This document shows, in pieces, positions 1 through 64,000 of a DNA stretch of 64,000 nt. Location of the stretch: contig CAVVXN010000003.1 of the NCBI GenBank assembly GCA_963752285.1, positions 320,001 through 384,000 on the forward strand, written 5' to 3'. The stretch is from an uncultured Planctomycetota bacterium. GTDB lineage: Bacteria > Planctomycetota > PLA2 > JAEUHO01. Within the stretch, counting starts at the first letter, position 1. The number at the start of each line of letters is the position of its first letter. The notes below the pieces were generated by a model that was given only the letters and a program-made list of their open reading frames with translations, was not told the DNA's origin and searched no databases. Both the position numbers and the translations under genes were made by a program.

Positions 1-2052
1 GCCGAGCCACGAGCCGAGGAGCCACGACGCGTCCACGTCGGCGCCGCGGACGCGCACCGTCACGTGGCCGTGGCCGGGCGGGCACGCCTCCGCCGCGTTC
101 TGTACGAGGTTCAGCACGAGCTGACGGACCTGTCCGGGGTCCGCCTCGATCGACGGCGTCGCCTCGATCTCGAAGCGGAGGCGCGCGTCCCGGGCCACCG
201 TGGACTCGAGCACGCCGGACATCTCCCGGACGAGCTCCGCGAGGTCGAGACGCCGGATCGCGGTCCGGCCCCGCCCCGCGTACGCCAGGAGCTGTCGGGT
301 CAGGTCCGCCGCCCAGCGTGCGGCCTGCTCGATCCGCTCGACGATCGGGCGCGCGGGGTGACCCGGCTCGAGACGGGCGAGCGCGAGGCCCGCGTTGCCC
401 ATCACGCCGGTCAAGAGGTTGTTGAAGTCGTGGGCGACCCCGCCCGCGAGGAGACCGAGGCTCTCCAGCTTCTCCGCCTGCCGCACGCGCTGCTCGAGCC
501 GCTCTCGCTCGCGCTCGGCGCGGCGGCGTTCGGTCACGTCCACGAACGTCCCGATCAGCGAGAGGAGGCGTCCGGCCGGGTCGCGGATGGGGGCCCCCGA
601 GACGACCACCTGCCGCGACTCGCCCGTGGCCGCGCGCAGCGTCGCCTCGTAGATGCCGGCCTGTCCCTCGGCGCGCCGCGCCTGCTCGCGCCGGATCGCC
701 TCGAGGCCGTCGGGCGTGAAGAAGCGGTGAAACGTCGTTCCCGCGAGCGACTGCTCGTCGGGCAGCCCGAGCAGGCCCAGCATGGCCGGGTTCGCGTAGA
801 TCGTGTAGCCCTCGGGGGTGATCTGCCAGATGCCGACCGCGCTGTGCTCCGCGAGCGCGCGGTACCGGGTCTCGCTCCGGCGGACCGCGCGCTCGGCCGT
901 GCGCCGCTCCGTCACGTCCCATGCGACGCCGATCACGCCGGTCACGCGACCCCCCGTCTCGGCGATGGGCGCGAACCGCGACTCCCACTCGAGACCGCCC
1001 ACGGTCACGCCGCACTCGACCGTCTCGCCCGCGAGGGCGCGCCGGATCGCGTCGCCGACCTCGGGGACGTCGGCGTACAGCGCGTAGACCGACCGTCCCA
1101 CCACCTCGCCCGGCAGGAGGCCGAGCTTCTCGAGGCCGCGACCCTCCGAGAACGTGAACGCGCCCTCCGCGTCCACCGCGAAGAGCACGACCGGCGCCGC
1201 GCCGATCGTCGCGCGGAGACGCCGCTCGCTCTCCGCGAGCTGGCGCTCCGCCTCCTGTCGCGCGCCGGTGTCCCGGAGCACGACCATGACGCGTCCGTCC
1301 TCGAGGAGCCGCGCGACCATCTCCGCCGTCACCCGGTGCCCGTCGCGGCGCCGGAACACCCGCGTCAGCCGGACGGTGCGTCCCGCGCGGATCTCGTGGA
1401 GCCGGAGCGGGTTCTCGACCAGGTCCTCGGGCGCGATCAGGCTCACCACGTGGCGCTCGATCAGCTCGTTCGCCGGGACGCCGAGGAGGCTCTCCGCGCT
1501 CGGGTTCGCCTCGGTGATGGTGCCGTCCGGTCGCGTGAGGAGGATCGCGTCGGCGGCGTTGTCCACCAGGACCCGGTACCGCTCGACGCTATCGCGGAGC
1601 GCGGCCTCCGCGCGCTTCTGGCGCGTGACGTCGTGCGAGAGGGCCTCGACGGCCCAGGGGCGCCCGTCCCGCTCGAGCCGCACGAGCCGCGCCTCGACCC
1701 ATCGCGTGGTGCCGTCGGCGTGCCGCAGGCGGATCTCGAGCGGCGGGAGGGTCTCGCCCCCGGCGACCCGCAGGAAGAGCTCCTCGAGCCGCGGGACGTC
1801 TTCCGGGAAGAGCGGGCCGAGCTCCCGGATGTGGTGGCCCACGATCGCGTCCCGGGGACGGCCGTGCGCCGCGAGGGACGCGGGGTTCGCGTCCATCACG
1901 CGGCCGTCGAGACTGAGGAGCGCCACGCCGAAGGGGGCGTGGAGGAAGACCTCGCGCGCCCCCGGCGGGCCCGGACCCGGCTCGGGAGGCGGACCGGGAG
2001 GTGCGTCCCTCGCTCCCCCCTCCTCGATCTCTCTCGACGGTCGCTCCGTCAC
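1..2052 (-). CDS. Multi-PAS (about 4 PAS/PAC) sensor histidine kinase, 3' end runs off the window
   Basis: Not in the ORF track; read as the antisense of the 64..2154 frame. GTG at 2052 with GGGAG upstream; repeated PAS signatures (DANPA, EANPSA, YANPAM, DVTERR); HisKA box EKLESLGLLAGGVAHDFNNLL; N-box LVLNLVQNAAEA. Confidence 0.9.
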   Translation of the reverse strand, partial: MTERPSREIEEGGARDAPPGPPPEPGPGPPGAREVFLHAPFGVALLSLDGRVMDANPASLAAHGRPRDAIVGHHIRELGPLFPEDVPRLEELFLRVAGGETLPPLEIRLRHADGTTRWVEARLVRLERDGRPWAVEALSHDVTRQKRAEAALRDSVERYRVLVDNAADAILLTRPDGTITEANPSAESLLGVPANELIERHVVSLIAPEDLVENPLRLHEIRAGRTVRLTRVFRRRDGHRVTAEMVARLLEDGRVMVVLRDTGARQEAERQLAESERRLRATIGAAPVVLFAVDAEGAFTFSEGRGLEKLGLLPGEVVGRSVYALYADVPEVGDAIRRALAGETVECGVTVGGLEWESRFAPIAETGGRVTGVIGVAWDVTERRTAERAVRRSETRYRALAEHSAVGIWQITPEGYTIYANPAMLGLLGLPDEQSLAGTTFHRFFTPDGLEAIRREQARRAEGQAGIYEATLRAATGESRQVVVSGAPIRDPAGRLLSLIGTFVDVTERRRAERERERLEQRVRQAEKLESLGLLAGGVAHDFNNLLTGVMGNAGLALARLEPGHPARPIVERIEQAARWAADLTRQLLAYAGRGRTAIRRLDLAELVREMSGVLESTVARDARLRFEIEATPSIEADPGQVRQLVLNLVQNAAEACPPGHGHVTVRVRGADVDASWLLGSWLG

Positions 2053-2204
2053 GCGATCTCCCGGGCGCCCACCGTACGGGGCCCGGGGGGCGCGGGGAGG
2101 AGTGATACGCGCCGAGGGGGGCCCCCCGCAACGGCGCGGCCATCGTCCCCGTAGAATCCCGCCGAGAGACCCCGGAGAAACGGCCCGGGGGGGAAGGAGA
2201 GGCC

Positions 2205-5200
2205 CTGCGACCGGCATGGCTCGCGTCGCTCGTGGTCCTCGTGGTGTGCACGGGGGCGCTCCCCCGGCCGACCGCGGCGGGCGAGGACCCGGCGGCCGGG
2301 AGCGAGGCCCGCCGCGCGGGTCAGAAGGCCCTGGAGGCGGGCGACGCGAAGGCCGCCGAGCGTCACTTCCGCCGCGCGCTCCGCGAACACCCGCGATCGC
2401 TCCTCCTGCTGGGCGACCTGCTCCGCGCGACGAAGGACGACCCGGACGTCCGGACCTTCTGGGCGCACCAGTACGTCGCCGCGGCGTCCGACAAGAACGG
2501 CTCGGCCCACCCCCGGCGGGAGGACGCCGCGCTCCTCCCGGCGAAGGACCCCGAGCTCGACCTCGTCCGGCGGGCGCGCGCGCGGGCCGCGGAGGACCTC
2601 GCGCGGGCCGTCGCCTCGACGCGCGGACCGGGCGCGTCGTTCCTGGTTCGCTCGCTCCACCGCGTGTTCCGCCGCGTCGCCGACGCGTCGCCCGCGCTCG
2701 AAGAAGCGTACGCGCCGGCCTTCGAGAAGGCCGAGGTGGGGGCGGTCCCGACGGTGGACCGCGCGCTCGCCGATCTCGTGGCGCACGCACGTCGCGTGCG
2801 CGTGACGCTCGAGGACGCGGGCGACGCCCTCGCGCTCGGTCGCGCGTGCCTCGGCCTCGCGGACCAGGCTGAGCAGGACGTGCCCGACCGGCCGGCGCAC
2901 GCCGTCCCCGGCCTGGCGGAGACGGGGCGTCGCCTCGAGGCCGACGCGGAGGCCGCCCTGGCCGCGCGCCAGATGGAGCCCCTCGCCGCCTCGGCGCTCG
3001 ACGCGATGGGCCCCGACGAGGTACGACGCTTCAACGAGGCGCACACCGACGTCGCGACGCCGGGCCGCGCGCTCTCGCCCCACGGTCGCTACCGGATCAC
3101 GACGCCGTGCGGGCACGGGACCCTCGCGGCCGCGGCGCGCCTCGTGGAGCCCGTGCACGCCCGCCTCGTCCGCTGGTTCGGGGAGGACCCGTTCGCGTCG
3201 GAGCGGGGCGAGATCCGGATCTTCCCCGAGTTCTCGGACCTCGAGGCCGAGGCCGCGCCCTGGTGGTGGGCCGACGGCTTCCAGGGCGGGCGGACGACCA
3301 CGGTCCGCTTCGCGCTGGGCAGCATCTGGGACCTGGCGCCCCTGCTCACGCACGAGTTGACGCACCGCTTCGACGCGGCGGTCCACCCGGCGATGCCGGC
3401 GTGGCTCCGCGAGGGCCGCGCGGTGTTCACCGCGGTCGCGTGGCAGGGGATCGACGATCCCGCGTTCGTCGCGCGGGCCGCTGACGTCGAGCGCATTCGG
3501 AACGCCTGGCACACGTGGTACGGGACGCCGGAGGGCCTCGCGAACCTGCTCCGAGACGGTGCGAAGGAGTACCGCGACTACTACTCCGCGGGGCACGCGC
3601 TCTGGGTCTACCTGCTCGTCGGGCCGAATCCCGAGGAGGACCCGCTCTTCACGGATCGTGTCGGCCCCTGGCTCGCGGGGATGACGCGTCCCGACAAGGA
3701 CCCGGTCGGCACCTTCACGGCGGCCTTCTGTGACGGCCGGGAGGGTCGTCCCTCGAGCCTCGACGCGTTCGCGTCCGGGTTCATGCGCTTCCTCCTGGCG
3801 TTCCGGGGATCCTCGCCGCCGTCGTGGGTCTCGGCCCTCGACGTCGTGCGCCCGCACACGGACGCGAGCCGGATCTACGACGCGCCCACGGTGTCGCGCT
3901 CGCGCCGTCGCGAGCGACCGTCGTTCGGGCAGGACCAGCTCCTCGCGGCCGCGCGGTCGTTCGCCGCACTCGGCGACCCGGAGGTCGCCGTGACCCTCCT
4001 CGAGTGGGCCGTCGCGTACGACGAGCCGGACGCCGGCGACGCGCGTCTCGCCGAGCGGCTCCTCTCGACGCTCGGCGCCGCCGACGCCGCCCGCGCCGCG
4101 CACGTGGAGGCCGTCCGCCGCGGCCCGCGCGAGGGCGAGGTCCCCTCGCGGCCCCTCGCGGCGCCGCGTTCGGTCTCGGCGTACGTGGACGCGCTCGCGA
4201 ACGCCGCGTCCGACTACGCCCGGCGGGGTCTCGTGGAGACCGCCTGTTGGTTCCAGGACGAGCAACAGGTGCTCGCGCGTCTCGTCGGGACGGAGCCGCT
4301 CTCGCTTCCGGGGCTCGCCTTCCCCGCGGAGCCCCGCGTGCCCTTCACGGGGGCGGGGGAGGCCCTCGCGTCGTCCGGGTGGATCCCGGACGAGCTCACC
4401 TGGAACGACGGTCCCCGCGATCCCGACCAGTGGCTGATCACGCCCGAGGGCCACCTCGTGCTCGGGACCAAGAAGCTCGAGACGCTGGAGACCGAGCACC
4501 GCGAGGAGTTCCGGTCGGTGTTCGTCCGGAGCCCGCAGCGGTTCGAGGCCGGCTACTGGCTCGCGGTCCGGATCCGCCTGCTGACGCCGTACGTGCGCGC
4601 CGCGGTCGTGCTCGCCGACGCCCGTCGCGACCGGAACGTGTGCGTGGAGGTGGGGGCCGGGGACACGCCCGATCCCGACCGCGGGCCCCAGGCGGTGACG
4701 AACCACGCGCAGGTCTTCCTGGGCGTGGACGGCCTCCGGCCGTTCGACGAGTGGGCGCCCCCGGTCGGGGGGGGCGTCGTCGATCTCTCCGACGAGGACG
4801 CCGCGAACACCGTGGACCTCGGTGTCTTCGTGGACGGGTGTCGGCTCGACGTGTACGTGAAGCGGAAGTGGGTAGGCCGGTACGTGGACCCGCGCGGCCT
4901 CCCGCTCGACGGCGCGATCGGCTTCGCGACGAGGGGTGGCGCCATCCGGGTCGAGTCGCCCGTGGTGTTCCTGCTCCGGCGTCGCGACGTGTACCTCCGA
5001 CCGCTCGAGTCGGGGCTCGACCTCGCCCGCGCGACCCGCCCGGCGGGCGGGTGGGCCTACGAGCACTTCCTCTCGGGCTTCCCGACGTCGCCGAACGGTC
5101 TCTTCGCGCTCTGGTTCCCGCCGGCGCCGCACGGCGCCGAGGTCCGTCCGGACGACGTCTCGGACGAGGCCGGGCGCGTGGTGGACCCGCTCCTCCGCGC

Positions 5201-5564
5201 GCTGGACGGCCTCCACGACGGCGCGCGGGTCGTCGTCGCGCTGCCGGCGGGCTGGCCCGCGCCCGTCGAAGCCGCGGTCCGGGCGCGGGTGAAGGCGCTG
5301 CCCGACGGCCGTGTCGAGGTCGTGCGGCACGCCGAGGCGCCCGCGCCGGCGCCGCCGGCGCCGCCGGCGCCCTCGGGAGAGACGCCGGTGTCGCCGGGAA
5401 CGCCGGGAACGCCGGTGGCGCCCACGAAGACGCCGCCGAAGCGGCCGAGCGCGCGCCTCTTCTTCGCGGACGCGTGCGGCATCGTCCGCGGCTACGCGGA
5501 GTCCGACCTCGAGGACGCGCTCCGCACGTGGTCCGTCTGGCTCCGGCTCACCCGGGGCTTCTGA
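2205..5564 (+). CDS. Large secreted multidomain protein with HEXXH (THELTH) zinc-metallopeptidase-like module
   Basis: 1110-aa ORF with normal composition, hydrophobic N-terminus, LLTHELTHRF...PAWLREGRA (peptidase MA/gluzincin-like) and a Pro-rich linker near the C-terminus. Start uncertain: CTG 2205 after AAGGAG, or GTG 2232. Confidence 0.7.
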   Translation: MRPAWLASLVVLVVCTGALPRPTAAGEDPAAGSEARRAGQKALEAGDAKAAERHFRRALREHPRSLLLLGDLLRATKDDPDVRTFWAHQYVAAASDKNGSAHPRREDAALLPAKDPELDLVRRARARAAEDLARAVASTRGPGASFLVRSLHRVFRRVADASPALEEAYAPAFEKAEVGAVPTVDRALADLVAHARRVRVTLEDAGDALALGRACLGLADQAEQDVPDRPAHAVPGLAETGRRLEADAEAALAARQMEPLAASALDAMGPDEVRRFNEAHTDVATPGRALSPHGRYRITTPCGHGTLAAAARLVEPVHARLVRWFGEDPFASERGEIRIFPEFSDLEAEAAPWWWADGFQGGRTTTVRFALGSIWDLAPLLTHELTHRFDAAVHPAMPAWLREGRAVFTAVAWQGIDDPAFVARAADVERIRNAWHTWYGTPEGLANLLRDGAKEYRDYYSAGHALWVYLLVGPNPEEDPLFTDRVGPWLAGMTRPDKDPVGTFTAAFCDGREGRPSSLDAFASGFMRFLLAFRGSSPPSWVSALDVVRPHTDASRIYDAPTVSRSRRRERPSFGQDQLLAAARSFAALGDPEVAVTLLEWAVAYDEPDAGDARLAERLLSTLGAADAARAAHVEAVRRGPREGEVPSRPLAAPRSVSAYVDALANAASDYARRGLVETACWFQDEQQVLARLVGTEPLSLPGLAFPAEPRVPFTGAGEALASSGWIPDELTWNDGPRDPDQWLITPEGHLVLGTKKLETLETEHREEFRSVFVRSPQRFEAGYWLAVRIRLLTPYVRAAVVLADARRDRNVCVEVGAGDTPDPDRGPQAVTNHAQVFLGVDGLRPFDEWAPPVGGGVVDLSDEDAANTVDLGVFVDGCRLDVYVKRKWVGRYVDPRGLPLDGAIGFATRGGAIRVESPVVFLLRRRDVYLRPLESGLDLARATRPAGGWAYEHFLSGFPTSPNGLFALWFPPAPHGAEVRPDDVSDEAGRVVDPLLRALDGLHDGARVVVALPAGWPAPVEAAVRARVKALPDGRVEVVRHAEAPAPAPPAPPAPSGETPVSPGTPGTPVAPTKTPPKRPSARLFFADACGIVRGYAESDLEDALRTWSVWLRLTRGF

Positions 5565-5608
5565 GGGCGCGCACGCGCGCCTCGATCTCGCGCGATAGAC
5601 TCCGGATC

Positions 5609-6937
5609 GTGTGGCGGCGCGCGATCCCGTTCGGTCTCCTCCTCGCGTTCACGGCGGCGGCGGGTGCGGGACCCGCGCGGTGGGACCGGAAGGCGGTCGA
5701 GCGCATCGCCGACCGCTGGTTCGAGGCCCGTCCGAAGACGCGCTTCGAGACGTGGGACGGGACGAAGCGCCGCGCGCTCCTGGCCGAGGCGGAGGCGTTC
5801 GGCCCCCTGCCCGAGGGCGCGCTCGACGACGTGCGGGACGTCTGCTTCAAGGCCGCGCGGAGGCAATGGCCCCGCGCGCCGAAGCACGAGATCGAGACGC
5901 CGTACGGCACGGCGGCGTGGGACGAGTCGGGACGGGGGGGGCCTCGCTCGGGCCTGATCCTCGGCCTCCACGGCGGCGGCGAGGGCCAGGGCGACAAGGG
6001 CGAGGCGAAGGGCACCTGGACGATGAAGGGCTGCCTCGGCGTGTACCCGCAGGGCATCCGCCTCGTGGACGACACGTGGAACACCGTCCAGGGCGAGGCC
6101 TTCTGCCTCACGCTCGTGGAGCGGGCGAAGGTCGTGGACGAGATCGACCCGGACCGGGTGTACGTGGCGGGCTTCTCCATGGGCGGGACGGGCTCCATGT
6201 ACCTCGCGTGCCGCCATCCCGACCTCTTCGCCGGCGCGATCCCGGCGCACGGCGTGATCATGGCGTCGCCGAAGATCAAGGTGAAGCGCGCCGAGGAGGT
6301 CGGGCAGATCCAGTACGGCCTCCTGCCCAACCTGAGGAATCTCGCCGTCTACTTCTACACGGGCAGCGACGACGACCACTGCGAGCCGGGCACGTTCCTC
6401 TACGCGTGGAACGCGATCCAGGGCTACCGGAAGGACGATCCCGAGGGCTACGGCGAGATTCGCTTCCAGGAGTTCCCGGGCGTCCGGCACACGTACCCGC
6501 CCGGCGAGCCGCACGCGGGGATCGAGTGGATCTCGAAGCAGCGTCGGAACCCTCTCCCCGAGAAGCTCGTGTGGGAGTACGCCACCGACCCGTTTCCGCT
6601 GCCGGACGCGGAGGACCCGATCGCGCGCCCGCAGAAGCAGTGGTTCTACTGGCTCCGCTCGGTGCGGCCCGCGGACGCCACGTTCGTGACCGCAAGGCGC
6701 GCGGGGAACGAGATCGACGTGGACGTGTCGAGCGGCGCGCCCGAGGACTTCGTGGTGTACCTGAACCCGAAGATGATCGACGTCGAGAAGGACGTGGTCG
6801 TGCGCGCGAACGGGAAGGAGGTGTACCGGGGGAGGCCCGTTCCCGACCTCGCGACCGTCCTCGAGAGCCTCGACGCGAAGCTCGACCGCTCGCTCGTGTT
6901 CGACCGGAAGGTCCCGCTCGGAGAACCGCTCAGGTGA
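5609..6937 (+). CDS. Secreted alpha/beta hydrolase (esterase/peptidase-like)
   Basis: C-terminal part of ORF 3824..6937; signal peptide MWRRAIPFGLLLAFTAAAGA; LHGGG oxyanion motif; IDPDRVYVAGFSMGG nucleophile elbow. Confidence 0.85.
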   Translation: MWRRAIPFGLLLAFTAAAGAGPARWDRKAVERIADRWFEARPKTRFETWDGTKRRALLAEAEAFGPLPEGALDDVRDVCFKAARRQWPRAPKHEIETPYGTAAWDESGRGGPRSGLILGLHGGGEGQGDKGEAKGTWTMKGCLGVYPQGIRLVDDTWNTVQGEAFCLTLVERAKVVDEIDPDRVYVAGFSMGGTGSMYLACRHPDLFAGAIPAHGVIMASPKIKVKRAEEVGQIQYGLLPNLRNLAVYFYTGSDDDHCEPGTFLYAWNAIQGYRKDDPEGYGEIRFQEFPGVRHTYPPGEPHAGIEWISKQRRNPLPEKLVWEYATDPFPLPDAEDPIARPQKQWFYWLRSVRPADATFVTARRAGNEIDVDVSSGAPEDFVVYLNPKMIDVEKDVVVRANGKEVYRGRPVPDLATVLESLDAKLDRSLVFDRKVPLGEPLR

Positions 6938-7835
6938 GGCCGGGCCACGACGCGCCGAGCGCGGCGAACCGCTCGCGATACCGGCGGACCTGCTCGGCGG
7001 GGAGCGGGCCCCTCGCCACGTCGTCCGCCAACCCGAGGACGTGCCCGAGGTCCCCGCTCCCCACGAGCGCCGCGCTGACGCCCGGCTGGTGCGCCGCGAA
7101 GCGGATCGCCACCTCGAGCCAGGGGCGGCCGCCCGCGTCCACGGACTCGAAACCCAAGGTCCGCCAGCGTTCGTAGTACGGCGCGGCGTACGCGTCGTCC
7201 GGGGCCGAGGTGCGCCCGACGACCGCGTTCGCGATCGAGCGCTTCAGGAGGACGCCGAGGCCGCGCTCCGCCGCCCGTCGGATGGTGTCGGTGTTCGCCT
7301 GGTCGAGCAGGCTGAACGACGTCTCCACCGCGTCGAGATCGTCGCGCTCGACCGCGTGCCGGAGCGCGGCGTTGTCGCCCGAGTAGCCGACGAATCTCGC
7401 CTTTCCCGCGCGCTTCGCCGCGAGGAGGGCCTCGAGGACCTCGCCCCGCCTGAGCGTCTCGAGGTCGCACGAGTGGAGGAGGAGGAGGTCCACGCGGTCG
7501 GTCCGGAGGCGGCGGAGCGACCGCTCCACGCTCGCGAGGATCTCGGGAGCCGACCACTGGGGCCGCCAGCCCTCCCCCTGCCCCGCCTTCGTGACGAGGA
7601 ACACGCGGTCGCGTCGGGCCGGGAGCCACCGCCCGATCGCCTCCTCGGCCCGGCCGTACGCGGCGGCGGTGTCGAGGAGGTCGATGCCGCGGCCGAGCAG
7701 CCCGTCGAGCAGGCGGTGCGCGTCCGCCTCCGCGTATCCGGGCCGGCCGATCGGGACGGAGCCGTAGCCGAGGGCCGGGACCTCGGCGCCCGTGTTGCCG
7801 AACGGACGGCGCGGCAGGGGGGCGGGATCAGTCAC
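6930..7835 (-). CDS. Aldo/keto reductase
   Basis: LDTAAAYG..AEEAIG, LVTK, SLRRLRTDRVDLLLLH motifs. Confidence 0.93.
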   Translation of the reverse strand: MTDPAPLPRRPFGNTGAEVPALGYGSVPIGRPGYAEADAHRLLDGLLGRGIDLLDTAAAYGRAEEAIGRWLPARRDRVFLVTKAGQGEGWRPQWSAPEILASVERSLRRLRTDRVDLLLLHSCDLETLRRGEVLEALLAAKRAGKARFVGYSGDNAALRHAVERDDLDAVETSFSLLDQANTDTIRRAAERGLGVLLKRSIANAVVGRTSAPDDAYAAPYYERWRTLGFESVDAGGRPWLEVAIRFAAHQPGVSAALVGSGDLGHVLGLADDVARGPLPAEQVRRYRERFAALGASWPGLT

Positions 7836-8505
7836 CTTCGCCTCCTCGGGGGCGGCTCTTCAGCAGCCCGAGCGCGCGCGCGAAGACGGCGTTGGCCGTC
7901 GCGGCCTTCGTCCGCGAAGGGAGGGGTTCGGGCGGACCTTCGCGCGGCACCCAGACCACGGGCCCGCCGCCCCGGTCGAAGCTCGCGGGCGTGTTCCACA
8001 CGATCGCGTCGAAGCGCTTCTTCGACATCTTGGCCCGCGCGCGGGCGAGGCCGGGCTTCGTCTCGAGCGAAAAGCCGACGTGCACGCGTCCGTGCTTCGT
8101 CCGGCCGAGCGCCGCGGCCACGTCGTCCGTCGGGACGAGGTCCAAGGTGAACGCGCCGCCCTCGCGGGGCGGCTTTCCCTTCCGACGTCGGCGGGGCCGC
8201 CAGTCGGACGGCGCGGCGGCGAAGAGCACGAGGTCGGCGTCCTCGGACGCGGCCCGCGCGGCCTCTAGCAGCTCCCTCGTCGTCGTGACGTCCACCACGC
8301 GAACGCCCGCGGGGACGGGCAGGGTCCCGGGTCCCCGCACGAGCACGACCCTTGCGCCGAGACGCGCGGCCTCGCGCGCGAGGAGGTGCCCCATCCGTCC
8401 CGTGGAGGGGTTCGAGAGGAACCGCACGTCGTCGAGCGGCTCGCGCGTGGGGCCCGCCGTGACCAGGACGCGGACCCCGCGTGCGGACCTCGTGCCTCGC
8501 GCCAT
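7828..8505 (-). CDS. coaB: Phosphopantothenate-cysteine ligase domain (stand-alone CoaB-like, DFP C-terminal domain)
   Basis: VLVTAGPTREPLDDVRFLSNPSTGRMG, AAAPSDW, VGFSLET motifs; no N-terminal flavoprotein (CoaC) domain. Confidence 0.85.
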   Translation of the reverse strand: MARGTRSARGVRVLVTAGPTREPLDDVRFLSNPSTGRMGHLLAREAARLGARVVLVRGPGTLPVPAGVRVVDVTTTRELLEAARAASEDADLVLFAAAPSDWRPRRRRKGKPPREGGAFTLDLVPTDDVAAALGRTKHGRVHVGFSLETKPGLARARAKMSKKRFDAIVWNTPASFDRGGGPVVWVPREGPPEPLPSRTKAATANAVFARALGLLKSRPRGGEGD

Positions 8506-8543
8506 GCCCCGAGGGTACCCGCGCGCGGGGTAGCATGCGGCCG

Positions 8544-10193
8544 ATGAGCGAGCCCGAGTCGGTCCCGAACGACGTGGCGGCACCGCCCGGCCCCGCTGCG
8601 GTCGAGGCCCGGATCCCGATCGAGGCGCTCATCGCGGCGCTCTCGCGTCCCGAGGCCTTCGGCGTCGAGGGCCCCGTCGAGGTCGTGCAGACCCACGTGA
8701 GCGCCGTCTTCCTCGCGGGCGACCGCGCCTACAAGGTGAAGAAGCCGATCCGCCTCTGGGGCTTCCTCGACTACGGGACGGTCGCCGTGCGCGAGCACTG
8801 GTGCGAGACGGAGGTCCGTCTCAACCGGCGCCTCGCGCCGGACGTGTACCTCGGCGTCGAGCCGATCGTCCGGCGCGCGGACGGCGCGATCCGCGTGGGG
8901 GGGCCCGGCGACGTGCTCGACCACGCCGTCGTGATGCGCCGCTGGGCTCCCGGCTCGACGTACCTCGACCGCCTCCGCGCCGGGACCCTCGCCCCCGAGG
9001 ACGTGCGCGCCGCGGCGCGGGTCCTCGCCTCGTTCCACGGCCGGTGCCGCCTCGCGCCCGAGGACGCGGGCTTCGCCCGGCCGTCGGGCATCGGCCGGGT
9101 GGTCCGCCAGAACTTCCTCTCCACGCGCCGGGAAGTCCCCGAGCTCTTCCCCGCCGCGGTCCACGAGGGCATCGCGCGGCGCACGGCGGGGCGGCTGTGC
9201 GCGGTGCGCGGACTCGTGCGCGCGCGGGTGGCGGCAGGCCGCATGGTGGACGGACACGGCGACGTCCGGCTCGAGCACGTCCTCTCGCGCGACGGACGGG
9301 TCGAGATCGTGGACGCGATCGAGTTCTCCGAGTGGATCCGCCACGTGGACCCGCTGAACGACATGGCCTTCCTCTCGATGGACCTGACGGACCAGGGCCG
9401 ACCCGACCTCGCGCGCGTGCTGGAGGCGAGCTATCTCGAGCACGCCGGCGAGGACGAAGCGGTGGCCGCGGCGCTCCTGCCCCTGTACCGCGCGTACCGC
9501 GCGCACGTCCGGGCGAAGGTGGACGCGCAGACCTACCGTTCGCCCGAGGTGCCCGAGGCCGTTCGCCGTGAGAAGGCCGTCGGCGCGCGGCGGTACCTCG
9601 CGCTCGCCTGGCGCTACGCACGCGAGGGCGAGACCCCGCCCGTCGTCGTGCTGCGCGGACCCTCCGGCGTGGGGAAGAGCGTCCTCGCGAGCCGCGTCGC
9701 GCCGCTCCTCGACGCCGGCGTCGTACGAAGCGACGTGGTCCGGAAGGAGCTCGCGGGCCTCGGCCCGACCGACCGCGTCGAGGGCGCGGCGGTGGCCGCG
9801 CTCTACGGCCGCGCGATGTCGGAACGCACGTACGCGCGCCTCATCGAGCGCGCCGAGGAGGTCGTGGAGGCCGGTCGGGCGGCGATCCTGGACGCCACGT
9901 ACCTCCGTCGGGACGCCCGGCTCGACGCGCGGATGCTCGCGCGGCGCCTCGGCGCGCCGTTCGCGATCGTGGACGTGACGGCGAACGACGCGGAGGTCCG
10001 GAGGCGGCTGTCGGCGCGCACGGCCGCGGCGACGGACGCGAGCGACGCCGACGCGTCGGTCTACGAGATGCAGCTCCGAGAGGCCGAGGCGATCACGGAG
10101 GACGAACGGGCGTTCACCGTGCCGTACGACTCGGAACGCCCCGCCGAGACGGCCCTGCTCCCCCTCCTGGAGGTCCTCGAGCGGGGACCGTAG
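8544..10193 (+). CDS. Bifunctional aminoglycoside-phosphotransferase-like / AAA kinase protein
   Basis: QTHVSAVFL..AYKVKKP, HGDVRLEHV, DAIEF kinase-like motifs; C-terminal P-loop GPSGVGKS and RSDVVRK. Confidence 0.9.
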   Translation: MSEPESVPNDVAAPPGPAAVEARIPIEALIAALSRPEAFGVEGPVEVVQTHVSAVFLAGDRAYKVKKPIRLWGFLDYGTVAVREHWCETEVRLNRRLAPDVYLGVEPIVRRADGAIRVGGPGDVLDHAVVMRRWAPGSTYLDRLRAGTLAPEDVRAAARVLASFHGRCRLAPEDAGFARPSGIGRVVRQNFLSTRREVPELFPAAVHEGIARRTAGRLCAVRGLVRARVAAGRMVDGHGDVRLEHVLSRDGRVEIVDAIEFSEWIRHVDPLNDMAFLSMDLTDQGRPDLARVLEASYLEHAGEDEAVAAALLPLYRAYRAHVRAKVDAQTYRSPEVPEAVRREKAVGARRYLALAWRYAREGETPPVVVLRGPSGVGKSVLASRVAPLLDAGVVRSDVVRKELAGLGPTDRVEGAAVAALYGRAMSERTYARLIERAEEVVEAGRAAILDATYLRRDARLDARMLARRLGAPFAIVDVTANDAEVRRRLSARTAAATDASDADASVYEMQLREAEAITEDERAFTVPYDSERPAETALLPLLEVLERGP

Positions 10194-10199
10194 CGGCGA

Positions 10200-10844
10200 C
10201 TAGACGCGCGACCCGAGGTCCGTCAGGAGCTGCGCGAGGTCGTCGGCGTGCTCCTCCTCCTGCGCCAGGATCGACTCGAGCATCCGCCTCGTCGTGGAGT
10301 CCTTGTCGCCGATGAAGGCGATCATCTCGCCGTACGACTCGATGGCGATCCGCTCGGCGACCAGGTCCTCGCGGAGCATCTCCTCGAGATTGCTTCCCTC
10401 CACGTACTCGGCGTGGCTCCGCGTGAGGATCCCCTCGGGCGAGAAGTTCGGCTCGCCGCCGAGCTGCGTGATCCGGCCTGCGATCTGGTCCGCGTGAACC
10501 TGCTCGTCGTTCGCGTGCTGCAGGAACTCCTGCGCCGCCACGTCGCCGCGCACGCCCTGCGCCATGAAGTAGTGGCGCTTGTAGCGGAGCACGCACACGA
10601 TCTCGGTGGCGAGCGCCTCGTTCAGCAGCCTCAGGACGACGGGGCGGTCCGCGCGGTAGCCCTCGATGACCGCGCCCTCCTCCATGTGCCTCCGGGCCCG
10701 CGCGCGGATCGCCTGGATGTCGGAGACGAACGCGCCGACCGGCGCCTCGTGCCCGGTCGTCGCCGCCTGCGCCCGGCCGGCCTTCCCCGCGTCCTTCTTC
10801 CCGTCCCTCTTCGCGTGCTTCGCGCCGTCGTGATGCTTGCTCAT
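10200..10844 (-). CDS. Ferritin-like (bacterioferritin/DpsL-type) protein
   Basis: LNEALATEIVCVLRYKRHY, DEQVHAD, EDLVAERIAIESY, EEEHADD ferroxidase ligands; GGAGG RBS. Confidence 0.9.
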   Translation of the reverse strand: MSKHHDGAKHAKRDGKKDAGKAGRAQAATTGHEAPVGAFVSDIQAIRARARRHMEEGAVIEGYRADRPVVLRLLNEALATEIVCVLRYKRHYFMAQGVRGDVAAQEFLQHANDEQVHADQIAGRITQLGGEPNFSPEGILTRSHAEYVEGSNLEEMLREDLVAERIAIESYGEMIAFIGDKDSTTRRMLESILAQEEEHADDLAQLLTDLGSRV

Positions 10845-10904
10845 GACCCGCCTCCGCCGGCACCGGGACCCGTGCGCCCAGGATCGTCGCCGGACCGGCC
10901 CAGC

Positions 10905-11672
10905 CTACGCGCGCGCGAGGGCCTCGAAGAGGTCGCCGAGCGGCGGCGCGAACGCCTCGCCGAGGAGGTCGTAGCGCTCGACGGGCGGGCGGAAGACCCG
11001 GCCGCCGGGGTCGCCCTCCACCAGCGTGACCATCGCGTCGTGGACGCGGAGACACGCCTCCTTCGCCTCCGCCTCGGTGGGAGAGAGGTCGAGCACGACG
11101 TCGATCTCCGCCTCGGGCGTGGGGAAGAGCAGGCGCGGGCGGAGCGCCTCGGCCGTCTCCGGCGGGTACGCGACCATGGCGAGGCGGGGCGCGGGAGCCG
11201 CCTGCTCGATCGCCCGCCGGACCGCCCAGTGCGTCGCCACGTGGTCGGCGTGTCCGTTCACGCCGCGCGGGTCGTGGGCGAGCACGACGTGCGGGCGAAA
11301 GCACCGGACCGCGCGGAGCACGGGCGCCGCGACCCGCTCCAGCGGCTCGCGCGCGAGGCGACCGTCGGGGAGGCCGGGCAGGAGCAGCGCGTCGAGTCTC
11401 ACGATCTCGCCTACGCGCACGAGGCGCGCCTCGCGCCGCGCGGCGATCTCGTTCCTCGTGAGGCCCTCCCGCGCCATCACCGACGACGCCTCGCCGCGGG
11501 TCAAGCAGAGGAGCGCGACCGCGGCGCCCGGATCGGCGCCCGCCCGCGCGAGCGCCCCCGCCGAGCCGTACGCCTCGTCGTCGGGGTGCGCGAACACGGC
11601 GAGGAGGCGCCTCGCCCGCGTGCCGGCGATCCGGGCGAGCGTCGCGTCGTCGGGGTTCACCAGGGTCGTCAT
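10905..11672 (-). CDS. PIG-L/LmbE family deacetylase
   Basis: AHPDDE, TRGE, GHADH motifs. Confidence 0.92.
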   Translation of the reverse strand: MTTLVNPDDATLARIAGTRARRLLAVFAHPDDEAYGSAGALARAGADPGAAVALLCLTRGEASSVMAREGLTRNEIAARREARLVRVGEIVRLDALLLPGLPDGRLAREPLERVAAPVLRAVRCFRPHVVLAHDPRGVNGHADHVATHWAVRRAIEQAAPAPRLAMVAYPPETAEALRPRLLFPTPEAEIDVVLDLSPTEAEAKEACLRVHDAMVTLVEGDPGGRVFRPPVERYDLLGEAFAPPLGDLFEALARA

Positions 11673-11712
11673 GGCGGCTCGTGGGGGGAGGTCCGGGAGG
11701 CGCCCGGCGGGC

Positions 11713-12783
11713 TCATGCCGGGAGCTGCTGGCTCAGGCAGTGGAGGGCGCCCAGCCCCTCGACGACGCGCGTCGAGCACAGCCCGACCACGTCGCGACCG
11801 GGGAACGCGCGGCGCAGGGTCCGTAGCGCCTTCTCGTCCTTCCGGCCGCCGAACGTGGGGACGACCACGGTGCAGTTCGCGACGTAGAAGTTCGCGTAGG
11901 AGGCCGGGAGACGGCGGCCGTCCCGGCCGAAGAGGGGGTCGGGCATCGGGAGCGTCCCGACCTCGAGCGGCACGCCGTCCTGGTCGGCCATCGAGCGAAG
12001 TCGCCTCGCGTCGTCCGCGAGCGGAGCGTGGTTGAGGTCCGACGGGTCGTCCTCCTGCGCCACCAGCACGTGCCGCGGGCCGACGAACCGGGCGACGTCG
12101 TCCACGTGCCCGTCGGTGTCGTCGCCCGCGATGCCCTCGCCGAGCCAGAGCACGTGCGTCGCGCCGAGCGTCTCGCGGAGCACCTGCTCGATCTCGGTGT
12201 CGAGGAGCGCCGGGTTCCGGTTGGGGTTCTTGAGGCACTGCGCGCTCGTGAGCAGCGTGCCGCGGCCGTTGCCGTCGATGCTCCCCCCTTCGAGAACGAC
12301 GTCCACGCGCCGCGTCGGCAGACCGTGGATGCCCTGGATCCGCCGCGGGACCCCGTCGTCGGGGACCAGGTCCGGGTACTTCCCGCCCCAGGCGTTGAAC
12401 CGGAAGTCGAGCGCGAGGCGCTCGCGTGTGCGGCCCCGGCCGCGGGCCACGACGATCGGGCCGTAGTCGCGGATCCAGGCGTCGTGCGTCGCGACGCGGT
12501 GGATCCGGACGCGGCGCGCCCCCGCCTCGGCGAGGCGGAGACGGGCCCGCGCCTCCACGGCGGCGTCCCTCGCGAGGACGTGCACCGTCTCGCCGCGGCC
12601 CACGGCCTTCGCGAAGAGCGCGAACACGCCCTCCACCTCCGCGAGGCCGTCGGCCCACGTCACCGGGTCGTGCGGCCACGCGAGCCAGGTCGCCTCGTGA
12701 CGCTCCCACTCGGCCGGCCACCGGTAGCCGAGCGCGCGCGGCGTGGGCCGCGCGAGACGGGCGCCCGTCCGTTCAGCGGCCAC
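11713..12783 (-). CDS. aguA: Agmatine deiminase
   Basis: PAEWERH..WLAWP, WIRDYGP, FNAWGGK, LEGGSID, DTDGHVD, ASYANF, GALHCLSQQ. Confidence 0.95.
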   Translation of the reverse strand: MAAERTGARLARPTPRALGYRWPAEWERHEATWLAWPHDPVTWADGLAEVEGVFALFAKAVGRGETVHVLARDAAVEARARLRLAEAGARRVRIHRVATHDAWIRDYGPIVVARGRGRTRERLALDFRFNAWGGKYPDLVPDDGVPRRIQGIHGLPTRRVDVVLEGGSIDGNGRGTLLTSAQCLKNPNRNPALLDTEIEQVLRETLGATHVLWLGEGIAGDDTDGHVDDVARFVGPRHVLVAQEDDPSDLNHAPLADDARRLRSMADQDGVPLEVGTLPMPDPLFGRDGRRLPASYANFYVANCTVVVPTFGGRKDEKALRTLRRAFPGRDVVGLCSTRVVEGLGALHCLSQQLPA

Positions 12784-13660
12784 CGGCGTCGCCGTCCCGG
12801 TAGCGGCGGAGCAGGTCGCCGTACGCGTCGATCCTCCGGTCGCGGAGGAAGGGCCAGCCGCGCCGCGCGCGGTCCACCGCGGTCATGTCGAGGTCGAGCA
12901 CGAGCACGGCCTCGTCCTCGCCCGCCTCCGCGAGGACCCGGCCGTCGGGCGCGACGACGAACGAGTGGCCCCAGAACCGGAGCTCGCCCTCCTGGCCGAC
13001 GCGGTTCACGGCCGCGACGTAGACGCCGTTCTCGATCGCGTGGGCGCGCTGGACCGTCCGCCACGCGTCCCGCTGCGTCTCGAGGAGGTCGAGCTCGCCC
13101 GTCCAGGTCCCGATGGCGGTCGGGAACACGAGCAGCTCCGCGCCCGCCAAGGTGACGAGGCGGGCCGCCTCCGGGTACCACTGGTCCCAGCACACGAGTG
13201 GGCCCACCCGGCAGCCGGGGCCGTCGAACGCGACGAATCCGAGGTCGCCGGGCGCGAAGTAGAACTTCTCGTAGAACCGCGGGTCGTCGGGCACGTGCAT
13301 CTTGCGGTAGAGGCCCGCGACCCGGCCGTCGGGACCGATCAGGACCGCCGTGTTGTGGTGGAGCCCGGCCGCGCGCCGCTCGAACAGGCTCGCGAGGACC
13401 GTGACACCCCGTGCCTTCGCGAACGCCGAGAGCGCCTCGGTCGTGGGCCCCGGGATCGGCTCGGCGAGGTCGAAGCACCGGGCGTCCTCGACCTGGCAGA
13501 AGTAGGGCGTGCGGAACAGCTCCTGCGTCGCGAGGAGCGTCGCGCCGCCGTCCGCGGCGCGACCGAGCAGGCCGAGGGTGCGGTCGAGGTTGTCCACCGC
13601 GTCCTCGGACGCGTGGGTCTGGACCAGGCCGACCCGGACGGGTGCGCGGCTCTCCTGCAT
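12773..13660 (-). CDS. aguB: Carbon-nitrogen hydrolase, N-carbamoylputrescine amidase-like
   Basis: QELF, YRKMHVPDDP.FYEKFYF.PGD, VCWDQWYPEAAR catalytic E-K-C triad; overlaps aguA. Confidence 0.9.
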   Translation of the reverse strand: MQESRAPVRVGLVQTHASEDAVDNLDRTLGLLGRAADGGATLLATQELFRTPYFCQVEDARCFDLAEPIPGPTTEALSAFAKARGVTVLASLFERRAAGLHHNTAVLIGPDGRVAGLYRKMHVPDDPRFYEKFYFAPGDLGFVAFDGPGCRVGPLVCWDQWYPEAARLVTLAGAELLVFPTAIGTWTGELDLLETQRDAWRTVQRAHAIENGVYVAAVNRVGQEGELRFWGHSFVVAPDGRVLAEAGEDEAVLVLDLDMTAVDRARRGWPFLRDRRIDAYGDLLRRYRDGDAGGR

Positions 13661-13701
13661 CGACGACCTCCCGGGGCGCGTTGTACCCCGCCGCGTTCCC
13701 C

Positions 13702-14199
13702 TCAGGCTCGGCCGAGCGAGGGGAGGATGCCCGGGAGGAACGACGGGTCCACGATCCGGATCGCGAGGAGGAGCCCCACGAGGCCCGCCGCGAGGATCAG
13801 GAAGACGTCCACCGCGAAGAGGGTCTGCACGAGGAGCCAGGCGAGGTCCAGGAGGAACGACAGCGGCAGCAGGAGGACCCGCGTCGCGAGGCCCTTCTGC
13901 CGCCAGCGCGCGCCCACGTCCCGGAGGCCCGACGAGGCGTGGTGGAACGCGGGCAGGGCGCCCCAGGCGAGGACGGCCATGGCCGCGAACGCCGCGCCCG
14001 CGGCCAGGGCGCGGCCGCCCGCGCCCGGCGGGATCTTCTCGAGGAGGCGCGCGCGGTCGTCGGCCGGCATGAGCAGGAGGTAGCCCGCGGCCCCGGCCGG
14101 GACGACGCTCGCGAGGAGGAAGACGCCGAGGCCGCCCCGCCCGCGCCCCCGGGGCCGGCGCGCGCGGCGATCGCCCTTCGGCGTGCGGTCAGCGCCCAC
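13702..14199 (-). CDS. Hypothetical membrane protein
   Basis: C-terminal part of ORF 13702..14457; several hydrophobic segments; GTG overlaps the upstream gene's end. Confidence 0.65.
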   Translation of the reverse strand: MGADRTPKGDRRARRPRGRGRGGLGVFLLASVVPAGAAGYLLLMPADDRARLLEKIPPGAGGRALAAGAAFAAMAVLAWGALPAFHHASSGLRDVGARWRQKGLATRVLLLPLSFLLDLAWLLVQTLFAVDVFLILAAGLVGLLLAIRIVDPSFLPGILPSLGRA

Positions 14200-15253
14200 C
14201 CGAGAGCACCTCGCCCCGTACGTGGATCTCCGTCGTCTCCTCGCCCGGCACCTCGCTCTTGACCAGCACCGTGTCGTCGATCGGTCCCTTCGGCGCAGTC
14301 GCGGGGACCGAGAGCACGACGCGCCACCAGCCGTCGTGGTCGGGGTCCTTCTCCGCGCGGGCGGTGACCCGCGTGCTCTCGGTGGCCACCGACACGGCCC
14401 CGAGGTGGGTCTTCTCGTCGTACGGCCGGACGAGCACCGTCGTGGTTCGCTCGCCACCCTTGGGGATCCAGCCGAGCTCGACCCGCCTCGTCTGCACCCA
14501 CACGCGGCCCGTCACGTTCGCGGTGAGCGGCACGAGGATGCGCGGGTAGTCCGGGTGGTCGGTCGTGACGAGGGCCGTGGCGGAGAGCATCCCGAGCGGC
14601 GGCGGCTTCTTGAACGCGATCGTGATCTCGGTCCCCTTCCAGGGACCGTCCTCGTACGGCGCGGTCGAGATCTCGAAGTCCTGGCCCGGTACCTCCACCT
14701 TGTTCACCTGAAACGGGTGGCCCGCGCCCTCGTGCCACTTGAGCACGATCTTGCCCTTCGGCTCGGTGCCGACGAGGACGTCCCCGAACCACAGGTGTCC
14801 CGGCTCGACCACGATGCCGTCGATGACGTCGAGGTGGAGCCGGACCATCACGCCGTGGAGCGGCCCCCCCTCGTAGTACACGCGGAGCCGTTTCGTCACG
14901 CTCCCGCTGAACTTGAGCGTTCGAAACGAGATCGAGAGCGCGCCGGTCTCGCCGGGGTCGAGGGCGTCCTTCGAGAGCGAGATCCCGTAGCAGCCGCAGT
15001 CGCCCACGGCCTTGAGCCCGGTGATGCGGGCGTCGCCGGCGTTTCGGTACGTGAGGGACGCCGCGAGGTCCTGCTCCTGCGCCGCGCGCCCGAAGTCGTG
15101 CCGCCAGGAGCCGTCGGGGGCCGCCTCGACCCCGTCGAAGACCAGCGCCGCGCTCTCGTCCGCGAGCGCCGGACCCAGCCCCGCGCCGCCGCCGACCGCC
15201 ACCGCGAGAAGCGAGGCGAGCACGGTCCAGAACGCGCGAGCGAGAGGCGTCAC
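14189..15253 (-). CDS. DUF1573-type exported Ig-fold repeat protein
   Basis: Signal peptide, HDFG...RNAGDA...GDCGC motif, repeated beta-sandwich segments. Start GTG 15253 (7 nt after TATGCT) or ATG 15265. Confidence 0.8.
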   Translation of the reverse strand: MTPLARAFWTVLASLLAVAVGGGAGLGPALADESAALVFDGVEAAPDGSWRHDFGRAAQEQDLAASLTYRNAGDARITGLKAVGDCGCYGISLSKDALDPGETGALSISFRTLKFSGSVTKRLRVYYEGGPLHGVMVRLHLDVIDGIVVEPGHLWFGDVLVGTEPKGKIVLKWHEGAGHPFQVNKVEVPGQDFEISTAPYEDGPWKGTEITIAFKKPPPLGMLSATALVTTDHPDYPRILVPLTANVTGRVWVQTRRVELGWIPKGGERTTTVLVRPYDEKTHLGAVSVATESTRVTARAEKDPDHDGWWRVVLSVPATAPKGPIDDTVLVKSEVPGEETTEIHVRGEVLSGGR

Positions 15254-15360
15254 GGGCCCGAGCATAGCGCGCCCCACGGCTACGCCGGGAAGGACCTCCG
15301 GGCCGGCGTCGTCCCTTCCCGGGGCGGATCTCGCCCCGTCGCGGGGTACCTTTCCTCCCC

Positions 15361-16317
15361 ATGCGCGCACTCGTGACCGGAGGAGCCGGGTTCGTCGGGG
15401 GGCACCTCGCCCGCGCCCTCCTCGCCGCGGGCTTCGAGGTCGAGGTGCTGGACGACCTCTCGACCGGGCGCCGGGATCGCGTGCCGAGCGGGGCCCGGTG
15501 GACCCCCGCCGACGTCCGCGACGTCGCCGCGGTCGAGGACGCCGTGTCGCGCGCGGACCTCGTGCTCCACCTGGCCGCCGCCGTCGGTGCCGAGATGGTC
15601 GCGCGGGACCCCGCGGGCACGTGGTCGCGAAACGTCCTCGGCACGGCGGCCGTGCTCGACGGGTGCGCGCGGTACGGGCGCCGGGTCCTCCTCGCGTCGA
15701 GCAGCGAGGTGTACGGGCTCGGGGCGCGCCCGCCGTTTCGCGAGGACGACCCGGCCGCCCTCCTCCCGACGGGGCGGCGCGACGTCTACGCCGTCTCGAA
15801 GGTCGCGGGCGAGGCGTACGCGCTCGCGCTCTGCCGGACCCGGCTCCTCCCCGTCACGGTGGTCCGTCTCTTCAACGTGGTGGGGCCCGGGCAGTCCGGA
15901 CGCTACGGCATGGTCCTGCCGCGCTTCGTCGAGGCGGCGCGCGCGGGCCGTCCGCTGACGGTGTACGGCGACGGGTCGCAGCGGCGCTGCTTCCTCCACG
16001 TGGACGACGCCGTCCGCGCGCTGCTGGCCCTCGCCTGCGAGGCGCGCGCGGAGGGCGAGGTGGTCAACGTGGGCAGCCGAGAGGAGGTCTCGATCCTCGC
16101 GCTCGCGCGCCTCGTGCTCGAGGAGGCGGGCGGCGGCGACGACGTGGAATTCGTCCCGTTCGAGCGCGTCTACGGCGAGGGGTTCGTCGATCCCCCGCGG
16201 CGGGTGCCCGACGTGTCGCGACTGGAGTCCCTCGTCGGCTTCGCACCGCGGCGGTCGGTCCGCGACGCCGTGCGGGACCTGCTCCAGCGCCCCGTCCCCG
16301 AGCGGATCTGCGAGTAG
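15361..16317 (+). CDS. NAD-dependent nucleotide-sugar epimerase/dehydratase
   Basis: VTGGAGFVG, HLAA, SSSEVYG, YAVSK, RLFNVVGP. Confidence 0.93.
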   Translation: MRALVTGGAGFVGGHLARALLAAGFEVEVLDDLSTGRRDRVPSGARWTPADVRDVAAVEDAVSRADLVLHLAAAVGAEMVARDPAGTWSRNVLGTAAVLDGCARYGRRVLLASSSEVYGLGARPPFREDDPAALLPTGRRDVYAVSKVAGEAYALALCRTRLLPVTVVRLFNVVGPGQSGRYGMVLPRFVEAARAGRPLTVYGDGSQRRCFLHVDDAVRALLALACEARAEGEVVNVGSREEVSILALARLVLEEAGGGDDVEFVPFERVYGEGFVDPPRRVPDVSRLESLVGFAPRRSVRDAVRDLLQRPVPERICE

Positions 16318-16358
16318 GCGGAGCGGGTCCGCCGCGCGCCGCGCCGGCACGGCGGGGG

Positions 16359-16826
16359 TCAGGACGCGCCGGCCCCCGCGTCCGTCGCCGGGAGCAGACC
16401 GCCGAAGCTGTCGGCGATTGCGCGCAGGATGCAGCGGTCCACCTCGCCGAACGCGCACGCGTCGGGCGATGACAGCGTCAGGAGCCCGACCGTCCGCCCC
16501 ATCGACCGGATGCGCACGACGAGGTGGCTCTCCCTCTCCCGGCCCGCGTCGTCCGCGTCGCCCACAGCGTCGGGGCGGGGGGTGACGGCGTCCTTGTCCT
16601 CCTCCACGACCCGTTCGAGGACGCCCCGCTCGCCCTCCGCCTCCGCGCCGCGCGCGGGTCCCGCCGCCAGCTCCTGTCCCCGGCGCCACCAGATCGCGAG
16701 CCGGCGGGCGCGCGGCACCGCTTCCTCGAGCTTCTCGATCAACGTCGCGCCGAGCGCCTCCGGGTCCGAGGTCTCGAGCGCCTTCGCCTGAAGCGCTTGC
16801 AGCACGGCGGACGCGTCGCACGACAT
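16359..16826 (-). CDS. Stand-alone GAF-domain protein
   Basis: C-terminal SHLVVRIRSMGRTVGLLTLSS...AFGEVDRCILRAIA pattern typical of GAF folds. Confidence 0.75.
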   Translation of the reverse strand: MSCDASAVLQALQAKALETSDPEALGATLIEKLEEAVPRARRLAIWWRRGQELAAGPARGAEAEGERGVLERVVEEDKDAVTPRPDAVGDADDAGRERESHLVVRIRSMGRTVGLLTLSSPDACAFGEVDRCILRAIADSFGGLLPATDAGAGAS

Positions 16827-16950
16827 GTGGGAATTCTAGCCCGCAAGGCCCATGAACCGGCGCGAATCGCGCGCCCCTGGACACGCGAGGACCTCGACGA
16901 GAGCCGCCCGGCTCGGGCCGCGGCCTCCCGCGCGGACGGCGGGCCGAGAC

Positions 16951-16987
16951 GAAAGAAGGGCGTCGCACACGGGTGCGACGCCCTTCT
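16951..16987 (-). terminator. Intrinsic terminator downstream of the histone gene
   Basis: Perfect 15-bp stem AGAAGGGCGTCGCAC / GTGCGACGCCCTTCT with a 4-nt loop, ending in TTCTTTC on the minus strand. Confidence 0.75.
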
Positions 16988-17092
16988 CGATCGACAGGTC
17001 TCGGGGTCGGGCCTCGCGGGCCGGGGCCGCGCAGGATCGTGCGCGGCGCGCCGACGTCGCCAGCGACCCGGAACCGAGCCGTGCGTGTCCGG

Positions 17093-17329
17093 CTACAGGT
17101 CCTGGGGCCGGACGGTGCCGCGGTTGTTCGCCGAGCAGCGATGGACCGCGGCGGCGATCATGTCGTGCACCTTCGCGTTCAGCGCGTCGCCGAAGTCGCC
17201 GGCCATGCGCACGCCGCGCGACTTGATGGCTTCCTTCACCTTCGACGCGACGACGACGTTGGACGCCGGCTTGGCGCGTCCCGCCTTGCGCGCGGCCTTC
17301 TTCGCGGTCTTCTTCTTCCTTGCGGCCAT
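17093..17329 (-). CDS. Bacterial histone-fold protein (Bd0055/HBb-like) with Lys-rich N-terminal tail
   Basis: 78 aa; core VVVASKVKEAIKSRG...DALNAKVHDMIAAAVHRCSANNRGTVRPQDL has the helix 1 / long helix 2 / R-x-T-V-x-x-x-D-L histone L2 clamp; AGGAGG RBS; own terminator. Confidence 0.88.
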   Translation of the reverse strand: MAARKKKTAKKAARKAGRAKPASNVVVASKVKEAIKSRGVRMAGDFGDALNAKVHDMIAAAVHRCSANNRGTVRPQDL

Positions 17330-17612
17330 GAGCTGTCTGCCTCCTGTGGGGACAAGCCGGCTCCGAGAGCCGGACCATCGGGTGTGAAATACCGGGCGTA
17401 AACCTGCCCTGGAACCCGTTCGTTGCTGGAATCTACCAACGTCCCCCGGCGGCGACGCACAAGAAAAACCGCCCGGAAGGGCAGAATCCGTCGGTTTCGA
17501 GGCTCCGGGACGCCCGCTTCACCCCTCCCGGACACCCCCGTCGGGGCCCTTTCGGCTCCTCGTGTCGGTCGCCGCTGATAGGTTTCCTCGGTCTTCCGGG
17601 GCTCGCTCCACC

Positions 17613-19220
17613 ATGGTCGCCTCCTCCGAGATCACCACCGCCGAGCTGGACGTTCGACTCGTCAACGCGTTCGCGCGGCCGTTCGAGAACGCCGTCGCGA
17701 CGGCCAGGACCTGCTACTCCTCGCGGGGCATCGTGACCGAGGACGAGGTGTCGGGGAGACCGGACCTCTCGGAGGAGGACCGGGCCCGGAAGGCGGAGGT
17801 CCGCGACCGGATCGCGCGGTCGGTCTACGAGGCCGGACACCACACGACCCTCCAGCACGCGCACTTCCAGTTCGCCCTGAGCGGGGTGTCGCGGCAGTTC
17901 CTGTGGACCTTTCTCCACAGCCACCCCTTCTACAACTCGGAGCAGGTATCCCAGCGGTACGTGACCGTGAAGCCGGAGCACGTGGTGCTCCCGCCGCTGG
18001 AGGGGGAGGCCCGCGCGGTCTTCCTGGACCGCGTCCAGGGCCAGATGGCCGAGTACCGGGACCTGATCGAGCGCCTCGTGCCGGTCGCGGGTCGGGCCTA
18101 CTTCGCGCGCTTCCGGGCCCGCGCCCGGCGCCCCGAGCGGTACGAGAAGGAGATCCGGAAACGAGCGCAGGAGGTGGCCCGGTACGTCCTGCCCCTCGCG
18201 ACGGCGGCGTACCTCTATCACACCGTGAGCGGCCTCACGCTGCTCCGGTACTGGAGGCTCGCCGAGACGTACGACGCCCCGTTCGAGCAGCGCCGCGTGA
18301 TCGGGCGCATGGTCGATCTCCTGCTCGAGGCCGACCCGCTGTTCGGGCGGATCCTCGAGGAGCCCCTTCCGATCGAGGAGACCCCGGAGCACGCGTTCTA
18401 CCTGGCCGCCGGTCTCGGCGACGCCGGGGCGCCTCGCGAGCGCGACCAGTGGGCGGCCGAGTTCGACCAGGCGCTCGGCGGTCGTGTGAGCCGTCTCGTG
18501 GACCACAAGACGCGGAACGAGGAGACCGTGGCGCAGGCCGTGCGCGACGTATTCGGCGTCCCGTCGGCCCGGCTCTCGGACGACGAGGCGATCGACCTCG
18601 CGCTCGACCCGGCGAGGAACCGGATCCTCGGCGAGACGATGAACGTCACGACGCTCGACAAGCTGTCGCGGGCGCTCGTCCACGCGACCTACACGTTCCG
18701 GAAGCGCCTGTCCCACACCGCCGACAGCCAGGACCAGCGACACCGGATGACGCCCGCCTCGCGGCCCTGCCTCCGCGCCTACCTGTCGGACGCGCCCGAC
18801 GTCGTGACGCCGCGCCTGGTCCTCGAGGACGAGGGCTGCCGCCGGGCGTTCGAGGAGAGCATCGCGCGGACGTGGGAGGCGCTGGGTCGCCTCTCCGCGC
18901 TCGGCGCGCCGGACGAGATGCGCGCCTACCTCCTCCCGAACGCCGTCGCCCTCCGGTTCACCGAGTCGAGTGACCTCCTCAACCTGCACCACAAGCTCAA
19001 GATGCGGCTCTGCTACAACGCGCAGGAGGAGATCTGGCGCGCGAGTCGGGACGAGGCGGAGGAGGTCGTCCGCGTGAACCCGCGCCTCGGCCGCCACCTC
19101 CTCCCGCCGTGCACGCTGCGCCACCGCGCGGGCCGCGCGCCGATCTGTCCGGAGGGGACGCGCTACTGCGGCGTCCGCGTCTGGACGCTCGCGCCATCGG
19201 AGTGGGAGCGCGGGATCTGA
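17613..19220 (+). CDS. thyX: FAD-dependent thymidylate synthase with two tandem ThyX domains
   Basis: Domain 1: TARTCYS, GHHTTLQH, GVSR, SEQVSQRY, ARYVLPLA. Domain 2: QDQRHR, AYLLPNA, RLCYNAQEEI. Confidence 0.85.
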   Translation: MVASSEITTAELDVRLVNAFARPFENAVATARTCYSSRGIVTEDEVSGRPDLSEEDRARKAEVRDRIARSVYEAGHHTTLQHAHFQFALSGVSRQFLWTFLHSHPFYNSEQVSQRYVTVKPEHVVLPPLEGEARAVFLDRVQGQMAEYRDLIERLVPVAGRAYFARFRARARRPERYEKEIRKRAQEVARYVLPLATAAYLYHTVSGLTLLRYWRLAETYDAPFEQRRVIGRMVDLLLEADPLFGRILEEPLPIEETPEHAFYLAAGLGDAGAPRERDQWAAEFDQALGGRVSRLVDHKTRNEETVAQAVRDVFGVPSARLSDDEAIDLALDPARNRILGETMNVTTLDKLSRALVHATYTFRKRLSHTADSQDQRHRMTPASRPCLRAYLSDAPDVVTPRLVLEDEGCRRAFEESIARTWEALGRLSALGAPDEMRAYLLPNAVALRFTESSDLLNLHHKLKMRLCYNAQEEIWRASRDEAEEVVRVNPRLGRHLLPPCTLRHRAGRAPICPEGTRYCGVRVWTLAPSEWERGI

Positions 19221-19227
19221 CCCGTCA

Positions 19228-19319
19228 GGCGGGGACGCCCACCGTGGCGTCGTGGGCGGGTACGCCCACCGTGGCGTCATGGGCGGGGACGCCCACCGTG
19301 GCGTCGCGGGCGGGGACGC
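19228..19319. repeat. Tandem 27-bp palindromic (REP-like) repeat, 3 full copies plus a partial
   Basis: Unit GGCGGGKACGCCCACCGTGGCGTCRYG at 19228, 19255 and 19282, partial at 19309; internal inverted repeat GACGCC..GGCGTC. Confidence 0.9.
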
Positions 19320-19334
19320 GGACCCTGGCGACGG

Positions 19335-19445
19335 AGGAGGTCGGGCCGGGCCCTTGCGGGCCCGGCCCCCACACCACGAGGGGAGCCTGGGGAGGGTTGG
19401 GCAGGAGGAGGGAGGTTGGCTCAACCCCCGCTGATGCACACTTTC
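19335..19445 (-). ncRNA. Candidate small RNA with C/U-rich anti-Shine-Dalgarno loop
   Basis: Upstream AAC-N16-CGT promoter-like motif; stem GGGTTGAGC/GCCCAACCC enclosing CAACCTCCCTCCTCCT; closing 11-bp hairpin with GCAA tetraloop. Confidence 0.45.
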
Positions 19446-19770
19446 ATACGCCGGGGACGGCCGGGAGTTGGAGCCGCAGGACGGTTTTTTGCTAGGCTGC
19501 CGAAACCCGTTGGGCCGGAACGACTTGTGCCGTCGGAGCCGGGTGGGGGCGGCCGGGCCCGCGAGGCCTTCTCGCGCCGCGCTCTCGCCGCCGCGCGGGG
19601 CGGCTCGCGCCGTGCCGCGGCCCTCGGCGGGGTCCCCGGCCGGGCCCCTCCCGCCCCTCCCCGACCGGCCCGCCGGGGACGAGGCTCCGGGGACTGTCCC
19701 CGGGGGGGCCTAGACTCCTGCCCCCAAGGCGGAGGAGGCCTTGGGGACGAGCGCGGGCCTCCCCTCGGGC

Positions 19771-19817
19771 CCACGATCGGTTGTGGCGAGATCGAGGGCT
19801 TCCACGAGATATAGTGG
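19771..19817 (+). promoter_or_regulatory. Tandem NrdR boxes
   Basis: CCACGATCGGTTGTGG (19771-19786) and CCACGAGATATAGTGG (19802-19817): 16-bp CAC-N8-GTG palindromes with starts 31 bp apart, upstream of the RNR gene. Confidence 0.8.
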
Positions 19818-19997
19818 TTCAGGTCGGCCTCCAGCTCCGGAGCGCGCGGGCCCCCGACGCGGGCCTCCCCTTCCGGTCCGAGGCGGCCGGCCCGCCCCGA
19901 AGGAAGACCCCCGGACGGTAGTTCCCGGACAGCCGGTCGGCGAGGCGCGCGCTCGAGGAGGGGTGCCCGCGCCCCGCCGACCCGAGAAGGAGTGGGC

Positions 19998-22900
19998 ATG
20001 CGGATCCCGCGTCGGTTCACGGTGGCCGGGAAGGACCCCTACGAGGGCCTCGAGTGGGTGGAGCGGACCTCCCAGATCCGGAATCCCGACGGGACGGTCG
20101 TGTTCCACCTCGACCGCGTCCGGGTCCCGTCGGGTTGGTCCTCCGTGGCGACCGACGTCCTCGCGCAGAAGTACTTCCGGCGGGCCGGCGTGCCCCAGGG
20201 CGAGGGCGCCGAGGCCCCGGGCGGGCTCGGCGGCGAGAGCGACGCCCGTCAGGTGTTCCACCGCCTCGCGGGCTGCTGGACCCACTGGGGCCGACGCTAC
20301 GGCTACTTCGACGGCGAGGACGACGCGAAGGCCTTCTACGACGAGCTCGTCCGGATGCTCGCCGACCAGCGCGCGGCTCCGAACAGCCCCCAGTGGTTCA
20401 ACACCGGTCTCCACTTCGCGTACGGCATCGACGGCCCCCCGCAGGGCCACCACTACGTGGACCCCGAGACGGGCCGACTCCACAAGAGCAAGAGCGCGTA
20501 CGAGCGTCCGCAGCCGCACGCTTGCTTCATCCAGCGGGTCGAGGACGACCTCGTGGGCCCGGGCGGGATCATGGACCTGTGGGTGCGCGAGGGGCGCCTC
20601 TTCAAGTACGGGTCGGGCACCGGGACGAACTTCAGCGCGCTCCGCGCCGAGGCGGAGCCGCTCTCGGGCGGCGGGAAGTCGTCCGGGCTCATGTCGTTCC
20701 TGAAGATCGGCGACCGCGCCGCGGGCGCCATCAAGTCGGGCGGGACGACGCGCCGGGCCGCGAAGATGGTCTGCCTCGACGTGGACCACCCGGACATCGA
20801 GGCCTTCATCGACTGGAAGGTGATCGAGGAGCAGAAGGTCGCCGCGCTCGTGAGCGGCTCCCGCATGCTCGCCCGGTGCCTCGACGCCGTGATGGCGGCC
20901 TGCCACGCGGGGCCCGACGCCGACACGCGGTTCGACCCGAAGCAGAACCGTCGTCTCGCGGACGCGATGCGCGACGCGCGGCGTTCGATGGTCCCGGCGA
21001 GCTACGTGCAGCGCGCCATCGCGCTCGCCGGCCAGGGGCACACCTCCATCGAGATCCCGACGTACACGACGGACTGGGACGGCGAGGCCTACCTGACCGT
21101 CTCGGGCCAGAACAGCAACAACTCCGTCCGACTCTCGAACGGGTTCATGCAGGCCGTCCGCGACCAGGCGCCGTGGCCGCTGATCCGTCGGACCGACGGC
21201 GAGGTCGCCGACACGGTCCCCGCGCGACGGCTGTGGGACAAGATCGCGTACAGCGCGTGGGCCTGCGCCGACCCGGGCGTGCAGTTCGACACGACGATCA
21301 ACGAGTGGCACACGTGTCCGAGGGACGGGCGCATCAACGCGTCGAACCCGTGCTCCGAGTACATGTTCCTCGACGACACGGCGTGCAACCTCGCCAGCCT
21401 GAACCTCGTCACCTTCCTCGACCCCGCGACGGGGCGCTTCGACGTCGAGGGCTACCGCCACGCGATCCGGCTGTGGACGATCGTTCTCGAGATCTCCGTG
21501 CTGATGGCCCAGTATCCGAGTCGCGAGATCGCCCGACGCTCGTACGTGTACCGCACGCTCGGTCTCGGGTACGCGAACGTCGGATCGCTCCTGATGCGCC
21601 TCGGGATCCCCTACGACTCCGACGAGGGACGCGCGTGGACGGGCGCGCTCACGGCGATCCTCACCGGCGAGGCGTACGCGACCTCGGCCGAGATGGCCGG
21701 CCGGCTCGGGCCCTTCGAGGCGTTCGGGCGAAACCGCGAGGACATGCTCCGGGTCATGCGCAACCACCGCCGCGCCGCGTACCACGCGACGAAGGGCGAG
21801 TACGAGGGCCTGACCGTGGCCCCGCAGGGCCTCGACCCGACCCACGTCCCCGAGGACCTGCTCTACGCCGCCCGCGACGCGTGGGACCGCGCGCTCGATC
21901 TGGGCGAGCGTCACGGGTACCGCAACGCGCAGACGACCGTGGTGGCGCCCACCGGCACGATCGGGCTGGTGATGGACTGCGACACGACGGGCATCGAGCC
22001 GGACTTCGCGCTCGTGAAGTTCAAGAAGCTCGCGGGAGGTGGGTACTTCCGGATCATCAACGGTGCGGTGCCCGCCGCGCTCGCGCGTCTGGGCTACGCG
22101 AAGAGCCAGATCGACGACATCGTCCGGTACGTGAAGGGCAGCGGCACGCTCGTGGGCGCCCCCGAGATCGACGACCAGGCGCTCCGGCGCCGGGGCTTCG
22201 ACGACGAGGCGATCTCGAAGATCGAGGCCCAGCTCCCCGCGGCCTTCGACGTGGGCTTCGTGATCAACCGCTGGTCGCTCGGCGACGCGTTCCTCCGCGA
22301 CCGCCTCGGGATCGCGCCCGAGGTCTTCGAGGCGCCCGACTTCGACCTGCTCCGCCACCTCGGGTTCACGAAGGACCAGGTCCGACGCGCGAACGACGCG
22401 ATCTGCGGCACCATGACCGTGGAGGGGGCCCCGCACCTCCGGGACGAGCACCTCCCCGTCTTCGACTGCGCGTCCAAGTGCGGCCGGTACGGCAAGCGCT
22501 CGATCCACTGGATGGGGCACATCCGGCAGATGGCCGCGGCGCAGCCGTTCGTCTCCGGGGCGATCTCGAAGACGATCAACATGCCCAACGAGGCCCTGGT
22601 GGAGGACGTCGAACACGCGTACGAGACGTCCTGGCGCTCGATGCTGAAGGCCCTGGCCCTCTACCGGGACGGCTCGAAGCTGAGCCAGCCGCTGAACGCC
22701 GTGACCGACGACGACGACGACGCCGACCTCGCGGGGTCGGCGGAGACGCCGACCGCAGGGGGGAAGGTCGCCGAGGTGGCCCGCCAGGTCGCGGAGCGCG
22801 CGGTCGTCCGCTATCTCCGCGAGCGTCGCCGCCTCCCCTCGCGCCGGGGCGGGTACACCCAGAAGGCCACGGTCGGCGGCCACAAGGTCTACCTCCGGAC

Positions 22901-23747
22901 GGGCGAGTACGCGGACGGTCAGCTCGGCGAGATCTTCATCGACATGCACAAGGAGGGCGCGGCCTTCCGGAGCCTCATGAACTGCTTCGCGATCGCCGTG
23001 TCGCTGGGTCTCCAGTACGGCGTTCCCCTCGAGGAGTTCGCGGACGCGTACGTCTTCACGCGGTTCGAGCCGAACGGGATCGTGGACGGCAACGACCGGA
23101 TCAAGCTCTCCACGTCGATCATCGACTACATCTTCCGCGAGCTCGCCATCACGTACCTCGACCGCAAGGACCTCGCCCAGGTCACGAGCGAGGACCTCCA
23201 GCCGGACGTCGTTCGCCGGGACCCGGGGTCGGGCGGCGAGGAGCCGGCCGAGGGCGAGGAGCGCCCCGTGGAGGCCGAGACCGCGGAGGGCGAGCCCGTG
23301 GAGGCGCGGCCCGTGCCGAGGGTTTTCGCGCCGGAGACGATCCACCCGGTGAGCCGGGGCCTCGCGGGCGAGAACGGCCGGGCAGGGAACGGGAACGGGA
23401 ACGGGAACGGGAACGGCAAGAGCAACGGCAACGGCCACGCACACGGGAGCGGGCACGAGTCCGGCGGCGGCGCGGTCCCCGTCACGCCCGGACGGGAAGA
23501 CGTCGTCGCCGACGCGACCGCGCGGGTCCGCGGGTTCGCCCTCACCCCCGCGGGCGAGGCGGCGCGCGCCGCCGTGACGACCCCCGCCACGAACGGGCGA
23601 CGCGTGACGCTCTCCCACCAGGCCGTCCAGGCCCGGCTGAAGGGCTACACGGGCGACGCGTGCTCCGAGTGCGGCTCGTTCACGATGGTCCGGAACGGGT
23701 CGTGCCTCAAGTGCGACACGTGCGGCGGCACGAGCGGCTGCTCGTGA
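19998..23747 (+). CDS. nrdJ: Class II (adenosylcobalamin-dependent) ribonucleotide reductase with TSCPD domain and C-terminal Zn ribbon
   Basis: [63 protein letters not shown]; ends CSECG...[19 protein letters not shown]. Confidence 0.97.
23385..23414 (+). repeat. In-frame (GGGAAC)5 microsatellite encoding a Gly-Asn linker in NrdJ
   Basis: Five exact GGGAAC units. Confidence 0.9.
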
Positions 23748-23878
23748 GGCAGGCGGAGCCACCATCGGGGGGGCGGGGAGGCCGGGGCGCGCGAGGCGAC
23801 GTGGTAGCATTCGCGCCCTGGCGCGCCGGCCTCGCGGTGCCCGACGGTGCGACCCCGTCCGGAGAGCAGGACCTCGGC

Positions 23879-25060
23879 ATGTCCGTTCCTCGCGTGCTCA
23901 TCGTGAGCTCCTCCGCGGGGCACGGCCACGTCATGGCGGCCCACGCGCTGTCCGCCGCGCTGCGGCGCCGGCACCCCGTGCTCGACGTGACCGAGGTGGA
24001 CTGCCTGCGGTTGATGGCGCGGTGGTTCGGGAAGACGTACCGGATCGTCTACCTGGGGATGGCGGACCGCGCGCCGACCGCCTGGCGCGTCCTCTACGAG
24101 TCCACCGACCGGCAGACCTCGCAGGGGGGGCACGGGCTCGCGCGCTTCGCGGGGCGCCCGTTGATCCGGGCCTGCCTGCGCTGGAAGCCCCACGTCGTCC
24201 TGGCCACGCACTTCCTCGCGCCCGAGATCCTCACGCCGGCGATCCTGGCGGGGAAGCTCGACACGCGCCTCCACCTCGTCATTACCGATCACGACGTCCA
24301 CCGGATGTGGCACTGGCCGGTCGTCCACCGCTACTACGTCGCGTCGGAGCTCGTGAAGGCCCGCCTCTCCCTTCGTTTCGGCGTGCCTGAGGAGAAGGTG
24401 CTCGTCACGGGCATCCCCGTGCGCCGGCCGTTCACGCAGCCGGTGGACGTGGACCGGGTCCGCGCCCGCTACGCGCTCGACCCGCGGCGGCCCGTGGTGC
24501 TCTTCATGTCGGGCGGGTTCGCCGCCGGGCCGATCCGCCAGTCGATCCTCGGACTCTGGCTGGAGCGCCGCGACGTCCAGGTGATCGCGGTCACGGCCCG
24601 GAACACGCGCCTCAAGCGGGCGATCGAGCGCCTGCCCCGGCCCGAGGGCGCGACGCTCCACGTGCTCGGCTTCGTGGACCGCCCCTGGGAGCTCATCGCC
24701 GCCGCCGACCTGGTCGTGACGAAGAGCGGCGGCATCACGACCGCGGAGTGCCTCGCGCTCGGGAAGCCGATGCTCCTCTCCACCGGGATCCCCGGCCAGG
24801 AGGAGCGAAACGCCGACGCGCTCGTCGAGGCCGGCGCCGCCTTCAAGGCCCCGACGTCGGAGGAGATCCGCTGGCGCACCGTGCGCCTCCTCGACGACCC
24901 CGCGAAGCTCCTCGCCATGTCCCGCGCCGCCCGCGCGTTCGCCCGCAGCGACGCCGCCGACGTGATCGCCGACCGCGTGGCGGAGGAGGTGGAGGAGCCG
25001 ATCGTCTACGGCCCGCACTTCCACGGCGCGCGCGGCCCCTCCCGCGTCCTCGGCGGCTGA
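23879..25060 (+). CDS. MGDG synthase/UgtP-like diacylglycerol glycosyltransferase (GT28)
   Basis: C-terminal part of ORF 20054..25060; SAGHGH, VITD.DVH..W, VTGIPV, TKSGGIT.AE, PGQEERNA. Confidence 0.9.
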   Translation: MSVPRVLIVSSSAGHGHVMAAHALSAALRRRHPVLDVTEVDCLRLMARWFGKTYRIVYLGMADRAPTAWRVLYESTDRQTSQGGHGLARFAGRPLIRACLRWKPHVVLATHFLAPEILTPAILAGKLDTRLHLVITDHDVHRMWHWPVVHRYYVASELVKARLSLRFGVPEEKVLVTGIPVRRPFTQPVDVDRVRARYALDPRRPVVLFMSGGFAAGPIRQSILGLWLERRDVQVIAVTARNTRLKRAIERLPRPEGATLHVLGFVDRPWELIAAADLVVTKSGGITTAECLALGKPMLLSTGIPGQEERNADALVEAGAAFKAPTSEEIRWRTVRLLDDPAKLLAMSRAARAFARSDAADVIADRVAEEVEEPIVYGPHFHGARGPSRVLGG

Positions 25061-25142
25061 GAGCCCGCGTCCGGCCCCGACCCTCGGCCGAATGTGAAGG
25101 GCGACCGTCATGCCGGCCCGGGCTTCGGGTCGATAGGACGCC

Positions 25143-26798
25143 GTGCGAACACCCGCCCGCCCCTGGTTCCACGCGCGCGTCGTGGTGCCGCTGACGGGAC
25201 GCGAACCTCTCCTCGGGAGGCTCGCGACCCGCCTCACCGGACTCGGTCCGGGCTGGGGCCAGGTCCGTCTCGTCGGACCGCGCGGCGCCGGCGCCACGCG
25301 GATCCTCGTCGAGGCGCTCCGAAACCAGTTCCCGCCCGCCGGCGTCGCCGGCCCCCTCTTCGTGGGCCTCGCGCCGGCCGACGCGCCACCGCTCGAGCCG
25401 CTGCGCCGCGCGCTCGAGCGACGCCTCGCGGCCACGACCCGGCAAGAGGCCCGGGTTCGTCTCGAGGACGCCCTCGACCACGACGTGCCCCTCTCGGGTC
25501 GCGCGCTCCGTTGGATCTACGACGGTCCCGGCGCGGGCGCCGTCGCTCCCGAGCCGGACCTCGTCCATCGACTCCTGCGCGGGCTCGTGCCCTCGGGCCC
25601 CCTCATCGCCGAGGACCTCGAACGGCTCGACCCGCTCACCACGAGCGTGCTCCTCGCGGAGTCGGGGCCGGACGGCCTCGGCCTGCTCGCCGTCTCGAGC
25701 GGACCCGAGTCGGGGGACCTCTCGCACTGGCCGATCCCGCCGCTCGGCGCCGCCCAGGTGGACCTGCTGCTCCGGCGCTGGCTCCGCCACCCGATCACCG
25801 CGCGACGCCTCGCCCCGGTGGTCCAGGACCTCTACGAAGGATGGCCCGCCCGCACCGTGCGCGCGCTGCGGGATCTCGGTCGCGCGGGCGCGCTCGTCCG
25901 CGAGCGGCGCGGCGTCGCGATCCAGGTCTGGCCGCTCCCCTGGCCGCCCCGCTCCGGCGCGCCCGCCGACTTCACGGAGTTCTCGACGGGCCTCCCGCCC
26001 GCGGAGCGCGCCGTGCTCGATGTCGGCGCCCTCGCCGCGGAGGAGGGCGACGCCGGGATCCTCTCCGGCGCGGCCGGCGTGAAGCCCCACGTCGTCGAAG
26101 ACCTGCGCGCGGAGGTCGCGGAGCGATGGCCGTGCGCCGGCGGCGACCTGTTCCCGTCCCGCGCCGAGCGCCTCGCGTACGCCCGGTCCCTGGACGCCCG
26201 GACGCGCCGCCGCGCCGCGGAGCGACTGCTCGCGGCCTGGTCGCGTCGGCCCGGCGCCCGCGATCGCGGCGCGCGCGACGCGATCGCGCGCCTCGAGGTC
26301 GCCGCGGAGGCGGGCTCCCGCGAGGACGTGAAGCGCGCGGCGGCGAACCTCGCCGCGTTCGACGTGGACCGCGCGGCCCTTGGCGACGAGCTGCGGGCGC
26401 TGCTGAGCCCCGCCCCGCGACCGGCGGGGGCCCCGGCGGCCCCGGGGCTCGCGCGTGCCCGCGCGTACCTGCTCGCTGGCGACGTCCGCGCCGCCTCCGA
26501 GACGTTCGACGCGGTGGCCGCGAACGAGGCCGTGCCGATTCCGGTGCGCGTGGAGGCGCTCGCGCGGCTCGCCCACGCGCGGCTCCGCGTGGGGGACGAG
26601 GCCGGCGCACGCCGCGCCGCGCGCCGGGCCTCCGCCCTGCTCGAGGCCCTCGGGCGCGGGCCGGGCGAGGACCGGCGGCTCCACCGCATCCTCGCGGCCG
26701 CGTGGGGCTGGCTCGGAGAGCCGGGACCGGCGGCCCGGCACCGCCACGCCTCGCGTCGCCGGTCCCGCCGCGACGGAACGGTGAAGGTCGTCGTTTAG
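25143..26798 (+). CDS. Hypothetical protein with degenerate AAA_16/STAND-like NTPase N-terminus and helical C-terminus
   Basis: LTGREPLLGRL...LVGPRGAGATR (Walker A Lys replaced by Ala), IAEDLERLD Walker-B-like segment. Confidence 0.55.
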   Translation: MRTPARPWFHARVVVPLTGREPLLGRLATRLTGLGPGWGQVRLVGPRGAGATRILVEALRNQFPPAGVAGPLFVGLAPADAPPLEPLRRALERRLAATTRQEARVRLEDALDHDVPLSGRALRWIYDGPGAGAVAPEPDLVHRLLRGLVPSGPLIAEDLERLDPLTTSVLLAESGPDGLGLLAVSSGPESGDLSHWPIPPLGAAQVDLLLRRWLRHPITARRLAPVVQDLYEGWPARTVRALRDLGRAGALVRERRGVAIQVWPLPWPPRSGAPADFTEFSTGLPPAERAVLDVGALAAEEGDAGILSGAAGVKPHVVEDLRAEVAERWPCAGGDLFPSRAERLAYARSLDARTRRRAAERLLAAWSRRPGARDRGARDAIARLEVAAEAGSREDVKRAAANLAAFDVDRAALGDELRALLSPAPRPAGAPAAPGLARARAYLLAGDVRAASETFDAVAANEAVPIPVRVEALARLAHARLRVGDEAGARRAARRASALLEALGRGPGEDRRLHRILAAAWGWLGEPGPAARHRHASRRRSRRDGTVKVVV

Positions 26799-26851
26799 CA
26801 GAGGGGCCCGTCTCCCTCGACCTCGCGGTCGGGAGCCCCCCGGAACGACCG

Positions 26852-27913
26852 ATGCGCGCTCCGCTCCTCTCGCTCTCCCTCCTCGTCGCTCTCGCCCTCG
26901 GTGCCGCGGCCGCGGCCCGCGCGGACGACGTCCCCGGGTTTCTCGTGCGCCACGCGGCGGACCCCTACCAGGTCGCGCGCGGTCCGATCGAGGTGCGCGA
27001 CGAGTACATGCCTGCCCAGGTCCGCCTCACCCTCCCGGCGACGACGCCCGACCCGCTCGGCTGCGGGTGCTGGCGGGCGACCTTCCAGGTGGACTGGGGG
27101 AACGACTTCACGTTCAACCAGGAAGGGCCGGCGGAGAGCCCCTTCGCCGACCGCCACTTCATCGTGGACGGCGAGCACCGCACGTTCGCGCTGAGCGTGG
27201 AGCGTGGCGTGCGACCCGACCTCGACGTCGGCGTCCGCGTCCCGATCCACTGGCGGGGCGGCGGCATGCTCGACTCGATCATCGACTGGTGGCACCGGTG
27301 GACCGGGACGGCCGACAACGCGCGCCCGTTCTTCGATCGGGACCGCTACCGGGTCGAGGGCTCGAGCTCGTCGGGGCGTAGCTTCGACTGGGACGGCGAG
27401 CGCGGGATCGGCCTCGGCAACGTGGAGGCCTGGGTCCGCTACGCCTTTCGCCGTCCCGCCCGGCGTTCGGACTGGCGCGCGGCGCTCGTCGGCCGGCTCT
27501 CCGTGCCCACCGGCACCGGTCCGTTCGAGACCGGGAGCGTGGACCTCGGCGCCCAGGTGGTCGCCGCCAAGCAGCTTCGCCGCAGGTGGGACGTGTACAT
27601 GGGCCTCGGCGGGACGTGGTTCTCGAAGGAGGAGATCCGCGGCTGGCGCTACGAGCACGTCCGCGCCGCGGCGTTCCTCGCCGCCGAGTGGCGTTTCCTG
27701 CCCACGATGAGCCTCCTCGTGCAGAGCGACGCGGCCAGCCGTCTCGTCACGGACGTCCGCGACCACCCGGGCCTCGAGTGGTACGCCGAGGTCGGCGTGA
27801 AGTGGGACGTCTGCCGCCCTGCGCGCGTGTTCGTGGGCTTCACCGAGAACATCATCGACCAGGAGTCCACGCTCGACGTCGGCTTCTGGGCGGGCATCGA
27901 GACGCGCTTCTGA
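26852..27913 (+). CDS. DUF3187-like outer-membrane beta-barrel protein
   Basis: Signal peptide; VDGE, GGGMLDSIIDWWH, LSVPTG motifs; alternating beta pattern and C-terminal Phe. Confidence 0.75.
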   Translation: MRAPLLSLSLLVALALGAAAAARADDVPGFLVRHAADPYQVARGPIEVRDEYMPAQVRLTLPATTPDPLGCGCWRATFQVDWGNDFTFNQEGPAESPFADRHFIVDGEHRTFALSVERGVRPDLDVGVRVPIHWRGGGMLDSIIDWWHRWTGTADNARPFFDRDRYRVEGSSSSGRSFDWDGERGIGLGNVEAWVRYAFRRPARRSDWRAALVGRLSVPTGTGPFETGSVDLGAQVVAAKQLRRRWDVYMGLGGTWFSKEEIRGWRYEHVRAAAFLAAEWRFLPTMSLLVQSDAASRLVTDVRDHPGLEWYAEVGVKWDVCRPARVFVGFTENIIDQESTLDVGFWAGIETRF

Positions 27914-27937
27914 TCGCCGGGCGGGTACCCTTCGGGA

Positions 27938-29182
27938 ATGCGGCTCGAAGGACCCGGCGGCGCGTGCTGGCTCGGCTACGGGATGAACGTGCACCCGGGC
28001 GGCGGCGTGGAGACGACGGTTCGGGCGCTCGACGACACCGCGACACCGCTCCGCGAGGCCCTCGGCCACACGGGGCCCTTCGGGCTCGGGCTCCGCCTCG
28101 ACGGCGCGGCCGTGACGAGGCTCCACGGCGACGCCGCGCTCCGCGCGGACCTCCGCGACCGGTTGGCGGGGGGCGGCTTCGTGCCGTTCACCGCGAACGG
28201 GTTCGTGGTGGGCGACTTCCACGGGCGCGCCCTGAAGGCGGAGGTCTACCGCCCGTCCTGGCGCGAGCCGGCGCGCCTCGCGTACACGACGGCGCTCGCC
28301 GAGGTGATGGCGGACCTCGCCGGCGCCGCGGGGCTCTCCCGCGTGTCGATCTCGACCTCGCCCCTGGCGTGGCGGGCGGGGACCGACGCCGAGCCCGAGA
28401 CGCGCGAGGGCGCCGCCGCGCTCGCGCGGGCCGCGCGGGGCCTCGTACGACTCCGGGAGGCGACCGGGGTCCGGGTCGCCCTCGCGATCGAGCCCGAGCC
28501 GGGCTGTCTCCTCGAACGGACCGCGGACCTGGTCCGGTTCTTCGAGGGCCCGCTCGCCGAGGCGCTCGGCGACGACGCCGAGGCGAGGTCGCACCTGGGC
28601 GCCTGCTTCGACGTGTGCCACCAGGCCGTGATGCAGGAGGACGCCCGCGCGTCGCTCGACGCCCTCGGCCGCGCGGGGATCGCCGTCGAGAAGCTGCAGG
28701 CGTCCGCGGCGCTCGAGGTCCGGGCGCCCGAGGACCCGGGGCGACGCCGCGCGCTCCTCGCGTTCGACGAGCCCGTGTACCTCCACCAGGTCGGCGCACG
28801 GGGGGACGACGGCCTCGCCCGCCTCGCCGTGGACCTCGGCCCGGCGTACGAGGACGGTTCGCCCGTGCGCGGTCTCGACCCCTGGCGCGTCCACTTCCAC
28901 GTACCGGTGTTCCGGGACGAGCTCGCGGGCGGCCTTCGCACGACCCGGCGGGTCCTCGACGAGGCCCTCCGACACGTCGCCTCGGGCGGCGTCACCGAGC
29001 ACGTCGAGATCGAGACGTACGCGTTCTTCGTCCTGCCCGAGTCCGAGCGCGACGCCTCGGGCCGCGCCCTCGTGGAGGCGCTCCGCCGCGAGTACGAGCA
29101 CGTGCTCGGCGTCCTCGCGTCCGCGGGCTCGACCGTCGTCGCCCGCGAGGCCGCGGAAGGCGGCCCGGGGAGGCCGGCTTGA
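27938..29182 (+). CDS. eboE: EboE-like TIM-barrel (xylose isomerase-like) protein
   Basis: LGYGMNVHP, LAIEPEPGC, DVCHQAV, EPVYLHQV, WRVHFHVPVF, HVEIETY. Confidence 0.8.
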   Translation: MRLEGPGGACWLGYGMNVHPGGGVETTVRALDDTATPLREALGHTGPFGLGLRLDGAAVTRLHGDAALRADLRDRLAGGGFVPFTANGFVVGDFHGRALKAEVYRPSWREPARLAYTTALAEVMADLAGAAGLSRVSISTSPLAWRAGTDAEPETREGAAALARAARGLVRLREATGVRVALAIEPEPGCLLERTADLVRFFEGPLAEALGDDAEARSHLGACFDVCHQAVMQEDARASLDALGRAGIAVEKLQASAALEVRAPEDPGRRRALLAFDEPVYLHQVGARGDDGLARLAVDLGPAYEDGSPVRGLDPWRVHFHVPVFRDELAGGLRTTRRVLDEALRHVASGGVTEHVEIETYAFFVLPESERDASGRALVEALRREYEHVLGVLASAGSTVVAREAAEGGPGRPA

Positions 29183-29694
29183 CCCATCCCGCGCTCCTCG
29201 TCGTCGTGAGCGACCGCGCCGCGGCCGGGACGCGCCCCGACCGGACCGCCGACCTGCTCGCGCCGGTGATGGCCCGCGCGGGGTTCGCGCTCCTCGAGAC
29301 GCGGGTCGTCCCCGACGAGGTGGACGCGATCTCGGCCGCCCTGGTGGAGGGGTGCCTCCGCGCGCGGCTCGTGCTGACCACCGGAGGCACGGGCGTCGCG
29401 CCCCGAGACGTGACCCCGGAGGCCACCCGCGCGATCCTGGACCTGGAGGTCCCGGGTCTCGGCGAAGAGATGCGGAGGGCGAGCCTCGGAACGACCCCGA
29501 AGGCGATCGGGAGCCGGGCCCTCGGGGGGGTTCGCGGCCGGGCGGTCGTCCTCAACCTGCCGGGCCGGCCCGAGGGCGCCGTCGAGTGCTTCGAGGCGGT
29601 GGCCGGCGCGCTCGGGCACCTGGTGGCGCTCCGAGGCGGTCCGGTCCCCGACGACGCCCACGGTCCGGGGGGAGGGGCCCCCGGGCCGGCGTGA
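29179..29694 (+). CDS. MogA/MoaB molybdopterin adenylyltransferase
   Basis: TTG start overlapping the eboE stop, GGAGG RBS; VSDR, VVPDE, TTGGTGVAPRDVTPEAT, NLPG.P. Confidence 0.9.
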   Translation: MTHPALLVVVSDRAAAGTRPDRTADLLAPVMARAGFALLETRVVPDEVDAISAALVEGCLRARLVLTTGGTGVAPRDVTPEATRAILDLEVPGLGEEMRRASLGTTPKAIGSRALGGVRGRAVVLNLPGRPEGAVECFEAVAGALGHLVALRGGPVPDDAHGPGGGAPGPA

Positions 29695-29771
29695 GGCCCG
29701 GAGGGGTGGGGGCGAGGCGGCGGGCGTCCGCTTCGCCGTACCATGTCGTCCCGCCGTGGAGGTCCCCCTCG

Positions 29772-31601
29772 ATGTGGTGTCGCCGACTCTGTCCGCGCTG
29801 GCTGGTCCTCAGCTCGCTGCTGCTCCTGGTCGCCGCGTGCGGGGTGGGGTCGGTCGAGGAGGACTCGTTCGTCTTCGGCGTGATGGGCCCCGAGGGCGGC
29901 GTGATCGACACGGGCGGCCTCCACCTCGTGATCCCGGCCGGCGCGCTCGCGGGCCCGACGAACGTGAGCGTCCTGCCCGAGACCACGCCCTACCCGATCC
30001 TCGCGCCGGCGAACGACCCGTGCACGTACCAGATCCTCGGCTCCCAGTGGTGCTGCGGGCCCCGCGGCCTCCCGCTCCTCGTGAACGGCTCGCTCGTCGT
30101 CCACTACGACCCGGCGCTCCTCCCCCCGGGGGTGACCGAGGACGACCTCGTCCTCCTGCTCTGGGACGAGGCGACGCTCTCCCTCGTGCCGGACCCGAAC
30201 GCCATCGTGGACGGGACCTCGAACACGATCTTCCTGTCCCAGCTCCCGCTCCTCGGCCACCTCGCCGTGGGCTACCGGACCTGCCAGGTGGTGACGACGC
30301 GCTTCGTGTTCACGGGCGTGCTCGCGACCGGCAGCCACGCGCTGCGGACCGGGCTCGCCCCGGTCGGCCAGGAGGGGCTCTACCAGGCGACCGTGGACGG
30401 CAGCGAGGCGCCCGTCCTGCTGTCGACCCCGTCCCTCCCGCCGGTGTTCCAGCCGTCGCCGGACGGGACCCGGGTGCTCTTCGAGGGCGAGGGCATCGTC
30501 GGTGGGGCGGACTTCCCCTCCCTCCAGCTCTACACGGTCGCCGCGGGCGACACCGACCCCCTTCTCGTGGCCGGCGAGAACGAGGATCTCGTTTCCTACG
30601 ACCCGCTCCACGGGTGGATGCGCGACGGCCAGCGCGTGTTCTTCCAGGAGTTCATCCTCGGCGGGCAGTCCGCGGGCGTGAGCAGCGACCCCGACCGCAC
30701 GGTCTTCGGCACGGTTCCCGGCGACCAGGTGGCGACCCCGACCGAGCTCTACGAGATCGGCGCGTACCCCTACGTGTACGACGTGCGCCAGTCGCCCGAC
30801 GGCTCGATGGTGCTCATCGTGTACTTCGACCAGTCCGAGTCCACGTACGTGGACGTGTTCGACGCGGTCACCGGCGACCCGATCTCCCAGGGCGTGATCC
30901 CCGTCGGCGGCGGCCAGTCCACGCCGCGGTGGCTCCCGGACTCGAGCGGCGTGTACGTGATCGACGAGGAGACGCAGGCCGAGGTGGACCGGTACGACCC
31001 GGACGGATCGAACCCGGGCGTGCTCTTCGACCTGCCGCCGGGCCAGGGCAGCCTGAAGGACTTCGCCCTGGCGCCGAACGGCGACGACTACGCGTACATC
31101 GCCGACCTCGTGCTGGCGGTAGAGGCGGGTCCCGACGCGGCCGTGATCGGGCAGCAGGGCGGGGGCGACGGGCTCTACGTCGGCTCCCTCTCCGGCGGTC
31201 CTCGGGGTGTCCAGGACCTCGGGACGAGCACGTACTACGACGAGCTGGTCTTCCACCCCGACGGCCAGAACGTCTTCCTCTCTTCCTACGACCTCGGGTG
31301 CGAGATCTTTGGCGCGAGCGACGCGACGCCCGGCCCCGTGCTCCCCGTGAACGGGATCAGCCAGGTGGACGTGAACAGCCTCGACGGCCGGTTGCTCCTC
31401 GTGACCGGACCGTACCTCGGGCGGGGCGACGCGACGCTGCCCACGGCGCAGACCGCGCCGGGCGGCCTCTACGTCGCCGACTCGGACGGCTCGAACCAGA
31501 CGCCCGTGAACCTGCCCTCCGACCTCCAGGTCGTGGATGCGCGGTGGCTCCACTCGACGCGGACCGCGCCGTGCATGGGGTACGTGAACCTGGTCCGCTG
31601 A
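29772..31601 (+). CDS. Lipoprotein with ZU5-like N-terminal domain and TolB-like beta-propeller
   Basis: Lipobox LLVAAC; GPEGGVI...LVIPAGAL (ZU5-like); repeated SPDG/HPDG/LPDS blade turns; acidic composition. Confidence 0.7.
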   Translation: MWCRRLCPRWLVLSSLLLLVAACGVGSVEEDSFVFGVMGPEGGVIDTGGLHLVIPAGALAGPTNVSVLPETTPYPILAPANDPCTYQILGSQWCCGPRGLPLLVNGSLVVHYDPALLPPGVTEDDLVLLLWDEATLSLVPDPNAIVDGTSNTIFLSQLPLLGHLAVGYRTCQVVTTRFVFTGVLATGSHALRTGLAPVGQEGLYQATVDGSEAPVLLSTPSLPPVFQPSPDGTRVLFEGEGIVGGADFPSLQLYTVAAGDTDPLLVAGENEDLVSYDPLHGWMRDGQRVFFQEFILGGQSAGVSSDPDRTVFGTVPGDQVATPTELYEIGAYPYVYDVRQSPDGSMVLIVYFDQSESTYVDVFDAVTGDPISQGVIPVGGGQSTPRWLPDSSGVYVIDEETQAEVDRYDPDGSNPGVLFDLPPGQGSLKDFALAPNGDDYAYIADLVLAVEAGPDAAVIGQQGGGDGLYVGSLSGGPRGVQDLGTSTYYDELVFHPDGQNVFLSSYDLGCEIFGASDATPGPVLPVNGISQVDVNSLDGRLLLVTGPYLGRGDATLPTAQTAPGGLYVADSDGSNQTPVNLPSDLQVVDARWLHSTRTAPCMGYVNLVR

Positions 31602-31622
31602 TCTTCGCGAGAGGCCGAGCCG

Positions 31623-34600
31623 ATGACCGCTCCCGACCCCGGCGCCGTGGCCCGCGAGACCCCGGCCGCGCCCGCCGCGGGCGACCGGCCTCGGGCGCGC
31701 CCGCGACGCGCCGAGCCCGCGCGGCCCTACGCGCCGCGCCACGCGCTGCGCTTCGTCACGGCGGCCTCGCTCTTCGACGGGCACGACGCGGCGATCAACA
31801 TCATGCGACGGATCCTGCAGGACTCCGGCGTGGAGGTCGTGCACCTCGGCCACAACCGCTCGGTCCACGAGATCGTGGAGGCGGCGATCGAGGAGGACGC
31901 GCAGGCGATCGCGATCTCCTCCTACCAGGGCGGCCACATCGAGTTCTTCCGCTACGCGAAGGACCTGCTGCGGGAGCGGGGCGCCTCGCACGTGAAGATC
32001 TTCGGCGGTGGGGGCGGGGTGATCGTTCCCGACGAGATCGAGGCCCTGCACGCGTACGGCATCGACCGCATCTTCAGCCCCGAGGACGGTCGGAAGATGG
32101 GCCTCCAGGGGATGATCGACCACATGATGCGTGTGGCCGACTTCGAGCCGCCGCACGACGTCTCCCTCGAGAGCGCGGCGCCCGACCTCTCCGCCGCGGA
32201 CCACCGGCGCGTGGCCGGCCTCCTCACGCGGACCGAGCAGAGGGACTTCGGGGCGTCGCGCCTCGCCCAGTCGATCCGGGCCGCGCACGCGGCGCTGCCC
32301 CGAGAGCGCCGCGCCCCGGTCCTCGGCATCACGGGCCCGGGCGGCGCGGGCAAGTCGTCTCTCGTGGACGAGATCGTGCTGCGGTTCCTCCAGGGCACGA
32401 CGGACGCGACGATCGCGGTCCTCTCGGTAGACCCGTCCCGGCGGAAGACGGGCGGCGCGCTCCTCGGCGACCGCATCCGCATGAACTCGCTTCCGCACCC
32501 GCGCGCGATGATGCGCTCCTTCGCGACCCGCGAGGCGCGAGGCGAGCTCGCGGAGGCCGTGAGGGACGCCGTCCGCGTGTGCCAGCTCGCGGGGTTCGAC
32601 TGGGTCGTCGTCGAGACCTCGGGGACCGGGCAGGGCGACACGGAGATCGCCGACCTGGCCGACGTTTCGGTCTACGTCATGACGCCCGAGTACGGCGCCC
32701 CGAGCCAGCTCGAGAAGATCGGGATGCTCGACTACGCCGACGTCGTGGCCGTGAACAAGGTCGACCGGCGGGGCGGCGAGGACGCGCTGCGCGACGTCAA
32801 GAAGCAGGTCCAGCGCAACCGCAAGGCGTTCGAGGCCGACGAGGCCTCGCTCGGCGTGTTCGGGACCGTCGCCTCGAGGTTCTGCGACGCCGGGGTGGAC
32901 GCGCTCTTCGTGGCGCTCGCCGAGCGGGCGCACGCGGTCGGCGGCCGGGACCCGCGCGTCCGTGCGCCGGGCCAGCTCCGGAAGTCCACCTCGGCGAGCG
33001 CGAGGACCACGGGCGGGGTGCCCCCGGAACGAATCGGCTACCTCGCGGAGATCGCGCGGACCGTGCGGGCGTATCGCGCGTGGGCCGAGGAGCAGATCGA
33101 CCTGGCCCGGGAGGTCGAGGGCCTCGGCCGCTCGAGGGCGGCCGTGGACGACCAGACGCGTCCCGGCGTCGAGCGCGCGCTGGATCGTGCGCTCCGCCGC
33201 ATGGACCCGCGCGCGAAGGAGCTCCTCGACGCGTGGCCCGAGCTCGTGAACCGACACGAGGGAGACGAGATCGCGTACGAGGTCCGCGGCAAGGAGGTCC
33301 GGGCGGCCACCGCCACCCGGTCGCTCTCGGGCACGCGCATCCCCAAGGTCGTGCTTCCGCCCGTCCAGGAACCCGGCGCGATCCTCCGCTTCCTTCTCCT
33401 CGAGCACCTCCCGGGTCACTTCCCGTACACGGGCGGCGTCTTTCCGTACAAGCGCACGGACGAGGACCCCAAGCGTCAGTTCGCCGGCGAGGGCCCGCCC
33501 GAGCGGACGAACCGCCGGTTCCACTACCTGACCCGGGGTGTGAAGGCGAAGCGGCTCTCGACGGCCTTCGACTCGGTGACGCTCTACGGCGAGGATCCCG
33601 CCGAGCGGCCGGACATCTACGGCAAGGTCGGCGAGAGCGGCGTCTCGATCTCCAACCTCGACGACATGAAGGCGCTGTACCGCGGCTTCGACCTCTGCGA
33701 CCGGAACACCTCCGTCTCGATGACGATCAACGGCCCCGCGCCGATGATCCTCGCCATGTTCCTGAACGCCGCGATCGACCAGCAGGTCGAAGCGTTCACG
33801 GAGGCGAAGGGGCGCCCGCCCAGCCCTCGCGAGCACGAGGAGATCGCCGCCCGGACGGTGTCCACGGTCCGCGGGACCGTGCAGGCGGACATCCTGAAGG
33901 AGGACCAGGCCCAGAACACGTGCATCTTCAGCACGCCGTTCGCGCTCCGGATGATGGGCGACATCCAGGAGTGGTTCATCGAGCACGACGTCAAGAACTA
34001 CTACAGCGTCTCGATCAGCGGCTACCACATCGCGGAAGCGGGCGCGAATCCCATCACGCAGCTCGCCTTCACGCTGTCGAACGGGTTCACGCTCGTCGAG
34101 ACGTACCTCGCGCGCGGGATGCACATCGACGACTTCGCGCCGAATCTCTCGTTCTTCTTCTCCAACGGCCTCGACCCCGAGTACACGGTCATCGGACGCG
34201 TCGCGCGGCGCATCTGGGCCGTGGCCATGCGCGATCGCTACGGCGGGAACGAGCGGAGCCAGAAGCTCAAGTACCACGTCCAGACGAGCGGCCGGTCGCT
34301 CCACGCGCAGGAGATCCAGTTCAACGACATCCGCACGACCCTGCAGGCGCTCCTCGCCCTCCAGGACAACTGCAACTCCCTGCACACGAATGCGTACGAC
34401 GAGGCCATCACGACCCCGACCGAGGAGAGCGTGCGCCGCGCGATGGCGATCCAGCTCATCTCCACGAAGGAGCTCGGCTGGCTCAAGTGCGAGAACCCGC
34501 TCCAGGGCTCGTTCTTCGTGCGTCGCCTGACCGACGAGGTCGAGGCGGCCGTCCTGGAGGAATTCGAGCGGCTGAACGACCGCGGCGGCGTGCTCGGCGC

Positions 34601-34973
34601 GATGGAGACGCAGTACCAGCGGGGCCGGATCCAGGAGGAGAGCCTCCTCTACGAGCGCCGGAAGCACTCGGGCGAGCTCCCGATCGTCGGCGTGAACACG
34701 TTCCTGCCGGACCACGCCGAGGACCTGACCAGCCACGTGAGCCAGCTCTCGCGCTCGACGGACGAGGAGCGCCGCCAGCGCCTCGCCGACCTCCAGGCCT
34801 TCCGGCGCCGGCACGCCGAGGACGTCCCGCTCGCCCTCGAGCGGCTGAAGGACGTGGCGCGCTCGGGCGAGAACGTGTTCGCGGAGCTGATGCAGACCGT
34901 GCGGGCCGCGACGCTCGGCGAGATCACGCACGCGCTCTACGAGGTGGGCGGGAGGTACCGTCGGAACCTTTGA
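31623..34973 (+). CDS. icmF: Fused isobutyryl-CoA mutase / MeaB-like GTPase
   Basis: SLFDGHDAAINIMRRILQ B12-binding domain, GITGPGGAGKSS and GGALLGDRIRMN GTPase, RQFAGEG, YHVQTSGRSLHAQE, NCNSLHTNAYDEA. Confidence 0.96.
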   Translation: MTAPDPGAVARETPAAPAAGDRPRARPRRAEPARPYAPRHALRFVTAASLFDGHDAAINIMRRILQDSGVEVVHLGHNRSVHEIVEAAIEEDAQAIAISSYQGGHIEFFRYAKDLLRERGASHVKIFGGGGGVIVPDEIEALHAYGIDRIFSPEDGRKMGLQGMIDHMMRVADFEPPHDVSLESAAPDLSAADHRRVAGLLTRTEQRDFGASRLAQSIRAAHAALPRERRAPVLGITGPGGAGKSSLVDEIVLRFLQGTTDATIAVLSVDPSRRKTGGALLGDRIRMNSLPHPRAMMRSFATREARGELAEAVRDAVRVCQLAGFDWVVVETSGTGQGDTEIADLADVSVYVMTPEYGAPSQLEKIGMLDYADVVAVNKVDRRGGEDALRDVKKQVQRNRKAFEADEASLGVFGTVASRFCDAGVDALFVALAERAHAVGGRDPRVRAPGQLRKSTSASARTTGGVPPERIGYLAEIARTVRAYRAWAEEQIDLAREVEGLGRSRAAVDDQTRPGVERALDRALRRMDPRAKELLDAWPELVNRHEGDEIAYEVRGKEVRAATATRSLSGTRIPKVVLPPVQEPGAILRFLLLEHLPGHFPYTGGVFPYKRTDEDPKRQFAGEGPPERTNRRFHYLTRGVKAKRLSTAFDSVTLYGEDPAERPDIYGKVGESGVSISNLDDMKALYRGFDLCDRNTSVSMTINGPAPMILAMFLNAAIDQQVEAFTEAKGRPPSPREHEEIAARTVSTVRGTVQADILKEDQAQNTCIFSTPFALRMMGDIQEWFIEHDVKNYYSVSISGYHIAEAGANPITQLAFTLSNGFTLVETYLARGMHIDDFAPNLSFFFSNGLDPEYTVIGRVARRIWAVAMRDRYGGNERSQKLKYHVQTSGRSLHAQEIQFNDIRTTLQALLALQDNCNSLHTNAYDEAITTPTEESVRRAMAIQLISTKELGWLKCENPLQGSFFVRRLTDEVEAAVLEEFERLNDRGGVLGAMETQYQRGRIQEESLLYERRKHSGELPIVGVNTFLPDHAEDLTSHVSQLSRSTDEERRQRLADLQAFRRRHAEDVPLALERLKDVARSGENVFAELMQTVRAATLGEITHALYEVGGRYRRNL

Positions 34974-35064
34974 CCGGGGGACGGGCCTTTGGTCCTCGGC
35001 TACCCTTCAGGAACCCTGAACCTCGCGCTTTCGGATCGGGCTGGACGATCGTAGGTTCATCGAC

Positions 35065-35514
35065 GTGGCACGCGGGCTGAATCTCCTCCTGGCGTTCCTC
35101 CTCGCCGTCCCGCTCGCGGGCGGGAACCGCATCCGTCCGTGCACGTGCCACCACGCTCCGCGCCCCGCCGTGGCCTCGTCCGCGGGATCCTCCCGCGGCG
35201 ACGCCCCCTGCTGTTGCGGGGGGATGGAGCGTGCGTGCCCCGATCCCTCGTCCGTGCCGGCGCGGCTCCCTGCGATTCGCCGCCCGCGGGCGCCCGGTGC
35301 GCCGTGTCGCGCGTGTTGCCAGCCGCCCGCGCCCATCGCGCCCGCGGGCGACGCCGTCTCCCCGCAGGTCGCTGTGCCTGTCGTGGGAGCCGCGCCCGCT
35401 GCGGCCGCGCTCGCGCCGGCCGCGAGCCGTTCGCTTCGGCCGCGCGCCGGACCCGGGGAACGGCTCGACCGATGGCGCCTCGAGCCGGCGGGTCTCGCCC
35501 TCCTCCTGATCTAG
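35065..35514 (+). CDS. Small Cys-rich exported protein heading the metal-efflux operon
   Basis: Hydrophobic N-terminus, CTCHH, CCCGG..C, CRACC clusters, ends LALLLI; TAGGTT 7 nt before the GTG. Confidence 0.6.
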   Translation: MARGLNLLLAFLLAVPLAGGNRIRPCTCHHAPRPAVASSAGSSRGDAPCCCGGMERACPDPSSVPARLPAIRRPRAPGAPCRACCQPPAPIAPAGDAVSPQVAVPVVGAAPAAAALAPAASRSLRPRAGPGERLDRWRLEPAGLALLLI

Positions 35515-35527
35515 CGGCGTCCCTTCC

Positions 35528-35549
35528 CGGGAACCCGTAGGGGTTCCCG
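35528..35549. promoter_or_regulatory. Perfect inverted repeat (possible operator or RNA hairpin) upstream of the tolC genes
   Basis: CGGGAACCC-GTAG-GGGTTCCCG. Confidence 0.35.
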
Positions 35550-35701
35550 CGTCGTGCGACGTCGGTCGGGGAGCCGGGGCCTCCTTCTCCTCGCTCGTCG
35601 TCGCCTCGCCCCATCGGCACGTGGCCCACGACGGGAACGCGTCCGACCCGGGCAACCGGACGTCGAGGATCGGGAGGAGGGCACGGTTCGTGAACGCAAG
35701 A

Positions 35702-37174
35702 ATGAGACACCCGCACCTCGCGACGCTCGTCCTGGCGTCGCCCCTCCTGCTCGGTGGTTGCCGGGCGAGCCTCGACCCCGAGGGGGCCCGGTCGTCCCTT
35801 CGGCGGGCCGAGGTGTCGGAAGCGCGCCCCGCGGTCGTCGTTCCCGCCGCGCCCGCGGATTCTCAAGGGCCGGCCCTCGCCACGCGTGTGGCGGTGTCCG
35901 CCGGGCGCACCGCGCCGGCGCCGGACGCGCGGTCCACCGCCGCCGCCACGCCCGCGCCCGGGTCGCTCCACGACGTGCTGGCCGCCGTCCTCGCGCGAAA
36001 TCCGGACGTCCAAAGGCTCCGGGCCGAGTGGCGCGCCGCGATCGAGCAGGTCCCCCAGGCGACCGCCCTCCCGGACCCGATGCTGTCGGTCCTCTCCTAC
36101 GTGGAGAGCGTCCAGACGCGCGTCGGGCCGCAGGACCAGGTGTTCACCTTCCAGCAGCGGATCCCGTGGCCGGGCAAGCTCTCGCAGGCGGGGCACGTCG
36201 CCGCCGAAGGCGCGCGGATCGCGGGCCTGCGCTATGCGGCGGGCGCGCGCGACGCGCTCGTGCTCGCGAAGATCGGTTGGTACGAGTACGGCTATCTCCT
36301 CCGCGCGCGCGACCTCGTTCGTCAGAACCAGGCGGTGGCGGAGCGGCTCGCCGGACTCGGGTCCGAGCTCCTCACCGAGGACCACGCGCTCCTGATCGAC
36401 GTCTTGAAGGCGCAGTCCCAGCTCGCCCAGCTCCAGTACGACCTCGTCACGGTGGAGGAGCTGATCTCCGCCGAGCGAACGCGCCTGAACGGCCTGATGG
36501 GCCGCGACCCCGAGGCGCCGATCGGCGCGCCGCCCGAGCCCGACTTCCCACGGATCCGCGTCCCGGTGACGGACCTCTACCGGCTGGCGGTACGAAACCG
36601 CGAGGAGATCCGGATCTCGAACCGCCGCATCGAGCAGGCGTTTTGGAAACAGCGTCTCGCGGCGAGCCAGCGCGCGCCCGACATCACGCTCGGGCTGAGC
36701 TACGTGCGCGTCGGGCCCAACGCGCCGCCGCTGATGACGCCCGCCGACAACGGGCAGGACGCGTGGGGCGTCTCCGTCGGGCTCACGCTGCCGATCTGGG
36801 ACACGAAGAACCGGGCCGCGACCCGCCAGGCCGAGGCGGAACGCGACGCGGCGGTCGCGGGTCGGACCGAGGTCGTGGCCGAGACGTACACCGGGATCAA
36901 GGACGGGTACGTCCGGCTCGCGAACGCGGAACGCCTGGTCCTTCTCTACCGCGACAGCCTGATCCCGCAGGCGGAGAAGGTGATGTCGTCGGCGGAGGAT
37001 CTCGCGCGGGACGACCGCATGCGTCTCGGCGACTACCTCGAGGCGCAGACGGTCTGGCTCAACTTCACGCTCGCGCGGGAGCGCGCGCTGGCCGACTACC
37101 AGCAGTCGATCGCGCGGCTCGAGCGGTGGACCGGCTCGAACCTCGCGCCCCAGACGTCGGAGGCGAGGAAATGA
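35702..37174 (+). CDS. TolC-family outer-membrane efflux lipoprotein 1
   Basis: Lipobox LLGGC; ARNPDV, LPDPML, QRIPWPGKL, GLTLPIW motifs. Confidence 0.9.
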   Translation: MRHPHLATLVLASPLLLGGCRASLDPEGARSSLRRAEVSEARPAVVVPAAPADSQGPALATRVAVSAGRTAPAPDARSTAAATPAPGSLHDVLAAVLARNPDVQRLRAEWRAAIEQVPQATALPDPMLSVLSYVESVQTRVGPQDQVFTFQQRIPWPGKLSQAGHVAAEGARIAGLRYAAGARDALVLAKIGWYEYGYLLRARDLVRQNQAVAERLAGLGSELLTEDHALLIDVLKAQSQLAQLQYDLVTVEELISAERTRLNGLMGRDPEAPIGAPPEPDFPRIRVPVTDLYRLAVRNREEIRISNRRIEQAFWKQRLAASQRAPDITLGLSYVRVGPNAPPLMTPADNGQDAWGVSVGLTLPIWDTKNRAATRQAEAERDAAVAGRTEVVAETYTGIKDGYVRLANAERLVLLYRDSLIPQAEKVMSSAEDLARDDRMRLGDYLEAQTVWLNFTLARERALADYQQSIARLERWTGSNLAPQTSEARK

Positions 37175-38688
37175 GGCGCGTCCTGGTCCTGCTCCCCTTG
37201 TGTCTCGTCGCCTGCCACGACGCGAGCGCGCTCCGACAGGAGTACGCCGCGGGGCAGGTGCCGGCCTTCGCGCGTCGCGCGCTCGCGGGGGAGACCACGG
37301 AGCCCGTGGCGTCGGCCCCCGAGTCGGCGGGCACGACGGACGCAGCCACGTTCGAGAAGGCCCGCCAGGCGCTCGAGGAGATCGCCGAGCGCTACCGAGC
37401 GGAGGCGGCGGGCCGCCCGTCGGATCCCGCCCGGCTCGGCTTCGAGGTCGCGGAGGGCATCACGCGCGACCGGCTCCGGCAGCCGCTCGATCTCCCCACG
37501 GTGCTCGGCGCGGCCTACGAGCTGAGCCCGGCCGTCCAGTCCTCGCGGGACTCGTTCCGTGCCACGGTCGAGCAGTTCAGCCAGGTGGCCTTCCTCGATC
37601 AGCTCCTCCGGCAGTACACCGCCTTCACGAAAGACCTCGACCTCCGCCTCGGCGCGCCGCGCCAGCGGGAGATGGTGGAGGCCTACTTCCCCTTCCCCGG
37701 GACGATGGCGCTCAAGAGCCGGGTCGTGGAGGCCGACGCGAAGGTCGCCCGGGCGGACCTCGTGCGCACCGTCCGCCAGACCCTCGTGGCGGCCGGGAGG
37801 GCGTACTTCCAGTACGTCTACGCCCAGGAGGCGATCGGGATCGTCAAGGGGAACATCGACCTCCTCCGCGGCGTGGTGCAGATCGCCGAGTCGAAGTACG
37901 GGGTCGGGCAGGCCAAGCAGGGCGTCGTCCTGAAGACCCAGACCGAGATCGCGACGCTCGAGGACGAGCTCGTCACGTTGGAGGAGGGTCTCGGCACGGC
38001 GCGCGCGCGCCTCGCGTCGATCCTCGGGCTGGAACCCGACTTCCCGCTCGGCGCCGCCTCGGCCGAACCCGCGGTCGCGCCGCCGAGGGACTGGGAGCCG
38101 CTCGCGAAGAAGGCCCTCGCCTCGCGCCAGGAGATCCAGGCGCTCGACGCGAAGATCGCGCGGACCGAGGCCCTGATCGAGCTGATGGAGACGCAGGCCT
38201 ATCCCGACCTCTCCCTCGGCTCCAGCCGGTTCGAGGAAGGGGCCGGGACGCGCGTGGGGGGCGCCCGGACGATGCCCCCGTTCGCCGACCAGCCCACCTC
38301 GCGCCCCAAGCCCTGGTTCGGCGAGAGCGCCTCGTACCTGCAGGAGGTGCGCCGCCGCCTGGAGGCGATGCAAAAGACGAGGGACGAGCTCGTCGCGCGC
38401 ATCGGCTTCGAGGTCAAGGACGCGTGGTTTCGGTGGGACGCCGCGTGGCGCCAGACGGAGCTGTACCGGGCGAGCCTCCTGCCGAAGGCCGAGCAGTCGT
38501 ACCGCGTGCTCGCCTCGGGTTGGCAGGAGGGCGTCGCGGAGTTCCTGGACGCCCTGGACGCGCAACGGACCTGGCTCAAGTTCCGCCTCCAGGAACGGGC
38601 GGCGGTCCGAGACGATCTCTCGGGACGTCTCGGGATGTTGGACGCCGTAGGGGCCGACCTCGCCCCCGCGGAAGGAAAGGACAAGTGA
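37171..38688 (+). CDS. TolC-family outer-membrane efflux lipoprotein 2
   Basis: ATGA overlap with the first tolC; lipobox CLVAC; FPFPG, YPDLSLG, LLPKAEQSY, FLDALDAQR. Confidence 0.85.
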   Translation: MRRVLVLLPLCLVACHDASALRQEYAAGQVPAFARRALAGETTEPVASAPESAGTTDAATFEKARQALEEIAERYRAEAAGRPSDPARLGFEVAEGITRDRLRQPLDLPTVLGAAYELSPAVQSSRDSFRATVEQFSQVAFLDQLLRQYTAFTKDLDLRLGAPRQREMVEAYFPFPGTMALKSRVVEADAKVARADLVRTVRQTLVAAGRAYFQYVYAQEAIGIVKGNIDLLRGVVQIAESKYGVGQAKQGVVLKTQTEIATLEDELVTLEEGLGTARARLASILGLEPDFPLGAASAEPAVAPPRDWEPLAKKALASRQEIQALDAKIARTEALIELMETQAYPDLSLGSSRFEEGAGTRVGGARTMPPFADQPTSRPKPWFGESASYLQEVRRRLEAMQKTRDELVARIGFEVKDAWFRWDAAWRQTELYRASLLPKAEQSYRVLASGWQEGVAEFLDALDAQRTWLKFRLQERAAVRDDLSGRLGMLDAVGADLAPAEGKDK

Positions 38689-38689
38689 G

Positions 38690-40669
38690 ATGAAGAGCTC
38701 GATCCTCCTCCCGGTCGCCGTCGCTGCGGCGCTCCTCGGGCTCGGCGGAGGCTACCTCCTCCACGCCGGTTTCGGCGCGCCGGCGGCCTCGAGCGGCGAG
38801 TCCGCCTCGTCGAGCCAAGGCGGCACGACGCTCTACACCTGCGGCATGCACCCGGAGGTGATCCAAGACCACCCCGGGACCTGCCCGCAGTGCGGCATGC
38901 AGCTCACGCCGCTCGAGGCGGAGGGGGAGTCGACGCCCGCCGCCGAGAAGCAGGACCGGAAGATCCTCTACTGGGTCGCGCCGATGGACCCGTCCTACGT
39001 TCGCGACGGGCCCGGCAAGTCCCCCATGGGCATGGACCTCGTCCCGGTCTACGAAGACGAGGTGAAGGGCGGCCCGACCGTCCGGATCGATCCCGCCACC
39101 GAGCAGAACATGGGGATTCGAACCGCGCCCGTCGTGCGGGGGCCGCTCGTCCACGAGGTCCGGGCGGTCGGGAACGTCCTCTACGACGAGCGGAGCATCG
39201 GCGTCGTCTCGCTGAAGATCGGGGGCTACGTAGACAAGCTGCTCGTGGACGAGACGGGTGTCGGCGTGAAGAAGGGGGATCCCCTCTTCGAGATGTACGC
39301 GCCCGACGTCGTCCAGGCCCAGGACGAGCTCCTCAGCACGAAGAAGAACCTCGACGCCGCGACGACCGACGAGCAGAGGAAGGAGTGGCAGAGCCTCTTC
39401 GATCACTCGCGAGAGAAGCTCCTGCGCTGGGACGTGTCGGAGGACCAGATCCAGGAGGTCCTGAAACGGGGCACATCCCAGAAGGACCTGGTCTGGCAGA
39501 GCCCGTTCTCGGGGATCGTGCTCCACAAGAACGTCCTCGAGGGCGCGTACTACAAGCCGGGCGAGGCGCTCTATCGCATCGCGGGACTCGACACGGTCTG
39601 GGTGAACGTGTCGATCTTCGAGTACGAGTTCCCGTGGGTCGAGGTGGGACAGCACGCGCGGATGGACCTTCCGTACTATCCGGGCGAGGTGTTCGAAGGG
39701 ACGGTGGACTTCATCTACCCCTACCTCGACCCGACGACGCGCGACCGGAAGGTGCGGCTCGTCTTCGACAACCCGGGGCGCGAGCTGCTGCCGGACATGT
39801 ACGCGACGGTCTACATCGAGTCGAAGCTCTCCGACGAGGCGGTGCTCGTGCCCGGCGAGGCCGTGCTCGACACCGGGACGAGGCAGATCGTGTTCGTCGC
39901 GAGAGGGAAGGGGACGTTCGATCCGCGCGAGGTCCGCGTGGGGCTCGAGGCGCGCGGCGGACAGCGGGAAGTCGTGAAGGGCCTGGTCCCCGGGGAGCAG
40001 GTCGTGACCTCGGGCCAGTTCCTCCTGGACTCGGAGTCGAAGATCAAGGAAGCCATCCAGAAGATGCTCGCGGGTCGGAAGGCGACGGCCGCCACCGGGT
40101 CCCCCGGTGCCGCGGCGCCGTCGCCCTCGGAACCGAAGCCGGGCCCGGAGCCGATCCCCTCCGAGACGCCGCCCGCGCCGCCCCCGTCCGCCTTTACCGC
40201 GCCGCCGGGTCTCGTGCCGGTCGTAGGAGACGTGTGTCCGGTCATGGGAGGCCAACCGGTCCCCGACGTGTACGTGGACTACCACGGCTACCGCGTCTTC
40301 TTCTGCTGCAGCGGCTGCCCGCCGCGCTTCCTCGCCGAGCCCGAGAAGTACATGGAGAAGCTCCGCCGGATGGGCGCGATCCCGTCGGGCGACGGCGAGC
40401 AGGGCGCCGCGGCTCCCGCTGCGGGCCCGAATCCCGAGGAGGCGCCGGCGATGGACGATCGCTTCCGCGCGCCCGCGGGTCTGATCCCGATCGTCCCGAA
40501 GGAGTGCCCCGTCATGGGCGGGGAGCCCGATCCCGAGGTCTACGTGGACTACAAGGGCTACCGCATCTACTTCTGCTGCGGCGGCTGCCCGGACCTGTTC
40601 CTGAAGGACCCGAAGCCGTACCTCGAGAAGCTACGCGGTCAGGGTCTGAAGATCGACATCCACGACTGA
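38690..40669 (+). CDS. cusB: CusB-like RND membrane-fusion protein with N-terminal metal-binding modules and two C-terminal YHS-like domains
   Basis: [34 protein letters not shown] core, two copies of CPVMGG...Y.G.R..FCC.GC. Confidence 0.9.
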
Positions 40670-40684
40670 TTCGCGGGAGAACCG

Positions 40685-43600
40685 ATGATCGGTCGCCTCA
40701 TCGCCGCCTGCATCCGGAACAAGCTCCTGGTGCTGCTCCTGGCGTTCCTCGCGTTCGCGGGGGGCATCTACTCGGCCTACGCCATCAAGCTCGACGCGAT
40801 CCCGGACCTCTCCGACGTCCAGGTGATCGTCTTGACGGAGTACCCCGGCCAGGCGCCGCAGGTGGTCGAGGACCAGGTCACGTACCCGTTGACCACGGCG
40901 ATGCTCGCCGTGCCGTACGCGAAGGTCGTTCGCGGTTACTCGTTCTTCGGTCTGTCGTTCGTCTACGTGATCTTCGAGGACGGGACGGACCTCTACTGGG
41001 CCCGTTCGCGCGTGCTGGAGTACCTGAACTTCGCACGCGGGAGGCTCCCCCCGGGCGTCACGCCGTCGCTGGGCCCGGACGCCACGGGCGTCGGCTGGGT
41101 CTACGAGTACAGCCTCGCGAACGGCTACTACTGTCCCGAGCACCCCCGCGGGATCTGGCACGACCCCGACGAGGACCGCTGGTACGAGAAGAAGGAAGAG
41201 GCGCCGCCGCGCCGTCAGGACGCTCTCCGGCGGGTGCGGGTGTTCGACGAGCCGGGCGTCTGCCCGCTCGACGGGAAGACCGAGCTCCGCCTGGCCCAGT
41301 ACGACCTCTCGGAGCTGAGGAGCCTCGAGGACTGGTACCTGCGCTACGAGCTGACCTCGGTGCCCGGCGTCTCGGAGGTGGCCTCGATCGGGGGCTTCGT
41401 CCGCCAGTACCAGGTCGTGGTGGACCCCGACAAGCTCCTCGCCTACGGGATCCCGCTCGGCAAGGTCAGGTCGGCGATCCAGAGCTCCAACAACGACGTG
41501 GGCGGCCGACTCCTCGAGCAGTCCGAGACCGAGTTCATGGTCCGGGGGCGCGGCTACCTGGGCGAGCTCACGGACAGAGAGCGCGCGGAGGCGAAGAGGG
41601 AGGGCGTCCCCCTCACGCGCGTGCGAAAGCGACAGGTCGTCGAGGACCTGCGGCAGATCCCCCTCGGGGCCACGTCGGCGGGGACGCCGATCCTGCTCGG
41701 CGACGTCGCTACCGTGCAGGTCGGTCCGGAGCTCCGCCGCGGACTCGCGGAGCGCAACGGCGAGGGGGAGGTGGCGGGCGGCATCGTCGTCATGCGCTTC
41801 GGCGAGAACGCGCTGGAGGTGATCCGTCGCACGAAGGCGAAGATCCAGGACCTCGAGAACGGTCTCCCCGCCGGGGTGACGGTTCGGACCGACTACGACC
41901 GCTCCGACCTCATCGAGCGCGCCGTGGACACGCTCAAGGAGAAGCTCCTCGAGGAGATGCTGGTCGTCGCGCTCGTGTGCGTGATCTTCCTGCTCCACGT
42001 TCGCAGCGCGTTCGTCGCGGTGTTCGTCCTGCCGACGGGCGTGCTCGTGTCGCTGATCCTCATGAACCTCCTGGGCATCAACGCGAACATCATGAGCCTG
42101 GGCGGGATCGCGATCGCGATCGGCGTGATGGTCGACTCCTCGATCATCATGGTCGAGAACGCGCACAAGCACTACGAACGGGAGAAGGGCGAGCGGAGCC
42201 ACGAGCAGATCATCACGGACGCGGCGAAGGAGGTCGGGCCGAGCCTCTTCTTCTCCCTCCTCGTCATCACGGTCTCCTTCCTCCCCGTCTTCGTGCTCGG
42301 CGAGCAGTCGGGCCGGATGTTCAAGCCCCTCGCGTACACGAAGACCTTCGCGATGGCCACCGCGGCCCTGCTTGCCGTGACCATGATCCCCGTGCTCATG
42401 GTGTTCTTCGTTCGGCGCCACGCCCTTCCCCCGGCGATGGCTCGGCGCGTGCGGTTCCGCATCATCACGCTGGCCGCGGCGCTGCCGCTGCTGTTGCTCG
42501 CGGGGTGGGCGCTGCTCGTCCCCAAGGACCTGAGCTCGCCCACCACCCGCTGGCTGGTGGACCACTGGCCGCTCGTGGGCCTCTCTTGGGTCGCCTTCGC
42601 CGTCGTGCTCCTCCTCCCGCAGCGGATCCTCGCCGAGCAGAAGAGCCCCGTCTCCCACGTCCTGATCCGTCTCTACGAGCCGTTCTTCTGGCTGGCCCTG
42701 AAGGGGAAGTGGCTGACCCTCGGGATCGCCGTCGTTCTGATGGCGAGCATGATCTACCCCTTCTCCAAGCTCGGCAGCGAGTTCATGCCGCCGCTCGAGG
42801 AGGGCGACCTCCTCTACATGCCGACGACCGACCCGGGGATCAGTGTCACGAAGGCGCGCCAGATCCTGCAGCAGACCGACAAGCTGATCGCGACCTTCCC
42901 GGAGGTCCAGAACGTCTTCGGCAAGATCGGGCGGTCCGAGACGGCGACCGATCCCGCGCCGCTCTCGATGATCGAGACCACGATCACGCTGCATCGCGAC
43001 CCGTCCAAGTGGAGGACCAGGAAGGTGCCCGGCTTCCTCGGCCTCGGGGAGGTCGAGCGCCCCATCACGATCCAGGAGCTCACCTACGGCTGGCACGACC
43101 CGGACGGGACCCACCACGAGGGCCTGAACGACGTCGTCCACTTCCCCGGCCTCACGAACGCGTGGACGATGCCCATCAAGACCCGCATCGACATGCTCTC
43201 GACCGGCATCAAGACGCCCGTCGGGATCAAGATCATGGGAGAGGACCTCGGGCAGCTCGCGGACCTCGCCCAGCGCATCGCCAGCGAGGTGCGGACCATT
43301 CCCGGCACGGTCTCGGCCTATCCCGAGAAGACGGTCGGCGGCAACTACCTGGACTTCGACGTGGACCGCGAGAAAGCCGCCCGATACGGGCTGACCGTGG
43401 GACAGGTCCAGGACGTGATCATGTCGGCGATGGGCGGGATGAACCTCACGACCACCGTCGAGGGGCTCGAGCGGTATCCGGTGAACCTCCGCTACATGCG
43501 CGAGCTCCGGGACAACCTCCCCGCGCTCGAGCGCACGCTGGTCTCCACGCCGGGCGGGGCACAGGTCCCGCTCGCCCAGGTCGCGAACGTCCGGATCCAC

Positions 43601-44368
43601 AAGGGCCCCCCGGCGATCAAGAGCGAGAACGCGCGCAAGACCGCGTGGATCTACGTGGACCTCTCCACGTCCGACATCGGGGGCTGGGTGGAGAAGGCGA
43701 AGCGGGTCGTCGCCGAGCACGTCGCGATGCCCTCGGGCTACACGCTCGCGTGGTCCGGGCAGTACGAGTACATGCAGGCCGCCACGAAGCGCCTCCGGCT
43801 GATCATCCCCATCACCCTCCTCCTGATCGTGCTCCTCCTCTACGCTTCCACGCGGAGCTGGTTCAGGACCGCGGTGGTGCTTCTCGCCGTTCCGTTCAGC
43901 CTCGTCGGCGCGATGTGGTTCCTCTACTTCTCGGGCTACAACCTCTCGCTGGCGGTCTGGGTGGGCATCATCGCCCTCGCGGGGCTCGACGCGGAGACCG
44001 GCGTCGTCATGCTGCTCTACCTCGACACCTCGTTCGAGCGATTCCGCAAGGAGGGGCGCATGCGCGATCGCGCCGACCTCCGTGCCGCGATCCACGACGG
44101 CGCGGTGAAGCGGATCCGCCCCAAGACCATGACGGTGGCCACGACCACGATCGGCCTGCTCCCGATCATGTTCGGGACGAGCGCCGGCTCGGACGTCATG
44201 AAGCGGATGGCCGCTCCGATGGTCGGGGGCCTCGTCACGAGCTTCCTGATGGAGCTCCTCGTCTACCCCGTCATCTTCCTCGTCGGGAAGGACATCCAGA
44301 TGCGCCTCGCCGCCCGGAGGGCCTCGCGGGCCGAGGCGTCGTCCCCGACCGCCCCGGAGTCTCGATGA
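40685..44368 (+). CDS. cusA: CusA-type Cu(I)/Ag(I) RND permease
   Basis: [28 protein letters not shown], Met-triad motifs LLYMPT / PLSMIET / [14 protein letters not shown]. Confidence 0.95.
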
Positions 44369-46737
44369 GCGAATCCCCGACCCTTCCGATCGACCCGGTC
44401 TGCGGCATGACGGTCGATCCCGAACGCGCGCCCGCGCGCGAGCACGGCGGGCGGACCTGGCACTTCTGCTGCGAGGGATGCGCGAAGCGATTCGCAGAGG
44501 ACCCCGGGCGCTACCTCGCGCCGAAGTCGCCCGAGGCGCCGCCGCCGGAGGCCGCGGCGGCCGCCGACGCGACGTGGACCTGCCCGATGCACCCGGAGGT
44601 GAGGCAGGACCACCCGGGCGCGTGCCCCCTATGCGGCATGGCCCTCGAACGGAGCGTTCCGGCCTCGGAGAACGAGGAGGAGAGCGCCGAGCTCGTCGAC
44701 ATGCGGCGCCGCTTCTGGGCGAGCCTCGTGCTCACGATCCCCACGGTGTTCGTCGCGATGGGCGAGGCGCTTCCCGGCGTGGATCTCGCGTTCCTCGGTT
44801 CGCACGCGACCCGGAACGTGATCGAGGGCGTTCTCGCGACCCCCGTCGTGCTCTGGGGCGGCTGGCCGTTCTTCGTCCGGGCGATCGCCTCGCTCCGGAC
44901 CCGGAACCTCAACATGTTCACGCTGATCGGCCTCGGGACCGGCGTCGCGTGGACGTACAGCCTCGTCGCGACCCTGGCGCCGGGGATCTTCCCCCCGGCG
45001 TTCTACGGTCCGGGGGGAACGGTGGACGTCTACTTCGAGGCCGCGGCGGTGATCGTGACCCTCGTCCTCCTGGGCCAGGTGCTCGAGCTGCGAGCGCGCA
45101 GCTCGACGGGCGCGGCGATTCGCGCGCTCCTGGGCCTCGCGCCCAAGACGGCGCGCCGGATCGAAGACGGGAGCGAGCACGACGTCCCGCTCTACGACGT
45201 GCGCGTCGGCGACCGCCTCCGGATCCGGCCCGGCGAGAAGGTCCCCGTGGACGGCGAGGTGGTCGAGGGCAAGAGCGCCGTGGACGAGTCGATGGTGACC
45301 GGCGAGTCGATCCCCGTCGAGAAGGGCCCGGGCGATCGGTTGATCGGAGCGACGGTGAACGGCACGGGCTCCGTCGTGATGCGTGCGGACAAGATCGGCG
45401 CGGACACGCTGCTCGCCCAGATCGTCCGCATGGTGTCGGAGGCCCAGCGCAGCCGGGCGCCGATCCAGAGGCTCGCCGACGTGGCGGCCGGCTACTTCGT
45501 GCCGGTGGTGGTCGCGATCGCGGTGGTCACCTTCGTGGTCTGGGCCTCGTTCGGCCCGACCCCGAAGATGGCGCACGCGATCATCAACGCGGTCGCGGTG
45601 CTGATCATCGCCTGCCCGTGCGCGCTCGGCCTCGCGACGCCGATGTCGATCATGGTGGCGACGGGCCGGGGCGCCCAGCTCGGCGTGCTGTTCAAGAACG
45701 CCGAGGCGATCGAGGTCCTCCGACAGGTGGACACGCTCGTCGTGGACAAGACCGGAACGCTGACGGAGGGGAAGCCGCGGCTCGTCGCCGTCGAGCCCGA
45801 GGGATCGATCCGCGAGGAAGACCTCCTCGCGTGGGCGGCCGCCGTCGAGAAGGGGAGTGAGCACCCGCTCGCCGCGGCGATCGTCGAGGGCGCCCGGGAT
45901 CGGGGTGCGGCGTCGCTGGACGCCCGGGACTTCGAGTCGGTGACGGGGAAGGGCGCCGTCGCGGTCGTCTCCGGCCGCCGGGTCGCGCTCGGGAACGCGA
46001 GGCTCCTCGCGGACGAGGGGATCGACGTCGGCCCCCTCGCGGACCGCGCGGAGGCGCTCCGCCGCGAGGGGCGGACCGTGATGTTCGTCGCCGTGGACGG
46101 CCGGCCCGCGGGCCTCCTCGGCGTCGCAGACCCGGTCAAGGCGTCTACTCCGGACGCGATCCGGGCGCTGTGCGAGGAGGGCCTGCGCGTGGTCATGCTC
46201 ACCGGCGACAACCGGACGACCGCGGAGGCGGTGGCGAGGCGGCTCGGCATCGAGGACGTCCTGGCGGAGGTGCTGCCCGAGGACAAGGCGAAGGCCGTGC
46301 GGCGGCTCCAGGCCGAGGGAGCCGTGGTCGCGATGGCGGGCGACGGCGTGAACGACGCGCCCGCGCTCGCGGCGGCCCAGGTCGGGATCGCGATGGGGAC
46401 GGGGACCGACGTCGCGATGGAGAGCGCGGGCGTGACGCTCGTCAAGGGCGACCTCCAGGGCATCGTCCGCGCACGCCGGCTCAGTCGCGCGACGATGCGG
46501 AACATCCGCCAGAACCTGCTCTTCGCGTTCGTCTACAACTCGCTCGGCGTCCCCGTCGCCGCCGGGGTCCTCTACCCCGTCTTCGGCCTCCTGTTGAGCC
46601 CGATCATCGCCGCCGCGGCCATGAGCCTGAGCTCGGTCTCGGTGGTAGCCAACGCACTCCGCCTCAAAACGACTCCCGACCCAGATTTTCGAGCAAAACG
46701 ACTCCCGACCCAGATTTTCGAGGAGACCACCCGATGA
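44365..46737 (+). CDS. copA: Cu(I)-translocating P1B-type ATPase with N-terminal YHS and CPMHP domains
   Basis: C-terminal part of ORF 38890..46737; DPVCGM, TCPMHP, TGES, CPC, DKTGT, SEHP, GDGVND, YN and MSLSS. Confidence 0.95.
46665..46722 (+). repeat. Perfect 29-bp tandem duplication at the copA 3' end
   Basis: CAAAACGACTCCCGACCCAGATTTTCGAG at 46665-46693 and 46694-46722. Confidence 0.95.
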
Positions 46738-47498
46738 GATTCGCCCTCTCGAGCGCGACGCTGGCCCTGGCGGCGGCCCTCCTGGCGCCGACCCTGGCGC
46801 GGGCCGGCGACCCGGCCCCCGACCCCCTGTCCGCCGCGCGGGAAGCCGCCGGCTCCGTGAACGGCCTCTGTCCGGTCACGGCCCGCCTCGTCACGGCCGA
46901 CGCCGGCACGGCGACGTACCGCGACGAGAAGATCGGGTTCGCGACGTCCGACGCGCGGTCCACGTTCGAGTCCGACCCCGTGCGCTACCTCGAAACCCTG
47001 CGCGCCGACCCGGCGCGGTACGGGTACGTCTCCCGGTGGCCGACCACCGATGCGCTCGTCCGCGCGAAGACGGACGCGGGGACGGCCAACGGCCTCTGCC
47101 CCGTGATGCACCGCCCCGTGAAGAAGAGCGGCGGCGTGGTCGAGGTCGAGGGCCAGAAGATCGGCTTCTGCTGCCCCGGCTGCGTCGGGAAGTTCCGGGC
47201 GGCGACGGGGACGTACCTCCGCGAGATGCGGGCCGACCCGACGGCGTACGCGTACGACCGCCCGGGGCCGACGAACGCCGAGCTGCGACAGGCGCGCGAG
47301 GCCGCGGGCACGGCGAACGGTCTGTGCCCCGTCATGAAGCGGCTCGTCACCGCACGCGGCGGCACCGTCGAGTACGAGGGCCAGAAGTTCGGTTTCTGCT
47401 GCCGCGGCTGCGTGCAGAAGTTCGAGGCCGACCCCGCGGCCTTCGTGAAGGCGATGCAGGCGGAGCCCGGGGTCTACGGCTACCTCCCGTCGCCCTGA
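46734..47498 (+). CDS. Exported protein with three YHS-like repeats (putative metallochaperone)
   Basis: Signal peptide [24 protein letters not shown]; three NGLCPV...K.GF repeats, two with CC.GC; GAGGAG RBS. Confidence 0.8.
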
Positions 47499-47532
47499 CG
47501 GATCCCTCGCCTTCCTCGGGTACGCTCTCGCC

Positions 47533-48513
47533 GTGGTCCTCTCCGCCTCCACCCCCCTCACCGGCACCGACGCCTCGCACGCGAACGTCTCCGTCGCGAA
47601 GCTGAGCGTCCTGACCGCCTCCAGCCTCGGCGTCTTGAAGCTCGCGGCCGCGATCTTCACGGGCTCCCTCGCCGTCGTGGCGTCGCTCGTAGACTCGTTC
47701 ATGGACGTCATCGCGTCCTCCGTCAACTACCTGGCGGTCCGTGTCGCGGGCCGCCCCGCGGACGAGGACCACGCGTACGGCCACGGGAAGGCCGAGGGCC
47801 TGGCGGGCCTCGCGCAGTCCGTCGTGGTCGGCTTCTCGGGCTTCTTCCTCCTGGTCGAGGGCGTCCGTCGTCTCATCGCGGGCGAGGGGATCCAGCACGA
47901 GGAGCTCGGCATCGTGGTCATGGTGATCTCGACGATTGCCAGCGTGTGGATCACGTGGCGGCTCCGTCGCACCGCGCGGCGCACCGGATCCGTCGCCATC
48001 GCGGCCGACGCGGTCCACTACGCGAGCGACGTGTGGACGAACCTCGGCGTGCTGGTGGCCCTGCTCTCGATCCGGCTCCTCGGCTGGCAGTGGATCGACG
48101 GGGTCGTGGCCACGGCCGTCGCGTTCGTGGTCCTCGGCACCGCGGTCCGGGTGCTGATGCGATCGGCGGACGAGCTGATGGACAAGGGTCTTCCCGAGGA
48201 GCACGTGACCGACTTGATCGAGGCCGTGCAGCGGCGGGTCCCCGAGATGCGCGGCCTCCACGACATTCGCACGCGCAAGGCGGGGCCGAACATCTTCATG
48301 GACTGCCACGTGCAGTTCGACCGCGACCTCTCGTTCGTCGAGGCGCATCGGCTCTCGGAGCGCGTGCGGATCGCGATCGAGAAGGAGCGGCCCGGCGCGC
48401 TCGTGAACGTCCACGCGGACCCCTATCCGCTCCTTCCCACGGACCTCGACGACGACGGCGGCACCCACGCCGACGAGAGCCACGTCGCCGGGTCGTCCCG
48501 CCCGCCGGCATGA
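47533..48513 (+). CDS. Cation diffusion facilitator transporter (FieF-like)
   Basis: TGSLAVVASLVDSFMD, PADEDHAYGHGKAE, ADAVHYASD, EAHRLSE, VHADP. Confidence 0.92.
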   Translation: MVLSASTPLTGTDASHANVSVAKLSVLTASSLGVLKLAAAIFTGSLAVVASLVDSFMDVIASSVNYLAVRVAGRPADEDHAYGHGKAEGLAGLAQSVVVGFSGFFLLVEGVRRLIAGEGIQHEELGIVVMVISTIASVWITWRLRRTARRTGSVAIAADAVHYASDVWTNLGVLVALLSIRLLGWQWIDGVVATAVAFVVLGTAVRVLMRSADELMDKGLPEEHVTDLIEAVQRRVPEMRGLHDIRTRKAGPNIFMDCHVQFDRDLSFVEAHRLSERVRIAIEKERPGALVNVHADPYPLLPTDLDDDGGTHADESHVAGSSRPPA

Positions 48514-49343
48514 CGGTCGAGGTCCGGGTCCTCGGCACCACGCAGGACGGCGGCGTGCCCCACGCCGGCTGCGCGTGCGCGACCTGCGCCGCGGCGCGGG
48601 ACGACCCCGGCGCGCGCCGTCTCGTGGCTTCGATCGCGGTGATCGGCGCGAGCGGCCGCGTCCTCGTGGTGGACGCGACGCCCGACCTCCCCCTCCAGGC
48701 CGCGCGGCTCGGTCGAGACCTCGGCCTCGCGGGTCCGCGCCTCGACGCGCTGCTCCTGACCCACGCCCACGTGGGCCACTACCTGGGCCTCGCGTTCCTC
48801 GGCCGCGAGGCGATGGACGCGAAAGGCCTCCCGATCCACGCGACCCCGCGCATGGCGTCGTTCCTCGCGGGGAACCGCCCGTGGAGTCACCTGGTGGACC
48901 GGGCAGAGGTCACCCTCGAGACGATCGCGCCCGGCACGCCGCTCCCCTTCGACGGCGTCGCGGTCGTCCCCTTCGCGTCACCCCACCGCGGCGAGGACAC
49001 GGACACCGTCGGCGTCGAGGTGGTCGGGCCTTCGCGCCGCCTCGTCTACCTGCCCGACACGGACCGCTGGACCGACGATCTCGTCCAGCGCGTGCGGGGC
49101 GCGGACGTGGCCCTCGTGGACGGCACCTTCTACGACGCGAACGAGCTCCCACGGCGCGAGGTCTCGTCCGTGCCCCATCCGCTCGTCCGCCAGAGCGTCG
49201 TGGCCCTCGCGGGCGCCCGCGGCAGGGTCCACTTCACGCACCTGAACCACACGAACCCGCTCATCGATCCTGCCCCCGCGCGCCGTCCGACGTTGCCCCC
49301 GGGCTTCGAGGTCCTCGCGGAGGGCGCGGTCTTCGCACTCTGA
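48510..49343 (+). CDS. Metallo-beta-lactamase-fold hydrolase (PqqB-like)
   Basis: VLGTTQDGGVPHAGCACATC, DATPD, LTHAHVGHYLGL, DGTFY, THLNHTNP. Confidence 0.88.
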   Translation: MTVEVRVLGTTQDGGVPHAGCACATCAAARDDPGARRLVASIAVIGASGRVLVVDATPDLPLQAARLGRDLGLAGPRLDALLLTHAHVGHYLGLAFLGREAMDAKGLPIHATPRMASFLAGNRPWSHLVDRAEVTLETIAPGTPLPFDGVAVVPFASPHRGEDTDTVGVEVVGPSRRLVYLPDTDRWTDDLVQRVRGADVALVDGTFYDANELPRREVSSVPHPLVRQSVVALAGARGRVHFTHLNHTNPLIDPAPARRPTLPPGFEVLAEGAVFAL

Positions 49344-49371
49344 CCGGGCGCCCCGCGCGAAGGGCCGAGCC

Positions 49372-50574
49372 TCAGAGGGGCGCGCCGCAGCGGAGGCAGC
49401 TCTGGACGCGTCCCTGGAGCTCGGGCGGGATCTTGAGCGTCGCGCCGCACGTGGCGCAGTGGACCTTCTGGTAGCCCGCGCCCGCGAGGTACGCATCGGA
49501 GGCCTCGCGCAGGCGCGCCGGCTCGGACGGGGCATCGCCCGACGCGGCCGGCCGGGCCTCGGTCTCGGCGGCGTCCGCGAGCGAGCCCGTGCCGACCACG
49601 TGGTCCTTCTTCCCCTGGACCCGTCGCCACGCTTCGTCGTACGCGCGCGGGTCCGCTCGGCCGCCCATGCTGCGCAGGATCCGGATCCGCTTCTCGAGGG
49701 GCGGGTGGGTCGCGAAGGCCTCCGACAAGCTGCGGTGCTCGCCCTGCTTCAGCGGCCGGACGATGTACATCGGCGCCGTGACGCGGCTCTGGTCGGCCTG
49801 GGGGACCGACGCGCCGCCGAGCTTCTCGAGGGCGGACGCGAGTCCCTCCGGGTACCGCGTGAACATGGCCGAGGAGGCGTCCGCGAGGTACTCGCGGCGG
49901 CGCGAGAGCGCGAGGTAGATGAGCTGCGCGAGGATGGGGGCGAGGATCAGCAACAGAACGGACACGATCATCATCACGGCCTGCGCGCCACCCCCGCCGC
50001 TGTCCCGGGAGCGCCGAGACCCGCCCGTCCACCAGAGCGCGCGAAGCCCCACCTCGGCCAGGAGCACGATCGCCCCGGCCATGATGCCGGCCGTCGTCAT
50101 CAGCGCGACGTCCCGGTTCTTCACGTGACCGATCTCGTGGCCGATCACGCCCTGGAGCTCGTCGCGGTTCATGCGCTTCAAGAGCCCGATCGTCACGGCG
50201 ACGGCCGCCCGGTCCGGGTCCCGGCCCACCGCGAAGGCGTTGGGCGACGGGTCGTCCACGATGAACACGCGCGGCATCTGGCCGAGATTGGCCGCGATCG
50301 TCATCTCCTCGACGACGTTGAAGAGCTGTGGATGGTCCGCCTTCTGGATCTCCTTCGCGCCGGCCATCTGGAGCAGGATGTCGTCGCCCGAGCTCCGCAT
50401 CACGATCCACTGGACGAGCCAGAGCCCGAACGCGATGCCGCCGCCCCAGAGGATGCCCTGCCGCGTCCCGGCGAAGGTCGCGCCCAGCGCCATCCCCACG
50501 GCGACGAGCAGCACGCCCATCGCGGTCACCACGAAGACGCTGCGCCGCCGGTTCGATCGGATCTGGTCCCACAT
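49372..50574 (-). CDS. htpX: HtpX/M48 membrane zinc protease with C-terminal Zn ribbon
   Basis: PNAFAVG, GHEIGH, SRRREYLAD, FATHPP; terminal CATC...CLRC. Confidence 0.92.
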   Translation of the reverse strand: MWDQIRSNRRRSVFVVTAMGVLLVAVGMALGATFAGTRQGILWGGGIAFGLWLVQWIVMRSSGDDILLQMAGAKEIQKADHPQLFNVVEEMTIAANLGQMPRVFIVDDPSPNAFAVGRDPDRAAVAVTIGLLKRMNRDELQGVIGHEIGHVKNRDVALMTTAGIMAGAIVLLAEVGLRALWWTGGSRRSRDSGGGGAQAVMMIVSVLLLILAPILAQLIYLALSRRREYLADASSAMFTRYPEGLASALEKLGGASVPQADQSRVTAPMYIVRPLKQGEHRSLSEAFATHPPLEKRIRILRSMGGRADPRAYDEAWRRVQGKKDHVVGTGSLADAAETEARPAASGDAPSEPARLREASDAYLAGAGYQKVHCATCGATLKIPPELQGRVQSCLRCGAPL

Positions 50575-50583
50575 GGGAGGCGC

Positions 50584-51141
50584 TCAGCCCTGGCCGCCGA
50601 AGCCGACGGTGGGCACCGCGCGCTCCGAGACCAGCTCGACCCGGAAGAACTCGGCCCGGGGGAAGCCGCCCGCGATGAGGTTTGCGGGGAACACCTCCCG
50701 CGCGGTGTTGTAGCGCGTCGCCGCGTCGTTGTAGGCCTGTCTCGCGAACGCGATCTTGTTCTCCGTGCTGGTGAGCTCCTCCTGGAGGGCCAGGAAGTTC
50801 TGGTTGGCCTTGAGGTCCGGGTATGCCTCGACGAGCGCGAACACCCGTCCGAGCAGGGCGCCGAGCACGCCTTCGGCCGCCGACGCCTCCGCCGGGCCGT
50901 GGGCCGAGACCGCGGCGCTGCGCGCCTGGACCACCTGGTCCAGGACCTCGCGCTCGTGCTTCGCGTAGCCCTTCACCGTCTCGACGAGCGGAGGGATCAG
51001 GTCGTGGCGCCGCTTCAGCTGCACGTCGATCTGCGACCAGCCGTTGTCCTTCTCGTTCTTGAGGGCCACCAGGCGGTTGTAGATGGCCACAAACCACAGC
51101 ACGAGCAGGAGCGCGATCCCCAAGAGGATCCAGACGATCAT
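50584..51141 (-). CDS. lemA: LemA family protein
   Basis: WSQIDVQLKRRHDLIP.LVETVKGYA.HE, EAYPDLKANQNF, ENKIAFARQAYN. Confidence 0.95.
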   Translation of the reverse strand: MIVWILLGIALLLVLWFVAIYNRLVALKNEKDNGWSQIDVQLKRRHDLIPPLVETVKGYAKHEREVLDQVVQARSAAVSAHGPAEASAAEGVLGALLGRVFALVEAYPDLKANQNFLALQEELTSTENKIAFARQAYNDAATRYNTAREVFPANLIAGGFPRAEFFRVELVSERAVPTVGFGGQG

Positions 51142-51557
51142 CGCGTTCCCTCCTCGCGCGCCGGTGCGGAGAACCCGCCGAGGAAGCTCCGGATGCGGCG
51201 GAGCGGCGCGTCGTCCTCGCCGAGCGAGGCGGTGAGCAGCGCCTCCACCTCGCCGCGGTCGAACCACAGGCCGTGTCCGCGCCGGCAGCGGTCGAGCACG
51301 ACGGACTCGTCGTCCGGCCCGACGACCAGCTCCATCGGCGCCCGGCAACGCGGGCAACGTCGCCGGCGTCGCTGGTCCGCCTGCGCGTGGAGCTGCTCCT
51401 CGAGGTGCTCGAGCCCCTCGGGCGCGCCCGCGAGGTGGTAGAGCTGGCCGATCTCCTGCTTGTCGAACCAGAGCCCGTGCTTGGAGGGGCAGGCGTCGAG
51501 CTCGACGCCCTCGACCTCGACGATCACCATGGGCTCGCGGCAGGCGGGGCAGAGCAT
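51138..51557 (-). CDS. Double zf-TFIIB-type zinc-ribbon protein
   Basis: CPAC..M...LDAC...HGLWFD and CPRC..M...LDRC...HGLWFD repeats; GGAGG RBS. Confidence 0.85.
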   Translation of the reverse strand: MLCPACREPMVIVEVEGVELDACPSKHGLWFDKQEIGQLYHLAGAPEGLEHLEEQLHAQADQRRRRRCPRCRAPMELVVGPDDESVVLDRCRRGHGLWFDRGEVEALLTASLGEDDAPLRRIRSFLGGFSAPAREEGTR

Positions 51558-51642
51558 CGGGTCCTCCCGGGCCCCGAGCGGCCCGCACACGTCCTACGGG
51601 GGAGGGCGCCCCCCCGCAAGGGAGGGTGGACCTCGGCCCCCC

Positions 51643-52401
51643 TCACCGGACCTCGACGGTCCACGTGAGGGTCGCGGCGGCGGGGGGGGCGTCCTTCGGC
51701 AGGCCGTACGTGAGCATCAGCTGTTCGAGGGGGTGCCCGAACGGGAGGGTCTCCAGGTCCACGTGGTCGGGCTCGGGGGTCGGGTGGTCGATCGACCACC
51801 CTTCCTCGGCGAGGAGCTTCCCGAGCCGCAGGAGGACCGACTCGGGACGCTCCCGGGCTCCGATCTCGAGGTTCACCTCGCGCGCGCCGGGTCCCTTCCG
51901 GCCCGCGGCCACGATGTTCAGTCGTTCCGCCACCGACGCGCCGGTCTCCCGCGCCACGCGCAGGCGGAAGCGGTTGCCGTCCACGTCGTGGGCGGCGAGC
52001 GCGGTGGTCACGCCGAGGCCCGTCGTGCCCGCGCCCGCGCCCACGGACGACACGCGGGACAGGTGCACCGAGCTGCCGAGGGTCTCGGTGTCCTCCCAGC
52101 CCGCCTCGCGGCAGCGTTCCGCGAGCACGACCGCGACGTCCAGGGCGCGCGTGCCCGCCTCGATCGGCACCTGGAGATCGAGCGGCGGTCGCCCCTCGCC
52201 CGTCGCCGTGAGGTGGAACACCCCCGCGAGCGCGCCCCCTCCGGGCGCGGCCACGGTCACGGCGGCGTCGCCGCGGGCCGGCGGGACGGGGCCTTCGTGG
52301 ATCAGCGGCGCGAGGGTGAGCGCGCCGGCCGCTCCGATCAGGAGCACGAGCAGAACCAGGAGGAAGAGCCTCGGCCGTCCGGCGGACTGGAGCTCGGCCA
52401 C
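51643..52401 (-). CDS. Hypothetical membrane-anchored protein
   Basis: N-terminal hydrophobic helix; fits the gap between the SDR and zinc-ribbon genes. Confidence 0.6.
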   Translation of the reverse strand: MAELQSAGRPRLFLLVLLVLLIGAAGALTLAPLIHEGPVPPARGDAAVTVAAPGGGALAGVFHLTATGEGRPPLDLQVPIEAGTRALDVAVVLAERCREAGWEDTETLGSSVHLSRVSSVGAGAGTTGLGVTTALAAHDVDGNRFRLRVARETGASVAERLNIVAAGRKGPGAREVNLEIGARERPESVLLRLGKLLAEEGWSIDHPTPEPDHVDLETLPFGHPLEQLMLTYGLPKDAPPAAATLTWTVEVR

Positions 52402-52407
52402 GGGAAC

Positions 52408-53190
52408 CTATCGCAGCGACGTCAGCGCGCGGCCGCCGTCGAGGGGAAGGAGCCCACCGGTGATCCAGCGGGCCCGGTCGGACACGACGAACTGGACGAG
52501 ATCGGCGACGTCCTCGGGGTCGCCCACGAACCCGAGCGGGTGCGTGCTCTTCGAGCGCTCGAGGAACGCGTCGTAGTCGGACACCGCGTTCGACGCCCGG
52601 TGCAGGTTCGTCACCACCACGCCGGGGTTCACGGCGTTCACGCGGACGCCGTGCGGGGCGAGCTCGAGCGCGAGGCACTCGGTGAGCATGTCGAGGCCGG
52701 CCTTCGCCACGCAGTAGGGGCCGAGGTTCGGGTAGGGGCGGCGCCCCGCGACGCTCGAGACGTTGACGATAGCCGCGCCCGGACGCCCCTTCAGGTGGGG
52801 GACGGCGGCCCGGCAGAAGAGGAACGGGCCCGTGAGGTCCACGTCGAGGAGACGGTTCCACTCCTCGGTGGACGTCCCCTCGATGGGCCCGGACCCGATC
52901 ACGCCCGCGTTGTTGACGAGGATCGTGAGCCCCCCGAACGCCTCGACGGTCGCGAGGACCGCCTCCTCGGCGTGCCGTTCCTCGCGGACGTCGCCCGCCA
53001 CCGCGAGGGCCTCGCCGCCCGCCCCGCGGATCGAGGCGACGACCTCCGCGAGGACGGCGGCCCGCCGGCCCGTCACGGCCACGGCCGCGCCCAGGCCGGC
53101 CAGCCGCCCGGCGATCGCGCGGCCGATGCCCGACGTCGCGCCGGTCACCAGCGCCACGCGTCCCGACAGCTCGTGGTTCCCGTTCGTCAT
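52408..53190 (-). CDS. SDR family oxidoreductase
   Basis: TGATSGIG, NNAG, NVSS, YCVAK, VNAVNPG. Confidence 0.93.
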   Translation of the reverse strand: MTNGNHELSGRVALVTGATSGIGRAIAGRLAGLGAAVAVTGRRAAVLAEVVASIRGAGGEALAVAGDVREERHAEEAVLATVEAFGGLTILVNNAGVIGSGPIEGTSTEEWNRLLDVDLTGPFLFCRAAVPHLKGRPGAAIVNVSSVAGRRPYPNLGPYCVAKAGLDMLTECLALELAPHGVRVNAVNPGVVVTNLHRASNAVSDYDAFLERSKSTHPLGFVGDPEDVADLVQFVVSDRARWITGGLLPLDGGRALTSLR

Positions 53191-53270
53191 GGCCCCGGTT
53201 CTACCGCGAAAACCGCGCGCGCGCACGGCGGGGACTTCGCGCTCGGCAACGGGCCGCGTAGGCTTCTCCC

Positions 53271-53963
53271 ATGACCGATCGAGACCTCGAGAAGCGCGCC
53301 GCCGCCCTCGCCGCCGTGGCCGAGGTCTCGGACGGGATGCGCGTCGGGCTCGGCTCCGGGAGCACCGCGCTTCACGCGGTCCGGGCGCTCGGCGTGCGGG
53401 TGGCCGAGGGCCTGAGGATCGTCGGGGTCCCGACGTCGCGCGAGACCGCGCGCGTCGCGACCGAGGTGGGGATCTTGCTCGACGACCTCGACCGGGAGCC
53501 GCGGCTCGACGTCACGATCGACGGCGCCGACGAGGTCGACCCGCGCCTTCGCCTCGTCAAGGGCGGCGGCGGCGCGCTGCTCCACGAGAAGGTCGTCGCG
53601 TCCGCCAGCGCGCGGATGATCGTGGTGGCCGACGCATCGAAGATGGTCGCGCGGCTCGGCGCCTTCCCCCTCCCCGTCGAGGTGATCCCCTTCGCCGCGA
53701 CGCTCGTGTCGGAGCGCGTCCGCGCGCTCGGTCTCGAGCCGAGGCTCCGCCGCGCGCGGGACGGCGCGCCCTACACCACGGACGAGGGCAACCGGATCCT
53801 CGACTGCGCGAGCGGCGGGATCGAGGACCCGGACGCGCTCGGCGCGGCCCTCTCGTCGATCCCGGGCGTGGTCGAGCACGGCCTCTTCCTCGGTCTCGCG
53901 AGCGAGATCCTCGTGGCGCGGGGCGAGGCGGTCGAGCGCGTGCTCGCCACCGCCGCGACGTGA
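53271..53963 (+). CDS. rpiA: Ribose-5-phosphate isomerase A
   Basis: GLGSGST, DGADEVD, KGGGGALLHEK, LPVEV, GVVEHGLF. Confidence 0.97.
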   Translation: MTDRDLEKRAAALAAVAEVSDGMRVGLGSGSTALHAVRALGVRVAEGLRIVGVPTSRETARVATEVGILLDDLDREPRLDVTIDGADEVDPRLRLVKGGGGALLHEKVVASASARMIVVADASKMVARLGAFPLPVEVIPFAATLVSERVRALGLEPRLRRARDGAPYTTDEGNRILDCASGGIEDPDALGAALSSIPGVVEHGLFLGLASEILVARGEAVERVLATAAT

Positions 53964-53973
53964 GGGCGGGACG

Positions 53974-54408
53974 GTGCCGCGCGTCGCCGAGCCGATCCGG
54001 GTGAACGCGCGGGTCGCGATCCCCCCGGCGGAGGTCGCGCTCTCGTACGCGCGGTCCGGCGGCCCCGGCGGCCAGCACGTGAACAAGACGGCCACGAAGG
54101 TGTTGCTCCGGTGGAACCTCGACGACTCCGCGGCGCTCGGCGACGCGGACCGCGCGTGGCTCCGCCGTCGGCTCGCGTCGCGTCTCACGGCGGCCGGCGA
54201 CGTCCTCGTCGCGGTCGAGTCCCACCGCGACCAGAAGCGAAACGTCGAGGAGGCGATCGAACGATTTCGCGACCTCCTCGCGCGCGCGCTCGAGCGGCCG
54301 AAGCGTCGCAAGAAGACCCGGCCGACGCGCGCCTCGAAGGAGCGTCGCCTCGACGCGAAGCGCCGCCGCGGCGAGACGAAACGGACGCGCCGCGAGCCTC
54401 CCGCGTAG
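53974..54408 (+). CDS. arfB: Alternative ribosome rescue peptidyl-tRNA hydrolase
   Basis: RSGGPGGQHVNKT, basic tail RKKTRPTRASKERRLDAK. Confidence 0.93.
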   Translation: MPRVAEPIRVNARVAIPPAEVALSYARSGGPGGQHVNKTATKVLLRWNLDDSAALGDADRAWLRRRLASRLTAAGDVLVAVESHRDQKRNVEEAIERFRDLLARALERPKRRKKTRPTRASKERRLDAKRRRGETKRTRREPPA

Positions 54409-54490
54409 CGCTCCCGGGCCCTCGTGCCGTCATGCCCCAAGGAGAAGAACGGGGCTCGAACCCCGGCGGTTCGTGCGCGTTACGCCCCGC

Positions 54491-54592
54491 ATGCGACGCG
54501 CCCTCTTCCTCGCCCTCGTCTCCGTCGTCCTCTTCCCGGCGTCCGCGCCGCCCGCGCCCCCCGCCGCGCCGCGCGTCGCCCCGCGGCCGTAG
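54491..54592 (+). CDS. Putative 33-aa small protein (signal-peptide-like)
   Basis: MRRALFLALVSVVLFPASAPPAPPAAPRVAPRP; GAAC-N16-CGTT motif just upstream. Confidence 0.4.
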   Translation: MRRALFLALVSVVLFPASAPPAPPAAPRVAPRP

Positions 54593-54607
54593 GGCGCCCG
54601 CCGCGCC

Positions 54608-56920
54608 TCAGCGCTTCCTCGCGAGCCGGATCTCGACCAGGACGGGCGTCGCGTCGGACGTCGGGAACACGTCCTTCTGCTCGACGTCCGCGTAGCCCTC
54701 CGCGCGGACGCTCACCACGTGGGGCTCGCCGGGGGGAAGGGCGAGCATCCGCACCTCGCCGTCGCCGGACGCGCGGCCCGACCACCCGACGTTCCCCTCG
54801 AATCCCGCGATCGACGCCCGCGCGCGCTCGCGCGAGGCCGGCCGCGCCATGGCGGCCGCGCCGGCGACGGGCTTCCCCGTCTCGGCGTCCAGGATGCGGA
54901 CGAGGAGACGGCCGGCGGGGAGCTCGACCGCCACGACCTTCTCTTCGCCCGCGGCGACCGGGATCGGCTCCGGGGTGCGCAGCACGAAGTCGTCCACGAG
55001 GCTCGGGTCGCCGAGCCAGATCTCGGTGCGGAACGCGCCCGCCCCCTTGGCCGTGAACCGCGCGCGCCCGTCCGCGTCCGTGACGACGACCCGCCGCTCC
55101 TGCCCCTCGGCCAGGCTCACCGCGACGCCGCCGAGGGGCGTGCCGTTCGCCGTGACGCGGACCGCGATCCCTGCCCCGGACCCCGCGCCCGCGGGATTCC
55201 CGAGCTCGACCTCCGTCACCTCGCCCGACCGGACGTGGACCTTCTTCACGCCGGGCGGCCCCGCGCCGAGCAGCGCGATCGACTCGCCCCCCGGCCCGGG
55301 CTGGGCCGCCACGCCTTGGATCCGGAACGCGCCGTCGTCCCCGACCGGCGAGCGGAGGACGAGACCCTTCCGGCTCCAGACCACCTCCCCGCCGCGGGCC
55401 GGCTCGCCACTCGGACCGTACGCCTTCCCCTCGATCGTCGCCGTCCGCGCGACGCGGACCTCGTGGTCCCGTCCCGGGGCGATTCGCTCGAGGTCGAGGT
55501 TCGGGACGGCGGCCGCGCGTCCCGGCGCGATCACCCACCAGGTGGGGCCGCGCGCCGGCCGCTCGCCCGGCCGCGGGACGTAGACCGGCAGGTCGAGCTC
55601 GCCGCCCCTGTCCGCGACGAGCGACGCGCCCCGGAAGAAGGCGTCGTCGTCGCCTCGCTCGTGGAACGGCGTCACGGTCGCGCCGGCGAGCGCGTCGCCC
55701 GTCTCCTCGGCGAGGAGCCGGACGTGCACCGTCCTCGGATGGGCGGGGAGCGGGATCTCGAGCGGCACGGCCCCGTCGCTCGCCAGGACGGCGTCGCTGA
55801 GGAACGGCGCCGCGCCGGGCCGCGAGAGGAACACGCGCCACCGCCCCGGCTTCGGCGCCACGACGTCGCCGCCGTTCGCGCTCCAGGCGAGCGACGCGTC
55901 GGTCTGCCAGGCGTCCCGCGGGCCGAAGAAGCGCGCGAGGATCCCCTCGATGCCGCCGGCCTGGAGCGCCGCCTCGTTGACGAACGTGACCGACGCGGGG
56001 ATCTGGGCCGCCTCGTACCGACGTCGCACGTCCTCGCCGTCGATGGCCCGACCCGCTTCGTCCACGAAGCGGATCGCGACGCGGGGACCGGCCGTGGCGT
56101 CGGCTTCCGAGGCGGGCGCGTTCCCGGCGGGCGGCGGCGTCGCGACCGGGCTCTCGACGTCCGGCCCGGGAGCCCGCCCCACGAGCCGCGCGGGGTCCGA
56201 CGGGAGGCCTCGGGCGATCGGTCCCTCGTCGCGACCGACGCCCAAGCGCGTCGTCGTGACGAACCAGACCGCGCCGGCGAGGAGCAGGACCACCCCCGCC
56301 AGGACGAGGAGCTTCGCCTTCGTCGTACCCACGAGCACGCCTCCCTTCGAGAGCCACGAGAACCCGCCGCCGCCCGTTCCGCCCGCGATCGGGAGCAGCG
56401 CGGCGACCCAGAGCCGCCGGTCCCCCTTCGCCTCGCGATCGAGGTCCGCGCGAAGCCGGTCGAGGCCGCGCTTCACCCGCGTCCGGACGGTCGCCGCCGG
56501 GACCCCGGTGCACCGTGCGATCTCCCTCGTCGATCGCCCCTCGAAGTAGCAGAGGAGCAGCGTGCTCCTAAACGGCTCGTCGAGGGTCGCGACCCGTTGG
56601 ACGAGCGCGCGGTGCACCTCGGCCTCCGCCACCACCGCGTCGACGCCCTGGCCCTCGATCGCCTCGGGCCGGGCGACCTTCCGCTCGCGCGCGCGGCGCG
56701 CGCCCTCGCTCCGCCCGATGCGACGCGCTTCGTTTCGGGCGACGGTCCGGAGCCACGCGGGGAGCGCCTCGACCTGTGCCGGCGGGCGTGCGATCGCGGT
56801 GGCGAGGGTCGCCTGGGTGACGTCGTCGGCGTCCGCGTCGCCGCGGACGAGGACGCCGGCGAAGCGCCGGAGCCAGCCGACGTGGTCGAGCAGGTCCTGG
56901 GGATCGAAGGGGCGCGACAC
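54608..56920 (-). CDS. ECF sigma factor fused to a TM segment and extracytoplasmic beta-sandwich (carboxypeptidase-regulatory-like) domains
   Basis: Sigma2 DADDVTQAT..AWLRTVARN; sigma4 LDEPFRSTLLLCYFEGRSTREIA..TVRTRVKRG; TM LLVLAGVVLLLAGAVWFV; GGAGG RBS before GTG 56920. Confidence 0.9.
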   Translation of the reverse strand: MSRPFDPQDLLDHVGWLRRFAGVLVRGDADADDVTQATLATAIARPPAQVEALPAWLRTVARNEARRIGRSEGARRARERKVARPEAIEGQGVDAVVAEAEVHRALVQRVATLDEPFRSTLLLCYFEGRSTREIARCTGVPAATVRTRVKRGLDRLRADLDREAKGDRRLWVAALLPIAGGTGGGGFSWLSKGGVLVGTTKAKLLVLAGVVLLLAGAVWFVTTTRLGVGRDEGPIARGLPSDPARLVGRAPGPDVESPVATPPPAGNAPASEADATAGPRVAIRFVDEAGRAIDGEDVRRRYEAAQIPASVTFVNEAALQAGGIEGILARFFGPRDAWQTDASLAWSANGGDVVAPKPGRWRVFLSRPGAAPFLSDAVLASDGAVPLEIPLPAHPRTVHVRLLAEETGDALAGATVTPFHERGDDDAFFRGASLVADRGGELDLPVYVPRPGERPARGPTWWVIAPGRAAAVPNLDLERIAPGRDHEVRVARTATIEGKAYGPSGEPARGGEVVWSRKGLVLRSPVGDDGAFRIQGVAAQPGPGGESIALLGAGPPGVKKVHVRSGEVTEVELGNPAGAGSGAGIAVRVTANGTPLGGVAVSLAEGQERRVVVTDADGRARFTAKGAGAFRTEIWLGDPSLVDDFVLRTPEPIPVAAGEEKVVAVELPAGRLLVRILDAETGKPVAGAAAMARPASRERARASIAGFEGNVGWSGRASGDGEVRMLALPPGEPHVVSVRAEGYADVEQKDVFPTSDATPVLVEIRLARKR

Positions 56921-56937
56921 GGTGACCTCCACCCCCA

Positions 56938-56965
56938 GGATGCAGAGGCGGGCCGGTTCGTTCCC
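56938..56965 (-). promoter_or_regulatory. ECF-type promoter, possibly autoregulatory
   Basis: GGAAC-N16-GCATC immediately upstream of the ECF gene's RBS. Confidence 0.55.
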
Positions 56966-57085
56966 GGGTTTCTCCGCCGCCCCCCGATCGACCGCGGGCG
57001 GAATCGCGCCGGAGGGCGCGTCGCCGTCGAGGGCGACGTAGACGTCCGGCTCGCCGGGTCCCGCGCGGGCGGCCGGGGCGCCGGA

Positions 57086-57952
57086 CTACCGGTAGGGGGC
57101 GAGGATCGGGGCGAGTCGGTCGAGGGTGGCGGCGGGGACCGCGTCGAGCGGGGTCACCATCGCCGTCTCGAGCGCGTGCATCTCGGGGAGGTCGCCCGCG
57201 GGCACGAGGGGGATCGCGGCGCGGACGATGTCGGTCGCGGCCATCGCGTTCTCCCGCAGCACGTCCAGGATCTCGGCGGCACGGACGCCCTCCTCCGCCT
57301 CCCGCCAGGCGTCGAAGTCGGTCACGAGGGAGAGCGACGCGAAGGCGATCTCGGCCTCGCGACAGAGCCGCGCCTCGCTGACGCACGTCATGCCGATGAC
57401 GTCGCACCCGACGCTCCGGTACCAGCGGCTCTCCGCGCGCGTGGAGAACTGCGGTCCCTCCATGCAGAGATACGTCCCGCCCTCGTGGACGGCGTGGCCC
57501 GCGCGGCTCGCGCCCTCGACGAGGGCGTCCCGCAGCGCGGGGCTGAACGGGTCGGCGAGCGAGACGTGGGCGACGAGGCCCTGGCCGAAGAACGTGTCTG
57601 GGCGGTGGCGCGTACGGTCGAGGATCTGGTCCGGCACGACCAAGGTCCGCGGCGGAAGGTGCTCCCGGAGGCTCCCGACCGCGCTCGGCGAGAAGACCTT
57701 CCGTACGCCCAGGGCGCGGAACGCCCAGACGTTCGCGCGGTAGGGGATCTCGGTCGGGAGGAGGGTGTGCTTCGGACCGTGCCGCGCGAGGAAGGCCACG
57801 CGCCGGCCCTCGATCGTTCCGACACGGATCGGGGCGGACGGTCTCCCGAACGGCGTGTCCACGACGACGTCCTCTACGTCCTCGAGCCCGGCCAGGTCGT
57901 AGAGCCCCGTCCCGCCGAGGACGCCGATCTCCGCTCGCGCACCGTCCCTCAT
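57086..57952 (-). CDS. mtnP: S-methyl-5'-thioadenosine phosphorylase
   Basis: IGVLGGTGLY, TPFGRPS, FLARHG, YRAN, EGPQFSTRAES, IGMT..EA.L.REAEI, VTDFD. Confidence 0.95.
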   Translation of the reverse strand: MRDGARAEIGVLGGTGLYDLAGLEDVEDVVVDTPFGRPSAPIRVGTIEGRRVAFLARHGPKHTLLPTEIPYRANVWAFRALGVRKVFSPSAVGSLREHLPPRTLVVPDQILDRTRHRPDTFFGQGLVAHVSLADPFSPALRDALVEGASRAGHAVHEGGTYLCMEGPQFSTRAESRWYRSVGCDVIGMTCVSEARLCREAEIAFASLSLVTDFDAWREAEEGVRAAEILDVLRENAMAATDIVRAAIPLVPAGDLPEMHALETAMVTPLDAVPAATLDRLAPILAPYR

Positions 57953-59082
57953 CGCTTCGGGTCCTCCGGCATGCGCCGCTCGGGCGCGACGTGCTTCAGC
58001 GCGCTCGCGAGCAAGCGGGCCTTGATCGTTCCGCTCAAGACCTTCTTGGGCTTTCCGTCGCGGTCGAGCACGACGACCGCCGGCGTCGCCTTGACGCCGA
58101 GCCGGGCGAGCGTGTCCGCGTTCGCGCCAGCTTCGAGGCGCACGCACGGGATCTGCCGGCCGAGGAAGCGCACCTCCGGGTCGAAGAAGACGTCGTGCTG
58201 GAGCGTGCGGAGCGCACCCTCGTCGGCGGCGTCCGCGCTCCAGAGCCAGAGCATCACACCGCCCTTCTTCGCGCCCGCCTCCGACCTCACGGCGGCCGCG
58301 AGATCGTCGGTCCAGTCGAACGAACGGTCGTCGCCCGCGGTGAAGCGACCGTCCATCACGTTCATCCACCAGTGAAGGTAGTCCACGAGCTGGTCGGGGA
58401 ACGCGTGGCCGAGACCGTTCTGGACGCGCACCTCCACGCTCCGGACCTTCCCGCGGAGCATCCCGACCGTCGCCTGGGCCGCGCGCAGGTTCGGGTCCTC
58501 GCTGCCCGCGAGCGCGATCACGCCCTGGTCCGTCGCCGCCCACTTCGGCACCTGTCCGCCCTGGAACCCCGCGGCGATCCACGTGGCGCTCGCCGGGTGG
58601 AGGTCGTCGTCGAAGGCCAGAGGGGTCAGGTGCCAGCCGCCGTTCGAGAACCCCACGACGTGGAGCCTCTTCGGGTCGATCGGGAGGACCTTCTCCAGGT
58701 GGAGCGCGATCCGCTTCGCCGCGTCGAGCTCCGACGGCTGCCAGTCGTTCGTGTGCGCCTGGGGCGCGACGACGACGTAGCCGTCCTGGGCCCAGCCGGC
58801 GAACGCGTGGGCCATGCCGCTCCCGGTTCCACCCGATCCGTGCATGACGAGGAGCAGCGAGCACCTCTTGTCGGCCGACATCTCGCTCGGGCAAACGAGC
58901 GTCGTCGAGAGTCCCTCGATCTCCGGGCTCGACTCCCCCGCGGGATACGGCGCGTCGTCCGCGCGCGCGGCCCCGACGGCGAGGACCGTAGGGAGAAGGG
59001 CGAGCGCGAGGATCGCCACGCGGGGTCGCAAACGCGGACGGTCCCGACTCGTCGTGGCCGGGGAGGACCGGGGTCGCGCCAT
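57949..59082 (-). CDS. Exported alpha/beta hydrolase with C-terminal thioredoxin-like domain
   Basis: Signal peptide; MHGSGG, IDPKRLHVVGFSNGG, GLGHAF; C-terminal WTDDL..A...LGVKATPAVVVLD. Confidence 0.8.
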   Translation of the reverse strand: MARPRSSPATTSRDRPRLRPRVAILALALLPTVLAVGAARADDAPYPAGESSPEIEGLSTTLVCPSEMSADKRCSLLLVMHGSGGTGSGMAHAFAGWAQDGYVVVAPQAHTNDWQPSELDAAKRIALHLEKVLPIDPKRLHVVGFSNGGWHLTPLAFDDDLHPASATWIAAGFQGGQVPKWAATDQGVIALAGSEDPNLRAAQATVGMLRGKVRSVEVRVQNGLGHAFPDQLVDYLHWWMNVMDGRFTAGDDRSFDWTDDLAAAVRSEAGAKKGGVMLWLWSADAADEGALRTLQHDVFFDPEVRFLGRQIPCVRLEAGANADTLARLGVKATPAVVVLDRDGKPKKVLSGTIKARLLASALKHVAPERRMPEDPKR

Positions 59083-59174
59083 CGCGAGGATGATACCGCT
59101 CGTGTCTCGACGCCCGGGCTTGATCCCGCACCCGCCGGTCGGGGATGCTTGGGGCGAGGAGGTGGCCCCGCTCC

Positions 59175-60749
59175 ATGCCCGACCGCGCCGCGCTTCGCGT
59201 CCTCGACGCCTGGACCGATCGCCTCGAGCCGGCGGAGGAGGCGCTCGCGCGCGCCCGCTGGGACGCGGCCACCGACGCGACCGACGACCACCGCCGAGCC
59301 GTCGAGGCGGCGGCGAAGACGGTGGAAGCCCGCGCGCACGACGACGCCGGCTACGCGAAGATCGAGCAGAGCCTCCACGAGCGAATCGACGACCCGGTGC
59401 TTCGCCGCGCGCTCGAGCGCCTGCGTCTCCGGCTCCTCCCGCACCGTGTGCCGCGTCCCGAGCGCCTGATCGCGCTCGAGGCCGAGGTGCTCGAGCGCTT
59501 CGCTCGTCACCGCGGCGCGGTGGACGGGGTGCGACTCGACGGGAACCAGACCCGGGAGATCCTGGCCGAGAGCCGCGACGCGGCGCGCGTCGAGGCGGCC
59601 TGGCGCGCGGCGGTGGGCGTGGGCACCGAGGTCGAGGACGCGGTCCGCGAGACGACGCGCCTCCGAAACGAGCACGCGCGTGCGCTCGGCTTCGCCGACC
59701 ACCGTCGCCTCCGACTCGAGCTGGAGGAGGTCGTGCCGGCCGCCCTCGACGCCTTCCTCGCCGACCTCGATCGCGCGACGGAGGCGCCGTGGCGCGAGCG
59801 TCACGCGCGCCTCGACCGCGACCGCGCGGCGCGGTTCGGGATCGCGCTCGACCGGCTCGCGCCGTGGCACCAGGGCGACGTGTTCCTGCAGAGCCTTCCG
59901 GCGGCCGACGGCGTGGACGACCCGCTCGCGGCGCTCGACCCCGTGGCCCTCGCGCGCGCCACCTTCGACGGTCTCGGGTTCGACGTGAGCGCCGTCCTCG
60001 AGCGGAGCGACCTCCAGCCCCGCGAGGGGAAGCACCCGCACGCGTTCTGCCTGCACGTGGACCGCGCGGGCGACGTCCGCGTGCTCGCGAACCTCGAGCC
60101 CGGCGCGCGGAGCACGCGCACGCTGCTCCACGAGCTCGGACACGCGGTGTACGAGCTCGGGCTCGACCCCGACCTGCCGTGGATCCTCCGCCGCCCGCCC
60201 CACGCCGCCACGACCGAGGGCGTCGCGATGCTCTTCGGGAGGCTCGTCGAGGACGAGGCCTGGCGGCACGACGTCGCGGGCCTCGGGGCCGATCCCGACG
60301 CGGCGATCCGGCGCCGGGACGACCTGCTCTGCTTCGCGAGGTGGGGCCTCGCGGTCTCGCGGTTCGAGGAGCGTCTCTACGCGGACCCCGAGCAGGACCT
60401 CGACGCGGCGTGGTGGGACTGTCTCGAGCGCTACCAGGGCGTGCGCCGTCCCGAGGACCCGCCGCGAGGCGCGTGGGCGTCGAAGATCCACGTGTCGTGC
60501 TGGCCCGTCTACTACCACTCGTATCTCTACGGCGAGACCGTCGCGTCGATGCTCGACCACCACGTGCGGCACGACGTGTTCGGGCGCCGGCTGGTCGGGA
60601 ACCCGCCCGCCGGCGCGTTCCTCCGCGAGCGCGTGTTCCGCCCCGGCGCGTCGGTCCGTTGGGAGCGCCTCGTCGAGGAGGCCACGCTCGCGCGGGTGGA
60701 CCCTGCCGCGCTCGCCCGCGACGTGACCTCGCCCGCCCCGCGCGCGTGA
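59175..60749 (+). CDS. M3/M2-like zinc oligopeptidase
   Basis: DLQPREGKHPHAFC, TLLHELGHAVY, TEGVAM, KIH....PVYYHSYLYG. Confidence 0.88.
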   Translation: MPDRAALRVLDAWTDRLEPAEEALARARWDAATDATDDHRRAVEAAAKTVEARAHDDAGYAKIEQSLHERIDDPVLRRALERLRLRLLPHRVPRPERLIALEAEVLERFARHRGAVDGVRLDGNQTREILAESRDAARVEAAWRAAVGVGTEVEDAVRETTRLRNEHARALGFADHRRLRLELEEVVPAALDAFLADLDRATEAPWRERHARLDRDRAARFGIALDRLAPWHQGDVFLQSLPAADGVDDPLAALDPVALARATFDGLGFDVSAVLERSDLQPREGKHPHAFCLHVDRAGDVRVLANLEPGARSTRTLLHELGHAVYELGLDPDLPWILRRPPHAATTEGVAMLFGRLVEDEAWRHDVAGLGADPDAAIRRRDDLLCFARWGLAVSRFEERLYADPEQDLDAAWWDCLERYQGVRRPEDPPRGAWASKIHVSCWPVYYHSYLYGETVASMLDHHVRHDVFGRRLVGNPPAGAFLRERVFRPGASVRWERLVEEATLARVDPAALARDVTSPAPRA

Positions 60750-60767
60750 AGGCCCGCGCGGGGCGCC

Positions 60768-61502
60768 TCAATCGGCGAAGGGGGGACGGACCCGGAGCGC
60801 GCGGTCCAGCGCCCGGAGGTCGTCCGGTACCGGCGCCTCGAACCGCACGCGCGCGCCGCCGACCGGGTGCGCGAAGGCGAGCCGCCACGCGTGGAGCGCC
60901 GGACGCGCGCCGCGCGGTCCACCGTACTTCGTGTCCCCCACGATGGGGTGACCGGCCACGGCGAGCTGCGCGCGGATCTGGTGCGACCGGCCCGTCGCGA
61001 GGTCGAGGCGGAGACGCGACGCCGTCGGGCCGACGCCGACCGTCGCGTAGGCGAGGCGGGCGGGCTTCGCGCCCGGATCGTCCGGCTGCGCCACGCGGGT
61101 GACGCCGCCCGAGCGCACGAGGCGGTGAAGGAGCTGCCCCTCCGAGGGATCCGGGCGGCCCGTGACCCAGGCGAGGTACGTCTTCTCGACGTCCTCGCGT
61201 TCGCGAAACGCCTTGGCGAGACGCGCCGCGGCCTTGGAAGTCTTCGCCACGACCAGCACGCCCGACACGTTGCGGTCGAGACGGTGGACCAGGCCGACGT
61301 ACGCGCGCCCGGGCTTGGCCTCGGACTCCCGGCGGTAGGCGTCCACGAGGTCGGGGAGCGAGACCACGCCCGGCGGGCCGCCCTGGGAGAGGAGACCCGC
61401 GGGCTTCGAGACCGCGAGGAGGTGGCCGTCCTCGAAGAGGACCGTGACCCCCTTCGCCTCGAGGCCCCGGAGCGCCATGCGTCGCAGGTCGCGCGGGTGC
61501 AT
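60768..61502 (-). CDS. RluA-family pseudouridine synthase
   Basis: KPAGL, LVHRLDRNVSG, KTYLA, TGRSHQIRAQL, PIVGD.KYG, LHA. Start 61502 or 61478. Confidence 0.93.
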   Translation of the reverse strand: MHPRDLRRMALRGLEAKGVTVLFEDGHLLAVSKPAGLLSQGGPPGVVSLPDLVDAYRRESEAKPGRAYVGLVHRLDRNVSGVLVVAKTSKAAARLAKAFREREDVEKTYLAWVTGRPDPSEGQLLHRLVRSGGVTRVAQPDDPGAKPARLAYATVGVGPTASRLRLDLATGRSHQIRAQLAVAGHPIVGDTKYGGPRGARPALHAWRLAFAHPVGGARVRFEAPVPDDLRALDRALRVRPPFAD

Positions 61503-61663
61503 GGCCCCCTTCTATCCCGGCGTCCCCGCGAGGGGAGACCCTCTGTCGCCCCGGCGGGACGCGACGCCCGGACCCGGTCCCAAGCGCCCCGGAATCTCGG
61601 GGCTGGCGCACGAGGGCCCCACTCTTGCAGGATGCTCGCCCCGAACCCGGCCGGAGACCCGTC

Positions 61664-63370
61664 ATGCGCCGCCTGCTCCTCCCGATCCCCTTCCTGTTCC
61701 TCACCGCCGTCCTCCTCGCCCCCCCGGCGCTCGCGGACGCGGTCCGTGTGCCGAACGTGACCGGTCGCGAGATGGCCGACGCCGCCGAGCGCCTGTCCAG
61801 CGCGGACCTGGGCGTCGAGATCACATGGGTGGACGACGCCGGCGTCGCTGGCCGGGTCCTGGACCAGGACCCCACCGGAGGCACCGTCGTCGAGCGGGGA
61901 AGCGTGGTCCGGATCGCGGTCTCGCGTCCCGCCGCCGCGGCGATGGCGGTCGTCCCCAACGTGGTCGGGCTCGCGGAGGCCGACGCGCGCGCGCGCCTCG
62001 GGGCGGGCTTCGACGTCGAGGCCACGGACGTGGCCGCCGCGCCCGGCCAGGACGGGCACGTCGTCCAGCAGGATCCCGCGGCGGGCGCGCGCGTCGCGCC
62101 CGACAGCATCGTGCGGCTCCAGATCGGTCGCGCCGTGGCGGCGGGCGAGCGTGTCGTCATGCCCTCCGTGGTCGGCCTCGACCAGGCGAGCGTCGAGCAG
62201 ACGCTCCTCGATCTCGGACTGATCCCGGTCGCGTCGTACGCACAGACGCGGCGCGACCCGGCGTTTCACGTGATCGCGCAGCGCCCCCGCCCCGGCGAGT
62301 CCGTCCGGCCGTTCACCCAGGTCCTCCTGACGATCGAGCTGCCGTCCCTCGCGCCCTCCCTCGTGCGCGTCCCGAGCCTCTACGGCCTCTCGGGCGATCA
62401 GGGCGCCGCCGCGCTCCGCGCGCTCGGGCTCACCGGCCAGGTCGAGGAGGTCCCCTCGCGGCTCCCGCCCGGGACCGTGTTCGCCCAGGGGCCCCTCGCG
62501 GGCGCGATGGTCCCCCACGGCGCGCTCGTGCGCGCCCGCGTGGCGCGCGACCCGCAGCCCGGCGAGGCCATCCCCCGGGTCGCGTTGGCGAACCTCACGT
62601 CTCTGCCGCTCCCGACGGCCTTCGCGCGGATCCGGGCGCTCGGCCTGACGGCGCAGGTCCGGTCCCGCCTGGCGCCCGACCAGCCCGTGGACGTCGTGCT
62701 GAACCAGCTCCCCCAGGCGGGCCACCTGACGGTTCTCGGCCAGACCGTGGCGCTCCTGGTCCCCGAGACGGCTCAGGTGCCCGCGCTCGAGGGCCAGACG
62801 ATCGCCGACGCCGAGCGTCTCCTCCAGACGGCGGGGCTTCGTCTCGCCGTCGGCGGGGTGGGGCGTGCCCTGTCCTCCGCCCGCGTCCGCTCGCAGGCCG
62901 TGCCCGCGGGCACCACCGTCGCCGCCCAGAGCTCGATCCGGGTGAGCGTGCTCGAGGCCGTGCCCGGCGGTCTGGCCCGCGTGCCCGTCCTGACCGGCCT
63001 CACGGTCCGCGACGCGCGGGACGCCCTCGAGCGGTCCGGTCTCAGCGGGAGCTTCGAGGGACCGCGCGCCGTCGGGTCCGTACCCACGCGTGTCGTGTCG
63101 CAGTCGCCGGCCGCCGGCACGACGCTGCGCCGCGGTTCGTACGTCCGGGTGATCTACGAGGTCGTCTCGATCGTTCCGTCCCTGGTCGTCGTGCCCGACC
63201 TCTCCGGGCTCGACGGGCTGCAGGCGTTCCGGCGCGTCACCTTGGCGGGGCTCGTCGCCCGCCCGAGCTACGTCTCGGGCGGCGGCCCCCGCGGCGTGAC
63301 GGGCCAGTACCCGGTTCCCGGGTCGCGCGTCGCGAGGGGCACGGAGGTGCGCTACACCGTCCGGCACTGA
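61664..63370 (+). CDS. Secreted protein composed of eight PASTA repeats
   Basis: Signal peptide; eight V.VP.V.G...A...L...GL...V..Q.P..G units. Confidence 0.88.
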   Translation: MRRLLLPIPFLFLTAVLLAPPALADAVRVPNVTGREMADAAERLSSADLGVEITWVDDAGVAGRVLDQDPTGGTVVERGSVVRIAVSRPAAAAMAVVPNVVGLAEADARARLGAGFDVEATDVAAAPGQDGHVVQQDPAAGARVAPDSIVRLQIGRAVAAGERVVMPSVVGLDQASVEQTLLDLGLIPVASYAQTRRDPAFHVIAQRPRPGESVRPFTQVLLTIELPSLAPSLVRVPSLYGLSGDQGAAALRALGLTGQVEEVPSRLPPGTVFAQGPLAGAMVPHGALVRARVARDPQPGEAIPRVALANLTSLPLPTAFARIRALGLTAQVRSRLAPDQPVDVVLNQLPQAGHLTVLGQTVALLVPETAQVPALEGQTIADAERLLQTAGLRLAVGGVGRALSSARVRSQAVPAGTTVAAQSSIRVSVLEAVPGGLARVPVLTGLTVRDARDALERSGLSGSFEGPRAVGSVPTRVVSQSPAAGTTLRRGSYVRVIYEVVSIVPSLVVVPDLSGLDGLQAFRRVTLAGLVARPSYVSGGGPRGVTGQYPVPGSRVARGTEVRYTVRH

Positions 63371-63553
63371 GCCGCGACCGGCCGCCCCGCCGAGCCTGGA
63401 TCGCGGGGCTCGGCGGCTTCGGCGCGGGGGCCCCAGGCGCCCTTCAAGTCCCGTGAACCGCGACCGTCCGGGCCGTGGCGGGTGGTCCCCCCTGCCGGTA
63501 GGGTACGCCGGCCCTGGCAGGAGGATGTTCTGCCGGGCCATGGGAGATTCCAG

Positions 63554-63994
63554 ATGGCCGATAGCACCCCGAACAAGGACGACTACGCGACCGTGATCGG
63601 GCCCGACGCCGAGTTCAAGGGCGAGCTCACGTTCCAGGGAGGCGTCCGGGTGGACGGGAAGTTCGAGGGCTCGATCAGCACGAGCGGCAAGGTGCTGGTG
63701 AGCAAGGGTGGCGAGCTCAAGGCGGAGGTCAAGTCGAACAGTCTCGTCCTCGAGGGGCGTCTGATCGGCAACTTGTCGGCCCAGGACCGCGTCGAGCTCC
63801 GCGCGACGGGCCAGATGCACGGTGACCTCAAGGCGGCGAAGCTGCTCGTCGTGGAGGGCGCGACGTTCGTCGGGCGCTGCGAGGTCGGCCCCGGCGTGAA
63901 GAGCGACGCCGCCACGAGCGGAAAGAACGGCAACGCCGAGGCCGCGCCGCAGATGCGGCCGCTCACGACGCCCGCCGCCGCCGCTCGGAAGTAG
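63554..63994 (+). CDS. Bactofilin (polymer-forming cytoskeletal protein)
   Basis: TVIGPDAEFKGEL.F.G.VRVDGKFEG.I...G.L.A..L.V.EGA.F.G.C beta-helix pattern; GGAG RBS. Confidence 0.93.
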   Translation: MADSTPNKDDYATVIGPDAEFKGELTFQGGVRVDGKFEGSISTSGKVLVSKGGELKAEVKSNSLVLEGRLIGNLSAQDRVELRATGQMHGDLKAAKLLVVEGATFVGRCEVGPGVKSDAATSGKNGNAEAAPQMRPLTTPAAAARK

Positions 63995-64000
63995 GCTTGG

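Follow-up and report, generated by a model that had tools for sequence, protein, structure and literature searches.

A predicted face-to-face histone with a conserved lysine-rich N-terminal tail from an uncultured planctomycetote

Bacterial histones have been characterised only from 2023 onward. To our knowledge, just two of them, HBb (Bd0055) of Bdellovibrio bacteriovorus and HLp of Leptospira perolatii, have been studied by experiment, and neither is long-tailed. The Planctomycetota branch of the face-to-face (FtF) histone family is known from sequence surveys only. A 78-residue open reading frame (ORF) in the 64,000-nucleotide stretch of planctomycetote DNA analysed here (the window) therefore raises the question of what kind of histone, if any, it encodes, and what its lysine-rich N-terminal extension might do. 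In the preliminary description, the product was taken for a bacterial histone with a Bd0055-like core, a eukaryote-like tail and its own terminator.

The gene and its surroundings

The features of the locus are listed in Table 1.

Table 1. Features of the histone locus, with positions given in the window.
Feature	Position	Strand	Basis
Coding sequence of the 78-residue histone	17093..17329	minus	ORF list; stop codon 17093-17095
Residues 1-23, disordered lysine-rich N-terminal tail, MAARKKKTAKKAARKAGRAKPAS	17261..17329	minus	Composition, pLDDT, homologues
Residues 24-78, predicted α3-truncated histone fold	17096..17260	minus	AlphaFold2, Foldseek, signature residues
Shine-Dalgarno-like AGGAGG, 10 nt upstream of the ATG	17340..17345	minus	Sequence reading
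G+C-rich 16-bp hairpin, terminator-like, with a weak U tract	16953..16988	minus	Fold energy against shuffles

Both the ORF and the AGGAGG motif ahead of its ATG are present as had been described. According to the ORF list, the ORF starts at the first start codon past the upstream stop. The AGGAGG hexamer occurs 135 times in the window, both strands together, and in a generous test it precedes a possible start in 4 of the 32 ORFs. Because the motif is so frequent, it counts in favour of the start without being proof of it. The position of the start is further defined by the fold. The next in-frame start-type codon after the ATG is a GTG at codon 31, which lies within helix 1 and past the invariant S29-K30 pair. 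Initiation at this codon would break helix 1 and could not give the whole fold; this means that the tail must be translated, contrary to one of the refuting outcomes named in the preliminary description. The G+C fractions at the three codon positions are 0.62, 0.49 and 0.95, and the other genes of the window show the same pattern (the window has a G+C content of 73%, with a range of 0.67-0.77 across 2-kb windows). A six-frame scan gave this ORF as the sole histone-fold match in the window. The 78-residue ORF is a real gene.

The hairpin lies approximately 105 nt past the stop codon. The 76 nt of the minus strand at 16925-17000 fold at -44.7 kcal/mol (z -5.3), and none of 200 shuffles folded as well. 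The claim that the gene has its own terminator is thus borne out as regards a strong hairpin after the stop, but the U tract is weak and the hairpin was absent from the output of a consensus terminator scan, so that it is graded as terminator-like only. A hairpin with a T-run was also seen by eye downstream of the histone gene in two related loci (L001 and L002). A sigma-70 promoter scan gave no match, as expected in so G+C-rich a genome. In a search of the window against Rfam, nothing reached the gathering scores, and the one match near the gene was at chance level (E 0.84).

The gene order in the window is epimerase (plus strand), GAF protein (minus), histone (minus), thyX (plus) and class II ribonucleotide reductase (RNR; plus). 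In L002, RNR, histone, GAF protein and epimerase are found in matching order and orientation, and L001 has the same order as L002 with an M55 peptidase gene inserted. The window RNR is 75% identical to that of L002, and the GAF protein 39%. The end of a dCTP-deaminase-like ORF was noticed by eye just upstream in L001. The named homologues of the histone are proteins of Planctomycetota MAGs, annotated as hypothetical. The histone gene thus belongs to the chromosome of a Planctomycetota lineage and is inherited vertically; that deoxynucleotide-synthesis genes adjoin it is taken here to reflect the gene order of the lineage and no functional link.

The histone fold and the face-to-face signature

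The AlphaFold2 model, built from an alignment of the protein's own homologues, has a mean pLDDT of 80, with values of 89-95 in the core. Residues 24-78 (NVVVASKVKEAIK...RGTVRPQDL) contain helices at 28-36 and 46-67 and one helical turn at 75-77. In other words, the model shows a histone fold in which helix 2 is shortened and only 3-4 residues remain of helix 3, and Foldseek agrees with this assignment. In a Foldseek comparison with the PDB, HLp (9qt0 and 9qt1) ranked first, with a TM-score of 0.92-0.94 (target length), an RMSD of 0.8-0.9 Å and an identity of 46-47%. It was followed by the archaeal histone HTkC (TM-score of 0.90), HBb (0.81-0.85) and eukaryotic histones (approximately 0.4-0.55).

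Sequence searches gave the same order. With phmmer against the PDB, the best match was HLp of L. perolatii (9qt0; E 9.7e-10; residues 23-77), then archaeal HTkC (9f2c; E 3.3e-4) and Bd0055/HBb (8cmp and 8fvx; E approximately 0.07). A word-indexed search for homologues yielded 90 proteins at E ≤ 0.001 among 100 candidates, the window protein included (67-121 residues; down to E 5e-5). From these 90 homologues, 34 aligned sequences were picked to span the identity range. Their profile matched HLp at E 7.3e-22, HTkC at 4.3e-12 and HBb at 1.5e-9, and Asgard nucleosomal histones and NF-YB near 0.02. HBb thus stood behind HLp and HTkC in every search (phmmer, profile and Foldseek).

The family models do not recognise this protein. 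In Pfam, DUF1931 (PF09123) scored only 15.2 bits (E 0.025), short of its 21.8-bit cut-off, PF00808 was unmatched, and the NCBIfam scan of the histone protein gave no match. At E ≤ 0.01, none of the 34 homologues matched either of the Pfam histone families, CBFD_NFYB_HMF (PF00808) or DUF1931 (PF09123). These misses are a gap in the models and no evidence against a histone fold. Judging from the structure model and the signature residues, residues 24-78 form an α3-truncated histone fold, and the identity proposed in the preliminary description agrees with solved prokaryotic histones in both fold and sequence. The structure prediction that it had called for also gave an FtF-like model with four copies, as described below.

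FtF histones are defined by Schwab et al. (2024, PMC11390915) through their ring-shaped tetramer and the residues R48, N52, R54, T56 and D61 of the profile. R64, N68, R70, T72 and D77 of the window protein match the spacing of this signature, and all five are invariant in the 34 aligned sequences. In HBb, Ser and Asp occupy the positions equivalent to R64 and N68 in the profile alignment; bacterial dimer histones are described in the same paper as lacking the tetramer residues R48 and N52. In the phmmer alignment, the numbering of the window protein runs 15 ahead of that of HLp, so that R49, S52, N53, R55, T61 and F63 of the HLp interface correspond to R64, A67, N68, R70, Q76 and L78. The window protein ends at D77-L78, one residue past the clamp Asp, and 86 of the 90 homologues likewise end in DL. 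In HTkC, the arginine equivalent to R64, R45, reportedly forms a salt bridge across the dimer-dimer interface to a C-terminal carboxylate, which makes the protein a tetramer; its R45A mutant is a dimer (preprint 10.64898/2025.12.06.692711). By analogy, the chain end just past D77 fits an HTkC-type salt bridge between the arginine and the C-terminal carboxylate.

The interface was further modelled with four copies of residues 22-78. The ipSAE was 0.91 (median of three runs), whereas the best of three controls gave 0.02; contacts agreed by at least 98% between runs, and the partner pLDDT was at least 94. The model contains a handshake dimer and a second interface formed by residues 63-64, 67-68, 70, 74 and 76-77, which is the FtF interface. 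It should be mentioned that the calibration mark for ipSAE, which 20 of the 30 pair structures and 1 of the 23 single-chain structures attained, was obtained with two copies, and that the HLp and HTkC tetramers are already solved. The tetramer model is therefore regarded as a likeness only, and it may reflect the predictor's memory of those structures.

Among the known systems, HLp (PDB 9QT0-9QT2; Hu et al. 2025, PMC12701072) is the closest. It shares the truncated helix 3, the R/N/R tetramer residues, the RD clamp, a chain end one residue past the clamp Asp and a disordered N-terminus before helix 1. However, only the first 6-7 residues of HLp are unseen in the crystals and the alignment begins at its residue 10, whereas the tail of the window protein has 23 residues and a charge of +10. 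In addition, the interface residues S52 and T61 of HLp are replaced by A67 and Q76. The two proteins belong to different phyla, and their gene neighbours differ as well: Leptospira has SMC and methionine aminopeptidase beside the gene, the window has RNR, thyX and GAF. HTkC of Thermococcus kodakarensis (PDB 9F2C) has the same fold and the same key arginine (R45 there, R64 here), but it is archaeal, has no tail and carries Glu at the position of N68. Bd0055/HBb also has an α3-truncated fold with an RD clamp, and its helix 1 likewise begins with the S-K motif; it differs in the S and D in place of the tetramer R and N, in its identity of only 31-32% and in the lack of a tail. The last point had been anticipated: the Bd0055/HBb chains align from residue 4-5 onward. 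The proposed likeness of the core to Bd0055 has to be revised in part. HBb is a detectable relative, but HLp and then HTkC are closer, and the FtF tetramer residues are absent from HBb.

Planctomycetota are named among the main bacterial FtF lineages, and most bacterial FtF histones are said to carry "H3-like positively charged tails" (Schwab et al. 2024, PMC11390915). The window protein fits the description of this tailed class fully. The difference from the class as described is that the first seven residues are conserved in the clade of the window protein.

The lysine-rich N-terminal tail

As had been counted before, the first 23 residues contain seven Lys, three Arg and no acidic residue; eight further residues are Ala, and the net charge is +10. 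The mean pLDDT of this region (residues 1-20) is about 51 in the AlphaFold2 model, which indicates disorder.

The survey of homologues, another of the checks proposed at the outset, showed that the tail is conserved in kind. All 90 homologues have a basic N-terminal tail, 12-66 residues long (median 23) and with a net charge of +4 to +26 (median +11); acidic residues occur in only 10 of these tails. By a simple rule, 62 are short tails of K, R and A, 16 are short and Gly-rich, and 12 are long (at least 40 residues) with AKK-type repeats. The beginning of the tail is the most uniform part: 84 homologues start with MA, 55 with MAA[RK][RK]K and 38 with MAARKKK, and the positional entropy climbs steadily beyond residue 7. 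The first codons are ATG GCC GCA AGG AAG AAG AAG in the window, ATG GCA GCG AGG AAG AAG AAG in L001 and ATG GCT GCC AGG AAG AAG AAG in L002. In these three genes, the tail start is kept as protein while the DNA differs synonymously.

When cluster representatives were searched exhaustively, 360 proteins reached E ≤ 0.001; the best 150 of the 360 were analysed, 148 of them new. The core profile found 146 of these 148 again; the two missed are proteins of 2794 and 765 residues. Among the 146 matches listed, 113 are single-fold and 33 two-fold proteins. A basic tail, defined in this wider family as at least 8 residues with a net charge of at least +3 and at least 20% K+R, is present in 60 of the 113 listed single-fold representatives; in 10 the fold is preceded by fewer than 8 residues, and the remaining 43 carry extensions of other kinds. 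Eleven genome loci were also compared. The Planctomycetota MAGs L001-L003, which are closest to the window, have MAARKKK tails, and a fourth, more distant Planctomycetota locus (L010) has no tail of this type. In the two Bacteriovoracia loci the tail is AKK-rich, but there is an ATG right at the fold as well. No tail is present in two Iainarchaeota loci and one further bacterial locus, and in an Actinomycetota MAG (L004) the frame listing contained no start codon near the fold.

The composition of the tail is at odds with that of the genome. Lys makes up 30% of the tail and only 2.1% of the 15,080 residues encoded by the 31 other ORFs of the window, in which Arg accounts for 10.0%. Across the 90 homologues, the ratio K/(K+R) is 0.77 in the tails and 0.50 in the cores. 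Lysine-rich tails could arise cheaply by extension of the reading frame into A+T-rich DNA, as proposed in PMC10919886. Because this route is unlikely in a genome of 73% G+C, the tail composition looks selected.

The motif KAARK in the tail equals residues 23-27 of eukaryotic H3. Homology of the tail to the H3 tail was considered and rejected. KAARK is found in 6 of the 90 homologues, at a distance from the N-terminus that is not fixed as judged by eye. Shuffling of the window tail produced KAARK in 4% of cases and the looser [KR]AA[KR][KR] in 22%, so that composition explains the motif. Moreover, the tail by itself matched no chain at E ≤ 10 in the PDB, a database that contains many H3 chains. 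KAARK is a low-complexity coincidence as far as these sequence comparisons indicate, and the reservation made to this effect in the preliminary description was justified. It is better described as low complexity of the KAAK/PAKK type, as in H1/H5 and in mycobacterial HupB. The idea of a special, eukaryote-like tail, on the other hand, does not stand: basic tails are found in all 90 homologues and in more than half of the listed single-fold representatives, and they have been published for the FtF class.

HupB, with its PAKK/KAAK motifs of the H1/H5 type, and chlamydial Hc2 also join a disordered extension rich in K and A to a small DNA-binding fold. The tail of HupB is reported to be needed for nucleoid association in vivo (PMC5676037). 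However, HupB has an HU fold and a much longer, C-terminal tail, whereas the tail described here is N-terminal on a histone fold. The resemblance to HupB and Hc2 is one of a possible way of working, not of common descent. The Pfam family HC2 weakly matches 2 of the 34 aligned homologues (best E 0.0021), and these matches are taken to come from the long tails of those homologues.

Proposed mode of action and alternatives

HLp is described as a stable tetramer that binds DNA non-specifically and wraps about 60 bp, with MNase fragments of 35-72 bp, and that reorganises the nucleoid in E. coli (PMC12701072). Bridging by HLp could not be excluded by Hu et al. in the same paper, and wrapping is therefore not the sole possible mode. 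The HTkC data support the same wrapping picture.

On the model, two chains of the window protein would pair in the usual histone handshake. The contact between two such dimers would be made by the end of helix 2, loop 2 and the one-turn helix 3, with R64, N68, R70 and the C-terminal residues, and would close a ring-shaped tetramer. If HLp and HTkC are taken as a guide, this ring would bind DNA without sequence preference, with approximately 60 bp wrapped on its basic rim, and the protein would act as a nucleoid organiser, presumably an abundant one. The residues of HLp in contact with DNA (A13, S14, K15, K17, K21, T27, G29, T56 and T57) correspond, by alignment mapping, to A28, S29, K30, K32, K36, M42, G44, G71 and T72, and seven of these nine are identical; M42 and G71 differ.

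In the model, the tail leaves the fold right before A28-S29-K30, the "paired end of helices" contact with which helix 1 begins; the tail would thus emerge at the DNA-binding surface. The net charge per chain is +14, of which the tail contributes +10 and the core +4; for a tetramer this adds up to about +56 with the tails and +16 without them. A 60-bp wrap has 120 phosphates, of which, by this arithmetic, about 47% would be neutralised with the tails and 13% without. The four tails of a tetramer, each of about +10, would most likely increase non-specific affinity for DNA and neutralise charge on the wrapped DNA. They may also reach a neighbouring duplex, in which case bridging or condensation might follow. 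Modification of the tail is a speculative addition. Taking the model, the signature residues and the analogy to the solved tetramers together, we consider it probable that the protein is an FtF-type α3-truncated histone which forms a dimer-of-dimers ring and organises the nucleoid by wrapping DNA, with the tail adding affinity.

Several other readings have to be weighed against this one. The protein might instead behave like HBb, which is reported to be a strict dimer that bends DNA (PMC12701072), so that it would bend or coat DNA with neither a stable tetramer nor wrapping. The profile match and the TM-scores show that HBb is a relative, two of the six HLp interface residues are changed (A67 and Q76), and memory of solved structures could account for the tetramer model. 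Nevertheless, HLp and HTkC score far above HBb. R64 and N68 are both present and invariant in all 34 aligned sequences, where HBb has S and D, and the lack of such residues is given in PMC11390915 as the mark of bacterial dimer histones. The loop reads RGT, where the dimer type has RKTxxxD, and the tetramer model is confident; an HBb-like dimer is accordingly considered unlikely. A role beyond nucleoid packing, such as regulation of the deoxynucleotide-synthesis neighbours or binding of RNA, is suggested by the proximity of thyX and class II RNR in the window, of RNR in L001 and L002, and of the dCTP-deaminase-like ORF end in L001. It is also noted in PMC11390915 that prokaryotic histone-fold proteins need not all be global organisers. 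This role seems very improbable, since the DNA-contact residues are conserved, the basic rim fits non-specific binding of the HLp type, and the gene order of close relatives may be mere inheritance. In addition, the histone gene has its own hairpin past the stop, and thyX is on the opposite strand.

The tail itself might be nearly neutral, or it might serve expression, for example as a purine-rich mRNA start that aids initiation, and have no role on DNA. Tails are easily gained and lost by reading-frame extension according to PMC10919886, their length and sequence vary widely, and conservation is best in the first seven codons (ATG GCN GCN AGG AAG AAG AAG), which could reflect a constraint on the mRNA. 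Against this, a lysine-rich tail opposes the mutational bias of a 73% G+C genome, a net positive charge is kept in every homologue with acidic residues rare, and the tail leaves the fold beside the A-S-K DNA-contact motif. An absence of any DNA role thus appears distinctly unlikely. Conversely, the tail might do more than add affinity. Reversible lysine acetylation or N-terminal processing could toggle the tetramer from tight wrapping or bridging to loose binding and back. This reading draws on the conserved Ala-Ala-Arg-Lys-Lys-Lys start that would remain after removal of Met, and on the preference for lysine over arginine, in a genome whose other proteins have about five Arg for every Lys. 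None of the 31 other ORFs scanned in the window matched acetyltransferase or deacetylase families, and we regard regulation of this kind as a slender possibility. Finally, the window contains 243 ORFs of at least 60 residues, most of them spurious, and AGGAGG is common, so that an ORF or a start arising as an artefact of G+C-rich sequence with many open frames had to be considered. The difference between the third and second codon positions (0.95 against 0.49), the 90 homologues, the confident structure model, the recurrence of MAARKKK in 38 homologues despite synonymous differences in the DNA, and the lack of another start that gives the whole fold leave an artefact a negligible chance. As far as sequence analysis reaches, it is refuted.

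The reading as a tailed, DNA-wrapping FtF histone is therefore retained. Since the FtF class and its tails are already in print, the gene adds one more FtF histone. The finding is otherwise expected for a Planctomycetota lineage and leaves the current picture unchanged. Hocher et al. (2023, PMC10627809) describe histone genes as persisting in Planctomycetota, and most bacterial single-fold histones as being without long tails. A modest step beyond the published work lies in the clade-conserved MAARKKK start, the lysine bias in a genome of 73% G+C and the conserved neighbourhood. The MAARKKK pattern of the clade may already appear in Supplementary Figs 13, 19 and 20 of Schwab et al. 2024. The family is missed by Pfam and NCBIfam, and the named records therefore say hypothetical protein, which is a gap in annotation. 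If regulation of the tail were true, it would mean that a counterpart of histone-tail control had evolved in bacteria separately from eukaryotes. In the literature, we found no experimental test of the function of basic tails in bacterial FtF histones. The present gene is a clean and short test case for this purpose: its 23-residue tail has a charge of +10, translation has no other start to use, and the tails of its relatives range from 12 to 66 residues. Such a test could show whether the tail affects wrapping, bridging or condensation of DNA.

Surroundings of the histone gene

The histone gene and thyX are encoded on opposite strands and are separated by 232 nt. This region contains a terminator-like hairpin approximately 140 nt 5' of the histone ATG and on the same strand as the histone gene; at this position, no gene ends on that strand. 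Possible readings of the hairpin are an element of the leader, the remnant of a terminator, and chance. With regard to a terminator remnant, it should be mentioned that another gene terminates just upstream of the histone gene in L001, a locus from a Planctomycetota MAG having a histone homologue.

Deoxynucleotide-synthesis genes are among the neighbours of the histone gene in the window, in L001 and in L002, a second locus of this kind. A ribonucleotide reductase (RNR) gene is present in both loci and, as judged by eye, the end of a dCTP-deaminase-like ORF immediately precedes the histone gene in L001. In the window, the spacer that separates thyX from the RNR gene contains a tandem repeat, which starts immediately 3' of the stop codon of thyX; a search of this spacer against Rfam found neither a riboswitch nor any other family.

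Positions of features in the window and in homologous loci
Feature	Sequence	Position	Strand	Description
Ferritin/Dps-like protein	window	10200-10844	-	Pfam Ferritin, residues 73-210
Porphyromonas-type peptidyl-arginine deiminase family protein	window	11713-12783	-	adjoins next
Carbon-nitrogen hydrolase	window	12773-13660	-	
Terminator-like hairpin and T-run	window	17469-17484	-	CTGCCCTTCCGGGCGG then TTTTTCTTGT
ThyX	window	17562-19220	+	552 aa, two Thy1 stretches
Tandem repeat	window	19228-19330		27 bp, 3.8 copies, 89% matches
Class II RNR	window	19992-23747	+	1251 aa
dCTP-deaminase-like ORF end	L001	~5600-5787		
Tailed histone homologue	L007	~5870-6171		Bacteriovoracia
Tailed histone homologue	L008	~5920-6162		Bacteriovoracia

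Other genes of the window

The ferritin/Dps-like protein has an N-terminal extension of approximately 70 residues, which opens with a Lys/His/Gly/Ala-rich basic stretch; this protein may be a further tailed DNA-associated protein of the window. The Porphyromonas-type deiminase family includes agmatine deiminases, and such a deiminase together with a carbon-nitrogen hydrolase is the usual pair converting agmatine to putrescine. The pair found here is ordinary, and is mentioned only because polyamines also neutralise DNA.

N-terminal regions of histone-fold relatives

Among the matches listed (150 of 360) from the exhaustive search of cluster representatives, P0092, P0096, P0101, P0104, P0108, P0120, P0135, P0198 and P0211 have a signal-peptide-like hydrophobic N-terminus; next come a conserved stretch, ...AAR(A/S)SKPKE, and either a single histone fold or two. 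These sequence features hint at a group of exported histone-fold proteins. A signal-peptide-like start is also seen, among the same matches listed, in P0114, P0150, P0151, P0171, P0213 and P0228, where a stretch that reads as RNA-recognition-motif-like (KLFVGNLP...) lies ahead of the histone fold.

The homologues in the two Bacteriovoracia loci have AKK-rich tails of approximately 25-32 residues. In both, an additional ATG is located exactly where the fold begins (MLLVGSK in L007, MLLVASK in L008). Judging from this arrangement, it is possible that these genes give tailed as well as tail-less products, a choice that the histone gene of the window does not offer.
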